DNA of 32,000 nt, taken from positions 90,001-122,000 of the forward strand of contig JBHLKY010000008.1 in NCBI GenBank assembly GCA_048886185.1. Reading direction: 5' to 3'. The translations under genes were made by a program, and so were the position numbers. Source of the stretch: Candidatus Hermodarchaeota archaeon (GTDB lineage: Archaea; Asgardarchaeota; Heimdallarchaeia; Hodarchaeales; Hodarchaeaceae). Shown here piece by piece: positions 1 to 32,000 of this stretch. The notes below the pieces were generated by a model that saw only the letters and a list, made by a program, of their open reading frames with translations, was not told the DNA's origin and ran no database searches. How positions within the stretch are numbered: position 1 is the first letter of the stretch; each line of letters opens with the position of its first letter.

Positions 1-71
1 GATTTGCCAACATCAGGATCGCTTAGATAATGTGGAACTTTATCGTAGACCTTATAGTTAACTTGTTCCAT
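1..71 (-). CDS. 5' end of a gene running off the window, probably H/ACA pseudouridine synthase Cbf5 (archaeal TruB)
   Basis: Read by hand: ATG at 71..69 gives MEQVNYKVYDKVPHYLSDPDVGK, open to the edge. A GGTGA-type SD lies just upstream. The position directly after rpl14e matches the usual archaeal L14e-cbf5 order. Only 23 codons are visible. Confidence 0.5.
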   Translation of the reverse strand, partial: MEQVNYKVYDKVPHYLSDPDVGK

Positions 72-111
72 TTCACCCTCACCTATTCAACACAATGGTT
101 GAATTGATCCA

Positions 112-390
112 TTAAAGTGTTATCCTTAACGGGGTTTTTATTTCATTTACAATATTTGCTTTATCGATTGCTTTAGCAATATCTTCATCTTTCGCTCCAC
201 GTTTTATTGAGACACTGAGATCTAATGTGCGAAGATGTTTGATATTGCACCTACGTCGTTTTACTGGAGAAATTCCAGCACCTGAAATGAGAGCGAAATT
301 TTGGTCAACTAAATCTACAATAACTGCTTTCATTAGCGCCTCGCGACCAGCAGTCTTAACGATGACTCTACCAACTTCTATCGCGGCCAT
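112..390 (-). CDS. rpl14e: 50S ribosomal protein eL14
   Basis: MAAIEVGRVIVKTAGREA...VIVDLVDQNFALISG...VKRRRCNIKHL is the typical L14e KOW-fold signature. Confidence 0.95.
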   Translation of the reverse strand: MAAIEVGRVIVKTAGREALMKAVIVDLVDQNFALISGAGISPVKRRRCNIKHLRTLDLSVSIKRGAKDEDIAKAIDKANIVNEIKTPLRITL

Positions 391-747
391 CTTTGATTCC
401 TTCTATAAATATCGCATCTTTGTTGAGACTTGTATATAATCAAGCAAAAATCACTTGAAGAAGTGTGCATGAACGGAATAATGCAAATATTTCTGCTTCT
501 ATTCGTTTGTAGCCTTTTTAAACAATGCCTCAAATAAGTTCCCTCGCGCGCCAACATTCAAAGAGATGACCTCACATTCATTTTCAAAAAATGTTTGATA
601 TAGCCAAAATCATTCTTCAATCCCATGAGGCTACCAAGAAAAGAATAAAAACCTTGAAATTTAATTTCATTAAATCTCCGCCATACTTTTACCCATACAA
701 ATTTCACACCGCTAAAGTTAAAACCATAAGTGGAAGTAACTAATCAG

Positions 748-884
748 GCCGCTGTGGCTTAGTTGGTAGAGCGACAGACTCGTAAGGTGATTCTCTATCT
801 AGAGAGAAACCCAAGAAATCTGTTGGCCGTGGGTTCAAGATATAAGTTCCTAATGGATCGTATATGAAATTCCCACCAGCGGCT
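748..884 (+). tRNA. tRNA-Thr(CGT) with two introns (785..817 at position 37/38; 840..870 at position 59/60)
   Basis: Acceptor GCCGCTG/CAGCGGC plus discriminator T; D-arm GCTT..GAGC; anticodon stem ACAGA/TCTGT around CT-CGT-A|A; T-stem GTGGG/CCCAC with loop TTCAAG|T. Removing 33 + 31 nt leaves a 73-nt cloverleaf, and both junctions form BHB-type motifs. Confidence 0.93.
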
Positions 885-980
885 TTTATAGTTCAAATGA
901 TTTTGTTAAATAAAAATCCAAAAACCTTTTTGGATAAACATTACAATGGGTTTTCTAAGGACAATAAACTTTGGATAAAA

Positions 981-1841
981 TTACCAATTCATCTGAATAA
1001 AATCCTGATAGATATTTAATGGATTATCACTGAAATATTTAATCATTTCATTCATCTTCTCCATTCCCAATTGATAATCTCGTTGGATTAATTGCTTTAA
1101 TTCTGAAGACGTAACAAGAGATTTTAGTTTCATGTAATAGTCCTTAAGTCGTTGTTTCCATTCCTCTCTAGTTCTACGATCTAGTCTATAAATTATAGGT
1201 GTCTCTATTTCAGTGACAGTGAGCTTGTTAACGGAAGTATAATGCCAAAATACAAGAGGAAATGAATACCCCGTTTCATTAAGGGTGCTGGGAAGTATTT
1301 CAGTCTTATAGCCCTTTAATCCACAGAAAGCATCCGTAAGATTCAAATTAAAACATGTATTAATAGTTTTTGTAAGTAACATATTAGTAATATAGCGATC
1401 TACCGGTACGTTTGTGTTTTGTTCCCAGAAACGATATGATTGATAGCGGCTGGTAGAGATTAAATCTATTCCTGGATTATCAACAAAATTTTCAAGTATT
1501 TCCTTAACACTGAAGGGAGCGTGTTGAAGATCTGCATCGAAAGTGATTAATATGTTAAATCTCTCTCTTGCTTCCCGAAATAGAGTGAGAATTGACCTAC
1601 CATAGCCAAGAGGGCCATCATTGTGACGAATATATTTCAACGGATATATTAGAGCCAACTTCTTGTAGATTTCTTGAGACCGATCAGTACTTCCATCATC
1701 AACTAACAATACTCGGATATCATATTTTCTACAGTCTTTATCAAGAAATTCATAAAGAGAACTAAGACATTCAGATAGATAGGCTTGTTCGTTATATAAT
1801 GGTATGCCAATTAATATTTTTGGAATCAAGAATTCCTCCAA
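981..1841 (-). CDS. Glycosyltransferase family 2 (Dol-P-Man synthase-like fold)
   Basis: IPLYNE, LLVDDGSTD, ITFDADLQH (DxD) and TDAFCGLKGY motifs; TTG start. Confidence 0.88.
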   Translation of the reverse strand: MEEFLIPKILIGIPLYNEQAYLSECLSSLYEFLDKDCRKYDIRVLLVDDGSTDRSQEIYKKLALIYPLKYIRHNDGPLGYGRSILTLFREARERFNILITFDADLQHAPFSVKEILENFVDNPGIDLISTSRYQSYRFWEQNTNVPVDRYITNMLLTKTINTCFNLNLTDAFCGLKGYKTEILPSTLNETGYSFPLVFWHYTSVNKLTVTEIETPIIYRLDRRTREEWKQRLKDYYMKLKSLVTSSELKQLIQRDYQLGMEKMNEMIKYFSDNPLNIYQDFIQMNW

Positions 1842-2000
1842 TTAGTAAATTTGCATAAATAATGAGATTATAATTGGTTCAATGTTTTTTCCATTAATTC
1901 ACATTTAAAATGGGTTCCTATCCTTCTAAGTGTATTATTTCATTATTTCTTTTTTTGTCCCCAGAAAGTTAAACATAATTATTCCTATAGTTTTGACCAT

Positions 2001-2026
2001 TAAAAGACAAAGATTATTGTCTTTTA
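2001..2026. repeat. Perfect 10-bp inverted repeat TAAAAGACAA-N6-TTGTCTTTTA in the divergent GT2/thioredoxin intergenic region
   Basis: Read directly. The right arm runs into a TATA-like TTTTATAAA. Function unknown. Confidence 0.6.
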
Positions 2027-2289
2027 TAAAACCATAACGAACTATACATTACCATCTAATTAATAATTATTTGATCCTAAATTTTCAACACATCACTACT
2101 TTATCAAGTCATTGACTCTGGTAATCAAAAGATATATAGAATGTTCATTTTTTATTGAGCATTTTAAGTAGATCTCCTCCTCTATTTTAGAGAGAATAAA
2201 TATTTTTAAGACTTACCCCTCTCGGGCAAATAGCAGTGCTCCAGCTAGTTTATTTCATTTGTAGTACGATAGGAGAATGAAATTATCAA

Positions 2290-2730
2290 ATGAGTGATCC
2301 TGATCCTGAACTTCAAGAGATTATTAGAAAAAAGGCATCATTCTTGCAAGAACGAATAGAATTTTTCGATAAAGTCAATCGTGATGGTATTACGAATGTT
2401 ATTGATACTAATATTGAGAGAATTATTCAATCGTCTCCTATACCAGTCCTAGTAGACTTTTCTGCTGATGCTTGGTGTAAACCTTGTCAAGTTATGGGTC
2501 CTGTATATGAGGAATTAAGTCATCAGTTTGCTAATAGGGTTCTTTTCGTGAAAATTAACACTGATCACAATCCACAAGCTTCAATGAAGTACAATATTTT
2601 CTCTGTACCAACGTTCATGATGTTTAATGCTGGAAAAAAGATTAACCAACGTACGGGAGCAATCCCAAAGGCAAAATTCAAAGCTTGGATTGAGGAGGTT
2701 CTTCACAGGATCCAAATATCAACCGAGTGA
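2290..2730 (+). CDS. trxA: Thioredoxin with N-terminal helical extension
   Basis: VLVDFSADAWCKPCQVM active site, VKINTD, the cis-Pro motif FSVPTFMMF, and GAIPK. Confidence 0.92.
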   Translation: MSDPDPELQEIIRKKASFLQERIEFFDKVNRDGITNVIDTNIERIIQSSPIPVLVDFSADAWCKPCQVMGPVYEELSHQFANRVLFVKINTDHNPQASMKYNIFSVPTFMMFNAGKKINQRTGAIPKAKFKAWIEEVLHRIQISTE

Positions 2731-2736
2731 GTGATT

Positions 2737-2805
2737 ATGAGGAATAAATGGAAAAAGAAACGCTTAAGAAGAAGAAAACGTAAAGAACGCCGAAGAACAC
2801 GTTAG
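2737..2805 (+). CDS. rpl41e: Ribosomal protein eL41 (eS32), 22 aa; absent from the ORF track
   Basis: Translated by hand: MRNKWKKKRLRRRKRKERRRTR*, matching the eL41 pattern MRxKWxKKRxRRxKRK. It starts 6 nt after the trxA stop, with a GTGA SD-like element upstream. Confidence 0.88.
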   Translation: MRNKWKKKRLRRRKRKERRRTR

Positions 2806-3157
2806 ATTTCATTGTAATTTGTTCAAATTAATGAAACTCACTTCTTTTTACTATTTATACTGAGATCTAGAACACGATTATTGAAACAATAAAAGTGATA
2901 ATTATATTTTCTAAATTGAATAACTTTTTGACTTTATAGACACCACAGACTACAAATTTGGTCTTCACCAAGGAAAAAATCATTCTTCAATGAGTAACAT
3001 GTGAATAAGTTTTTTAATCAATATTTTGATTTAAACCCATTTGACTTGTGTGGTACCTTTTATAAGCTAGAATGTTGAACTTTTGCTATTAATCAAATAA
3101 CAGATGCCTTAAAGAGAGATAAAAAAATGTTTTAAATATCTAAGGAGCAATTGGTGG

Positions 3158-4252
3158 ATGATTATTGGTTTAATAGGCTCAAGAGGCACGGTACCTACAG
3201 CTGAGGTAGCAACAGTCTCGTTTTTAGTCGATAATCGATTCTTATTCGAGTGTCCCTCAGAAATAATCCAATCTTTTTATAAATTTCAACAATGTTGGAA
3301 GGAACTCCCAGAAATCTCGGTTCATCATAAAATAGTAGCTTTAGGAAAACCTACTTTTGGAAAAATAAGTCACATCATTTTATCGCATCTTCATTTTGAT
3401 CATTGGGGAGGATTAGCACATATAATTCATCGAATAATTCTTTTAGAAAAGGAAAAAAGGGAGATAAATCCCCTTATAATTATCATTCCCAAAGATTCAA
3501 CTGTTCCTTTTCAACAACGTATGAGGAAAATATATAATAGTATGGATTTAAATTTCACCTTACCAGACGATGAATTTTTCTATCGATTGCTTACAATTGA
3601 AGTGGGAGAATCAGTAAGAACAGTGTTACAGATAAAGGTTATCAATGATGGTGAAACAATTTCACTGGATTCTGATTATTCCTTATCTGCCAAAAAAAAC
3701 AATCACTTTATTTTAGGTTCTTATTCTTATAAACTAGAATTTAAGATTACAAAATTAAACATAGAAAAAGCACAAAAATTAGGCATTCCCTTTAACAAGA
3801 CATTAAAACAAATAGAGAAAAGCTTGAGTCCTATTCAGATAGGAAAACATAAAATATCTCGTTCTGATATTTTCTATGAACAGTGTACCTCTCTGTGTTA
3901 TTCTGGGGACACACGGGTGAATCCTGAACTTTTTACATTCTTCAGACAGAGTCAGATTTTGATCCATGAAGCGACTTATCTTATGCAAGATGAGAGTTAT
4001 CATCTTGATTCGCATTCAGACATTAGATCTTTAATAGAAGAAGCAGATAAACTAAAAACCCTGAAAGTTTTAATTCCTATTCATTTTTCAATCCGTTATA
4101 CTGAGGAAGAGATTTCAAAGTGTTTAGAGGATTTTCCGAGAAAAAGATATGTTTTGATAAATCCAATAGAGGATTTAATTGTCCAAATAGAACCAGATAA
4201 ATCGGTAATTGTTTTGAAGAGATTCAAGTCAGATGCTTCAGCACGTTTTTAA
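3158..4252 (+). CDS. rnz: Ribonuclease Z (tRNase Z, metallo-beta-lactamase fold)
   Basis: GSRGTVP, HxHxDH (SHLHFDH), flexible-arm-like KAQKLGIP, YSGDT, HEATY, SHSD and HFSIRY motifs. Confidence 0.85.
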   Translation: MIIGLIGSRGTVPTAEVATVSFLVDNRFLFECPSEIIQSFYKFQQCWKELPEISVHHKIVALGKPTFGKISHIILSHLHFDHWGGLAHIIHRIILLEKEKREINPLIIIIPKDSTVPFQQRMRKIYNSMDLNFTLPDDEFFYRLLTIEVGESVRTVLQIKVINDGETISLDSDYSLSAKKNNHFILGSYSYKLEFKITKLNIEKAQKLGIPFNKTLKQIEKSLSPIQIGKHKISRSDIFYEQCTSLCYSGDTRVNPELFTFFRQSQILIHEATYLMQDESYHLDSHSDIRSLIEEADKLKTLKVLIPIHFSIRYTEEEISKCLEDFPRKRYVLINPIEDLIVQIEPDKSVIVLKRFKSDASARF

Positions 4253-4261
4253 CTGGAGGTA

Positions 4262-5095
4262 TCAAAATTTCATTCTGTATAAATTAGGTGAAAAGGATGA
4301 TTGAAACCACTCTGGAATGTTTTGATAGTTATTAGATTTTGCTATATTCTTGAGCAATTTAATAGTTCCAGATCCATATTGAATGGCTTTTTTCGGTCTA
4401 TTAGTAAGACTATCAGATAAACCTATGGTCTTAGCTAATTTGCGTAACTGGGCTTTTCGTACAATATTTCCTTGAGACATGTAAGCAAGATGAGATTGAA
4501 TGGAATAAGAATATGCATGTTCAATGATTTTTGGATCTAAAAACGGGTATATTAGATCTAATCCGAAGTACTGAGCAATCTTTTGTTCTCTGACGATCTG
4601 AGATTTTTGTAATTTTTGTAAATCAAAAATCATTGCTTTTTTAACGGCCTCATGATCCCCCATTTCATATAGCTGGACATATTTTTGGTATCCTACAAAA
4701 ATTTCATCAGCTCCTTGACCTAAAAAAACGGTTTTGACATCAAAATCATGAGCTAGTGTTTGTAAACCTAAGAAAATAGGAATCGCGATTGATAGATCAA
4801 CAGGGTTATAGATAATACTCATTTGTTTTAGTGTTTCTACCGCTTCTAACACAAGTTTCTGTGTAAGAAGGCATTTATGCAGCTTAATTCCCAACTCTTT
4901 TGCCCCGATGGTCGCATTATTTAAATCAACACTATCTGGTAAACCAACACTGACAACAGCTACAGAGGAGGGTGGTATTAGCGTTATTAGAATTTTAGCA
5001 ATTATAGATGAATCGAGTCCTCCGCTATAAAGGAGCCCCACCGAATTTCTTTGTTTTTCAACAATATTTCTCAATTGGTTTTCAATAATTTCCAC
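4262..5095 (-). CDS. Asparagine synthase C-terminal (synthetase/PP-loop) domain protein lacking the glutaminase domain
   Basis: LLYSGGLDSS, GQGADEIFVGY, YPFLD and RPKKAIQYGSG motifs; only 277 aa, with no N-terminal Cys-Gly Ntn domain. Confidence 0.82.
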   Translation of the reverse strand: MEIIENQLRNIVEKQRNSVGLLYSGGLDSSIIAKILITLIPPSSVAVVSVGLPDSVDLNNATIGAKELGIKLHKCLLTQKLVLEAVETLKQMSIIYNPVDLSIAIPIFLGLQTLAHDFDVKTVFLGQGADEIFVGYQKYVQLYEMGDHEAVKKAMIFDLQKLQKSQIVREQKIAQYFGLDLIYPFLDPKIIEHAYSYSIQSHLAYMSQGNIVRKAQLRKLAKTIGLSDSLTNRPKKAIQYGSGTIKLLKNIAKSNNYQNIPEWFQSSFSPNLYRMKF

Positions 5096-5292
5096 TTTGT
5101 TTCTTCCTATCTTAAGTAATACAAGAAAAACTTCTTAAAAAAAGCTCTCATATTTCATTGGAGTGAGATTAGTATTTGACCATTACTCTAAGTTATGTCA
5201 ACATATGATTAGGTAGGAATATCTCAAAAATAAATCCTCAAAAAATTTAATACGTGGAACTAAGTTCCTTTGATTGCTACTAATGCTCTGAT

Positions 5293-5997
5293 TTGGAATG
5301 TGTTACTAAGTTGGAAAATTCACAGCCTCCCAAAAAAGTAAGAAAACGTTATGAAGCATTTTTTGCACCTTTTGGGAGATTTCTCGCAAAAACAGGAATT
5401 TCTCCAAACATGATTTCAATTATGAGTGTCATAGCAAGCATTCTTAGTTGTTGCGCATATGCTTCAGGTTCTTTTCCTAACATTGGCAAAACTTTAGGAT
5501 TAGTCACTGGAACTCTCCTTCTTGGATGTTCATCACTCTTAGATATGTTAGATGGCAGCTTGGCACGAGCTAAAGGAGTAGCAGGGCATTTTGGTGCTTT
5601 GCTTGATCGAACCCTTGATCGCGTTTCAGAGTTTTTCTTTTTACTCGGAATAATGGCTGGAGGATATGTCTACCCAGAATGGGTTTTTTTTTGTTTTGAA
5701 GGCATGATTTTAGCCAGTTATATCAGGTCTACCGCGGAAAAACGCGGTGGCTTAAATATGGACTCTACAACTGGAATTTTTGAACGAAAAGAAAAATTAA
5801 GTGTATTGGCTCTAGGATGTCTAATAGAGATTCTTATTTATGAAAATATCCTTGGATTAGGTGATTGGTGGTTCCTTGAGTTTGGAATCCTAGCATTAAT
5901 AGTCCTAATCATTGGTTTACTCTCGAACATTTCAGCATTTCAACGATTACAGTATGCTAGGAAATTTCATGCTGCTATGGAAAAAAAGGAGAAGTAG
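5293..5997 (+). CDS. CDP-alcohol phosphatidyltransferase (archaetidylinositol-phosphate synthase-like)
   Basis: GISPNMIS and DMLDGSLARAKGVAGHFGALLDRTLDR (DxxDGxxAR...GxxxDxxxD), SYIRSTAE, ERKEK, with several TM helices. TTG start. Confidence 0.88.
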   Translation: MECVTKLENSQPPKKVRKRYEAFFAPFGRFLAKTGISPNMISIMSVIASILSCCAYASGSFPNIGKTLGLVTGTLLLGCSSLLDMLDGSLARAKGVAGHFGALLDRTLDRVSEFFFLLGIMAGGYVYPEWVFFCFEGMILASYIRSTAEKRGGLNMDSTTGIFERKEKLSVLALGCLIEILIYENILGLGDWWFLEFGILALIVLIIGLLSNISAFQRLQYARKFHAAMEKKEK

Positions 5998-6030
5998 ATT
6001 GAATATTTACCTAATCAAGTATCAAAAGAT

Positions 6031-7350
6031 CTAAAATGTTACTGATTTTGGTCGTTGGATTTTCACTTTCTTTTTACAGATTGGACAGACTCCCCTAATC
6101 TTAAGCCATTCAGCTAGATGTGAATAATGAGCTGGGGATCCACAATCAGGACACCGGACTAGGGATGATGATTCAGTTATATGCATACGACACACACTAC
6201 AGAACTCTTCAACCTCTGCTTCAAAAATATCTACTGATGTTCTTTCCACACGGGGGATACGCCCCGCTGTTGTAATTTCTAATTTTTTCGCTCGCATTTT
6301 AAATGATTCAGCTGCACGAGATGATTGTGCTTTTTGGGCTGCCTGTTGGAACAATTTTGCAGCATATTGAGGATTCTCTTCCTCATTTGCTAGTGCTGCT
6401 TCAGCCAAAATTGGTGTTGGCGCCTTTTCTCCAAGACTGTCTAGGAGTTCATCGTAAAGTGCTATGGCTTGATTTGTATTTTTTTTTCGTAATATATCTC
6501 GTGCAGAATCGAGAATTTTAAGAAGACGATCATATTCGGTCATTCTATCTATTAATGAGTCAGTATCCTCCTTCAAAGATTGTTTTTCCTCAGGTGAGAT
6601 TTTTTCAACTATATCTTTAGAGATACTGAGTGATCTTCTCATTTTCTCGATATTACCATTTTGGAGATTTTTCTCAACCTCTTGTAAATAATGTTCTATC
6701 GCAATGATTGGTTTACGTATCGTGGTTAAAAAGTGTTCAGCTTCTTTGACTCTTCCTTGTTTTTGCATTTCTGTAGCAGCAGCAATAATAACTGTATTGG
6801 CTTCCTCATCTGCTCCGATTGTTCGTAGAAGCTCTGCTGCTTCTATATACTTATGTTCATTGTACGCATGTCTCGCTAGATTACGAATAGCTTGATCACG
6901 ATTATGAATGATTGAAACATTCTTATCGATGATTTGTATTGCCGCAGGAATATATTCTAATCCACCAAAGTCAATGTATACTTTAGCAGCAGCAAATGGT
7001 TTTTTTGCTAAAACAAAAGCAGAAGCAGCAGTGTGGGGATCTTTTCTACTTATATGTGTTCTAGCTAACTGAATAAACGCCTTTTCTATTTGCAGAGGAG
7101 AATATTTTTTTTCTAGCCGACGTAAGACCAAAATTTGTGAGGCCTCAGGAGTTCGTAACACTAAACTAGCTGCTTGTTCCAAAGAGTCACGTGCGTAATA
7201 GTCAAGGGCGTCAAGATGTCTCCCTTGTTGTTCTAATTCTTGAGCTTTCTGAACATGCTTTTCAGAACCTTTCCTTGTGGCGATAATAATTATGACTATA
7301 ATAATTCCAATAATTATTAAGAAACCACTTTCTCCATTCATAATTATCAT
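6031..7350 (-). CDS. Single-pass membrane protein with TPR/alpha-solenoid body and C-terminal RING-type zinc finger
   Basis: N-terminal hydrophobic helix FLIIIGIIIVIIIIA; repeated A-x-x-Y/A-x-x-G helical units; C-terminal CSVC-x12-CPDC-x4-H-x2-H-x3-W-x6-CPIC. Confidence 0.75.
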   Translation of the reverse strand: MIIMNGESGFLIIIGIIIVIIIIATRKGSEKHVQKAQELEQQGRHLDALDYYARDSLEQAASLVLRTPEASQILVLRRLEKKYSPLQIEKAFIQLARTHISRKDPHTAASAFVLAKKPFAAAKVYIDFGGLEYIPAAIQIIDKNVSIIHNRDQAIRNLARHAYNEHKYIEAAELLRTIGADEEANTVIIAAATEMQKQGRVKEAEHFLTTIRKPIIAIEHYLQEVEKNLQNGNIEKMRRSLSISKDIVEKISPEEKQSLKEDTDSLIDRMTEYDRLLKILDSARDILRKKNTNQAIALYDELLDSLGEKAPTPILAEAALANEEENPQYAAKLFQQAAQKAQSSRAAESFKMRAKKLEITTAGRIPRVERTSVDIFEAEVEEFCSVCRMHITESSSLVRCPDCGSPAHYSHLAEWLKIRGVCPICKKKVKIQRPKSVTF

Positions 7351-7874
7351 CCAAAGAGCTCAAATTATGGCCAGATGATCAATTGTTATTGAAATGTAAT
7401 ATTTGTTATGCTTGCTTTTTCTATAAAGATTACTTGTAAATAGATTTCGTTTTCGGAATGAAAGAAACCTATATAATAATGGAAACTGCTTATACTATTC
7501 TAGATAGCCTTCCTATCAAATTGTTTCCCATTTTAATTGCCACTCTTAATGAAATGGGGGAATCAGTCAAAAGTATGCCCTTTTTTGCAGTATTTAGCTT
7601 TACCTCTCAGGTTAATTTATTTTTCTTATTTAGAAAAAAAAGGTATATTCTATAGGATATATCCCCAACATATCTCTTAGAACTGTTTTTATTACCAATC
7701 CTCTTAAACGATAGTCTAATTAAAGATACCGACAAAAATCTGGCCCTATCAAATATTGATTTTTATCGGATAGATACAACGAGCATAATATCGTTCTATT
7801 AAAACTCAAGAACTATAGTTTTTTTGTCCTTGAATTCATAATATTGTACCAAAAAAAATTCTGAGCGGATTCCT

Positions 7875-8171
7875 ATGTCCATATGGCAATCATTTTTCAA
7901 TCAGCTTTCTAAACCTGTAAATAGAAATGACTCTTCATCAACATTAAACCAAATCTGTCATTGCGATGAAGGGGCTTTGTCCATTAATGGTGATAATTAT
8001 AGCCCTCAAGGAGATTGTTCATTAAGTCTGGTTTGTTGTGCCATACAAATCGATAAACATCGCGCTTATGCCTTCAATAACCATTATATGGTTTCAGAAA
8101 AATCAGAAATAAGCTTATCAGAAAATCATGACTCTAGACTATTTCCCTTTGATACAATCCTTGATAGATAA
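7875..8171 (+). CDS. Possible small hypothetical protein (98 aa, Cys/His-containing)
   Basis: ATG ORF in an otherwise empty 860-bp gap, convergent with tmcA. No recognisable family; may be non-coding. Confidence 0.25.
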   Translation: MSIWQSFFNQLSKPVNRNDSSSTLNQICHCDEGALSINGDNYSPQGDCSLSLVCCAIQIDKHRAYAFNNHYMVSEKSEISLSENHDSRLFPFDTILDR

Positions 8172-8208
8172 TCACCTGATATTATCCATCTTTAGTGTTC
8201 ATACATTT

Positions 8209-10383
8209 CTATATATGATCCTGAGCAATTTTTGCGACAGCTTTCTCAAGTAACCTATTTGCTGCTTTCCAATTCAATCCTGTTTTACTCAATGTTTGAC
8301 CCCATGTCCTTCCTTGTAAAACCCGGGCAATTAACAGCAGTTCTTGACTTGAACTGAGTTTCTTCACGTTTGATGAGACAAAATATTCAATGGACAACTC
8401 GTAAATCACATCTACCGCTAGTAAAAAATTAATTTGCCCTTTTAAGTAATTTTTCAGCCGGTAAACCCCGCTAGAGGTAATAGGAGGTTCGTAATTAGGA
8501 ATAGGATTACAAGTCTTAATAATCTGTAAAACTAATTCTGGTTTCATTGAATATAATGATTGGTTAAGTAAAGCTATGAACTGTAGTAGAAAATCAGCAG
8601 AAGCTTGATTAACAATAGTCTTCGCAGAAGGCGATAACGGACTTATTACTACAATGTTCCACTCACCTGTTTCTGGAGTTTTGATTGGTCGAATATGAAC
8701 AGCTTTAAAGTCAAATTTCTTCCAAAATTTCATTAATTTAACAGTTGCACCGAAACTTACCCCAATCCAGTCATATGTAGAGAATAATTGATTTTGAAGC
8801 TCTATTGCTATCCGTCCAAATCCTTTATCCATTAAACTAGGATGAGTCGCGATTCTCGCAATTCTTAAGCCACGAAGCTTTGCAAGCTCCTTAGAAAAAT
8901 GTCGTATTCCAATTGTCGATATAAGATTCCCCTGAATAAAATCTCCAGATGTTACTCTAAGTATCTCTTGATCAGTCATCTCCCCCTCTTTTGCTAATTG
9001 GTTGGATACGAGTAGTTGTGTGGTGTTTTGAGAGTCCTTTCCATACATTCCTGTTAGAAAGTGTTTTCCAGAGTCTGTTAAAACTAGAAGGTCATTTGGT
9101 TGATTCCGATAATGGGAATAAACCAATAGTCCAAATAACTGCTTAAGCTGTGGTAAGCCTTTTTCTGAAAACAGATACACTGGATCTTCATATACTTGAA
9201 GATTAAAAGATTCTCTATCGAGGAATTGATGATCTATTTTTGACGATTCAAGGTCAATATTCAGAAGAAAAGACTGGTTTAGTAACTCCTCAATTAAATC
9301 ATCTGATAAAAATCTAATCGGTTGAGACAAAGAGAATTCATCATAACGAATCTGCTTTTGTGTCTGTAAGTAATGCAGAAATTTGTATTGAAATCCTCTT
9401 CCAGCTCCCTCGTAACCATGTATTGTTGAAACAAAAATCTTTTTTGATTTAATTTTCACAGTGTCCTTTAAAATATCTACAGGGATTGCAGCCGCTTCAT
9501 CAAGTACAAAAAGATCGGTTTTCAAGTTATTATCTATTTCACTTGGCCATAAATAGTTAATTTTTGCTCTAGAGGTATGAATCCCTGATATTAATCCCTC
9601 CTGTTTAATTATATGAAAACGTATATTTTTAGATAGTAATCCTCGTGATAGAAAATTAAACAATGTTTGAACGTTCATAGGATGGGGAGAAGAGATGATG
9701 ACTTTATATAACTGTTTACCTCTTTCTGAGAGTACTTGCGATAATATTAATCCTATAGAAGCAGATTTTCCTCTTCCTCTATTGGCTAATAAAACAGAGC
9801 AGCTATTAGGGTGTTTTGAGTTAAGAATAATTCTGGTCATACTGTTAATTACATTTTTTTGTTCAGGAGTGACTGCAATGCTGTTAATTTGACTCTTTAG
9901 ATTGATTTTATATGGCATTGGATTAAATTCAGAGATTACTTTAGAGGAGCTTGTATCTTTGGTTCTACACCGAGAGTTCTTCTGAATATTCTCAAGAAAC
10001 CATCCTAATAATACAGATTTCATACGTTTTGCTGATGGTAGTAACATTTCTCCTTGAACAAAGCGATTTTTATTAACCGAGTACACCCATTCAGAATAAG
10101 GTAACCCTAGAATAAAGATAATCCCCCCTCCACGAACTGTTTCCAGTAGAATATTAATTTTATTTGGAATAAATTCTTCTCGGAGATCAATAAGAAGAAA
10201 ATCTACAGTTTGACCTAGTACAGTAAAAACATCATCAAAAGTGATCTTTCTTACATTCTTTAATTTGGGTAAATAGGCTTTTAGGCTTTGAGAAATCACT
10301 GATTGAGACTTTTGATCATCAATTACAAATAATCCGGCAGGATCCATTCTCATTCTTTCTAGACAGTGCTGAAAAAATTCCAA
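8209..10383 (-). CDS. tmcA: tRNA/rRNA cytidine N4-acetyltransferase TmcA/Nat10
   Basis: ETVRGGG (DUF1726 region), ANRGRGKS Walker A, DEAAAIP, STIHGYEGAGRGF, HYRNQPNDL, and GNAT motifs IARIATHP and WIGVSFGAT. Confidence 0.93.
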   Translation of the reverse strand: MEFFQHCLERMRMDPAGLFVIDDQKSQSVISQSLKAYLPKLKNVRKITFDDVFTVLGQTVDFLLIDLREEFIPNKINILLETVRGGGIIFILGLPYSEWVYSVNKNRFVQGEMLLPSAKRMKSVLLGWFLENIQKNSRCRTKDTSSSKVISEFNPMPYKINLKSQINSIAVTPEQKNVINSMTRIILNSKHPNSCSVLLANRGRGKSASIGLILSQVLSERGKQLYKVIISSPHPMNVQTLFNFLSRGLLSKNIRFHIIKQEGLISGIHTSRAKINYLWPSEIDNNLKTDLFVLDEAAAIPVDILKDTVKIKSKKIFVSTIHGYEGAGRGFQYKFLHYLQTQKQIRYDEFSLSQPIRFLSDDLIEELLNQSFLLNIDLESSKIDHQFLDRESFNLQVYEDPVYLFSEKGLPQLKQLFGLLVYSHYRNQPNDLLVLTDSGKHFLTGMYGKDSQNTTQLLVSNQLAKEGEMTDQEILRVTSGDFIQGNLISTIGIRHFSKELAKLRGLRIARIATHPSLMDKGFGRIAIELQNQLFSTYDWIGVSFGATVKLMKFWKKFDFKAVHIRPIKTPETGEWNIVVISPLSPSAKTIVNQASADFLLQFIALLNQSLYSMKPELVLQIIKTCNPIPNYEPPITSSGVYRLKNYLKGQINFLLAVDVIYELSIEYFVSSNVKKLSSSQELLLIARVLQGRTWGQTLSKTGLNWKAANRLLEKAVAKIAQDHI

Positions 10384-10480
10384 AAGGACGGAATTAAGTT
10401 CCTTCTCATCTTGAAAGAGGAAAAGTGTTCTTTGATAGCTCTGAGTATAGGTCTGAGACAGTTTCCATCGACCTTACTTT

Positions 10481-11044
10481 TCATTTCACTTCTATTTTCT
10501 TGACCTTTTGTTTAACTTTCTCGAGAATCTCATTACATACCTGAAGAGCTATTTCATGCTCTTTCTTGATACTCTTAACTTCAGAAATAATTTTCCTTTG
10601 CTCAGAGTGAGATATCCTTGTATCGAGTTGTTTCTTAATTGTATTTAAACGTGGAAAACTACTACAGTTAAAAAGTTCTCCCGACTCAGATGATTCCTTT
10701 CTTGGTTTTCTGATTAATTCAGCAACTTCGGGGAATAGGGTATAGTAAAGCCTTGGTCTTCCCCTCCCTGAGCCTGGACGTATTTTTCCGACAACTAAAT
10801 TGTGTTTCTTTAATACTTCTAAATGTCTAATAATTGATTGAGGGTGATCATCTAGTCTTTTCACTAACTCATTTACAAATCCTTCATTTAGGGCCAATTC
10901 AGCCAGCATTCTTCTGCGTGTTCGATTTGCCAATAAATAAAGAATATCATCTATCTCATCAATAGCTAAAACTTTTTTGTTCTCAATCTGATAAGAGAGG
11001 ATCTTCAGTATCAATTCGATTTCGCTTAAAGGATCTTTACTCAT
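10481..11044 (-). CDS. ArsR-family winged-helix regulator, Phr/HSR1-like heat-shock repressor
   Basis: LANRTRRRML...FVNEL...HLEVLKKHNLV...GRGRPRLYY resembles the recalled Pyrococcus Phr N-terminus. It has a C-terminal helical extension and lies in the hsp20-cdc48 gene run. Confidence 0.72.
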   Translation of the reverse strand: MSKDPLSEIELILKILSYQIENKKVLAIDEIDDILYLLANRTRRRMLAELALNEGFVNELVKRLDDHPQSIIRHLEVLKKHNLVVGKIRPGSGRGRPRLYYTLFPEVAELIRKPRKESSESGELFNCSSFPRLNTIKKQLDTRISHSEQRKIISEVKSIKKEHEIALQVCNEILEKVKQKVKKIEVK

Positions 11045-11057
11045 CTCGACCTACCTC

Positions 11058-11855
11058 TTATACAAAGAATCGTGAATCAAAGTCTCCTTCACTTTTTTCT
11101 GCTTCTATTTCTTTTGAGGATTGCCTATATAATTGTTTAAATTCTCGGGATCTTCTCTCTAATTCGCTAAATTCCCCTTCTATTCCCCATTCTGCTGTTA
11201 AAACCTTTAATAATTCTAAAGAGGAAATGGGGTCGTAATCTGAAAAAGAATCAACCACTATGATTTCTATTGGAATACTTCCTTTATACCCCCAATATGT
11301 CAAGAAAGAACTAGCTATTTGACCCATTAAGGTGAAATTAGCTTTCTCCTTATTTGTTACATTGATTTGAAGATTAGATGAGGTAATTCGATGAACTTGT
11401 GGCCTTTTTTCTATATTTCGATTAAAATTATATGCACCATCCAACAGATAAATTTTTGAGACATTTTGATTCTTATAGAACTTATATAATTCCTCAGCTA
11501 ACCTATAACCAATTATATCTGGTATTGCAAAACTACTTGTAGTTAGAATAAAATTTTGAGAGTTGATTTGTGATTGTAGAATAGTAATTGGAAGCAGGAT
11601 TTCTCCTGATAATAATTGAACCATTTCATTGAAGTAATTAGAGAAGAACCCAGCCAATTTTTCTGTTTTTTGGCTTAATTTTTGAACCTCGTTTGCAATC
11701 ATTCGATCAACGGATCCATAGTACCCCAACATTTCTATTACAACTGTCCTTTGAATAGAATTAGGTTTGAAGTCCTTTATAAATTTGATATTTCGTTCTT
11801 CATCGGCTTTCTCAAGCCAATCTTCGATTTCTCCAGTCAAGTTTCCTAGATGCAC
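11058..11855 (-). CDS. PAC2-family proteasome assembly chaperone-like protein
   Basis: VVIEMLGYYGSVDRMIANEV resembles the PAC2 N-terminal motif. Also KIYLLDG, YSDYD-like DPISSLELLKVL, and an acidic tail ending RFFV. Divergent. Confidence 0.6.
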   Translation of the reverse strand: MHLGNLTGEIEDWLEKADEERNIKFIKDFKPNSIQRTVVIEMLGYYGSVDRMIANEVQKLSQKTEKLAGFFSNYFNEMVQLLSGEILLPITILQSQINSQNFILTTSSFAIPDIIGYRLAEELYKFYKNQNVSKIYLLDGAYNFNRNIEKRPQVHRITSSNLQINVTNKEKANFTLMGQIASSFLTYWGYKGSIPIEIIVVDSFSDYDPISSLELLKVLTAEWGIEGEFSELERRSREFKQLYRQSSKEIEAEKSEGDFDSRFFV

Positions 11856-11897
11856 TGATATTCCTCCAAAAAATTATGTTCAAGTATTATCCTCTAT

Positions 11898-14075
11898 TCA
11901 CAACCTAAAATATTGAAGGGCATCATTCATATTAGATAATTCAATTTTTGGTTTATGACTTTCAATGAATACAGTCCTTTCTGATGGAGATCTTGTATCC
12001 AAAGCCTCTCTATTAGCTTCAAGAAACTGATTTATAGTAAGAAAAGTTGCACGATTAATAACTCCTTTTAAATCAGCTCCACTAAACCCCTCGGTTTTTT
12101 TGGCTATGTCAGAAATAGAAATCTGAGAAGATAATGGTTTATTCTTAAGATGAACTCGTAGGATTTCTTCTCGGGCCTTTTCATCTGGCATTGGTAGTTT
12201 AATGACTCGTTCAAATCTACCAGGCCTTAATAAAGCTGGGTCGAGAATATCTGGACGATTAGAAGCCGCAATAACGATAACATCAATTAATTCCTCCAAT
12301 CCATCCATTTCAGTTAAAAATGTCGTAACAATTCGATCTGTAACCCCAGCGTCAGAAATATTTGCTTTTCGTGAGGGGAGTAAAGCATCAATCTCATCGA
12401 AGAAAATAATGCATGGTGCACTCATTCTAGCTTTCCGAAAAGTTTCTTGAACAGCTCTTTCACTTTCCCCAACCCATTTTGAATGAATTTCAGACCCTTT
12501 TACGTATATAAAATTTCTGGATGATTCACTAGCAATCGCTCTAACTAACAAAGTCTTACCAGTTCCAGGAGGACCTGTTAACAGAATCCCCCGAGGAATT
12601 TCAGCTCCCAAGTAAGTAAAGATTGATGGATATTTGGATGGCCATTCAATGATTTCTTTCAATTCATTTTTTATCTCATCCAAACCTCCAACATCATCCC
12701 ATACCACAGTAGGTATTTCTACAAAAACTTCTCTAAGTGCACTGGGTTTAACTTCTGTTAAGGCGAAATCAAAGTCCTCTGGTAATACTGAGATCTGATT
12801 AATGATATCTAAGGAAATTTCTTCCCCCCAGATAATTTGTGGAAAAACACGTCTAATTGCTCGCATTGCTGCTTCTTTTGTGAGGAAGAGTAAATCCGCT
12901 CCTACAAAACCATGAGTTCGCTTCGCTAAAGCTTCTAAATCAACTCCTTCAGCTAAAGGCATAGATCGTGTATGAATTTCTAAAATGGATAATCTACCAT
13001 TCTGATTAGGAATCCCAATCTCAATTTCACGATCAAAACGTCCAGGACGACGCAATGCTGGATCAATCGCATTGGGGCGGTTTGTAGCACCAATCACAAT
13101 TATCTCACCACGACTTTCTAAGCCATCCATCAAAGCCAGCATTTGCGAAACAATTCTCCTCTCAACCTCTCCTGAATTCTTTTCATCTCGCTTTGGAGCT
13201 ATACTATCGATTTCATCAATAAACAGAATACTAGGTGCCTTTTCTTCAGCTTCTTTGAAAATATCCCGAATTTTTTGCTCACTTTCTCCGTAGAATTTCG
13301 ACATGACCTCTGGGCCTGAAACATCAATGAAATGTGAGTCAGTCTCGCTAGCTACTGCTTTTGCCAACAGGGTTTTGCCAGTCCCAGGAGGCCCATAAAG
13401 AAGAACTCCTTTAGGTGGTTCAACTCCCAAACGCTCAAATAATTCAGGATACCGCATAGGGAGCTCAACCATCTCTCTTAACCTTTGTATTGTGTCGTCC
13501 AATCCTCCTATATCCTCATAGGCGATTTTAGGGATTAGCTTATAATCTATAGCTTCAATATCCGAGACGACAGAAGTTGATGCAATTTCAATCGCTGTGT
13601 TTTGATCTATAAACACAGAATCTTGTTTAGGAGATATTCTTTCAACATTGTACTCAAAAAGTTTACCCATATATTCTAAACGTATTTTATCATCGAGGGA
13701 AAAAGCTCTCCCTTGAAGTTCCCGGTGAAGATATCCTTCTATACCCTTTAAGACATTTCCTGTTGTTGGGGTAAATATGACCTTTTCTGCTGCTGCTGTA
13801 TTAGCTTTTCGGACTGTAACCAATTCATCTAAGCGAACTCCAGCGTTAGATCTTGTTGTTGCATCAATTGATATTACTGGAACCTTTTCTTCATCACTAT
13901 AAGCAGGCCAAGTTATGGCAGTTGTTTTTTTACCTAAAGATCCCTCTATTAGAAGTACATCACCAGATTGTAGGTTTAATAGCCTCATATGTGCCTTTGA
14001 AATTCGAGCTATTCCTCTGCCAACATCACGATAATGTGCTTCCTTTACTCTTAACTGAAGTTCAGTAGACTTCAT
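11898..14075 (-). CDS. cdc48: CDC48/VCP (p97) AAA+ ATPase
   Basis: N-domain DVGRGIARI; D1 [21 protein letters not shown]; D2 [18 protein letters not shown]; linker PSALREV. Confidence 0.97.
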
Positions 14076-14111
14076 GAATTGGTCGAATCTCCATCGAGGC
14101 TAATTTTAAAG

Positions 14112-14750
14112 TCAATCAACCTTTACTTTCATTTCAGTTTTATCAAAAGAAGCATTTTTCTTTAATTCGACTTCAAGAACGCCATTCTTAAACTTCGCAG
14201 ATGCGGATTCAGGAAAAACAACACACGGAAGATCGAGCTCTTTGTAATATTTCCGTTTCTTATCACCAGATTCAGCCTGAATCAGTAAACTGTTTTCAGT
14301 TGCAGATAAATCAATATTCTGTTTAGAAACACCTGGAATCTCAGCTATCACCCGAATAACGTCTGTATCATCAATTATATCTACTAATGGCTCTCTTTCT
14401 AGCGATGGTTTAAAACCAGCACCACTACTAACCTTTCGTGGATTATTTCCGAATCTTTCAACATGGGGACGCCCATCAGGACCCGTTGTCATACGAAAAC
14501 CCCAAACAAATCCAGGAAATTTAGAACTATCACTTTCATCCATCAAGTCTCGAACATTGAGGCGCCGAAAAATATCCTCAATAAAATAATCCATTTGATC
14601 CCAAATGTTTTCAAAATTAAATCCGCCAAATTGATTCATAAAATGGCGAAAAAATTCATCAAATGGATTATCACGAGAACGTCGGCGAGGATGACGATCT
14701 TCATCATCATAATTGTCACCAGTGGGATCTGACATAAAATTTAACTCCAT
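14112..14750 (-). CDS. hsp20: Archaeal small heat-shock protein Hsp20
   Basis: GFRMTTGPDGRPHVERFGN, EREPLVD, AEIPGVSK and SAKFKNGVLEV alpha-crystallin motifs. The true start may be the ATG at 14735 (MSDP), which has a GGAG SD. Confidence 0.95.
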   Translation of the reverse strand: MELNFMSDPTGDNYDDEDRHPRRRSRDNPFDEFFRHFMNQFGGFNFENIWDQMDYFIEDIFRRLNVRDLMDESDSSKFPGFVWGFRMTTGPDGRPHVERFGNNPRKVSSGAGFKPSLEREPLVDIIDDTDVIRVIAEIPGVSKQNIDLSATENSLLIQAESGDKKRKYYKELDLPCVVFPESASAKFKNGVLEVELKKNASFDKTEMKVKVD

Positions 14751-14754
14751 TAAA

Positions 14755-14816
14755 TAATTGAATGGTTCAATTAAAGGAAATTAATTAAAATCACATAAAG
14801 CTTTCGCTTCATGTGA
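14755..14816 (-). promoter_or_regulatory. Putative hsp20-operon promoter (BRE/TATA-like CGAAAGCTTTATG) with two inverted repeats
   Basis: Perfect TAATTGAA-TGG-TTCAATTA at 14755..14773 near the predicted transcription start. Near-perfect TCACAT-A-AAGC-TTTC-GCTT-C-ATGTGA at 14791..14816 spans the BRE/TATA. Confidence 0.55.
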
Positions 14817-15410
14817 ATAAAAACGAATGGTTTTTTTTCTGCGATTGAAAACGAAAATTTCATCCTAATAACACTTACGTAAATAAAGAAATCCATAAAA
14901 CTTAAATTCATGAGTTATGAAATTAAATAATACTAATTTTTAAGGCATTTATAGGTTAATTTTCTTAAAAAAGCATAAAAAACAGATTAAATAGGAGGAT
15001 ATTTTTCATACAGATTCTTTTAATGTGGCTTGGTTCTTGAAACTAGTTGCTTGACACCATGATCACATTCTCAAACTACTACGTTAAAATTTTGACCTTT
15101 TGTAAACCACATAGATATATCAATTAGATATAAGGATTAAAAATCTTTTATTTCTATAAGCCACGAAGAATCTTCAAAAAAGCTTCGATTACATAATTAT
15201 ATAATGATAGCAAATCATAATATTACATACAATTACTTGGAGTACATGCCTTCAAAAAGGGAAATATGAAAAATCCTCTGAAGTCAGTATCCTATTGAGC
15301 GTTTTATAAGAATTATCAACCATGCTGAGAGTAGAAGAATCTAATAGTTGGTAGAGTGATTTATAAATATTTACATCAAGAATATAAGGAAAAATTATGG
15401 AGACACCCTT

Positions 15411-16175
15411 ATGAGTATACATAAAAGTGCTGAAGAAATTCGAAAAGTGGAGCTCAGTCTAGAAGAATTAATAAACAAATTTCAAGGCCGAGTCCAGTTA
15501 ATACGAGAAGATCTACGATCTCTTGTCACTGATATAGAATCTCTTCGAAAATATATTGATGAAAGACGACGCATGTCTAATGATTATACCAGGGAAATAA
15601 GCGATCTCACAAACGATCTCCAGACATTTCATAACGAAATCAGTCAAATCGAAAATGAAATATCCTCAATCCAAAATAATATTGATACAATTAATATCCA
15701 AGTATCTCAAAAACAATCTGATTTTTTGGCAGATAAAAATAAATTTGGAATACTGGACTCTGAAAAAACAAATCTTATGACCACGCTTCACTCATTAGAT
15801 GTGGAGCTTTCCTCTTTAGAAAATACTCGTGATGAATTAAAACCTAAGTTTGAAACCCGTATGAAAGCTATTACCAAAGAATATGACCGATTGAAAAAAG
15901 AGAAAGATTTTCTTGGTAATCGATTTCAAGCAATTCGAATCCTCTGTTCCAAAGATTACATCCAAAGTCCTGAGGTTGGATTGGTAAAATTCTTGGCCAA
16001 AAAGCCGAGTCCGAATTCTACTTTAACAGAGATTCGTTCCGCATTAGGTATGGATCTGGATACATTGAATTCGGTCTTAAATGGATTAGCAGAACGAAAT
16101 GTCCTAGACTTCAATAAATCAGCAGGAAATGTCACCCTCCTAACCAAAATTGATTTATTTGAAAAGGAGGTTTAA
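15411..16175 (+). CDS. Long coiled-coil protein with C-terminal winged-helix domain (paralog A)
   Basis: About 175 aa of heptad-rich E/K/L/I/Q sequence, then SPEVGLVKFL...TLTEIRSALGMDLDTLNSVLNGLAERNVL followed by a beta-hairpin. Confidence 0.7.
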   Translation: MSIHKSAEEIRKVELSLEELINKFQGRVQLIREDLRSLVTDIESLRKYIDERRRMSNDYTREISDLTNDLQTFHNEISQIENEISSIQNNIDTINIQVSQKQSDFLADKNKFGILDSEKTNLMTTLHSLDVELSSLENTRDELKPKFETRMKAITKEYDRLKKEKDFLGNRFQAIRILCSKDYIQSPEVGLVKFLAKKPSPNSTLTEIRSALGMDLDTLNSVLNGLAERNVLDFNKSAGNVTLLTKIDLFEKEV

Positions 16176-16177
16176 TC

Positions 16178-16912
16178 ATGGACACAGATACTTTAAGAGA
16201 AAAATTCATTAGAAGCGAAGAAGCTCTAAATCGCTTAGCAGATGATACAAAGCAATTAGTCTTCTCTCGTGTTCAGGATCTACGAGGATCTAAAGATTAT
16301 CTTGATACTCTTATCAAAGAAAAGGAAGCGGTTGATACCCAGATTACAGAACAAGAAGCTAAAATATCGTCTCTTCAGGATGAAATTAACAACCAAGCTA
16401 ACCTAAAGGACGAACTGGTTAAAAAACAAGCAAATGTAGCAAATGAATTCCAAACAAAAAAAAGTCGCTTGGAGGAAATTCAAGGGGAGAAAAACAAAAT
16501 TGCTGAAACACTTCAAATGACAAATGAGGAAATTAACAGGTTGAAATCTGAAATCTCTCAAAAAAGAGAAAAAATCGCAATCCTCACAAAGAATATTCAA
16601 GAACTTGAAATTAAGTTAAGAACTGAGATTGAGACTAAAGAAGCTGAAAAATCAGTATTAAGGAGAGAACTCGAAACTCTGAAAGCAAATAATGCAGTAA
16701 TTTCATTTTTGCTTGAGGAATCGGCAGAAGATATTCCTGAAGTAGATATTCTTGCAGCAGTTATGAAATTAGGTAAAACATCAAAAGAAGGCTTAAAAGA
16801 AACCCTTGAAGGCCAAATATCTCCAGTAATAATTACTCGCACTCTTGGTCGCATGGCAGAAAAAAATTTGCTAATTTATGACGAATCTAATGATAGAATT
16901 TCTATCCGATAA
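16178..16912 (+). CDS. Long coiled-coil protein with C-terminal winged-helix domain (paralog B)
   Basis: Same architecture: IPEVDILAAV...KEGLKETL...IITRTLGRMAEKNLLIYD. 2-nt gap after paralog A, with an AGGAGG SD. Confidence 0.7.
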   Translation: MDTDTLREKFIRSEEALNRLADDTKQLVFSRVQDLRGSKDYLDTLIKEKEAVDTQITEQEAKISSLQDEINNQANLKDELVKKQANVANEFQTKKSRLEEIQGEKNKIAETLQMTNEEINRLKSEISQKREKIAILTKNIQELEIKLRTEIETKEAEKSVLRRELETLKANNAVISFLLEESAEDIPEVDILAAVMKLGKTSKEGLKETLEGQISPVIITRTLGRMAEKNLLIYDESNDRISIR

Positions 16913-16936
16913 AGAGTTCAAGGTGATATATTCCAT

Positions 16937-17965
16937 TTGGCAGTATTAACACAAGAGAACGAATGGATATTTTATAGAACCCTAAGGTCAGGAAAGGTGC
17001 AATGTCTGGCTTGCCCCAGACATTGTCAACTTACAGATAATGAAGTAGGCTGGTGTGGAGCTAGGATTTGCAGAGAAGGGATAATAGCTCCACGTACGTA
17101 TGGTCTAATTTCATCAAAAGCAATAGATCCCATTGAAAAGAAACCACTCTATCATTTTTTACCAGGAACTGGAATTTTATCAATTGGATCTCATGGATGT
17201 AACATGGGTTGTCTCCATTGCCAGAATCACACAATTTCAACGAGCCGCGATATCTCTTATCTAAGAAAAATGATGCCAGAGGAGTTGGTACAAGAAGCTC
17301 TCAGAAAGAATCTTCCATCCATAGCATCAACTTACAATGAACCAATGATCGCTTTTGAGTATGTGCGGGATATCGCAGAAATCGCCCATAAACACAATTT
17401 GAAGATGATAGTCGTTGATAATGGATACATTACCAAGAGATTAGCTGAGAAACTAGGTCCTTTAATCGACGCAGCAAATATTGATGTAAAGGGATTCTCA
17501 TCAGAATTTTATAGAGAAATTTGTAGTTCACCATCATGGAAACCGGTATTAAGAACTTGTGAAATTTTCCATAAGTTGGGAGTCCATTTAGAGATTACTA
17601 ACCTAATAATTCCAACGAAGAATGACTCTATGGATATGATCAGAGAAATGTGTGAATGGATCTTAGATAGCTTAGATCCCAATGTCCCGTTACACTTTTC
17701 ACGATTTCATCCTGATCACAAGCTTTTAAACTTACCATTTACACCTCTTAACACATTAGAAGCTGCATATGATGTTGCAAAAGAAGTTGGATTGAATTAT
17801 GTCTATTTAGGAAATGTACAGACTCATAAAGGCAATGATACTTATTGTCACCAGTGTGGTAATCTCATAATTCAAAGAACAGGATTTTACAGAGTAAGAA
17901 TTCGAGAAATATTAAATGGGCAATGCAAAAAATGTCAGGCTCCCATTCCGGGCGTTTTCTCCTAA
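16937..17965 (+). CDS. amrS: AmmeMemoRadiSam system radical SAM enzyme
   Basis: CLACPRHC N-terminal cluster, DPIEKKPLYHFLPG, radical SAM GCNMGCLHCQN, TYNEP, SRFHP, YVYLGNV and a C-terminal CHQCG...CKKC. TTG start. Confidence 0.92.
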   Translation: MAVLTQENEWIFYRTLRSGKVQCLACPRHCQLTDNEVGWCGARICREGIIAPRTYGLISSKAIDPIEKKPLYHFLPGTGILSIGSHGCNMGCLHCQNHTISTSRDISYLRKMMPEELVQEALRKNLPSIASTYNEPMIAFEYVRDIAEIAHKHNLKMIVVDNGYITKRLAEKLGPLIDAANIDVKGFSSEFYREICSSPSWKPVLRTCEIFHKLGVHLEITNLIIPTKNDSMDMIREMCEWILDSLDPNVPLHFSRFHPDHKLLNLPFTPLNTLEAAYDVAKEVGLNYVYLGNVQTHKGNDTYCHQCGNLIIQRTGFYRVRIREILNGQCKKCQAPIPGVFS

Positions 17966-17978
17966 AATAACATAAAAA

Positions 17979-18425
17979 TTAGAACACGTTTTCCATTATC
18001 AAAAAGGGAATTTCCATAATCTTCTCATTTAAAAGCGTGAAAATCGCCAATTTAGGAGTAGATCCTTCGCCTCTATTAGAACCAATTAACCATAAATATG
18101 GATATGGCCAAAAACACATGAAATATTGATCTCTTTGTGAAGGATAAAGGCTAGCTCCTTTAGGATGACTATGAAATATCCCTACAAGAATCTCTCCCTT
18201 TTCTTCATGGATCTGAATCTCTTTGTATAATACTTCGTAATCCACAGAAAATGTAATTTCAGAATTATCTAAATTTTTCATCAAAACAAAATTGGTAATT
18301 CTGATCTGATTGTTTTCAAAGGTTCCAAATCCAAGGCCTACAATTTCATTTTTTGGATTTTCCGAAAGGAGATGCATTATCTCACGATAAACAGTCGGTG
18401 ATAACAACACTTCCTTTATCAGCAT
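17979..18425 (-). CDS. JAMM/MPN+ (Mov34) metalloprotease
   Basis: EIVG...FHSHPKGASLYPSQRD matches the E-x(n)-HxH-x7-S-x2-D JAMM motif. Confidence 0.88.
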   Translation of the reverse strand: MLIKEVLLSPTVYREIMHLLSENPKNEIVGLGFGTFENNQIRITNFVLMKNLDNSEITFSVDYEVLYKEIQIHEEKGEILVGIFHSHPKGASLYPSQRDQYFMCFWPYPYLWLIGSNRGEGSTPKLAIFTLLNEKIMEIPFLIMENVF

Positions 18426-18516
18426 ATTGATCTCTCTTTTTTCAATCCAAAGAATGAATTTTCCAATGTAATAAAAATAGATATTGAGAATACTTCACTT
18501 CTTTTCTCGTGGATTT

Positions 18517-19902
18517 TCAGGGATAATTATATAATATTTCATGAGAGGATAATATTGTAGCTTTGTGTCCAAGCTCCTCAAGTGCACGATAATAGGCCTG
18601 TTGAGCCATTGGTTCTCCATGTAAGGCATAAACCAAGGATGGAGAGCTATACCGAACCATATCGATTAACCCATCAATTGAAGTGTGACCTGAAAATTCA
18701 AATCTTTTTACTTCTAATGATAATTTGATGTCATAATAATCTCCAAATCCATTATCAAGTGTTATATCCGTTTTACCTGAGGCAATATCCGAGCCAAGAG
18801 TTCCCTCGACCTGATATCCGACAATGTACAACCCATTAAGAGGATCATTTCCTCCAAATCGGAGATAATCATAAACTGGCCCTCCTTCAAGCATTCCTGA
18901 AGTAGTTAGAATTATACTTGGTTTGCTTTGTGTGACTAATTTTTCACGTTTACTCCCCCTCTTTCCTTTATAAGAAACTTCGTCAACTGTTCTAAGCCCT
19001 TCATGCTCGAAAGGAGTTCTATAACCTCTTTCCTCCAATTCTATGAGAATACGTGGTGAAACCCACTTTTTATTCAGATATTTTTGATAAACTGAATTCA
19101 TATCCAAGATCATTCCATCAATATAAAGGGGAAATTTATGAAGAAAAGAATCAAAATCACTAGTAAGGTATGATTGTATTTCTTGGCTTCTTCCTAACGC
19201 AAAAGATGGAATGATTGCTTTTCCTCCGCGTGAATAACACTTTAACAAAGATTTAGTTAAATTTGACGTAGCAAGTTTCCTACTACTCCCTATATTACGA
19301 TTCGCATTCGTGGTTTCAGTTAATAATACATCAATAGGATTATCTGGATCTGGGTAAACAATAGGGTCATGATAAGGAGTTTTTGCATCATTATAGTCCC
19401 CTGTATAAAAGATCAGGGTGCCTTCCCAATCAAGGAGAATTGCAGCACTACCTAAAATATGGCTTGCATCATAAAATTCAGCTGTAATTCCAGGCGCAAC
19501 CCGAAATTTTCTATGATACTCATGTGTTTTAGTCTTCGCAAGGGCGGAATGTAAGTGAGAGATACCATAATGATGTGGTCCCTCAATTTTTAAGTGATCT
19601 TTCCAGAGAATGTCCACGATATCTTTGGTAGGGGTGGTCATATGTACCTGTTCTTTATAACCAGCCCGATATAAAGCAGGAATGTACGCAGAATGATCTA
19701 TATGAGCATGAGATAGCACCACAGAAGCAATGTCTTCACAAAATTCATCTACTCCTTCTGGTGGAGTTGATAATTTACCTGTTCTACGGGGATGAAGCTC
19801 AATACCTGCATCTAAGAGGACACGTCGGTCTTCTTCATCGGAAATCATGACACAAGATTTCCCCACTGAATCCGCTGCACCGAAAACTGTAATTTCTAGC
19901 AT
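18517..19902 (-). CDS. beta-CASP metallo-beta-lactamase ribonuclease (aCPSF2/CPSF73-like, no KH domains)
   Basis: VGKSC, SHAHIDH, ASHILGSA, YTGDY, PSFALGRSQE, TSGMLEGGP, VGYQVEGTLG, FSGH and HGE motifs. Confidence 0.9.
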   Translation of the reverse strand: MLEITVFGAADSVGKSCVMISDEEDRRVLLDAGIELHPRRTGKLSTPPEGVDEFCEDIASVVLSHAHIDHSAYIPALYRAGYKEQVHMTTPTKDIVDILWKDHLKIEGPHHYGISHLHSALAKTKTHEYHRKFRVAPGITAEFYDASHILGSAAILLDWEGTLIFYTGDYNDAKTPYHDPIVYPDPDNPIDVLLTETTNANRNIGSSRKLATSNLTKSLLKCYSRGGKAIIPSFALGRSQEIQSYLTSDFDSFLHKFPLYIDGMILDMNSVYQKYLNKKWVSPRILIELEERGYRTPFEHEGLRTVDEVSYKGKRGSKREKLVTQSKPSIILTTSGMLEGGPVYDYLRFGGNDPLNGLYIVGYQVEGTLGSDIASGKTDITLDNGFGDYYDIKLSLEVKRFEFSGHTSIDGLIDMVRYSSPSLVYALHGEPMAQQAYYRALEELGHKATILSSHEILYNYP

Positions 19903-20120
19903 TTTTAATCAATTGTGGGGCCAATGAATAATTAAATTTTGTATCTTTACCTTCTGAAAACCGAAACATACTAAAAAAGTTTTTTGGGGTTTTACAAAGA
20001 GAATCAAAAGAAAAAATTTCCTCTGGTAAAGGAAAAAGTAAGTTAACTTGAGAGTTATCCAAAAAAACTGTTCCATCAAGGAAAAGTCTAAAAGGTTATT
20101 CAGATGATTAAATATACCGA

Positions 20121-20837
20121 GTGAAAATGACTGTAGATCCTCAACAAGTTCCTCTTTCAGGAATACCAATCGGCATTTTTTTAATGTTTATTGGATCATT
20201 ACTTGAATTTCCAAGCCTTTATAATCTAGGTTTTCTAATTTTTATTGTATCGGTCGTACTTGTCTTTGTTCAATGGTTAGCGAGTGGTGGCGCTGTTGAA
20301 CTTCTGAATTGGCTTCCAATGATTATGATTCTCGCAATCATTCTAACTTTAAGCAGTGATTTCGTATCCCAATCAAGTGAAACTCAAACTTTTACCTGGC
20401 CCCTAATTATCATTGTGTTAATTATTATCATTTCTTTTTTTAGTACACAGGGCGGCGATCTAAGTTTTATTATGCCTTTTTTACCAATTTTAATTGGGAT
20501 ATGTCTTTTAGGATTTGTCAGCGGGTTTTTTATCTGGAATGACCCCATTCGAGGATTGGCTTATAGTATTGGGGTATTAGGTATCCTAATAATGGTCATT
20601 TGGTTAAGAGTGCGTAAATCGCAACAAATGACTCCTGTAGCTGGGGAACGAACCCACTTAATTGGAAAAAATGGGATAACTATCTCAGCAATAACTCCCA
20701 AGCAAGAGGGGCGAATAAAATTGGGAGGAGCTATCTGGAAGGCACAATCAGATATTCCAATTGATGAAAATGAGACGATAGTAGTTGTAGGGATTGCTGA
20801 AGATCAATTAATTCTAAAAGTTAAACCTGTAAAATAG
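20121..20837 (+). CDS. NfeD-family membrane protein (multiple TM helices plus C-terminal OB fold)
   Basis: About 6 hydrophobic segments followed by LIGKNGITIS...EGRIKLGGAIWKAQS...I.ENETIVVVG. Confidence 0.8.
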   Translation: MKMTVDPQQVPLSGIPIGIFLMFIGSLLEFPSLYNLGFLIFIVSVVLVFVQWLASGGAVELLNWLPMIMILAIILTLSSDFVSQSSETQTFTWPLIIIVLIIIISFFSTQGGDLSFIMPFLPILIGICLLGFVSGFFIWNDPIRGLAYSIGVLGILIMVIWLRVRKSQQMTPVAGERTHLIGKNGITISAITPKQEGRIKLGGAIWKAQSDIPIDENETIVVVGIAEDQLILKVKPVK

Positions 20838-20926
20838 TTAGTGAAAGAGTTTTTCCGCTCAGAATTTTTATTAGAACTTCATCTAATCCCATGAATTAGT
20901 CATATATCCTTATTAAAATATATTAA

Positions 20927-21003
20927 GGGCCGGTGGTCTAGCTCGGTATGACGGCTGCCTCACACGCAGCAAATCACTAGTTCAAATCTGGTCCGGCCCA
21001 CCA
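20927..21003 (+). tRNA. tRNA-Val(CAC), intron-less, CCA encoded
   Basis: Acceptor GGGCCGG/CCGGCCC-A-CCA; anticodon arm GCTGC-CT-CAC-AC-GCAGC; T-arm ACTAG-TTCAAAT-CTGGT. Confidence 0.95.
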
Positions 21004-21030
21004 TGATTTTCTGTTAAAAGTCAATACTTT

Positions 21031-23238
21031 TTAAGAATCAAATGCTTCTAAGATATATGAGTAGATTTCCTTTTCTTCCCCTTTTGATACTTGTTGTAAT
21101 CGTCGCACAATCAATTCTGGGGTTGACTTTGCATATTTATAATAAATAGGGGTTCGATTCACTATGAGTTCTAGATCTTCGGAAAGGCCTTGAGCCTCAA
21201 TTCCATCAATTCGGAGTTTTTTCTTACTATGTTTAGCAATAAGTTGAGCCAGATGAGTCACAAATATCCCAACGGAGTCTTGAGATTGTTCTAATAAATC
21301 TAGAAAGGCTGCAATTACCCGAGCTGAAGCACCTGGTTCCGAAATACTCTCCATTTCATCAGCTAGCACAAATCGAGATTTAGGGCTCATAATCATGCGT
21401 GTTAAGGTTTGTAGTGTTGATTCAAAAGCGCCCGCGTCCATCTGCCCTGAGGTTTTTCGATAGTAATGCAATTCATTAAAACCACCAAGAACGGCCCGTT
21501 TACATGGAATAGGTAAACCCATTTGACCTAGAATTATCATTACTGCTAAAGAAACAATTAATGTCGTTTTTCCACCGCTATTTGCTCCTGAAAGAAGGAT
21601 GATGCGTTCACCATCAACACGATTAGCAATCCTGCCAATTTTTCCTGCTGCATAGGATACTGGTTCTACCTTTAAAGCCCCTCGATGTTCTTGTTGAATT
21701 AGAAACAGATTGCGTCCTTCTTCTACTAGGATCCCCGTACCCTGTCCTTCAATAAGTCGTGGGAGAACCAACTTATATGAGAGGGAGAATTTTCCTATCA
21801 TAAGAAGATAATCGAGTTCTAGCATATAATTTAATGCTGTTCTTGCTATTGACTCAAATCGCCGTAGAGATTTTGCTAGGGTCACCTTTAATTCAAATGC
21901 TTTAATTGCACGCATTTGCCGCAAATAATTTTTCATTCGATTAACTACATTGTCAACAGGATCAACAGGGTATCGCAGTTCTCTTGGAAAAATCCCCATA
22001 AGGTAATCAGTCTCATCACTTCTCAACTCCAAACTTTTGATTAGTGTTTCCTCAGCCTTAGTAATTATTTCTTCAACTGCTAGATACAGTTCATCATCCA
22101 GATACTCACGGAGCTCAGCTTTTCCACTGTCGCCAGAATATCTCTGATCTTCCTCAGACATCCCTTTAAGAAGAGCAAGGATCTTTTCTCCTTCTAAATG
22201 AACAGTTGTATCGTGAAGTTTTTTTTCTAATTCCTCATTCAAAGACAACAAGATTTCGCTCAATTTGTGTTCAAACGTTTGTTCGGCCCTTAGAAGACGG
22301 GAATATTCTTTGTTAAATCTGTGTGTTGGTTCACCTGACTCTTCAAGGTTTAAAAGCTCATTACCCATTTCTATAAGCATATCAAGATTTAATTCCCCTG
22401 TTAATACTGTTAGCTCTAAAGGAGGAAGTGTTTTAAGTAATTTGGCTAGTTCAGATATTGATTCAAGGATTTTTTTGTTCTGTGCAAAAAAATTAAGCAT
22501 TTTCTCTGGGATTATCTGAGTTAAATCATTACGTTGAGATTCCGAAATCGTAATCGTGTTGGATAATCCGTCTTCAAGTAAGAAATCTGATCCAATCCAG
22601 ATAACTTCATCATATCCTCCAATAACTTCTGAAACCTGCTCACTATCCTCAACAAAAAGAGTTTCACAATGATATCCAATCTCATTAGTTGTTATCTCTT
22701 CATAAATCTGCTTATCAGTAGTTACTATGACTCTGGATGCTGTATCAAGATGGTTGACGCGCTCCTTAAGAGATGTGAGGTTCCTGAGAAGGAGATCATA
22801 CTCTTTAAACGAATGAGGGGAGTTCTTTATCATAGATACTAATTCTTTTGCCCTTTTGGTAGTATTTTGCCTCTCTTTGATTTTATTCACAGCTGAAAAA
22901 GGTAGTGGAAAAAATAAGTACAATTTCGATCGTGAGTAGATTGTATTGGCAAATTTCGAGATAATATCAACAATTCGATTGTAAATTAGGATCGCATCTT
23001 CAGTTTTAAGAAAATTTTGAATTTGTTCACCAGTTTCTTGAAAATGGAGGTTACGACACAGGCTTAAAGCAAACTTTTCGCCAATACCCTCTATAGATGA
23101 GATTTCTGCTATTCGAGATTCTCGTAATGCGATAAGAGCAGTATTTTCACTTCCGAAATATGCCTTCAGTTTTTCCTCCACCGAAGGGCCAATTCCACGG
23201 ATGTCTCGAAGGTTACTTATACTCAAAGTAGGTTCCAT
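21031..23238 (-). CDS. Archaeal MutS-like ATPase with N-terminal helix-hairpin-helix repeats (MutS2/MutS5-type, no mismatch-recognition domain)
   Basis: HhH motifs IRGIGP and IEGIGE; domain V LSGANSGGKTT, DAGAFE, LADEMESISEPG, FVTHL. Confidence 0.85.
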   Translation of the reverse strand: MEPTLSISNLRDIRGIGPSVEEKLKAYFGSENTALIALRESRIAEISSIEGIGEKFALSLCRNLHFQETGEQIQNFLKTEDAILIYNRIVDIISKFANTIYSRSKLYLFFPLPFSAVNKIKERQNTTKRAKELVSMIKNSPHSFKEYDLLLRNLTSLKERVNHLDTASRVIVTTDKQIYEEITTNEIGYHCETLFVEDSEQVSEVIGGYDEVIWIGSDFLLEDGLSNTITISESQRNDLTQIIPEKMLNFFAQNKKILESISELAKLLKTLPPLELTVLTGELNLDMLIEMGNELLNLEESGEPTHRFNKEYSRLLRAEQTFEHKLSEILLSLNEELEKKLHDTTVHLEGEKILALLKGMSEEDQRYSGDSGKAELREYLDDELYLAVEEIITKAEETLIKSLELRSDETDYLMGIFPRELRYPVDPVDNVVNRMKNYLRQMRAIKAFELKVTLAKSLRRFESIARTALNYMLELDYLLMIGKFSLSYKLVLPRLIEGQGTGILVEEGRNLFLIQQEHRGALKVEPVSYAAGKIGRIANRVDGERIILLSGANSGGKTTLIVSLAVMIILGQMGLPIPCKRAVLGGFNELHYYRKTSGQMDAGAFESTLQTLTRMIMSPKSRFVLADEMESISEPGASARVIAAFLDLLEQSQDSVGIFVTHLAQLIAKHSKKKLRIDGIEAQGLSEDLELIVNRTPIYYKYAKSTPELIVRRLQQVSKGEEKEIYSYILEAFDS

Positions 23239-23308
23239 TCACGTTTGGTTATTAATTGGAGAATGTTAGGATTTGCCTTTTTGCCTTTTTTCCAAATTAA
23301 TTATTGAT

Positions 23309-24220
23309 TTAGATTTTTTCGATTTTTTTTGCTGCAGCGAGCTTAATGAATTCATGAACCTCAGAATAGGAACAATGATCAGAATAAGGAAAAAAATGTA
23401 CGTCAATACGTTTTTGGCGCAAGCGTGCTGCCCAACCGGTAGGGGAGATTCGTACAGCTTCAGACATTTTGTCTTGGTATTGCTTTTCTACTCCCTGAAA
23501 GTTCTCAACCATTCTACGACTACCAACAAAAATCCCTGAATCACGATCACTAGTGAAGATATCCCATTCTCCCCCAATCTCCTTATAAGTTTGGACTTTT
23601 TGATCTGATGCCCAAATTTTCACTTTCAAAGCATCACTAATTGTTTTGAGAAGTTTTTCCTTACCAATTTGATAAGAAGATATCCACACGTCTCTTGCTG
23701 GATAATTCCCTTCAGATAAAATCAATGTAATAATTTCTGAAATTATTTTTTCTCTCGTAGGAAATTGAAATAATGAATCATTACCATAAGTATAATCAAC
23801 CCAAAGATGATCTGAGCCTTGAATTAAATCGAATTCATTAAGAATTGGTGTTCCAAACCTGAAATCACCGGTATAGACTTCTTTTAATCCATCTCTTGAC
23901 TCAATGACATAAATCAAGCTACCCAAACAATGGTTTGCATCTAGGGCGTGAATAACAAAATTATCAAAGTCTAATGATTGACTGGATTTTAATGTGAGGC
24001 ATTTTTCAGGAGGGATCTCATAAAGCACCTTTATAACTGCTGCTGTTTCCTCAGAGCAAACTATTGTGGCATCAGGATCAGATAAACATGATTTGAGACC
24101 TGAGGTATGATCAGAGTGAGCGTGTGATAGGAAAAAATACCCTGAAGATTTTTTCCTTCGTACTCTTCGTTGAAATGGGAATTCATCAAAATAACTTTGA
24201 GCAATCGTTGAAAATACCAT
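23309..24220 (-). CDS. SNM1/Apollo/Artemis-like DNA-processing beta-CASP nuclease
   Basis: FFLSHAHSDHTSGL, DANHCLGS, YTGDFR, DYTY, YQIGKE, PTGW and PYSDHCSYSE motifs. Confidence 0.85.
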   Translation of the reverse strand: MVFSTIAQSYFDEFPFQRRVRRKKSSGYFFLSHAHSDHTSGLKSCLSDPDATIVCSEETAAVIKVLYEIPPEKCLTLKSSQSLDFDNFVIHALDANHCLGSLIYVIESRDGLKEVYTGDFRFGTPILNEFDLIQGSDHLWVDYTYGNDSLFQFPTREKIISEIITLILSEGNYPARDVWISSYQIGKEKLLKTISDALKVKIWASDQKVQTYKEIGGEWDIFTSDRDSGIFVGSRRMVENFQGVEKQYQDKMSEAVRISPTGWAARLRQKRIDVHFFPYSDHCSYSEVHEFIKLAAAKKIEKI

Positions 24221-24485
24221 TTAACTTCTCCAATCTGGCATAATACCTTATTTAGGGTTTAGGAATTATCTTTACATGATTTGACGAATACAATCTTTTT
24301 TCTTAATGTTATAAGACATGAAATCGTTTTTGAGATATCCACTCTTATAACGGGATTAAAATATATTAATTTTGGTCAACAATAAAATATTACTGTTTAT
24401 ATTTATTGAATCATGATGTAGGAGGAGAGGATTGTTAATAATATCAACTTGGTCAAATGAAAAAAGGATAGAAAAAACTTTTGAT

Positions 24486-24662
24486 TGCGCCTAATAGTTA
24501 GGAATCTCTGTTTCCGGGTTCGGAATGAGACCGGGTGTAACCCAGGCCCTTTGGCCGAGCAATACTCAGCTTTTCGATTTTCCCGATGGCTCGCGCACAA
24601 CAGTACAGACCGAAACGGAACCTAACTTAACTTCCGGCAGAGATTCGCAGGTTATTGGCGCA
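24486..24662 (-). ncRNA. Predicted precursor of the permuted 5S rRNA: complementary leader and trailer forming a processing stem with a BHB-like motif
   Basis: In transcript orientation, leader GAAUCUCUG (24646..24638) pairs with trailer CAGAGAUUC (24510..24502), and UGCGCC (24662..24657) pairs with GGCGCA (24491..24486). The central helix is CCGG/CCGG with AAG and AAA 3-nt bulges. A TATA-like element lies near 24712..24720 and T-tracts follow downstream. Confidence 0.75.
24512..24631 (-). rRNA. rrf: 5S rRNA gene, circularly permuted (3' half 24631..24564, ATT linker 24563..24561, 5' half 24560..24512)
   Basis: Conserved ACACCCGGUCUCAUUCCGAACCCGGAA (helix III/loop C) and GUUAAG...CUGUACUG...GCGAGC...GGGAAA (loop E/helix IV) are both present but in swapped order. 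Helix I GCUCGGC/GCUGAGU is closed by AUU. Total length 120 nt. Confidence 0.9.
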
Positions 24663-24745
24663 CAACAGATGTAGTTGCAGCTACAACCTGATAGGAGCGC
24701 ATTCAAGAGTCTTTAAATATTATCCGTTAACCTGAGATTTTTAGA

Positions 24746-25558
24746 ATGAATTGGTCAGAATGGCAGAAAAGCTACTATCAGATAATTGAGCAATTAGATT
24801 TCGATATTGAGGCTGATAAAAAAGCAAGAAATCTATTAGAGAAATATTTTATCAAGTTAAATCCAATCACAAAATATCAAATCTTCGAAAAGCTGAAAAC
24901 TACTCTTCTAGAACCTATAATAATTGCTGGAGCAGGCCCTTCTTTGAAAAGAGATTTTTCAAATCTCTTTTTAGGGTTTTATAAAAACAAAATTTTAACT
25001 AAGTTTCGGACAATAGCTGTGGATGGTGCAACAGCATTATTCAAACAAAATAAAATTATTCCATCAATAGTAGTAACTGATCTTGATGGTGATTTGACAG
25101 CGATTAGATGGGCTATCGAAAAAGGTGCTTTAACATTAATTCATGCCCATGGTGACAATCAACAACAGCTTTCTTTGTTTATTGACAAATATAATGAAAT
25201 AATTGTAAACAATAATGTATGGGGAACTACTCAGTGTAAACCAAGACATATTCTCTTTAATTTTGGAGGATTTACAGACGGTGATAGAGCAATCTTCTTA
25301 GCATTTCACTTTCAATCTCCTCTGATCTGCCTAATTGGCTTCGATTTTGGTACTCAAATCGGTGAATATAGTACTCTCAACTCTCCGATAAAGAAAGAAC
25401 GAAAGAAGAAGCTTGAAAAATTCCAAATTGCCCTTAACTTACTATCAAACTTTCAATCTCAACACCGAGGGCTTCGCTACAATATGACATATCAAGGGGA
25501 AGAAATTTCAGGATTTCTAAAACTATCTATTTCTGACTTCCTCCAGAATTTAATTTAA
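24746..25558 (+). CDS. mptE: 6-hydroxymethyl-7,8-dihydropterin pyrophosphokinase MptE (DUF115)
   Basis: W..Y..I...L.FD...D..A, AGAGPSL, AVDGAT, VVTDLDG, IHAHGDN, NFGGFTDGDRA and LIGFDFG motifs. Confidence 0.88.
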   Translation: MNWSEWQKSYYQIIEQLDFDIEADKKARNLLEKYFIKLNPITKYQIFEKLKTTLLEPIIIAGAGPSLKRDFSNLFLGFYKNKILTKFRTIAVDGATALFKQNKIIPSIVVTDLDGDLTAIRWAIEKGALTLIHAHGDNQQQLSLFIDKYNEIIVNNNVWGTTQCKPRHILFNFGGFTDGDRAIFLAFHFQSPLICLIGFDFGTQIGEYSTLNSPIKKERKKKLEKFQIALNLLSNFQSQHRGLRYNMTYQGEEISGFLKLSISDFLQNLI

Positions 25559-26057
25559 TTGTGTAGCTAGCCCAATAAATAGGTGTTTCCCATATCGAAA
25601 TTGTGATTGCTCCAATTCTTTCCCAAAAAATTTCTTTTCTTAACTTTTCTTCAATTTTTTCCCCTAATAATCGCGTTAATGCCTCTGTAGTGACATTAGT
25701 ACAGCTCAGTAACTGAATTTCTGCCCTTGGAATAGAATAGAATCGTTCACCATATATAATTTCCATATTTTCCTTGTTTTTACGCATTTTCATGTTCTTA
25801 TTCTTTGATGGAATCAACACATAATGATCCCATTCAGTTACAATCTGGATAAGAAGTTTCTCTAAAAAAATAAAGTCGATAATCAAATCATTATTATCTG
25901 GGATCCCTTCGATCTCCATTTCAACTAAATAATTGTGACCATGAAGACCTTCTTCATAATGATCTAAAATAAGTGCGTGTGAGGCACTAAAATGAACAGA
26001 AAGTTTGTCGATGGCAACAGAACTCGATCTACGTTTCTTGCTCAATACATAAATCAA
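25527..26057 (-). CDS. 6-pyruvoyl-tetrahydropterin synthase family (COG0720), PTPS-III-type ExxHGH signature
   Basis: FSASH...YEEGLHGHNY, IDF..L, WDH, NVTTEAL and IWET motifs; no catalytic Cys before HGH. Confidence 0.85.
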   Translation of the reverse strand: MIYVLSKKRRSSSVAIDKLSVHFSASHALILDHYEEGLHGHNYLVEMEIEGIPDNNDLIIDFIFLEKLLIQIVTEWDHYVLIPSKNKNMKMRKNKENMEIIYGERFYSIPRAEIQLLSCTNVTTEALTRLLGEKIEEKLRKEIFWERIGAITISIWETPIYWASYTIKLNSGGSQK

Positions 26058-27025
26058 CCATTACTAGTTTCTATACCATACCAATCTCCACCCCTCATAT
26101 CAAGAAAAGCAGATATCGCAGCAGTTGTACCCTCACCAACAGCTACTGAAATCTGGCCTTGTCCTGGAGTGATATCACCACAGGCATAAATCCGAGGAAT
26201 ATTAGTACGTTGTTTGGCATCAACTTTGATTAACCCCTCTTCAGTCAGTTTAACACCAATTTTTTTAGCTAATTCATTATTGGGGAGAATTCCAATAGCT
26301 ATGAAGATTGCTTTCACCCTAAGATCATTTATTTCTCCTGTTTTATTATTCTTTATCGATATTTTCCTAATCCCACCAACTTCACTCCCATGAATTTCCG
26401 TCACTTCAGAGTCCCAAATAAAATTGACCTTTGAATTGTTTAAGATTTCTTTTTGTAAAGAATCTTCTGCTCGTAACCGGTCACGACGATGAATTAGATA
26501 AACTTCACGAACAACATTATCAAGATAGAGAGCTTCTGTTACTGCAGAGTTTCCCCCTCCAACTACTGCTACCTTCTTTGATTTATACAGCGGGCCATCA
26601 CATGTTGCACAATAAGAAACTCCCTTTGCTTCAAACTCTTTTTCACCAGGTATGTTTAAGTGACGGTGAGATGTACCGGTAGCTAAAACGATCACTTTAG
26701 CTGTAAAATTACCCGAGGTTGTAACTAATTCTAATGGAGCTTGATTAGTCTTTATGTCAGTGACTTCTACTAGCTCACGAATCTCAGTCCCAAATTTTTC
26801 TGCTTGCTTTCGCAATTTATCAGCAAACTCGAGACCCGTGATTTCAGAAAAGCCAGGGTAATTTTCTATTATTGGGGTGACTGCCGCTAACCCTCCCACA
26901 GCTTCTTTTTCAAGTACCAGTGTTTTCCAACCCATACGTGAACCATAGATGGCAGAAGCCATACCTGCTGGACCAGCACCAACTATTACCATGTCGTAAT
27001 CATTATTATCAGGGGTACTTCCCAT
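26054..27025 (-). CDS. trxB: Thioredoxin-disulfide reductase
   Basis: IVGAGPAG, IENYPGF, GVSYCATCDG, VVGGGNSA, HRRD and IYACGD motifs. Confidence 0.96.
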   Translation of the reverse strand: MGSTPDNNDYDMVIVGAGPAGMASAIYGSRMGWKTLVLEKEAVGGLAAVTPIIENYPGFSEITGLEFADKLRKQAEKFGTEIRELVEVTDIKTNQAPLELVTTSGNFTAKVIVLATGTSHRHLNIPGEKEFEAKGVSYCATCDGPLYKSKKVAVVGGGNSAVTEALYLDNVVREVYLIHRRDRLRAEDSLQKEILNNSKVNFIWDSEVTEIHGSEVGGIRKISIKNNKTGEINDLRVKAIFIAIGILPNNELAKKIGVKLTEEGLIKVDAKQRTNIPRIYACGDITPGQGQISVAVGEGTTAAISAFLDMRGGDWYGIETSNG

Positions 27026-27329
27026 GCTAGCTTACGCTCCACCTAAAAATGAACTAGGTGACTTCATTTTTATTGTGTTAAGTTCCAAATATTAAGTTTT
27101 TGCGAAGTTAATAATATTCAAAATCCTGATGAAAGGGAAATTTTGAAATGAAAAAGGGATTTTAAGAGAAATGATGCTACAACCCTACTTTTTGTCCTAT
27201 AGCTTCAATGTATTTTTAAGGGGAAGTGCAAGATTTAAGATATAAGAATACTACGAATATATCAAGCCAAAGAGTATATTTTTTTAATTCAGATAAGAGA
27301 TTCGCTCTAATCTATTTCACCCAGAACGG

Positions 27330-29981
27330 TTGCAAACTACAATGGAAATATTAAAATCTTCAACCTCAGACATTACCTTTACTGTTGATACTGAAAATGT
27401 ATCTATTCATGAACAAGACTTCATTCTGATCATTGATTCTGAAAAACAATATTTAGCTCAAGTTTCACATTTAGTTCACACTAAAGGGGAGGAAATAAAA
27501 GGAAATGCAATCATCCTTGGGGAAATCAATCTTGACAATTATTCTCTTTCATCCTGTAGATTCCCAATATCCTCTCAAGCGCTAATCCAGCATCCACCAA
27601 AAGGATTAGTTTCAAAGATTATTTCTTATCGAGGAGATCAGGGGATATATTTGGGAGATGTAATAACTTACAGTAATATTACAGACCCATTTCTCATATC
27701 GCCACGATTCCTGGAACGTCATGTGCTTTGTGTTGCAAGTACTGGTGCTGGAAAATCGTACAGTGTTGGTGTGTTATTAGAAGAAATCATTATGAAGTTT
27801 CAATCCGCTGCTGTCTTATTATTTGACATTCATAATGAATATTGGGGATTAGCTCAACCGAATGATGGCCCAGAGACTGAAAACCTTGATTATGAGGGAT
27901 ACTCACCGCGAGGTTTTCAATCAAATATTCTAATTTTCGAAAAAGACTCTTTAGGATTAGGGATATACTTTGATTTACCACGATTACGACGATTACTTGA
28001 TTTAACGGCGGCACAAGAAAACTCACTTTCGAATTTAGTTAGCAATCCCATTTCACTTGAAGACTTAATTTCATTGATTGAGGATTCGAATATCCATAGT
28101 TCAACACGAGATACTCTACTTTCAAAGATTTATTCTCTTAAAAAAATGCCTTTTTTTGAAAGAGAACTCGACCTAGAGGCTCTTATCTCCCCAGGACAAA
28201 TATCTATTATTCGTTTGGACCAATTTGTTGACCAAAAAAAGCGTAATCTTTTGGTTAATGAAATTCTGAATCAAATATTTGAAAAGAAAATGCGTGGGGA
28301 TTTAATAAGAGAACATGAAGTCATTCTAGTAATTGAAGAGGCACATCGCTTCACGGGGTCTAATGAAATCTTACCAAGAATTGCCAGAGAGGGACGAAAG
28401 TTCGGAATATATGAAATTCTAATCTCTCAACGACCAGCTGATTTCCCAGATACTATTATTGCGAATATGAATACATTAATTGCACTAAGAATAAGATCTG
28501 ATAAAGATATCAATAAAATTCGCTTGATGGAAGGAATAAGTAGTGAAGTGGTGTCAAGATTACCTCATCTTATTCGGGGAGAAGCTTTAATTGTGGGACT
28601 ACAGGGTGGTCCTGTTAAGATCCAAGTACGTCCTCGTTTATCAAAACATATTGATCCTCAAGAAGATAAGATGCCTGATACTCTCCCTCGATATGGTCTG
28701 CCAAAAAAAATTATCAGTTCAGAAACACAAACTGATCTTTCAGAAGAAGAATTAGATTTTTCGATGTCAGAATCTCCTATAATTGAAGATGATGAATATA
28801 TTCCCCAAACAGGGGAGAGTGAGGCATTTAATCACAAGGATTTAACTAATTTACTTTCCTGTAAACATATTCTAATTCTTCATAAACGAACTGGAATCTG
28901 TATCCTCGAACATGGAATTACGATGTTGAAAATAGATCCTCAATTAGTTTCAGGATTTCTAAGCGCAATTTCTGGACTCTTTAGTGAACTGAAATCAGAT
29001 CTCGTTAAGGAGCGATCTATTTTACGAATTTTCACAGAAGAGATAGGAGATCGTGCTTTCAAAATCATTACAGTAGAAGGTGCCTACTCTGTTACCGCTG
29101 TTATCCTAGATCGTACCCCAAAATATATCAACGACCTTAAACGACGCATGAGGAATTTTTCCTACATATTTGAAAAGGAGTATCAGAAAATTCTCGAAGA
29201 TTTCGTTGGATTGATTGATGATTTTGCTCCTGTAATCAAACTTCTTGATTACCATTTAGGACTTTCTTTGATATCTCCCTTAAAAATAAATCAATCCTAC
29301 AAAGGAAAAATACAGCATCAAGAATTATACGAGATTATCAGTGCACAATCAGACCAGCTTGCAAGAACTGAGGGACTTTTTGCAATAGAGATAGTTAATC
29401 AATGTCTTCTAGATTCAGATTATAGTTATCGAAGTATTATAGAAGCCATAATTTCCTATCTTCATGATAAAGTTCTTGTACTTGTTGATCAAACTAGGAT
29501 TTTACCTTCCTTTATCTCTCCACTCATATCAGAAGATCTGCAGCAGCCAACACTTGAAGAAATTGTCTCAGAGGAACCAACCACATCTGATTCATTGACT
29601 GATGTCATGGAGTATATTACTGAAGGAGAAAATAAAAAAATAGGAGAAGATGATATTAAGTGGTTTATAGACCTGAAACAGGACATCCAAATAACTTCCC
29701 TATCAGAATCTCTTACATCAGATATTTTAGAACGTGATTTATTATTTGAATCAGATTCAAGAATAAGAGCAAAATCTGTACGTCACATGATCTATTCCAA
29801 ATCAGATCTACAACGTTGGGCTGCCTTAATGACTCACAAAGGATTCTCACTCTCTAAAAAAGACAAAAATCCTTTGAATGGCGTAAAAATCGCCTTGAGA
29901 GCTGATAATACCACAATTCTATGTTCTATTGCCCAAATAGAGACTGGTGAATATTGTTTCATTATTGGTGAGGCAGAGTAA
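27330..29981 (+). CDS. HerA/DUF87-family ATPase fused to an acidic linker, a longin/roadblock-like domain and a further C-terminal domain
   Basis: RHVLCVASTGAGKS, FDIHNEY, VIEEAHRF, REGRKFG and SQRP motifs. Then HILILHKRTGICI...DPQLVSGFLSAISGLFSEL...FEKEY, an Asgard-type longin-like pattern. Confidence 0.8.
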   Translation: MQTTMEILKSSTSDITFTVDTENVSIHEQDFILIIDSEKQYLAQVSHLVHTKGEEIKGNAIILGEINLDNYSLSSCRFPISSQALIQHPPKGLVSKIISYRGDQGIYLGDVITYSNITDPFLISPRFLERHVLCVASTGAGKSYSVGVLLEEIIMKFQSAAVLLFDIHNEYWGLAQPNDGPETENLDYEGYSPRGFQSNILIFEKDSLGLGIYFDLPRLRRLLDLTAAQENSLSNLVSNPISLEDLISLIEDSNIHSSTRDTLLSKIYSLKKMPFFERELDLEALISPGQISIIRLDQFVDQKKRNLLVNEILNQIFEKKMRGDLIREHEVILVIEEAHRFTGSNEILPRIAREGRKFGIYEILISQRPADFPDTIIANMNTLIALRIRSDKDINKIRLMEGISSEVVSRLPHLIRGEALIVGLQGGPVKIQVRPRLSKHIDPQEDKMPDTLPRYGLPKKIISSETQTDLSEEELDFSMSESPIIEDDEYIPQTGESEAFNHKDLTNLLSCKHILILHKRTGICILEHGITMLKIDPQLVSGFLSAISGLFSELKSDLVKERSILRIFTEEIGDRAFKIITVEGAYSVTAVILDRTPKYINDLKRRMRNFSYIFEKEYQKILEDFVGLIDDFAPVIKLLDYHLGLSLISPLKINQSYKGKIQHQELYEIISAQSDQLARTEGLFAIEIVNQCLLDSDYSYRSIIEAIISYLHDKVLVLVDQTRILPSFISPLISEDLQQPTLEEIVSEEPTTSDSLTDVMEYITEGENKKIGEDDIKWFIDLKQDIQITSLSESLTSDILERDLLFESDSRIRAKSVRHMIYSKSDLQRWAALMTHKGFSLSKKDKNPLNGVKIALRADNTTILCSIAQIETGEYCFIIGEAE

Positions 29982-30051
29982 AGGTCTAGCAGAAATTATG
30001 ATTTATGTACACTCCTTCAATGTCTTATATTTGGACTTTATAATGGCTATC

Positions 30052-32000
30052 TTATCCAGAGGAGAATAGTTCGTCAATTGTTTCTATATCACCTTTAAAA
30101 ACATCAAGATCTCCTAACCATGTTGGAAGAGTTTTTGCATATTTGTTTTCAAAGTTTATTAGAAACTCACTTAGTTTTTTGCGCAATTCAGTAGAAGTGC
30201 TATCTGCAAAAATCGCAGCAAAAACCCATTTAGCATATTCAATGGTTAGAACCACATCACCATGGTCGATAGTTTTTAACAGCTGTTCACTCCGCACAGC
30301 CTCTTTTGCGAAAGATGTAATAGCTGAAAAGAGACCAGCTACCAATGCTGGCTCAACCTGAGATTCTGTTGCAAAAGTATGTGACAGAACAGCACGGCCG
30401 TCAAGCATCATTATATGGAGCGAGTCAATTGTAACCTCTTCATAAGAGTATGAGAATTCTCTATGTAAGACAGTAAGGATTTGATTGAACGGGACTTCAA
30501 TATCAAAAGTTAGATCATCTAAGATTTGATAAATCTCTTTGGTACTCAACCCACTTCTTTTCGTTAACGCATCTAACGGTTTCAAAGTTCCAGTAATTGC
30601 ATCATGTAGCTGTTGTCCCTTTTCAATCTCAGCCCAAGCTTCTTCCACTCTCTGGTTTATTTCAGGATTGTCAACGGTAGCTGCTCCAATCAGAATTATA
30701 TCAGATTTTCTATTTAATTCATTTAAACTAGGAAGTCTTCCTATATCAGAATAAACCGATTTGTATTGAATTTTTTCTTCTCCTTCTACAGTGCTTTTCT
30801 GTGTTCGTATATGGAACTTCCGTCTCACTAAAAATAGAATAGTACCGTATGTCAATATTATGGCAAACGGATGTAAAAGATTATATGGAATTGAAAGAAG
30901 GCCGAGAAAAATACCACCCTCTCCTTTCCAAATTACTGGAATCCGATGTAATTCTGGAATAATGAAATGAACATCACCAAAGATACCTTCTTTCCAAATA
31001 TTAGTATACCATTGCAACCGTTCTCCTCCTCCAGCAATCCCAGACGTGAGTGTGATAAATGGAGGTATTAAAGGAACAGAATTAATAATGAAAATTGGAT
31101 TATTAAGATTTAGAAACGGTATAAGTTTATATAAAGCTTCATCATACCACAAAAAGAGTAATAGGCTGACGGAAGAAATCGATAAATAAGCAATCAACGT
31201 AGTTACAAGAATACTCCAATTCCATCTTCTGATTAACAGAATTAAAGCTGCACTTAAAAGAAAACTAAAATAATTTAGAGTAAACCAAAAAAATGTACTA
31301 TATTGAACTGTTTCAATGTTGCGGGGAAATAAACCAGAGACGATGACACGATAGACCAAAAAACCGATTGCAAGTAAAAAACCAATAATCACTCCCATAA
31401 TGCATGATTTTACGATATTTGTAGAATTTATTCTCTTAAAAGCTAATTTAAGATTTTTAAAAGACTCAATGAGCTTGATTAACAAATAAATTGAAAAAGG
31501 TTCGAAAATATCTAAAAAAAGAACAAAAAAAACTGAAACCATTATAAAATATACCACAAAAAAAGATACAACGAAAATTTGGTCAAAGTACTGAACTAAG
31601 AAGAGAATAACCGCGAGTCCTGACATAAACGCACCCACGGTCGATAGACTTTGAACCATAGCTACATATAGTTGATTTCCCAAGAATTTACCTTTTCTCG
31701 ACAAACGACTTGCTTTAATAAGATAAACACTAAATACAATTGAAGCAATATAGGCAAAAAATATTTCTAGAAAATGTCCCATAGCAGTCCCTTGCAATAA
31801 ACTCGGATTTTCGGTTTCTCCGAGTAATTGAAGAATTGTCATAAGAAGAAATAGTGTAATAGGGAGGATTGCAATGAGTACTTTCAATAACTCCCTTTCA
31901 TTCCCCCAATCTTTTTCTTGAACCCGTTTTCTTATTTCTTGAAAAGGTGAGTCTTCCATTTCAAACTGAATCTCTTGTAATCTTTGAGTAACATTTCGTC
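30052..32000 (-). CDS. Multipass membrane protein with cytoplasmic C-terminal helical segment and longin/roadblock-like domain; 5'-truncated by the window edge
   Basis: About 10 TM segments, then LHIMMLDGRAVL...EPALVAGLFSAITSFAKE...FENKY. The frame stays open upstream of the ATG at 31959 to the end of the window (RNVTQRLQEIQFE-M). Confidence 0.75.
   Translation of the reverse strand, partial: RNVTQRLQEIQFEMEDSPFQEIRKRVQEKDWGNERELLKVLIAILPITLFLLMTILQLLGETENPSLLQGTAMGHFLEIFFAYIASIVFSVYLIKASRLSRKGKFLGNQLYVAMVQSLSTVGAFMSGLAVILFLVQYFDQIFVVSFFVVYFIMVSVFFVLFLDIFEPFSIYLLIKLIESFKNLKLAFKRINSTNIVKSCIMGVIIGFLLAIGFLVYRVIVSGLFPRNIETVQYSTFFWFTLNYFSFLLSAALILLIRRWNWSILVTTLIAYLSISSVSLLLFLWYDEALYKLIPFLNLNNPIFIINSVPLIPPFITLTSGIAGGGERLQWYTNIWKEGIFGDVHFIIPELHRIPVIWKGEGGIFLGLLSIPYNLLHPFAIILTYGTILFLVRRKFHIRTQKSTVEGEEKIQYKSVYSDIGRLPSLNELNRKSDIILIGAATVDNPEINQRVEEAWAEIEKGQQLHDAITGTLKPLDALTKRSGLSTKEIYQILDDLTFDIEVPFNQILTVLHREFSYSYEEVTIDSLHIMMLDGRAVLSHTFATESQVEPALVAGLFSAITSFAKEAVRSEQLLKTIDHGDVVLTIEYAKWVFAAIFADSTSTELRKKLSEFLINFENKYAKTLPTWLGDLDVFKGDIETIDELFSSG

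Follow-up and report, generated by a model that had tools for sequence, protein, structure and literature searches.

A tRNA-Thr(CGU) gene predicted to carry two spliced introns, one of them in the T-loop, in a Hodarchaeales archaeon

A three-exon tRNA-Thr(CGU) gene

The window analyzed here is a 32,000-nt stretch of a Hodarchaeales genome assembly (4.84 Mb, 35% G+C, 96% complete). Positions 748 to 884 of its forward strand hold the three exons of a tRNA-Thr(CGU) (748-784, 818-839 and 871-884; 37, 22 and 14 nt), separated by inserts of 33 and 31 nt. Exon 1 (tRNA nt 1-37), which is identical in most sister genomes, carries the 5' strand of the acceptor stem (GCCGCTG), U8, the D-arm, the anticodon stem ACAGA and the loop CTCGTA, with the anticodon CGT at 781-783 and A37 at its end. 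Exon 2 (nt 38-59) begins with A38 and continues through the 3' strand of the anticodon stem (TCTGT), the variable loop TGGCC and the T-stem GTGGG to the first six nucleotides of the T-loop (nt 54-59, TTCAAG). Exon 3 (nt 60-73) supplies T60 (U60), the 3' strands of the T-stem (CCCAC) and acceptor stem (CAGCGGC), and the discriminator U73 at 884; the CCA end is not encoded.

Deleting both introns in silico produced a perfect cloverleaf, and deleting intron 2 alone was enough for ARAGORN to call a tRNA-Thr(cgt) with a 33-nt intron at 37/38. The joined exons carry U8, A14, G18-G19, U33, G53, T54-T55-C56, A58, C61 and U73, and once the introns are out the 7-bp acceptor stem, the D, anticodon and T arms and the universal nucleotides of a tRNA are all present. 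The first-pass annotation had described this gene as a tRNA-Thr(CGT) with two introns and a 73-nt spliced product; its coordinates, intron lengths and intron positions agree to the base with the sequence and with in-silico splicing, and the joined exons have exactly that length and are folded by ARAGORN as tRNA-Thr(cgt). The unspliced gene received no call from ARAGORN in default mode or from Rfam at the gathering threshold, and a sensitive Rfam scan returned a truncated tRNA (RF00005) match of 15.9 bits, against a threshold of 29 bits.

Upstream, an A/T-rich, BRE/TATA-like element (TAAAGTTAAAA, 713..723, forward strand) lies 25-35 nt before the mature 5' end. The surrounding motif CCGCTARAGTTAAA (window 703-727) is found at the same distance in the tRNA-Thr(CGU) genes of the window genome (G000) and of four relatives (G003, G007, G008 and G019), and by the usual layout of archaeal promoters it is probably a BRE/TATA promoter. 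Directly 3' of the gene, a forward-strand T-run (885..887; TTTT counting U73) is likely to serve as an archaeal transcription stop, and about 8 of 20 tRNA-Thr(CGU) orthologues likewise run on into Ts. Weak Rfam matches at 886-920 (CRISPR-DR5 and a plastid atpF intron, E 3.7-4.8) were set aside as noise. The locus is syntenic, with a 92-aa ORF and a family-2 glycosyltransferase as its flanks.

Both introns lie in bulge-helix-bulge motifs

In an archaeal bulge-helix-bulge (BHB) motif, each strand consists of an outer helix, a 4-nt central helix, a 3-nt bulge and a further outer helix, and cleavage takes place after the second bulge nucleotide. Intron 2 (31 nt, 840..870, forward strand, at 59/60) conforms to the strict hBHBh' form. 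Its bulges are AG|A (838-840) and AT|T (869-871), its central helix of TTCA (834-837) and TGAA (865-868) pairs at four of four positions, and its outer helix is the T-stem itself (GTGGG 829-833 with CCCAC 872-876), while the inner helix (TATA 841-844 with TATA 861-864) leads into a 10-position hairpin (841-850/855-864) with two mismatches. The strict BHB earlier claimed for this intron is present in every part (TTCA/TGAA, AG|A, AT|T, TATA/TATA), and the intron was also found by a strict BHB scan combined with ARAGORN.

Intron 1 (33 nt, 785..817, forward strand, at 37/38), which had been described as a hairpin intron, is likewise present and adopts BHB geometry with a single C.A mismatch. Its bulges span 783-785 (T-A|A) and 816-818 (A-A|A), and its central helix, CTCG (779-782) with CAAG (812-815), forms three of four pairs, C34 standing opposite an A. 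The anticodon stem provides the outer part, followed inward by a GGT/ACC helix (786-788/809-811) and a 6-bp hairpin (791-796/803-808). The mismatched position is paired in 10 of 18 relatives, several of which have four perfect central pairs. For both introns, cuts after the second bulge nucleotide would restore a mature tRNA with a 7-nt T-loop and a 7-nt anticodon loop.

The whole precursor was more stable than all 200 shuffled sequences (z = -3.8). Its minimum-free-energy fold at 37 C keeps all of the outer helices and has no pairing in the A/U-rich central helix of intron 2, and the BHB conformation lies above the optimum by 1.8 kcal/mol in the T-arm and by 3.7 kcal/mol in the anticodon arm. 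A BHB conformation somewhat above the energy optimum is usual, and the enzyme is thought to stabilize such motifs by clamping them.

Sister genomes fix the junctions and conserve the exons

A DNA search of 40 relatives showed that each of the 21 other genomes of the genus has the tRNA-Thr(CGU) gene. Both introns are present in five genomes (G000, G010, G014, G017 and G019), intron 1 only in 12, intron 2 only in three (G012, G015 and G021) and neither in one (G011). In every allele that lacks an intron, the exons join exactly at the junction predicted from the BHB motif: this holds for intron 1 in G015, G021, G012 and G011 and for intron 2 in 12 sister genes. Because natural "spliced" alleles thus exist in sister genomes, both junctions are fixed. 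The intron-free G011 allele scores 74 bits on the Rfam tRNA model (threshold 29 bits), and an intron-free tRNA-Thr(UGU) gene, with nt 34 as its sole difference from the predicted product, scores 76.3 bits.

Across 21 orthologues, mean pairwise identity was 96.5% over the 73 exon positions, compared with 52% for intron 1 and 66% for intron 2, and among the few exon positions that vary are the pairs 3:70 and 50:64, whose changes compensate each other. As judged from this alignment, the exons are under purifying selection as an RNA gene. The intron structures are also maintained. In 19 aligned T-arms, 92% of cells pair within the intron 2 structure and nine pairs change on both sides; in its hairpin, 8 of 10 pairs have changed on both sides. 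None of 500 shuffles reached the observed values, and sliding the register lowered pairing to 33-55%. In 18 aligned anticodon arms, 91% of cells pair within the intron 1 structure, and all three pairs of the inner helix covary.

One genome of the genus is unusual at the syntenic locus. In G021 (L026; C130:1-1732, tRNA part 172-232, reverse strand), an intron-free 5' part of tRNA-Thr(CGU) (nt 1-61) lies beside a homologue of the 92-aa ORF, and right after T-loop nt 60/61 the sequence diverges into unrelated, G+C-richer DNA that runs to the contig end. The same bin contains a second tRNA-Thr(CGU) gene, with intron 2, on another contig. The divergence may reflect a long intron, other DNA inserted into the gene, a contig end that is chimeric, or a bin of mixed origin.

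Splicing enzymes and a proposed pathway

The window's contig, outside the window itself, encodes two paralogues of the splicing endonuclease EndA, each with the N- and C-terminal EndA domains (PF02778 and PF01974): an alpha subunit of 206 aa (46687-47307) and a beta subunit of 212 aa (79557-80195). For the alpha subunit, the best match is the catalytic chain of the Aeropyrum pernix (alpha-beta)2 enzyme (3P1Z_B, E 2.9e-41), and alignment to A. pernix EndA gives the catalytic triad Y144, H152 and K183 (ORF numbering), with H152 opposite the position occupied by Ala in the 3AJV variant chain. A crenarchaeal-type loop (L1/CSL) is present as well: the gapless alignment of segment GKPVGIRKPKSPRFDRPLEL with the A. 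pernix loop puts K63 at the Lys44 position. The beta subunit, which has the Tyr and no His at the catalytic position, most resembles the structural units of the enzymes from ARMAN-2, M. kandleri and N. equitans. For the EndA of this genome, the nearest relatives come from Hodarchaeota, Hodarchaeum mangrovi and Heimdallarchaeota. The genome also encodes RtcB (E 5e-160).

In A. pernix EndA, the specificity loop and its Lys44 give the enzyme a broad substrate range (Hirata et al. 2011, PMC3241643), and a two-subunit architecture with a crenarchaeal-type loop has been reported for Asgard archaea (Kaneta 2018, PMC5829648). By homology and from the latter report, we infer that EndA here is an (alpha-beta)2 heterotetramer with a broad substrate range. 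An examination of subunit architecture had been proposed as a check on the gene, and it yielded an alpha subunit with the triad and the crenarchaeal-type loop and a beta subunit that lacks the catalytic His.

We propose that transcription yields a precursor of about 137 nt, whose anticodon arm and T-arm would each form an independent BHB motif. In both motifs, the (alpha-beta)2 EndA would then cut the two 3-nt bulges behind their second nucleotide, and RtcB would ligate the exons of 37, 22 and 14 nt into the 73-nt tRNA. CCA would be added last, a step included because CCA is not encoded. That the precursor is cut and joined in the cell, and in this order, is our reading of the sequence and of the enzymes encoded in the genome.

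A canonical BHB is a substrate that every archaeal EndA should cut, whatever its position. The strict hBHBh' of intron 2 is for this reason not evidence of a permissive enzyme, and the earlier suggestion of a permissive splicing machinery is only partly borne out: the EndA architecture and the mismatch in intron 1 speak for it, and the strict T-loop motif does not. The background to that suggestion, that multiple and non-canonical introns go with broad-specificity EndA, does hold (Kaneta 2018, PMC5829648), and a matching enzyme is encoded in the genome. We do not follow the further step of taking the intron as independent support for a permuted 5S model; what it shows is that this organism, like the whole lineage, makes heavy use of BHB processing.

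We put at about 0.93 the probability that window 748-884 is a functional and apparently the sole tRNA-Thr(CGU) gene of this genome, with two introns that would be spliced by EndA. A decaying or silent pseudogene, with inserts that are tolerated junk and ACG codons read by tRNA-Thr(UGU), would be in keeping with a gene invisible to default ARAGORN and Rfam, and wobble could in principle let a UGU anticodon read ACG. Such a history is very improbable, however, for a gene present in all 21 genomes of the genus examined, whose exons are 96.5% identical over 21 genomes (introns, 52-66%) and change in compensatory fashion, whose inserts both keep BHB geometry in covarying helices, and whose promoter-like motif and T-run are kept. 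It is exceedingly improbable that the inserts are removed or tolerated without EndA, whether by self-splicing or in trans, or that the T-loop insert stays in the mature RNA. Both inserts are exactly in BHB geometry, and the cuts restore a canonical 7-nt T-loop and anticodon loop. Group I and group II introns are far larger than 31-33 nt, no match to either was returned by the Rfam scan, and 31 nt left uncut would destroy the interaction between the T-loop and D-loop.

T-loop introns are common in the genus

We scanned for T-loop introns with a pattern of T-stem plus TTCRAN, an insert, and N plus the complementary stem, with BHB pairing, which was tightened after a looser version proved noisy. 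The window genome contains at least 10 convincing 59/60 introns of 29-32 nt: three in Thr genes, two in Glu genes, and one each in Gly(CCC), Ser(CGA) and three other genes. Beyond the Thr genes, these lie on contig C3 (47236-47266, 58943-58973, 59181-59211, 64073-64103, 85622-85653 and 148259-148288) and on the window's contig, C8 (168237-168265); the seven belong to the two Glu genes, Ser(CGA), Gly(CCC) and three untyped genes, and each has GAAA-N as its last nucleotides, ahead of TCCC. This common 3' end, TGAAA-N|TCCC, arises because it must pair with the invariant T-loop TTCA.

A search with the sequence signature GGGTTCAAR-N23-29-GAAANTCCC gave 10 matches in the window genome and 3-9 in each of 21 congeners. 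Outside the genus, 61 other genomes of the class had 0-4 matches, one genus represented by 25 genomes had none, and a reversed control pattern matched nothing in any genome scanned. By these counts, the 59/60 T-loop intron is a lineage-typical class, a "fixed habit" of the genus. The special status implied for the T-loop intron by the first-pass annotation accordingly falls away, as it is one of at least 10 in its own genome.

The two tRNA-Glu genes (introns at C3:47236-47266 and C3:59181-59211) share with tRNA-Thr(CGU) the 59/60 position, the length class and the 3' end GAAAA|TCCC, and, like the Thr(CGU) and Thr(UGU) genes, they are paralogous isoacceptor genes with a 59/60 intron in common. 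The pairs differ in that the two Glu introns (31 nt) are almost identical, whereas the Thr introns match at 24 of 31 positions, and in that tRNA-Thr(CGU) additionally has a 37/38 intron.

For a genome-wide census, 294,645 strict BHB candidates were spliced in silico, singly and in pairs, and passed to ARAGORN. This recovered the window gene, Thr(UGU), Gly(CCC), Ser(CGA) and a few others, and missed relaxed motifs as well as genes interrupted by at least three introns; it also gave many spurious calls, because the intron mode of ARAGORN is permissive. That mode alone listed 32 tRNAs in the genome and Rfam 28, several of them mis-typed (three as "Pyl"), and an anticodon-loop intron interrupts most of the listed tRNAs. 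Extra introns hide at least a third of the tRNA set expected for this genome. Two other genes were seen in passing. A tRNA-Pro(UGG)-like sequence with a D-loop insert of about 31 nt (C14:68893-69000, forward strand) scores 28.2 bits on Rfam, just below the threshold. Within the window, an intron-free tRNA-Val(CAC) at 20927-21003 (forward strand) scores 60 bits and is among the few uninterrupted tRNA genes here.

Other threonine tRNA genes

ARAGORN in intron mode and Rfam listed no Thr gene of any type genome-wide. A BLAST search with the mature sequence matched only the window gene and a tRNA-Thr(UGU) gene, and neither this search nor ARAGORN in intron mode nor Rfam found a second tRNA-Thr(CGU) gene in the 96%-complete assembly. 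An intact tRNA-Thr(CGT) elsewhere had been named as the case that would speak against the gene in the window; no such copy turned up in the assembly, though one could still lie in the missing 4%.

The tRNA-Thr(UGU) gene (L057; C14:61692-61795, reverse strand) lacks an intron at 37/38 and carries one of 31 nt at 59/60. Its exons differ from those of tRNA-Thr(CGU) at 2 of 73 positions, and the 59/60 introns of the two genes are homologous (24 of 31 positions identical). This homology is seen only through the flanking exons; blastn-short searches with either intron of the window gene found no further copies in the genome. A 186-nt Thr(GGU)-like gene (L058; C8:20822-21007, reverse strand, outside the window) carries a 32-nt intron at 59/60 along with D-loop and anticodon-loop inserts. 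The boundaries of its D-loop insert were ambiguous in a brute-force search, and its 59/60 intron alone was placed precisely. All three Thr isoacceptor genes of the genome therefore carry a T-loop intron.

Compatible with our model of the gene is the tentative proposal, which we hold at somewhat below even odds, that intron 2 of the window gene did not descend vertically in this gene and was instead copied from tRNA-Thr(UGU), its near-identical counterpart, when the 3' half underwent gene conversion. The two genes have nearly the same exons and homologous 59/60 introns, and the introns nearest to that of the window gene are the Thr(UGU) introns of G007, G008 and G009 (26 of 31 positions), rather than other Thr(CGU) introns. 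Those same three genomes have the intron 1 most like that of the window gene, yet lack intron 2 in tRNA-Thr(CGU), and a TAGGAAA signature at the 3' end, common to the Thr(CGU) introns of G010, G014 and G017, is missing from that of the window gene. On the other hand, the tree of the neighboring glycosyltransferase gene has an unresolved backbone, so that repeated loss of an ancestral intron 2 fits about as well; 31 nt under structural constraint hold little phylogenetic signal; and the two genes of this genome differ at position 47, so that any tract must begin 3' of it. The genus is polymorphic for both introns of the Thr(CGU)/Thr(UGU) pair, with every combination of presence and absence represented; that intron 2 of the window gene was recently copied from tRNA-Thr(UGU) by conversion strikes us as rather unlikely on the sequences compared.

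Discussion

Heavily interrupted tRNA genes have already been published for Asgard archaea: 92-95% of the tRNA genes of Atabeyarchaeia and Freyarchaeia bear introns, which are often non-canonical and multiple (Valentin-Alvarado et al. 2024, PMC11291895). The window genome resembles these published cases in having several BHB introns per gene, often at non-canonical positions, and two EndA paralogues, consistent with an (alpha-beta)2 enzyme; it differs in belonging to a Hodarchaeales genus of Heimdallarchaeia, outside the published focal families. The tRNA-Thr(CGU) gene adds another case to this record, one that is not rare in its own genome. A recent survey found almost no intron families common to different tRNA types (Goswami et al. 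2026, bioRxiv 10.64898/2026.10.13.758758), whereas here a 59/60 intron is common to two Thr isoacceptor genes, although the two genes are near-identical.

Multi-intron tRNAs and non-standard Thr introns have also long been known in Crenarchaeota (PMC3241643 for A. pernix). They include Thermoproteales, and A. pernix, like the window genome, has Thr isoacceptor genes with standard and non-standard introns (PMC3241643). The A. pernix enzyme, APE-EndA, is an (alpha-beta)2 enzyme with the Lys44 loop, and the alpha subunit of the window genome is closest to it and keeps the Lys. In A. pernix, however, the non-standard Thr intron lies in the D-loop of tRNA-Thr(UGU), and tRNA-Thr(CGU) has a standard intron only. 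Unlike A. pernix, the organism studied here is a mesophile-type Asgard archaeon with 35% G+C.

The case leaves knowledge of the splicing mechanism unchanged and bears on annotation and on intron evolution. As run here, ARAGORN and Rfam miss the gene and list about 28-32 tRNAs, so that tRNA-Thr(CGU) would be reported as missing from this genome. Hodarchaeales is the group usually placed closest to eukaryotes, and the set of multi-intron Asgard tRNA genes is now extended to one of its genera. How tRNA introns spread between genes has been named as an open problem (Goswami et al. 2026, bioRxiv 10.64898/2026.10.13.758758). If intron 2 was indeed copied from tRNA-Thr(UGU), this would be a specific route, open to dating, along which tRNA introns of Asgard archaea move from gene to gene, and the genus would offer a natural system for measuring rates of intron gain and loss. 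The polymorphism in intron presence and absence among these close relatives is itself raw material on how tRNA introns are gained and lost.

Follow-up and report, generated by a model that had tools for sequence, protein, structure and literature searches.

Among known organisms, the Asgard archaea, and especially the Hodarchaeales, stand nearest to eukaryotes, and conserved Asgard proteins without an assigned role may have belonged to the cell biology that existed before the eukaryotic cell. In a Candidatus Hermodarchaeota archaeon, two neighbouring genes, here called A and B, each encode a long coiled coil followed by a winged-helix (wH) head. They lie in a window of 32,000 nt, the whole stretch of DNA analysed, to which all coordinates refer. 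Do their products act together, and in what? Literature searches found no paper on the A/B family.

Gene organisation and distribution of the pair

A preliminary description of this DNA had reported tandem ORFs of 254 and 244 aa with a 2-nt gap and an AGGAGG motif, and the ORF coordinates and sequence bear this out (Table 1): the TAA stop of A occupies 16173-16175 and the ATG of B 16178-16180. The placement of AGGAGG inside the end of A, with the 2-nt gap, indicates translational coupling of A and B; at other loci, the spacing between both genes varies from -4 to +29 nt. Each gene is present as a single copy in the 4.84-Mb genome. In an alignment of nine Hodarchaeales loci, GGAG/GAG was the sole block retained upstream of gene A, and no conserved operator, palindrome or operator-like repeat was found there. 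An Rfam scan of 14600-17100 gave no match.

Table 1. Features of the A/B locus, in window coordinates
Feature	Position	Strand	Basis or remark
GGAG ribosome-binding site of gene A	15399..15402	+	8 nt upstream of A's ATG
Gene A (upstream subunit: coiled coil, wH and short tail)	15411..16175	+	254-aa ORF
A rod, residues 5-180, one unbroken helix	15423..15950	+	AlphaFold2 DSSP, heptad phase, a/d core listing
A junction motif, residues 164-189, at the rod/head border	15900..15977	+	Sequence, alignments
A head, residues 187-243, H-H-H-beta-beta winged helix	15969..16139	+	AlphaFold2, Foldseek, Pfam, charge
A C-terminal tail with K-I-D-L-F, residues 244-254	16140..16172	+	Alignments
AGGAGG ribosome-binding site of gene B	16165..16170	+	Within A's 3' end, 7 nt upstream of B's ATG
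Gene B (downstream subunit: coiled coil and wH)	16178..16912	+	244-aa ORF
B rod, residues 3-182, one unbroken helix	16184..16723	+	AlphaFold2, heptad analysis
B junction motif, residues 164-189, numbering same as in A	16667..16744	+	Sequence, alignments
B head, residues 187-242, MarR/TrmB-type winged helix	16736..16903	+	AlphaFold2, VIA-align, Pfam
AmmeMemoRadiSam-type radical SAM gene, outside the core	16937..17965	+	TIGR04337, 357 bits (cut-off 220)

Blastp comparison of A with B gave a weak match (22% identity, E 0.001), and profile-profile alignment with hhalign scored 96.6% (E 4.7e-10), with the PEV residues in register. The phylogeny split A and B cleanly, with support of 100/99 for each clade, and the two subtrees mirror each other. 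Judged from profiles and tree, A and B are old paralogs, and their duplication predates the divergence of the sampled Asgard lineages. The identically spaced junction motif noticed earlier, E-x3-L-x6-I-x2-L-x8-PEV, indeed falls on the same residue numbers in A and B (E164, L168, I175, L178 and P187-E188-V189). In 11 Asgard families, sampled with 41 sequences of A and B, only L178 and E188 reach at least 90% conservation.

All homologs of A (n = 72) and B (n = 82) were from Asgard archaea. The preliminary description had made its proposal depend on co-occurrence of the genes in relatives, which held at every locus examined in full: A was followed by B in 44/44 loci read whole, spanning Hodarchaeales, other Heimdallarchaeia, Lokiarchaeia, Odin-, Baldr- and Atabeyarchaeia. 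Using the B-head profile (E<=1e-8) on genomes at least 85% complete, we found the B head in 48/49 genomes from Heimdallarchaeia families f1, f3, f4, f5, f6 and f7 together (0/1 in f2), in 86/106 genomes of Lokiarchaeia family f14, in 7/7 of a further family, f17, and in Atabeyarchaeia (f18, 3/3), Baldrarchaeia (f19, 2/2) and Odinarchaeia (f8, 3/4). Conservation of the pair extends over five or more named Asgard classes, and almost all sampled Heimdallarchaeia have it. When 1.84 billion representatives were searched with the full-length A+B profile, giant coiled-coil proteins swamped the 58,393 matches at E<=0.001; the search added about 30 members of ~245 aa and was uninformative on non-Asgard relatives. 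A word-indexed search with the A+B alignment yielded only Asgard members plus coiled-coil noise (e.g. M23 peptidases), and the ESM Atlas only Asgard hypothetical clusters, apart from a 210-aa Bathyarchaeota cluster with HTH_24 in 21% of its members, which is a weak lead (0.79-0.82).

No neighbour conserved between families, and no DNA-related partner, was found in the genome loci compared. The co-oriented radical SAM gene begins 24 nt past B and adjoins the pair in 11/11 same-genus loci, a linkage seen only in this genus/order and not in other families. An hsp20-cdc48 heat-shock operon, which has an ArsR/Phr-like gene of its own, lies divergently from the pair in Hodarchaeales. Lokiarchaeia carry a second, longer paralogous pair, flanked on one side by a gene for an ORC-CDC6-like P-loop protein and on the other by one for a longin-domain protein; both accompany this second pair only, and its position hints at a role outside DNA. 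Neither the Lokiarchaeia P-loop nor the longin protein showed similarity to the HerA-longin gene of the window, and the P-loop protein had no match in this genome.

Architecture and probable pairing of the two chains

AlphaFold2 monomer models, built with family alignments, recovered in each protein the ~175-aa coiled coil and C-terminal wHTH previously read from the sequence (pLDDT 87.9 for A and 88.4 for B; limits in Table 1), with a helix of ~176 residues per chain, equivalent to a rod of ~26 nm. Heptad phase, stutter position (near residue 150 in A) and rod length are common to both proteins, and their conservation profiles correlate at 0.75 when aligned parallel vs 0.06 antiparallel. Rod length is fixed across the phylum, the C-domain beginning at residues 160-163 in A and B alike, and in the second Lokiarchaeia pair both chains are longer together (194/203). 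In A, residues 1-68 are conserved and the middle of the rod is variable. At the N-terminal tip of both chains (residues 7-41) the hydrophobic fraction is 0.35-0.59 at g and 0.20-0.30 at e, with mid-rod values at g far lower (0.02-0.18); these hydrophobic tip positions occur in Hodarchaeales and elsewhere. Plain DNA binding needs no coiled coil of such length.

The earlier statement that A and B are not SMC proteins stands. No ATPase head, P-loop or hinge was found with Pfam and NCBIfam, the modelled helices being unbroken, and the only matches were sub-threshold coiled-coil matches to SMC, Rad50 and ASRP arms, far under their cut-offs (37 vs 567 bits; 37 vs 300). PADLOC defence models gave just JetC/LmuB arm matches of 16-27 bits and no defence link.

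For the heads, a Foldseek search with A returned only wH domains (IclR, MarR, cullin-WHB, Z-alpha) and VIA-align with B reached Z ~9.6 to many minimal wH domains, among which protein-binding ones (Rpa2, cullin, Vps36, Stn1) scored the same Z as DNA binders. The Foldseek comparison suggested in the preliminary description returned the wH fold; both programs gave a flat list without a specific relative. Profile searches of the PDB likewise produced coiled-coil noise with full-length profiles and generic wHTH with head-only profiles (Lrs14-like chain 6cmv, E 4.5e-5, for the B head); these searches, Foldseek and VIA-align found no solved structure specifically related to A/B. In Pfam, A-family heads matched MarR_2 (9/29) and TrmB (3/29), and B-family heads MarR (20/28) and TrmB (17/28). 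The heads of this genome fall under every Pfam cut-off: A scores 16.9 bits with MarR_2 (cut-off 27) and B has no match at E<0.05. A few orthologs reach related cut-offs; the Odinarchaeum B ortholog exceeds those of TrmB and HTH_IclR, and one ortholog is annotated by NCBI as a MarR family regulator. By sequence, the heads are best assigned to the MarR/TrmB type of wHTH, B more clearly than A.

B has a conserved recognition helix, S-P-V-I-I-T-R-T-L-G-R, with R/K positions kept in most lineages; the A recognition helix of this genome contains a single basic residue. Overall, heads are near-neutral: their mean net charge is about 0, and the median pI is 6.8 in A and 6.2 in B. The neutral heads and the single basic residue in A would also suit protein-binding wH domains. 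In the C-terminal tail of A, unstructured in the monomer model, I247, D248 and F250 are invariant within Hodarchaeales and a hydrophobic-x-hydrophobic ending is retained phylum-wide; B has no such tail, and that of A may help to join the two heads.

Co-variation across 30 related Asgard lineages was then informative on pairing. Cognate A·B pairs had a net g-e' charge complementarity of +4.4 per pair, vs -0.26 ± 0.59 for shuffled partners, and 0/20,000 partner shuffles reached the cognate value. Complementarity was highest at shift 0 (11.1 per 100 pairs, vs -1.8 for A·A and +1.5 for B·B), and was absent from homodimers, shifted registers and swapped partners. In an unbiased scan of 133 combinations (7 registers x 19 offsets), g-to-e' (+5) ranked first (z 8.1) and d-to-e' (+1) second (z 4.8), with a best antiparallel value of z 3.6. 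Co-variation of core a/d positions, in hydropathy or charge, gave no signal. In this pair, polar a/d residues in one chain lie opposite hydrophobic ones in its partner, and such core complementarity was also considered but dropped: with 3 shared polar layers vs 3.9 expected it does not exceed chance here, and in 11 lineages polar layers coincide above expectation (73 vs 54).

Shared register and inter-chain g-e' ionic pairs are the hallmarks of a parallel two-stranded heterodimeric coiled coil. Because the g-e' complementarity is specific to cognate partners, with none in A-A or B-B, A and B likely form a heterodimer in vivo, and the sequences indicate that they pair parallel, side by side and in register. 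Two independent homodimers, A2 and B2, merely sharing an operon would agree with the hydrophobic, well-packed a/d core of A alone, and identical registers would permit them too; nevertheless, the restriction of complementarity to cognate, in-register A·B, the many Lys/Gln/Arg at a/d positions of B, and the strict 1:1 co-inheritance and coupling of both genes make this arrangement extremely improbable. The uncharacterised obligate heterodimer of tandem paralogs put forward in the preliminary description is therefore well supported, whereas the role suggested there, in DNA organisation, division or the cytoskeleton, is neither backed nor contradicted by these data. New here are the invariant A-then-B order, the clean clade split, the shared phase, stutter and length, and the cognate g-e' complementarity.

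Possible roles of the proposed heterodimer

We propose, tentatively and at somewhat less than an even chance for the model as a whole, that A and B would form one parallel, in-register two-stranded coiled coil of ~176 residues per chain (~26 nm), with its two MarR/TrmB-type heads side by side at the C-terminal end holding nucleic acid and acting as a bridge or tether. The N-terminal 35-40 residues would constitute a tip with a widened hydrophobic face, and tight translational coupling would supply equal amounts of both chains. The most likely job would be architectural. The MarR/TrmB wHTH type of the heads favours nucleic-acid binding, although we consider this evenly balanced; B would be the better-preserved binder, and the A head, partly degenerate, may hold the B head or a protein. 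Through its tip, the rod could dock tail to tail on a second copy and so bridge DNA, or attach to some other structure of the cell as a tether, and its strictly conserved length would set the distance; either role is possible but doubtful. A single old duplication and a rod length kept almost to the residue argue for a structural function in setting distance, and against a routine regulator.

Were A·B nonetheless to regulate transcription at specific sequences, as an ordinary MarR/TrmB-like heterodimer that represses or activates and uses the coil as a dimerisation device only, the head matches to MarR, TrmB and IclR models, the NCBI name of one ortholog and the position divergent from the heat-shock operon in Hodarchaeales would all fit. 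We regard it as unlikely: dimerisation alone leaves the fixed ~26 nm rod and the conserved N-terminal tip unexplained, the upstream region has no conserved palindrome or operator, neighbours differ between families, the heat-shock operon already has its ArsR/Phr-like gene, and the heads are near-neutral. That neutrality, together with the poorly basic A recognition helix, the protein-binding wH domains among the structural neighbours at Z equal to DNA binders, the sticky tip, and the location of the longer Lokiarchaeia pair between P-loop and longin-domain genes, would rather agree with a protein-protein adaptor or scaffold whose heads bind proteins and whose rod links two machines (division, cytoskeleton or membrane traffic). 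Protein-binding wH domains have precedents in cullin WHB, ESCRT-II and Rpa2. Yet B heads are closest in sequence to DNA-binding MarR/TrmB and mostly retain their R/K positions, and the Lokiarchaeia cluster concerns the paralogous pair only, the primary pair lacking such neighbours, so that an adaptor seems rather unlikely.

Heterodimers might also polymerise head to tail, as do intermediate-filament or crescentin rods, overlapping at their conserved rod ends, in keeping with a variable middle, a constant length and sub-threshold Pfam matches to Filament (22.2 bits, cut-off 40) and Rod_CreS (20 bits, cut-off 100). Such scores are at the generic coiled-coil level, however, and intermediate filaments lack globular wH heads on both chains, making filament formation very improbable.

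Extending the bridge or tether model, A·B could be an Asgard-wide, ancient two-ended tether, with the heads on chromosomal DNA and the tip attached either to a second dimer or to a structure of the cytoskeleton, membrane or division apparatus; we deem this unlikely. If true, it would represent, in prokaryotes, a functional analogue or forerunner of the heterodimeric rods known from eukaryotes (Hop2-Mnd1, kinetochore rods), and the longer Lokiarchaeia pair with its P-loop and longin proteins would mark a regulated version; if A/B is an ordinary regulator, its importance is modest. Both proteins are small, soluble-looking and easy to express, making dimer formation, DNA binding and partners directly testable, and cultured Lokiarchaeia are also usable if their genomes carry the pair.

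Comparison with known systems

In SMC, Rad50 and archaeal SMC-related proteins, an antiparallel coiled-coil arm with a hinge or zinc hook divides the ABC-type ATPase head, a layout that A and B lack. The A/B heads resemble the MarR/TrmB/IclR wHTH (PF01047, PF12802, PF01978, PF09339) in fold, and B also in sequence type, but the architecture is different. MarR proteins are homodimers of ~150 aa (140-160) in which dimerisation helices at the N- and C-terminus clamp the wH, and TrmB has its wH at the N-terminus, whereas A/B have 244-254 aa with a ~60-aa wH at the extreme C-terminus, after the 176-residue helix, and their pairing signal lies between paralogs. Archaeal Sso10a/Sul10a, Lrs14, Phr and TrmBL2 also join a wH to a coiled-coil dimerisation helix; unlike A/B, these small proteins form homodimers, carry the wH at the N-terminus and have a short coil that is often antiparallel.

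The preliminary description had drawn analogies with two eukaryotic heterodimers, and these hold for architecture only. The meiotic Hop2-Mnd1 (PDB 4y66, 2mh2) is a parallel heterodimer of paralogs of ~200-250 aa, each with a wH and a long coiled coil, and A·B would share with it the paralog heterodimer, one wH plus long coil per chain and wH domains side by side. However, the Hop2-Mnd1 wH is N-terminal and its coil split into three zippers, whereas in A/B the coil comes first and is unbroken. Neither sequence nor fold comparison points specifically to Hop2-Mnd1: Mnd1 (4y66_A) aligns with the A-head profile at E 0.094, and the Hop2 wH (2mh2, Z 9.6 in VIA-align) ties with dozens of other wH domains. 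Kinetochore Spc24-Spc25 resembles the proposed A·B in its parallel heterodimeric coil, C-terminal globular heads and N-terminal tip joining another coiled-coil dimer, but its heads are RWD domains and those of A/B three-helix, two-strand wH. Although A/B differ from H-NS-type nucleoid bridgers in folds, sizes and taxa and have no homology to them, H-NS/StpA and MvaT/MvaU offer the model for a putative tail-to-tail bridge by A·B, combining an N-terminal coiled-coil oligomeriser, a C-terminal nucleic-acid-binding head and heterodimerising paralogs.

Tandem genes for two coiled-coil and winged-helix proteins

The archaeal window (G+C content of ~35%) contains genes A and B in tandem, with the 2-nt spacing and the AGGAGG preceding B that the preliminary description had claimed. 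Alignment of nine related loci revealed GGAG, 8 nt upstream of the A ATG, as the sole conserved upstream block. The genome (4.84 Mb, 96% complete) has one copy of each gene, and all named homologs of the two are from Asgard archaea, mainly Hodarchaeales/Heimdallarchaeota MAGs. Within the spacer upstream of A, the block T-T-C-A-A-A-A-A-G-G-G-A-A, ~190 nt from the gene, is kept in four loci.

Coordinates of features in the window and in loci of other Asgard genomes
Feature	Position	Strand	Details
Last gene of hsp20-cdc48-PAC2 operon	10481-11044		Weak ArsR/SmtB (37 bits) and Phr heat-shock-regulator (32.5 bits) matches, both below cut-off
AT-rich spacer	14751-15410		660 bp, between divergent hsp20 and A; little conservation; no Rfam match
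Gene A	15411-16175	+	254-aa ORF
Loop in A head	15996-16031		Residues 196-207, K-K-P-S-P-x-S-T, between first two head helices
AGGAGG	16165-16170	+	7 nt upstream of B ATG
Gene B	16178-16912	+	244-aa ORF
AmmeMemoRadiSam-system radical SAM gene	16937-17965	+	TIGR04337, 357 bits; 24 nt after B
JAB/MPN protein	17979-18425		Weak desampylase match; adjoins beta-CASP gene
Beta-CASP/metallo-beta-lactamase protein	18517-19902		Matches aCPSF1 from model position 175 on, 299 bits (cut-off 580)
A-B pairs, Atabeyarchaeia	L057:2462-3987; L058:3519-5056		Further copies in L024 and L044
Second pair (A'-B'), Lokiarchaeia G222, G099, G216	L055:3521-5241; L056:2314-4022; L059:2380-4094		Subunits of 283-284 and 285-289 aa
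Single coil-plus-winged-helix gene, f11	L028:2911-4686; L052:430-2154		223-246 aa, followed by conserved ~340-aa protein

AlphaFold2 models, based on family alignments of 41 and 42 sequences, predict for A one unbroken helix (residues 5-180), a winged helix (wH) of three helices and two strands (187-243) and an 11-residue tail without structure (pLDDT 87.9), and for B a helix (3-182) and a wH (187-242; pLDDT 88.4). The two proteins are marginally similar by BLASTP (22% identity, E 0.001), and their family profiles align with 96.6% probability (E 4.7e-10), junction and heads in register. The junction motif E-x3-L-x6-I-x2-L-x8-PEV, reported previously as common to both, is exact and carries the same residue numbers in each (E164, L168, I175, L178, P187-E188-V189); across 11 Asgard families, no columns other than L178 and E188 reach 90% conservation over both paralogs.

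Searches with the heads by Foldseek, a check proposed in the preliminary description, and by VIA-align returned a flat list of minimal wH domains (Z ~9.6), including IclR, MarR, Z-alpha, Rpa2, the MCM C-terminus and cullin WHB; Hop2 and the ESCRT-II protein Vps36 were among them, but no specific relative was preferred. In the phylum-wide set, B heads matched Pfam MarR in 20/28 cases (best E 2.9e-8) and TrmB in 17/28, that of Odinarchaeum clearing the cut-offs for TrmB (26.9 bits vs 25.6) and HTH_IclR (23.9 vs 22), and NCBI annotates one ortholog as a MarR family regulator. Matches of A heads were weaker (MarR_2, 9/29; TrmB, 3/29). Two fixed positions of the B recognition helix are occupied in most lineages by Arg and by Lys/Arg, and the A recognition helix has a single basic residue in this genome. 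Nucleic-acid binding by the heads is thus plausible, particularly for B, yet not certain, because despite their MarR/TrmB type they are nearly neutral (median pI 6.8 for A and 6.2 for B). Only A has a C-terminal tail, K-I-D-L-F in the window and ending in hydrophobic-x-hydrophobic phylum-wide, which could add a strand to the head of its partner. The loop between the first two A head helices exceeds that of other families by two residues, and in Hodarchaeales its K198, P199, S200 and S203 are invariant or almost so; it resembles a Ser-Pro site and, speculatively, might be phosphorylated.

Register and pairing of the rods

Family-averaged hydrophobicity gives both proteins a common heptad phase, which begins at the N-terminus and lasts to around residue 150, where an identical stutter follows. 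Both rods are conserved over their first ~70 and last ~20 residues and variable in between, and the smoothed conservation profiles correlate at 0.75 in parallel and 0.06 in antiparallel orientation. In nearly all lineages both proteins begin their C-terminal domain at residues 160-163; most of the higher values arise because ORFs were opened at the earliest start codon following a stop. A second, paralogous pair of some Lokiarchaeia has both chains lengthened together, with values of 194 and 203.

We scored opposite minus like charges between position g(n) in one chain and e(n+5) in its partner. Partners from the same locus (n=30 pairs) averaged +4.4 per pair, compared with -0.26 ± 0.59 for partners shuffled among lineages, and none of 20,000 shuffles attained the cognate value. 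The signal was maximal with no heptad shift (11.1 per 100 positions) and ranged from -5.1 to +6.7 at the other shifts, a control drawn from the same cognate pairs; the relatedness of lineages makes the shuffle test harder, not easier, to pass. An unbiased scan of all seven heptad positions at offsets -9 to +9 gave the highest rank to g-to-e' (+5), at z 8.1, followed by d-to-e' (+1) at z 4.8, with an antiparallel maximum of z 3.6 among ~240 settings; these z values are inflated as to independence, since the sampled lineages are related. Both top-ranked contacts are known from parallel dimers. Two separate homodimers are highly improbable, as self-pairing lacks this complementarity (A.A, -1.8; B.B, +1.5). 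Shared register and cognate-only complementarity, read from sequence, support the proposed heterodimer of tandem paralogs. Complementary cores, with polar residues of one chain opposite hydrophobic residues of the other, did not exceed chance and were not general.

Residues 7-41 of both chains are hydrophobic at g (0.35-0.59) and e (0.20-0.30), besides a and d, in Hodarchaeales and other families alike, the mid-rod g value being only 0.02-0.18. Such a widened hydrophobic face is typical of bundles with more than two helices, and it is probable that the tip engages either a second dimer or some other helical partner. A and B likely form a parallel rod of ~26 nm that carries paired wH heads at one end and the sticky tip at the other.

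Distribution and genomic context

The Hodarchaeales A profile matched 106 of 301 Asgard genomes. Co-occurrence in relatives held throughout: every locus with enough flank has an A-like gene (247-266 aa) followed by a B-like gene (242-254 aa), giving 44 pairs, including that of the window, with gaps of -4 to +29 nt. In a maximum likelihood tree, the 21 upstream proteins are set apart from the 20 downstream ones by a single branch (100/99 support), and the two subtrees mirror each other, indicating that the A/B duplication is older than the divergence of the sampled lineages, among which the order was never reshuffled. Two closed or near-closed Atabeyarchaeia genomes (G023, G012) contain two full pairs each, so the pair was also duplicated as a unit.

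Among genomes at least 85% complete, the B junction and head profile (E<=1e-8) was found in 48/49 Heimdallarchaeia genomes (f1, f3, f4, f5, f6 and f7 combined), 86/106 of f14 (Lokiarchaeia), 7/7 of f17, 3/3 of f18 (Atabeyarchaeum), 2/2 of f19 (Baldrarchaeia), 3/4 of f8 (Odinarchaeum yellowstonii LCB_4) and 3/9 of f27, and not in f2 (0/1), f11 (0/58), f23 (0/6) and several small families. One f2 genome outside this sample has the pair (L025). The assignments of f14, f8, f18 and f19 rest on source names, and one cluster is labelled Hermodarchaeota. Searches outside Asgard found no members, although they were weak, long coiled coils swamping the full-length profile. Matches in f11 were generic wHTH only, apart from a single coil-plus-wH gene in two genomes; the ~340-aa protein following it has no Pfam match, and in L028 the coil-plus-wH gene comes after topoisomerase VI B and A genes, identified by eye only.

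All 11 same-genus loci (47-85% protein identity) share the order cdc48-hsp20 (minus strand), spacer, A, B and radical SAM gene. These neighbours are not kept beside the pair in other families, which places the radical SAM and heat-shock genes outside the core module. At ranks above family, the primary pair has no other recurrent neighbouring gene family; its Lokiarchaeia copies have a kinase-fold gene on their upstream side. The beta-CASP protein is a version without N-terminal KH domains, since its aCPSF1 match begins at position 175.

The A'-B' subunits, each ~35-40 aa longer than those of the primary pair, belong to a conserved cluster, flanked by a 673-730-aa protein and a 130-134-aa longin protein (PF19036, 29.4 bits; cut-off 26.1), with small coiled-coil proteins ('DWPY...KGFLS') close by. 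In L056 the large protein matches ORC-CDC6-like PF24389 (40.8 bits; cut-off 27), and in L059 nothing in Pfam; PADLOC gave no match to the cluster. Gene context gives no clue to function other than this cluster, and that clue leads away from DNA.

Possible roles and comparison with known systems

The head type favours nucleic-acid binding, which we would put at about even. That A.B acts as a bridge or tether is tentative when the whole chain of inference is considered; fixed length and a second interaction site favour this over a plain regulator. A heterodimeric transcription regulator is unlikely, and the heat-shock operon seems to carry its own ArsR/Phr-like regulator, arguing against A.B in that role. 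A protein-protein adaptor is also rather doubtful, and a filament former quite improbable.

A literature search found no paper on the A/B family. Novel points are the co-variation that speaks for a heterodimer and indicates its geometry, the stutter and the rod-length rule common to both chains, the sticky N-terminal tip, the phyletic distribution of the pair and, in Lokiarchaeia, the second cluster. With no ATPase and an unbroken rod helix, SMC/Rad50 identity is ruled out, agreeing with the preliminary description, and by architecture A and B do not fit the MarR family. The earlier comparison with Hop2-Mnd1 and Spc24-Spc25 does not extend to identity with either: Hop2-Mnd1 has the reverse domain order and appears to have no specific similarity, and the heads of Spc24-Spc25 are RWD domains, whereas those of A and B are wH. 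A-B is a new phylum-wide protein pair assembled from known modules in an undescribed architecture.

What the first reader, a model, noticed from the sequence alone, without database searches (positions are those of the whole stretch)
23309..24220. Eukaryote-like SNM1/Apollo nuclease in an archaeon
Seen: the motif series FFLSHAHSDHTSGL / DANHCLGS / YTGDFR / YQIGKE / PTGW / PYSDHCSYSE. Known, from recalled sequence: human Apollo (SNM1B) has FFLSHMHSDHTVGL, DANHCPGS, YTGDFRY, YSLGKE and PYSDHSSYSE, and this DNA-specific beta-CASP group acts in crosslink repair, telomere processing and V(D)J recombination. Inference: a possible archaeal sister of the SNM1A/B/Artemis family and a candidate eukaryotic signature protein.
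Basis: partly seen in the sequence, partly recalled or inferred. Interest (0 to 1): 0.72.

Follow-up and report, generated by a model that had tools for sequence, protein, structure and literature searches.

The report
Minimal SNM1-type DNA nuclease in Hodarchaeales
An Asgard (Hodarchaeales) archaeon really does encode a small, complete version of the human SNM1A/Apollo DNA-repair nuclease, next to a MutS-like ATPase gene. Bacteria carry the same small version, so it is not shown to be the direct ancestor of the eukaryotic enzymes.

Summary
Window 23309-24220 (-) is an intact 303-aa ORF carrying every quoted motif. Its best solved relatives are human Apollo (E 7e-28), SNM1A and Artemis. It passes Pfam DRMBL. 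A confident model (pLDDT 95) superposes on SNM1A at TM 0.84.

It is not a ligase-associated exonuclease, a contaminant or a recent transfer from eukaryotes. It lies in Asgard-typical gene context and is present in 20 of 21 species of its genus. It falls outside a monophyletic eukaryotic SNM1A/Apollo/Artemis clade (99/98 support).

The "archaeal sister / eukaryotic signature protein" reading is only partly supported:
- The protein belongs to a family of about 280-310-aa standalone SNM1-like proteins shared by a few Asgard lineages and by bacteria (Planctomycetota and others).
- The best trees put eukaryotes next to bacterial members. An Asgard+eukaryote clade is not rejected (AU p 0.19).

Apollo's 5'-phosphate pocket residues are conserved, so a 5'-3' DNA exonuclease is the likeliest activity. 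In Hodarchaeales the gene sits immediately upstream of an HhH-MutS-domain-V ATPase, and the pair persists down to 34-38% identity, which suggests a two-gene repair module.

First readers of this scan noted the same pair in sister genomes. In passing, the upstream spacer holds a circularly permuted 5S rRNA gene, which the scan has also reported before.

The parts
23309..24220 (-). Gene for a 303-aa standalone SNM1/DRMBL-type MBL-beta-CASP nuclease (P0001). Proposed metal ligands and motifs: D12; H33/H35/D37/H38; H97; D119; motif A D142; motif B H282. 5'-phosphate pocket equivalents: Y183, K187, T261, S280, D281.
   Evidence: ORF and translation. Pfam Lactamase_B_2 + DRMBL. PDB sequence matches and alignment. 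Invariant columns. AF2 model pLDDT 95.2. Foldseek SNM1A TM 0.84, Apollo 0.81, Artemis 0.78 versus CPSF/RNase J at or below 0.69.
21031..23238 (-). Downstream co-oriented gene for a 735-aa ATPase with an N-terminal helix-hairpin-helix and MutS domain V. No mismatch-binding domain I and no Smr domain were detected by Pfam (archaeal MutS5-like). It is the candidate partner of the nuclease.
   Evidence: Pfam MutS_V + HHH_5. Only weak NCBIfam KamC/MutS2 hits. PDB MutS2/Msh3 ATPase-domain hits only. Adjacency conserved in the genus, in family f2 (G078, G079) and next to P0240.
23239..23308 (-). 70-nt spacer between the two genes. It is A-rich on the coding strand and has no oligo-T run, so co-transcription is plausible.
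   Evidence: Sequence read directly. The spacers I computed from coordinates are about 60-80 nt. Co-transcription is inferred, not shown.

Best explanation
The gene encodes a minimal, catalytically complete member of the SNM1 (DCLRE1/Pso2/Apollo/Artemis) branch of MBL-beta-CASP nucleases, kept by vertical descent in Hodarchaeales. Its most likely activity is a metal-dependent 5'-to-3' DNA exonuclease that needs a 5'-phosphate, as SNM1A and Apollo do. It probably acts together with the HhH-MutS-domain-V ATPase encoded 70 nt downstream, with the ATPase sensing or clamping damaged or branched DNA and the nuclease resecting it. In evolutionary terms it belongs to a prokaryotic family of standalone 280-310-aa SNM1-like proteins found in a few Asgard lineages and in bacteria. 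This family is the nearest prokaryotic relative of the monophyletic eukaryotic SNM1A/Apollo/Artemis clade.

Shown: family membership, fold, residue conservation, distribution, gene pairing and tree topology. Inferred: DNA substrate, exonuclease polarity, co-transcription and cooperation with the ATPase.
For: **Family**
- Pfam DRMBL is over its cut-off.
- The best PDB sequence hits are Apollo, SNM1A and Artemis.
- The model has pLDDT 95.2 and pTM 0.92. It matches SNM1A, Apollo and Artemis at TM 0.77-0.84, against 0.57-0.69 for CPSF73, RNase J and aCPSF.

**Catalytic set**
- MBL motifs 1-4 and beta-CASP motifs A and B are invariant or nearly so across 34 and 62 aligned relatives.

**Exonuclease type**
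- Apollo's 5'-phosphate pocket residues are Y182, K186, T257, S274 and D275 (PMC8450094).
- In the HMMER alignment they align with Y183, K187, T261, S280 and D281.
- Apollo S258 is Gly here, as in the PTGW of the SNM1A-type plant and protist rows.

**Native gene**
- The window carries Asgard-typical genes: CDC48, PAC2, NAT10/TmcA, an OST3/6-like thioredoxin, RING, JAB, HerA and MptE.
- Orthologues of 63-80% identity occur in 20 of 21 species of the genus, with conserved synteny.

**Pairing with the ATPase**
- The same two genes are adjacent and co-oriented in 18 other genomes of the genus and in both genomes of family f2 at 38-43% identity.
- They are also adjacent next to the 34%-identical P0240, where the flanking genes differ.

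**Phylogeny**
- The SNM1-like total group is separated from the ligase-associated-type outgroup with 100/100 support.
- Eukaryotes are monophyletic (99/98 and 100/99).
- The Asgard proteins form one clade (94/92) outside the eukaryotes.
Against: - No biochemical or expression data exist, and no RNA run holds the locus.
- Beta-CASP motif C (Val in eukaryotic SNM1 proteins) has no counterpart. The protein ends at I303, one residue short of it.
- The ATPase is widespread in Asgard without the nuclease: 172 of 400 genomes against about 26.
- Three Asgard genomes of another class (G397-G399) carry the nuclease unlinked to the ATPase.
- One genus member (G065, 70% complete) has the nuclease but no detected ATPase.
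- Within one genus, adjacency is just shared synteny. The independent support comes from only about 3 deeper lineages of the same order.
Confidence: 0.7

Rival explanations
1. Bacterial-origin reading: the standalone SNM1-like family is basically bacterial. Eukaryotes acquired SNM1 from a bacterium, and a few Asgard lineages obtained their copies separately by horizontal transfer. On this reading the Hodarchaeales gene says nothing direct about eukaryogenesis.
For: - In the careful trees, eukaryotes group with bacterial-context short proteins: P0115, P0171 and P0122 at 92/85, within a bacterial+eukaryote group at 84/81 or 92/59.
- Bacterial membership is real. One member is a Planctomycetota record flanked by trigger factor and ClpP. 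Others have PilZ/FloA, BshC/NamZ and OMP beta-barrel neighbours.
- Within Asgard the gene is patchy: 4 of 33 families.
Against: - The branches that decide this are weakly supported.
- The AU test does not reject Asgard+eukaryotes (p 0.186, delta lnL 10.8).
- The Asgard proteins are monophyletic and deeply diverged (33-38% identity between lineages), so any transfer was ancient.
- Rooting relies on a long outgroup branch.
Confidence: 0.4
2. RNA-processing reading: like the other archaeal beta-CASP proteins (aCPSF1/2, aRNase J), it is a ribonuclease.
For: - All beta-CASP proteins characterised so far in archaea, as far as I recall, are ribonucleases.
- The generic MBL fold also matches RNase J and CPSF73 at TM 0.6-0.69.
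Against: - It matches DRMBL, not the RNA-specificity domain RMMBL.
- A separate aCPSF-type paralogue with Beta-Casp + RMMBL lies 3.4 kb away, at 18517-19902.
- There is no motif C His.
- SNM1 structures match far better than RNases.
- The 5'-phosphate pocket of the DNA exonucleases is conserved.
- The partner gene is a DNA-type HhH/MutS ATPase.
Confidence: 0.07
3. Ligase-associated DNA-damage-response exonuclease (TIGR04122 type, the Lhr-ligase operon nuclease).
For: It is the best NCBIfam hit (E 4e-11). It is the same size class and is standalone.
Against: - The score is 42 bits against a family cut-off of 325.
- The archaeal proteins of that look (P0064-P0091) form the outgroup, separated by a 100/100 branch of about 1-2 substitutions per site.
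- The Pfam scans of the window's larger ORFs found no DNA ligase or Lhr.
Confidence: 0.02
4. Contaminant, or recent transfer from a eukaryote.
For: Motif identity to animal Apollo is striking, and the best eukaryotic hit is a coral protein (36% identity, E 1e-44). The MAG has 4.96% estimated contamination.
Against: - GC content is flat at 0.34-0.37 across the locus.
- The longest contig on record carrying this protein is about 251 kb, and the window's gene context is Asgard-typical.
- Orthologues with the same synteny occur in 20 of 21 sister species, including closed genomes.
- Eukaryotes are monophyletic to its exclusion.
Confidence: 0.01

Closest known systems
Human SNM1B/Apollo (DCLRE1B; PDB 5aho, 7a1f, 7b2x) and SNM1A (DCLRE1A; PDB 5ahr, 4b87, 5nzw); yeast Pso2
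   Same: - Same MBL + beta-CASP + DRMBL core of about 300 residues.
- Same MBL motifs 1-4 and beta-CASP motifs A and B.
- The same 5'-phosphate pocket residues (Y, K, T, S, D).
- TM 0.81-0.84 to the model.
- About 30% sequence identity over 270 residues by HMMER, and 24-26% in the structural alignment.
   Different: - It has no N- or C-terminal extensions. SNM1A's core is C-terminal in a roughly 1000-aa protein. Apollo carries a long C-terminal tail, which as far as I recall binds TRF2.
- It ends one residue before the motif C Val.
- It lies outside the eukaryotic clade.
- It is encoded in an apparent operon with a MutS5-like ATPase.
Artemis (SNM1C/DCLRE1C; PDB 6tt5, 6wo0)
   Same: Same fold (TM 0.77-0.78) and the same catalytic motifs.
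   Different: Artemis lacks the open 5'-phosphate pocket (Phe308 occludes it; PMC8450094) and is an endonuclease activated by DNA-PKcs. The archaeal protein keeps the pocket residues. Sequence similarity is weaker (E 5e-13) and covers only residues 65-239.
Bacterial standalone SNM1-like proteins (for example the Planctomycetota MAG protein MFH0964534.1 = P0173; uncharacterised)
   Same: Same length (280-310 aa), same motif set, same truncated C-terminus, and 24-33% identity. Together they form the prokaryotic grade next to eukaryotic SNM1.
   Different: The bacterial genes have other neighbours, and no MutS-like ATPase was seen beside them. In the two planctomycete-type contigs examined, one labelled Planctomycetota and one unlabelled with the same synteny, a small radical-SAM gene and an FHA gene follow the nuclease. 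They form clades separate from the Asgard proteins.
Ligase-associated DNA damage response exonuclease (NCBIfam TIGR04122)
   Same: A standalone prokaryotic beta-CASP DNA nuclease of similar size.
   Different: It scores far below the family cut-off (42 versus 325 bits), is separated by a 100/100 branch, and has no ligase/Lhr context.
Archaeal MutS5 (Lin, Nei & Ma 2007, PMC2190696), for the neighbouring gene
   Same: Archaea-specific MutS relative with similarity limited to the C-terminal ATPase (MutSac / domain V) region.
   Different: Membership was not tested against a reference MutS5 sequence. The N-terminal HhH module and the pairing with an SNM1-like nuclease are not described in that paper.

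Membership tests
SNM1/DCLRE1/Pso2 family (Pfam DRMBL-bearing beta-CASP DNA nucleases) | MBL motifs 1-4 (D; HxHxDH; H; D) that bind the metal ions | tested here: met
   D12, H33-x-H35-x-D37-H38, H97 and D119 are invariant or at least 90% conserved in alignments A1 and A3.
SNM1/DCLRE1/Pso2 family (Pfam DRMBL-bearing beta-CASP DNA nucleases) | Beta-CASP motifs A (acidic) and B (His) | tested here: met
   D142 (in VDYTY) and H282 (in PYSDH) are invariant.
SNM1/DCLRE1/Pso2 family (Pfam DRMBL-bearing beta-CASP DNA nucleases) | Beta-CASP motif C is Val (DNA type) rather than His (RNA type) | tested here: not met
   The protein ends at I303, aligned one residue before the P-T/I-V Val of the eukaryotic rows. 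No His is present. Many prokaryotic short members end at the same point. The feature is absent rather than contradicted.
SNM1/DCLRE1/Pso2 family (Pfam DRMBL-bearing beta-CASP DNA nucleases) | Pfam PF07522 (DRMBL) above its gathering score | tested here: met
   32.1 bits against a cut-off of 22. The whole-genome scan finds this as the only DRMBL locus (33.7 bits).
SNM1/DCLRE1/Pso2 family (Pfam DRMBL-bearing beta-CASP DNA nucleases) | SNM1-type three-dimensional fold | tested here: met
   The AF2 model has pLDDT 95.2. The top 22 Foldseek PDB matches are all SNM1A, Apollo or Artemis (TM 0.75-0.84). The next matches are RNA-type beta-CASP proteins at or below 0.69.
SNM1/DCLRE1/Pso2 family (Pfam DRMBL-bearing beta-CASP DNA nucleases) | 5'-phosphate binding pocket of the exonucleases SNM1A and Apollo | tested here: met
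   Apollo Y182, K186, T257, S274 and D275 (PMC8450094) align with Y183, K187, T261, S280 and D281. This is tested by alignment only.
SNM1/DCLRE1/Pso2 family (Pfam DRMBL-bearing beta-CASP DNA nucleases) | Placement within the clade of eukaryotic SNM1A/B/C | tested here: not met
   It lies outside the eukaryotic clade (99/98, 100/99) and inside the wider SNM1-like total group (100/100). It is therefore a member of the wider family, not an orthologue of A, B or C.
SNM1/DCLRE1/Pso2 family (Pfam DRMBL-bearing beta-CASP DNA nucleases) | 5'-3' exonuclease or structure-specific DNA nuclease activity; role in crosslink repair | not testable with these tools
   This needs enzyme assays and genetics.
Eukaryotic signature protein (Asgard + eukaryotes only) | Absent from bacteria and from other archaea | tested here: not met
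   Bacterial members of the same short subfamily exist.
Ligase-associated DNA damage response exonuclease (TIGR04122) | Score above the equivalog cut-off, and a ligase/Lhr operon context | tested here: not met
   42.3 bits against a cut-off of 325. It is separated from that type by a 100/100 branch. No ligase or Lhr was found among the window ORFs scanned.

The most novel reading that the evidence does not exclude
The eukaryotic SNM1A/Apollo/Artemis nucleases descend vertically from an Asgard (Hodarchaeales-like) standalone SNM1 gene that already worked as a two-gene repair module with a MutS5-like HhH ATPase. The bacterial copies would then be ancient transfers. That would make this module the prokaryotic precursor of eukaryotic crosslink and end-processing repair.
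Probability: 0.2. Interest if true: 0.75.

Novelty: new variant of a known kind. Interest (0 to 1): 0.55.

Why it matters
[quoted passage not shown] My full-text searches found no paper describing Asgard or bacterial SNM1-type proteins.
- A 303-aa prokaryotic version with the full catalytic and 5'-phosphate-pocket set would be a minimal model enzyme for a drug-target family.
- It gives a concrete prokaryotic anchor for the origin of eukaryotic interstrand-crosslink and DNA-end processing.
- Its conserved pairing with a mismatch-domain-less MutS ATPase suggests a testable function for the long-enigmatic archaeal MutS5-type proteins.
- The value is tempered. Automatic annotation already labels some members "DNA cross-link repair 1A protein", bacteria share the family, and the Asgard-to-eukaryote descent is unresolved.

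Tried and rejected
1. **Complex prediction.** Complex prediction with nuclease residues 8-303 and ATPase residues 1-700, both as alignments, returned "no answer". This is neither support nor evidence against binding.
2. **Sequencing runs.** The look-up of sequencing runs listed no RNA holder, only sediment-metagenome DNA contigs that may be the source sample. Read laying was therefore not used, and nothing can be said about expression.
3. **Scan of GTDB representative genomes.** The family's distribution across all bacterial genomes was therefore not measured.
4. **AU test on 89 rows.** It did not finish in two runs. It was repeated on 47 rows.
5. **Literature.** No description of archaeal or bacterial SNM1 homologues was found. 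The main texts of Eme et al. 2023 and the 2026 Nature paper "Dominant contribution of Asgard archaea to eukaryogenesis" do not mention SNM1, DCLRE1, Artemis or Pso2. Their supplements were not searched.
6. **Explanations considered and rejected.** Ligase-associated exonuclease, RNA-type beta-CASP, contaminant and recent eukaryotic transfer (see rival explanations).
7. **Not run.** The sigma-70 promoter/terminator scan, because it does not apply to archaeal promoters.

Full report
**Observation**

The minus strand of window 23309-24220 carries an intact 303-aa ORF.

The similarity is far beyond chance. E is 7e-28 to Apollo, 3e-22 to SNM1A and 5e-13 to Artemis. Pfam gives Lactamase_B_2 plus DRMBL (32.1 bits, cut-off 22).

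**Organism and authenticity**

The window is contig 8 (90001-122000) of a 4.84-Mb, 96%-complete MAG. Source names of the closest homologues are Hodarchaeales, Hodarchaeota, Heimdallarchaeota and "Hodarchaeum mangrovi".

Neighbouring genes are typical of Asgard archaea: CDC48, PAC2, NAT10/TmcA, an OST3/6-like thioredoxin, RING, JAB, HerA, MptE-like and PTPS. GC content is even across the locus.

A six-frame search of 400 genomes of the phylum gave these results:
- 63-80% identical orthologues in 20 of 21 species of the same genus, all about 303 aa.
- 38-39% relatives in both genomes of a second family of the order.
- 33-35% relatives in three genomes of two families of another class.
- Only weak, other-family MBL matches (E of 2e-20 or weaker) everywhere else.

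Synteny around the gene is conserved across the genus. Contamination and recent acquisition are excluded.

**What it is**

AlphaFold2, run on a 62-row alignment, gives pLDDT 95.2 and pTM 0.92. The 22 best Foldseek PDB matches are all SNM1A (TM up to 0.84), Apollo (0.81) or Artemis (0.78). RNA-type beta-CASP enzymes (aCPSF, RNase J, CPSF73, IntS11) follow at 0.57-0.69.

MBL motifs 1-4 (D12, H33/H35/D37/H38, H97, D119) and beta-CASP motifs A (D142) and B (H282) are invariant or nearly so.

Baddock et al. 2021 (PMC8450094) define the 5'-phosphate pocket that makes Apollo and SNM1A exonucleases as Y182, K186, T257, S258, S274 and D275. They report that it is not conserved in the endonuclease Artemis. 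In the alignment these residues fall on Y183, K187, T261, G262, S280 and D281. The Gly matches the PTGW of the SNM1A-type rows. I therefore infer a 5'-phosphate-dependent 5'-3' DNA exonuclease.

One family feature is missing. The protein ends at I303, one residue before the motif C Val of eukaryotic proteins, and there is no His.

The RNA-type alternative is further weakened by a separate aCPSF-like paralogue (Beta-Casp + RMMBL) at 18517-19902. The ligase-associated exonuclease model TIGR04122 scores only 42 bits against a cut-off of 325.

**Relatives and phylogeny**

An exhaustive HMMER search of 1.84 billion cluster representatives found 2,509 relatives, 945 of them below 1e-10. The best 150 fall into three groups:
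- About 34 standalone proteins of 254-320 aa.
- Proteins with the domain at the N-terminus. These are Apollo types; labelled members are fish, urchin, barnacle and coral proteins.
- Proteins with the domain at the C-terminus or fused to a ligase. These are SNM1A/Pso2-type and plant DNA ligase 6.

Seven of the standalone representatives group as one clade. Those with source names are Asgard (Hodarchaeales, "Thorarchaeota" or "Wukongarchaeota" labels).

The others I could place are bacterial:
- P0173 is a Planctomycetota MAG protein flanked by trigger factor and ClpP.
- P0196 shares P0173's local synteny.
- P0112 sits among PilZ, FloA and NfeD genes.
- P0097 sits among BshC and NamZ genes.
- P0115 is next to an outer-membrane beta-barrel gene.
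- P0171 is next to DUF2141.

IQ-TREE was run under LG+C20+F+G4 (PMSF) on 89 rows and 47 rows. The trees were rooted with archaeal ligase-associated-type proteins. They give:
- The SNM1-like total group at 100/100.
- Eukaryotes (SNM1A/LIG6, Apollo, Artemis) monophyletic at 99/98 and 100/99.
- The seven Asgard-clade proteins monophyletic at 94/92 in the 47-row tree, and unresolved at the base in the 89-row tree.
- Eukaryotes next to a small bacterial-context group (P0115, P0171, P0122; 92/85), inside a bacterial+eukaryote assemblage (84/81 and 92/59).

Forcing Asgard+eukaryotes into one clade costs 10.8 lnL units and is not rejected (AU p 0.186).

The gene is therefore an old prokaryotic relative of the eukaryotic family, not a transfer from eukaryotes. 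Whether eukaryotes got SNM1 from an Asgard ancestor or from a bacterium is open, and the point estimate favours bacteria. Because bacteria share the subfamily, it is not a eukaryotic signature protein in the strict sense.

**Gene pair**

Seventy nucleotides downstream on the same strand lies a 735-aa protein with an N-terminal helix-hairpin-helix and MutS domain V. Pfam detects no mismatch-binding domain and no Smr domain. This matches the description of archaeal MutS5 (PMC2190696), although membership was not tested against a reference sequence.

Coordinates show the two genes adjacent and co-oriented in 18 other genomes of the genus. The spacers I computed are about 60-80 nt. The pair is also adjacent in both genomes of the sister family (38-43% identity). 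It recurs beside the 34%-identical P0240 in two further Hodarchaeales-labelled MAGs, where the flanking genes differ.

The spacer has no oligo-T run on the coding strand.

The ATPase alone is far more widespread in Asgard: 172 of 400 genomes, but none of the other Heimdallarchaeia families. The nuclease is unlinked to it in G397-G399.

I read this as an order-level two-gene DNA-repair module, with a damage or branch sensor plus an exonuclease. Cooperation is inferred from gene order only.

**Earlier notes of this scan**

First readers noted the same pair in this genome and in several sister genomes (e1-5454813, e1-3784863 and others). One follow-up described the related nuclease of another Asgard genus next to radA (e1-5393862). 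These notes agree with what I tested here. None had addressed the bacterial members or the tree.

**Noticed in passing**

The 525-nt spacer upstream of the nuclease gene holds a conserved element of about 180 nt (24486-24662, minus strand). Rfam's 5S model hits it only in two sub-threshold pieces, in swapped order. The genome has no 5S rRNA above the cut-off anywhere.

By eye, and by RNAalifold on 12 species, it is a circularly permuted 5S gene:
- The back half comes first.
- Helix I is capped by a loop.
- The flanks form a covarying 9-bp helix plus a bulge-helix-bulge-like motif. Cleavage and ligation there would restore the canonical junction as a 120-nt circle.

Across 83 genomes of the class, only 4 have a 5S match over the cut-off. 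Many show two abutting partial hits. The scan has already reported and followed up this feature in other genomes.

**Verdict**

It is a new, minimal, prokaryotic variant of a known nuclease family. Interest is moderate to high for DNA-repair evolution and as a model enzyme. The ancestry claim remains undecided.

Noticed in passing
window 24486-24662 (minus strand), in the spacer between the SNM1-like gene and the MptE-like gene: This is a circularly permuted 5S rRNA gene.
- Rfam 5S hits it only below threshold, in two swapped pieces: model 1-26 + 52-120 at 24665-24561, and model 27-51 at 24536-24512.
- The genome has no 5S above the cut-off anywhere.
- Helix I is capped by a loop.
- A covarying 9-bp helix (24646-24638 with 24510-24502) plus a bulge / 4-bp / bulge motif flanks a 120-nt core (about 24631-24512). 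Ligating its ends would restore the canonical ...CCCGGAAGUUAAG... junction.
- A TATA-like TTTAAAG lies upstream and a T-run lies downstream.
- Only 4 of 83 genomes of the class have a 5S over the cut-off, and many show two abutting partial hits.
- The scan has already reported this in other genomes (for example e1-1238420 and e1-3748513).
- No RNA data were available.

   Followed up: partly
window 18517-19902 (-): A 461-aa aCPSF-type beta-CASP protein (Lactamase_B_2 + Beta-Casp + RMMBL). It is the RNA-type paralogue, only 3.4 kb from the DNA-type SNM1-like gene.
   Followed up: no
G062:C6:82752-83660 (sister species; no locus fetched): The orthologous SNM1-like gene of one sister species carries a single in-frame TAA. 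An earlier first-reader note describes the same kind of break (e1-3760733). It could be a pseudogene, a sequencing error or read-through; I did not examine it.
   Followed up: no
L036 6001-7597 and L038 4291-5915 (planctomycete-type bacterial contigs): In the two bacterial contigs of this type that I examined, the SNM1-like gene overlaps or abuts a small radical-SAM (Fer4_12 + Radical_SAM) gene, followed by a divergently oriented FHA-domain gene. This may be a different conserved partnership in bacteria.
   Followed up: no
window 2290-2730 (+), 6031-7350 (-), 11058-11855 (-): Eukaryote-flavoured genes occur in the same window: a thioredoxin-fold protein that also matches OST3/OST6, a protein with a weak, below-cut-off RING-finger match at its C-terminus, and a PAC2 (proteasome assembly chaperone) family protein.
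   Followed up: no
P0261 (1633 aa, assembled from a public sequencing run): An SNM1 domain fused to a complete ATP-dependent DNA ligase (DNA_ligase_A_N/M/C). This is the plant DNA ligase 6 architecture, and it is among the better eukaryote-type matches to the archaeal protein.
   Followed up: no

What the first reader, a model, noticed from the sequence alone, without database searches (positions are those of the whole stretch)
24486..24662. Circularly permuted 5S rRNA gene flanked by a BHB-type splicing motif: predicted circular 5S rRNA
Seen: on the minus strand the order is leader, 5S 3' half (GUUAAG...GCUGAGU), AUU, 5S 5' half (GCUCGGC...GAACCCGGAA), trailer. No other 5' half lies upstream and no 3' half downstream. 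Leader and trailer pair over 9 bp plus 6 bp. The hexamer CCGGAA occurs at both ends, giving a CCGG/CCGG 4-bp helix with 3-nt bulges AA|G and AA|A. The exon-side outer helix is weak, so the motif is relaxed BHB/BHL. Known: archaeal tRNA splicing endonuclease cuts after the second bulge nucleotide and RtcB ligates. Applying that rule excises 24631..24512 (120 nt), and ligation restores GAACCCGGAA|GUUAAG at the AA bulge of helix III, with helix I capped by a 3-nt loop. Precedents are permuted tRNA genes and the circularised permuted SRP RNA of Thermoproteus. I know of no permuted 5S rRNA gene but cannot search the literature. Inference: mature 5S is either a covalently closed circle or is reopened at the AUU loop.
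Basis: partly seen in the sequence, partly recalled or inferred. Interest (0 to 1): 0.97.

Follow-up and report, generated by a model that had tools for sequence, protein, structure and literature searches.

The report
Permuted, ring-forming 5S rRNA gene
This Asgard archaeon (Heimdall/Hod group) encodes its only 5S ribosomal RNA back half first, between flanks shaped like a tRNA-splicing signal, and environmental RNA contains the predicted rejoined 120-nt form, which explains why 5S genes seemed to be missing from these relatives of eukaryotes.

Summary
Window 24512-24631 (minus strand) holds the 5S 3' half, an AUU cap and the 5S 5' half.

- **Rfam:** RF00001 gives only two sub-threshold partial hits. 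The 96%-complete genome has no canonical 5S.
- **Fold:** across 70 permuted loci, the 5S fold read in permuted order is 97% paired, and 24 of 32 pairs show compensatory changes.
- **Flanks:** a 9-bp leader/trailer helix and a 4-bp central helix (CCGG/CCGG) covary. The distal 6-bp helix is no better than chance. The leader-side bulge is relaxed.
- **Enzymes:** the genome encodes a two-subunit splicing endonuclease and RtcB.
- **RNA:** one metatranscriptome holds a 150-nt contig that is a closed 120-nt cycle joined exactly 24512 to 24631. A second study has contigs that cross the same junction. The DNA runs show only the genomic order.
- **Distribution:** in 151 Asgard genomes, permuted and canonical 5S partition by family.

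Most likely the transcript is cut at the splicing-type (bulge-helix-bulge, BHB) motif and ligated into a 120-nt circle that stays closed. Whether it stays closed is not shown.

I found no paper that reports this. The scan has found the same thing before on other DNA (241 notes, at least 134 genomes). The closest precedent is the permuted SRP RNA of Thermoproteus.

The parts
24711..24720 (-). TATA-like box (AUAUUUAAAG), followed by the conserved ACUCUUGAA (24710-24702). Presumed archaeal promoter of an independent 5S transcription unit; the transcript would start near 24700.
   Evidence: Sequence. The same (A/T)TTAAAG/TATAAAG + CTCTTGA motif lies at the same distance in genus relatives L012, L019, L022, L023 and L027. 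Promoter function is inferred, not tested.
24632..24700 (-). Leader of the precursor, removed in the RNA form.
   Evidence: No RNA contig covers it, while DNA contigs do.
24657..24662 (-). Distal leader strand UGCGCC, which can pair with GGCGCA at 24486-24491.
   Evidence: Present in the sequence, but not better than shuffled controls. Weak part.
24638..24646 (-). Outer processing helix, leader strand GAAUCUCUG. Pairs with 24502-24510.
   Evidence: In 14 genus sequences, 91% of cells are paired and 5 of 9 pairs show compensatory changes; slid controls give 47% or less. It is in the MFE fold of the precursor.
24634..24637 (-). Central 4-bp helix of the BHB-like motif, leader strand CCGG. Pairs with CCGG at 24514-24517.
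   Evidence: 89% paired in the genus; the last pair is A.C in 6 of 14; across lineages a 4-bp leader/exon helix is always present, with different sequences (CUGG/CCAG, CGUG/CACG, CAGG/CCUG, CGGA/UCCG, CAAG/CUUG).
24631..24633 (-). Leader-side bulge A-A|G. The predicted 5' cut lies between 24632 and 24631.
   Evidence: Sequence; RNA joint at 24631. The position is ambiguous within the repeated hexamer (the tool's 'both' = 6). G24631 could instead pair with C24518 (relaxed motif).
24564..24631 (-). 5S rRNA 3' half: 3' strands of helices III (lower part) and II, helices V/IV with loops E and D, and the 3' strand of helix I.
24561..24563 (-). AUU triloop that caps helix I (GCUGAGU 24570-24564 paired with GCUCGGC 24560-24554) and joins the native 3' and 5' ends.
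   Evidence: Helix I is 99.6% paired in 70 loci, with 3 compensatory pairs. Cap loops elsewhere are mostly UNCG tetraloops. RNA contigs read through the cap.
24512..24560 (-). 5S rRNA 5' half: 5' strand of helix I, loop A, 5' strand of helix II, helix III and loop C. Ends in ...CCCGGAA.
   Evidence: Rfam hit to model positions 27-51.
24511..24513 (-). Trailer-side 3-nt bulge A-A|A. The predicted 3' cut lies between 24512 and 24511.
   Evidence: Sequence; RNA joint at 24512.
24502..24510 (-). Outer processing helix, trailer strand CAGAGAUUC.
24486..24491 (-). Distal trailer strand GGCGCA.
   Evidence: not significant.
24460..24477 (-). Two T6 runs (24477-24472 and 24465-24460). Presumed archaeal oligo-T terminators.
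   Evidence: Sequence. T-runs lie at the same place in all genus relatives. Function is inferred.

Best explanation
This is the only 5S rRNA gene of a Heimdallarchaeia/Hodarchaeales-type Asgard archaeon, and it is circularly permuted at the DNA level. It has its own promoter. The transcript is leader, 3' half, AUU cap, 5' half, trailer. Leader and trailer pair over a 9-bp outer helix. The leader's CCGG pairs with the CCGG at the 3' end of the 5S, which makes a relaxed bulge-helix-bulge motif. The two-subunit splicing endonuclease cuts after the second bulge nucleotide on each strand (AA|G and AA|A), and RtcB joins the ends of the excised piece. This restores ...CCCGGAA-GUUAAG... at the AA bulge of helix III and gives a 120-nt RNA with a complete 5S fold. 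Helix I, normally open, is closed by the encoded triloop, so the RNA is a covalently closed circle. Shown here: the permutation, its conservation, the covariation of fold and flanks, the presence of the enzymes, and the ligated junction in RNA. Inferred: that EndA and RtcB are the enzymes that act, and that the circle, not a re-opened form, is what sits in the ribosome (I put that last step at about 0.55).
For: Gene order and partial Rfam hits. No canonical 5S in the 96%-complete genome, and a single hit of the permuted model at 138.8 bits. The reordered sequence aligns end to end (115-116 of 117 nt, 57-68% identity) with canonical Asgard 5S, while the native order aligns only over 70 nt. RNAalifold on the reordered alignment gives the canonical three-arm 5S. 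In permuted order, 97.3% of cells are paired, 24 of 32 pairs show compensatory changes and 0 of 500 shuffles reach this; slid controls give 45% or less. The flank helices covary. The catalytic and His-less EndA paralogues and RtcB are present. RNA run X19 has a 150-nt contig that is a 120-nt cycle plus 30 nt of overlap, with the joint 24631->24512 'goes back 120'. RNA run X20, from another study, has two contigs whose 13-nt loose end GTTCGGAATGAGA is exactly the sequence across the junction. DNA runs X1 and X5 show only the genomic order. Canonical 5S hits in two relatives lie beside bacterial 23S on contigs of about 2.3-2.6 kb, so they are contaminants. Wu et al. 2022 could not predict 5S genes in closed Heimdallarchaeum genomes (PMC8813620).
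Against: The leader-side half of the motif is not canonical: either a 2-nt bulge with a 3-bp GUU/AAC helix, or a 3-nt bulge followed by a mismatch. In 6 of 14 genus members the fourth central pair is A.C. The central helix competes with 5S helix III for the same CCGG, and the unconstrained MFE fold does not contain it. The RNA evidence is assembled contigs at depth about 8, from close relatives (about 97% identity), not raw reads of this strain. De Bruijn contigs can join k-mers from different molecules, so they do not prove that single molecules are closed. No enzyme assay has been done and there are no ribosome data.
Confidence: 0.8

Rival explanations
1. The circle is only a processing intermediate. 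After ligation the RNA is re-opened, at the AUU cap or elsewhere, and the ribosome holds a linear 5S. This is the classical pathway for archaeal 16S and 23S.
For: [quoted passage not shown] Nothing here measures the state of the RNA in ribosomes. The AUU triloop closed by U.G in this genus is not a specially stable cap.
Against: In most other lineages the cap is a UNCG-type tetraloop, which suggests selection for a retained structural cap. No second processing motif is visible at the cap. The closest precedent, the Thermoproteus SRP RNA, stays circular (PMC4731332), and circular 23S persists in ribosomes of several lineages (PMC12918454, abstract).
Confidence: 0.2
2. The 5S works as an unligated, permuted linear RNA. 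Leader and trailer are trimmed and the nick in helix III is held together by base pairing and proteins, as in the permuted mitochondrial 5S of brown algae. Junction-containing RNA would be a minor by-product.
For: Permuted 5S that stays permuted in the final RNA exists in brown algal mitochondria (PMC4267664). Heterogeneous circular forms of canonical 5S, thought to be linked to degradation, are seen in Halobacterium and Sulfolobus (PMC12558985).
Against: The junction seen in RNA is precise and is the one predicted by the BHB rule, in two studies. The flanks carry a conserved, covarying splicing-type motif in every lineage, which a simple trimming pathway would not need. The break lies inside helix III next to a 2-bp segment, a poor place for a stable nick.
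Confidence: 0.07
3. The locus is a misassembly, a rearranged pseudogene, or a relic beside an unassembled canonical 5S.
For: The genome is a 75-contig draft, and rRNA genes are often missing from such bins.
Against: The same arrangement is found in closed chromosomes (CP070665, CP070760, CP084166, CP084167) and in all 28 class members sampled. DNA contigs of an independent study (X5) span it. Compensatory changes throughout show purifying selection on the fold. No canonical 5S was found in any of about 20 families that carry the permuted form.
Confidence: 0.01

Closest known systems
Permuted SRP RNA gene of Thermoproteus tenax / T. uzoniensis (Plagens et al. 2015, eLife, PMC4731332)
   Same: An essential structured non-coding RNA is encoded with its halves swapped. 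[quoted passage not shown] The ends are ligated into a functional circular RNA. The canonical gene had been reported as missing.
   Different: Here the RNA is a ribosomal RNA. The trait is not confined to one genus: it spans most sampled Asgard families. Circularity and protein binding were shown experimentally for the SRP RNA; here there are only metatranscriptome contigs.
Circularly permuted tRNA genes of Cyanidioschyzon merolae (Soma et al. 2007, as cited in PMC4267664)
   Same: The 3' half is encoded upstream of the 5' half. A BHB-type motif flanks the gene, and expression goes through a circular RNA made by the splicing machinery.
   Different: The tRNA circle is an intermediate that is re-opened at the acceptor ends by RNase P and tRNase Z. 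No such re-opening signal is seen at the 5S cap. The host is a eukaryote.
Circular pre-16S/pre-23S intermediates, circular 23S in ribosomes (PMC12918454) and the circularly permuted 23S of Pyrococcus (PMC7758197)
   Same: A BHB in a leader/trailer processing stem, EndA cleavage, ligation of the excised rRNA into a circle, and in some lineages retention of the circle in ribosomes.
   Different: Those genes are collinear with the canonical rRNA, and ligation joins the native ends. Here the gene itself is permuted: ligation restores an internal helix III junction, and the native ends are joined in the DNA. PMC12918454 says that this circularisation pathway applies to archaeal 16S and 23S 'but not 5S rRNAs'.
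Permuted mitochondrial 5S rRNA of brown algae (Valach et al. 2014, PMC4267664; mtPerm-5S model)
   Same: A 5S rRNA in which helix I is a closed hairpin and the termini lie elsewhere in the molecule.
   Different: In the algae the termini sit at the three-way junction, the final RNA stays permuted and linear, and there is no BHB and no ligation. Here the break is in helix III and RNA shows the rejoined junction.
Circular forms of canonical 5S rRNA in Halobacterium and Sulfolobus (PMC12558985; Danan et al. 2012 as cited there)
   Same: 5S-derived circular RNAs in archaea.
   Different: Those arise from collinear genes, have heterogeneous junctions and are interpreted as linked to degradation. 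Here the junction is single, precise, encoded by a conserved motif and needed to rebuild the 5S.

Membership tests
5S rRNA (Rfam RF00001) | Score at or above the gathering threshold (38 bits) on the collinear sequence | tested here: not met
   20.8 and 17.9 bits, two partial hits. This is expected for a permuted gene. cmscan cannot be run on the reordered sequence with these tools.
5S rRNA (Rfam RF00001) | Three-arm fold (helices I-V) supported by covariation | tested here: met
   RNAalifold on the reordered alignment gives the canonical fold. 97.3% of cells are paired and 24 of 32 pairs are compensatory, against slid controls of 45% or less.
5S rRNA (Rfam RF00001) | Conserved loop motifs (loop A, loop C CCGAAC, GUUAAG, loop E GUAC...GGGAA) and end-to-end homology to canonical 5S | tested here: met
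   Invariant columns in 70 loci. The reordered sequence aligns over 115-116 of 117 nt with canonical Asgard 5S.
5S rRNA (Rfam RF00001) | Incorporated in the large ribosomal subunit | not testable with these tools
   Needs ribosome purification or cryo-EM.
Bulge-helix-bulge substrates of the archaeal splicing endonuclease | Central helix of 4 bp between the two cut sites | tested here: met
   CCGG/CCGG in the window. 89% paired in the genus. A 4-bp helix with covarying sequence is present in all lineages. 6 of 14 genus members have A.C as the fourth pair.
Bulge-helix-bulge substrates of the archaeal splicing endonuclease | Two 3-nt bulges on opposite strands, each 3' of its central-helix strand | tested here: inconclusive
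   The trailer side (AAA) is canonical. The leader side (AAG) is followed by a U.C mismatch, or becomes a 2-nt bulge if G24631 pairs with C24518. Odin-type and Heimdall f3-type loci show 3-nt bulges on both sides in a register shifted by one.
Bulge-helix-bulge substrates of the archaeal splicing endonuclease | Flanking helices on both sides | tested here: inconclusive
   The outer 9-bp helix is strong and covaries. The inner helix is only GUU/AAC (3 bp) and is made of universally conserved 5S residues, so covariation cannot test it. This is a relaxed HBh'-type motif.
Bulge-helix-bulge substrates of the archaeal splicing endonuclease | Host encodes the endonuclease and the RtcB ligase | tested here: met
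   Two EndA paralogues: 206 aa with the Y/H/K motifs, best PDB match 3p1z_B; 212 aa without the His, best PDB matches 4fz2, 5x89 and NEQ261. One RtcB of 489 aa. That heteromeric enzymes accept relaxed motifs is from established knowledge of crenarchaeal EndA and was not tested here.
Bulge-helix-bulge substrates of the archaeal splicing endonuclease | Cleavage at the bulges by EndA | not testable with these tools
   Needs an in vitro assay. The RNA junction is at the predicted place, which is indirect support.
Permuted RNA genes restored by circularisation (Thermoproteus SRP RNA type) | 3' part upstream of 5' part at one locus, with the native ends joined by a short encoded loop | tested here: met
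Permuted RNA genes restored by circularisation (Thermoproteus SRP RNA type) | Ligated junction or circular RNA detectable | tested here: met
   X19: closed 120-nt cycle contig. X20: two contigs crossing the junction. Absent from the DNA runs. Contig-level evidence only; the closure of single molecules is not shown.
Permuted mitochondrial 5S (mtPerm-5S, brown algae) | Final RNA stays permuted and linear, with termini at the three-way junction and no ligation | tested here: not met
   The break is in helix III, and RNA shows the rejoined junction. PMC4267664.

The most novel reading that the evidence does not exclude
The mature, ribosome-bound 5S rRNA of Hodarchaeales, and of most Asgard lineages, is a covalently closed 120-nt circle made by the tRNA-splicing machinery from a permuted gene. 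The trait arose once, early in Asgard evolution, and canonical collinear 5S genes survive only in a minority of families. It would be the first 5S rRNA known to work as a circle, in the archaeal group closest to eukaryotes.
Probability: 0.5. Interest if true: 0.92.

Novelty: new variant of a known kind. Interest (0 to 1): 0.87.

Why it matters
5S rRNA is a universal ribosome component, and its gene is regarded as easy to find. Even so, closed genomes of Heimdall-group Asgard archaea were published with no 5S gene (PMC8813620).

A permuted gene that becomes a 5S only after cutting and ligation explains that gap. It shows that standard annotation (Rfam, RNAmmer, and genome-quality checks that ask for a 5S gene) misses the gene in most Asgard families. 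It also adds a ribosomal RNA to the short list of essential RNAs that depend on the tRNA-splicing enzymes.

[quoted passage not shown] That bears on how the 5S RNP (uL5/uL18) is loaded, and on RNA stability.

The clean split of families into permuted and canonical forms also gives a rare genomic character for Asgard phylogeny. The model R1 built here finds the gene at over 130 bits where RF00001 gives 21.

Tried and rejected
- **Rfam on the reordered sequence.** The tools take only stored sources, so this could not be run. I used instead RNAalifold on the reordered alignment, alignment to canonical Asgard 5S and a custom model.
- **Distal 6-bp leader/trailer helix.** An equally long helix occurs in about a third of shuffles, and relatives do not keep it at a fixed place. 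I do not count it as part of the motif.
- **Sigma-70 promoter and intrinsic-terminator scan.** Nothing above chance, and the scan does not apply to archaea. I rely on the conserved TATA-like box and the T-runs instead.
- **ORF 24403-24600 (65 aa) overlapping the gene.** It has no Pfam hit and lies inside a structured RNA, so I treat it as spurious.
- **Canonical 5S hits in relatives G006 and G020.** They lie next to bacterial 23S on short contigs, so they are contaminants.
- **Thermoplasmata, Elusimicrobiales and 'Bathyarchaeia' pattern hits.** The two Thermoplasmata loci are ordinary collinear 5S genes followed by a chance motif. The Elusimicrobiales hit is a chance match. The 'Bathyarchaeia' record has a Heimdall f4-type sequence.
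- **Weak R1 hits (35-40 bits) in families f17 and f15.** They overlap canonical 5S coordinates, so I did not count them as permuted genes.
- **The roughly 30-nt insertion in the 5S of relative G001 (L020).** I could not draw a convincing BHB for it by hand. Left unresolved.
- **Unconstrained MFE folding.** It recovers the outer helix and helix I but not the central BHB helix. This is expected, because the central helix competes with helix III.

Full report
**What is there**

On the minus strand of the window an intergenic region lies between a metallo-beta-lactamase-fold gene and an MptE-like gene. Read in order, it holds:
- a TATA-like box (24720-24711);
- a leader of about 70 nt;
- GUUAAG...GCUGAGU (24631-24564);
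- AUU (24563-24561);
- GCUCGGC...CCCGGAA (24560-24512);
- a trailer and two T6 runs.

At its gathering threshold, Rfam finds only a tRNA in the whole window. With permissive settings, RF00001 gives two sub-threshold pieces. One is model positions 27-51 (helix III and loop C) at 24512-24536, with 20.8 bits. The other is a 17.9-bit hit at 24561-24665 whose well-aligned part is the 3' two thirds of 5S.

The genome is 4.84 Mb in 75 contigs and 96% complete. It has no other RF00001 hit and one copy of this stretch.

**It is a real, complete 5S in permuted order**

I cut the sequence in the cap and put the 5' half first. This gives 117 nt that align end to end (115-116 positions, 57-68% identity) with canonical 5S rRNAs of other Asgard families. 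The native order aligns only over 70 nt.

I collected 70 distinct permuted loci from relatives and from a pattern scan of GTDB genomes. RNAalifold on the reordered alignment returns the textbook fold: helix I, loop A, helices II/III and helices V/IV.

I mapped that fold back onto the native column order and counted pairs:
- 97.3% of 2237 cells form standard pairs.
- 24 of 32 pairs carry compensatory changes.
- None of 500 shuffles reaches the covariation score.
- Sliding the partners by 1-3 columns drops pairing to 31-45%.

The covarying pairs include helix II, whose two strands come from the two swapped halves, and helix I, which is closed by the encoded cap.

**Who carries it**

Record titles name the carriers as Heimdallarchaeota or 'Hodarchaeota' MAGs. 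They include the closed chromosomes CP070665, CP070760, CP084166 and CP084167, plus Odinarchaeia, Atabeyarchaeia and others.

A covariance model of the permuted form (R1) scores 138.8 bits on this locus, which is the only hit in the genome.

I sampled 151 genomes of the phylum:
- R1 hits all 28 members of the window's class and most other families.
- RF00001 passes its threshold only in six families: f11 25/26, f17 17/19, f20 3/5, and f15, f27 and f28.
- The weak R1 hits in f17 and f15 overlap canonical genes, so I do not count them.

The two forms therefore divide the phylum by family.

Two 'canonical' hits in near relatives lie next to bacterial 23S on short contigs and are contaminants.

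Wu et al. [quoted passage not shown] Those same chromosomes carry two permuted copies each.

**The flanks**

In the window, leader GAAUCUCUG (24646-24638) pairs with trailer CAGAGAUUC (24510-24502). In 14 genus sequences this helix is 91% paired, and 5 of its 9 pairs change on both sides.

Next to it, leader CCGG (24637-24634) can pair with the last CCGG of the 5S (24517-24514). That leaves AAA (24513-24511) bulged on the trailer strand and AA(G) (24633-24631) on the leader strand. On each strand the order is outer helix, central helix strand, bulge. This is the topology of a bulge-helix-bulge motif, and the rule 'cut after the second bulge nucleotide' excises 24631..24512.

Across lineages the leader always offers four bases that pair with the exon's 3' end, with different sequences: CUGG/CCAG, CGUG/CACG, CAGG/CCUG, CGGG/CCUG, CGGA/UCCG and CAAG/CUUG. 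There are two registers, and both give the same ligated product.

There are weak points:
- In this genus the leader-side bulge is followed by a mismatch. Alternatively it is a 2-nt bulge with a 3-bp GUU/AAC helix.
- Six of 14 genus members have A.C as the fourth central pair.
- The central helix competes with helix III for the same CCGG, so the precursor must fold differently from the product. The unconstrained MFE shows the outer helix and helix I but not the central helix.

**Enzymes**

The same contig encodes two splicing-endonuclease paralogues, each with the N- and C-terminal EndA domains.
- The first keeps the Tyr/His/Lys motifs and is closest to crenarchaeal chains such as 3p1z_B and 2cv8.
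- The second lacks the His and is closest to the ARMAN-type enzyme (4fz2), to 5x89 and to NEQ261, the second chain of the Nanoarchaeum two-chain EndA entry 3iey.

A heteromeric enzyme of this kind is the type known to accept relaxed motifs. That statement comes from established knowledge of crenarchaeal EndA and was not tested here. One RtcB ligase is present.

**RNA evidence**

One search found four DNA runs that may be the source of the assembly, other DNA holders, and two metatranscriptomes from different studies. I laid two DNA runs and the two RNA runs on 24380-24780.

- **RNA run X19.** A 150-nt contig maps as 24556->24512 and then 24631->24527 on the minus strand. The tool reports it as a joint from 24631 to 24512, 'goes back 120'. 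The length 150 equals 120 plus 30, which is what a closed cycle in a k=31 graph prints as. The path runs through both the junction and the AUU cap, and it holds no leader or trailer.
- **RNA run X20.** Two contigs match up to 24637, the end of the shared hexamer. They then continue with GTTCGGAATGAGA, which is exactly plus-strand 24518-24530. This is the same junction.
- **DNA runs X1 and X5.** Both tile or span the genomic arrangement and show no such joint.

The limits of this evidence are clear. These are contigs at depth about 8, from close relatives (a few mismatches), not raw reads of this strain. A de Bruijn path does not prove that single molecules are closed.

**Circle or re-opened?**

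Three observations favour a lasting circle:
- The RNA contigs read through the cap.
- Outside this genus the cap is usually a UNCG-type tetraloop: UGCG, UUCG, UACG or CUCG in about two thirds of the 70 loci. That looks like a structural cap under selection.

No second processing signal is visible at the cap. The nearest precedent, the permuted SRP RNA of Thermoproteus, is a functional circle (PMC4731332), and circular 23S is reported inside ribosomes of several archaeal phyla (abstract).

Against this, the classical 16S/23S pathway re-opens its circles, and nothing here measures ribosome-bound RNA. I put the lasting circle at about 0.5-0.55.

**Known or new?**

Full-text searches for permuted or circular 5S, with and without Asgard or Heimdall terms, found no report of a permuted archaeal 5S gene. 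What they did find:
- Permuted mitochondrial 5S in brown algae. It is permuted in the final RNA and involves no ligation (PMC4267664).
- Heterogeneous circles of canonical 5S in Halobacterium and Sulfolobus, read as degradation products (PMC12558985).
- A 2026 paper stating that circularisation applies to archaeal 16S and 23S 'but not 5S rRNAs' (PMC12918454).

The library is incomplete, so this is 'not found', not 'never published'.

Within this scan the same feature has been reported many times on other DNA: 241 notes in at least 134 genomes. I treated those notes as leads and re-tested the claims here.

**Verdict**

The mechanism matches that of the Thermoproteus SRP RNA and of permuted tRNAs, applied to a ribosomal RNA and fixed across most of a phylum. 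I class it as a new variant of a known kind, of high interest.

Noticed in passing
L020:1608-1690 (G001, same genus): The permuted 5S of this relative carries an extra 30 nt or so between CAUUCCGAA and CCCGGAA in loop C/helix III. The insert repeats UCAUUCCG and holds a 5-6 bp hairpin. R1 still scores 115 bits over 181 nt. It may be an intron or an expansion; I could not draw a clean BHB for it.
   Followed up: partly
L032:1378-1793 (G020, another family of the same order): Two permuted 5S genes in tandem, each with its own pairing leader and trailer (CCCCA/UGGGG and GUCACACCU/AGGUGUGAC).
   Followed up: partly
L006, L024, L033 and other Heimdall f3-type loci (leader, about 45 to 8 nt upstream of GUUAAG): These leaders hold an extra 8-9 bp hairpin between the outer helix and the central helix. 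The processing motif there is a three-way junction, not a continuous strand, and its cut-site register is shifted by one nucleotide relative to the window.
   Followed up: partly
G000:C8:47026-47280 and G000:C8:79836-80096 (same contig, outside the window): Two splicing-endonuclease paralogues, one with the catalytic Tyr/His/Lys motifs and one lacking the His. This implies a heteromeric (crenarchaeal/nanoarchaeal-type) enzyme in this Asgard archaeon.
   Followed up: partly
Phylum survey: Permuted and canonical 5S genes partition Asgard families almost without overlap. Canonical genes are found only in six of about 27 sampled families. This could serve as a rare genomic character for Asgard phylogeny.
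   Followed up: partly
window 24403-24600 (-): A 65-aa ORF overlaps the 5S gene and trailer. It has no Pfam hit and is almost certainly a spurious call that could hide the RNA gene in annotations.
   Followed up: yes
window 20927-21000 (+): An ordinary 74-nt tRNA (60.2 bits, no intron) lies 3.5 kb from the 5S gene. It is the only Rfam hit above threshold in the window.
   Followed up: no
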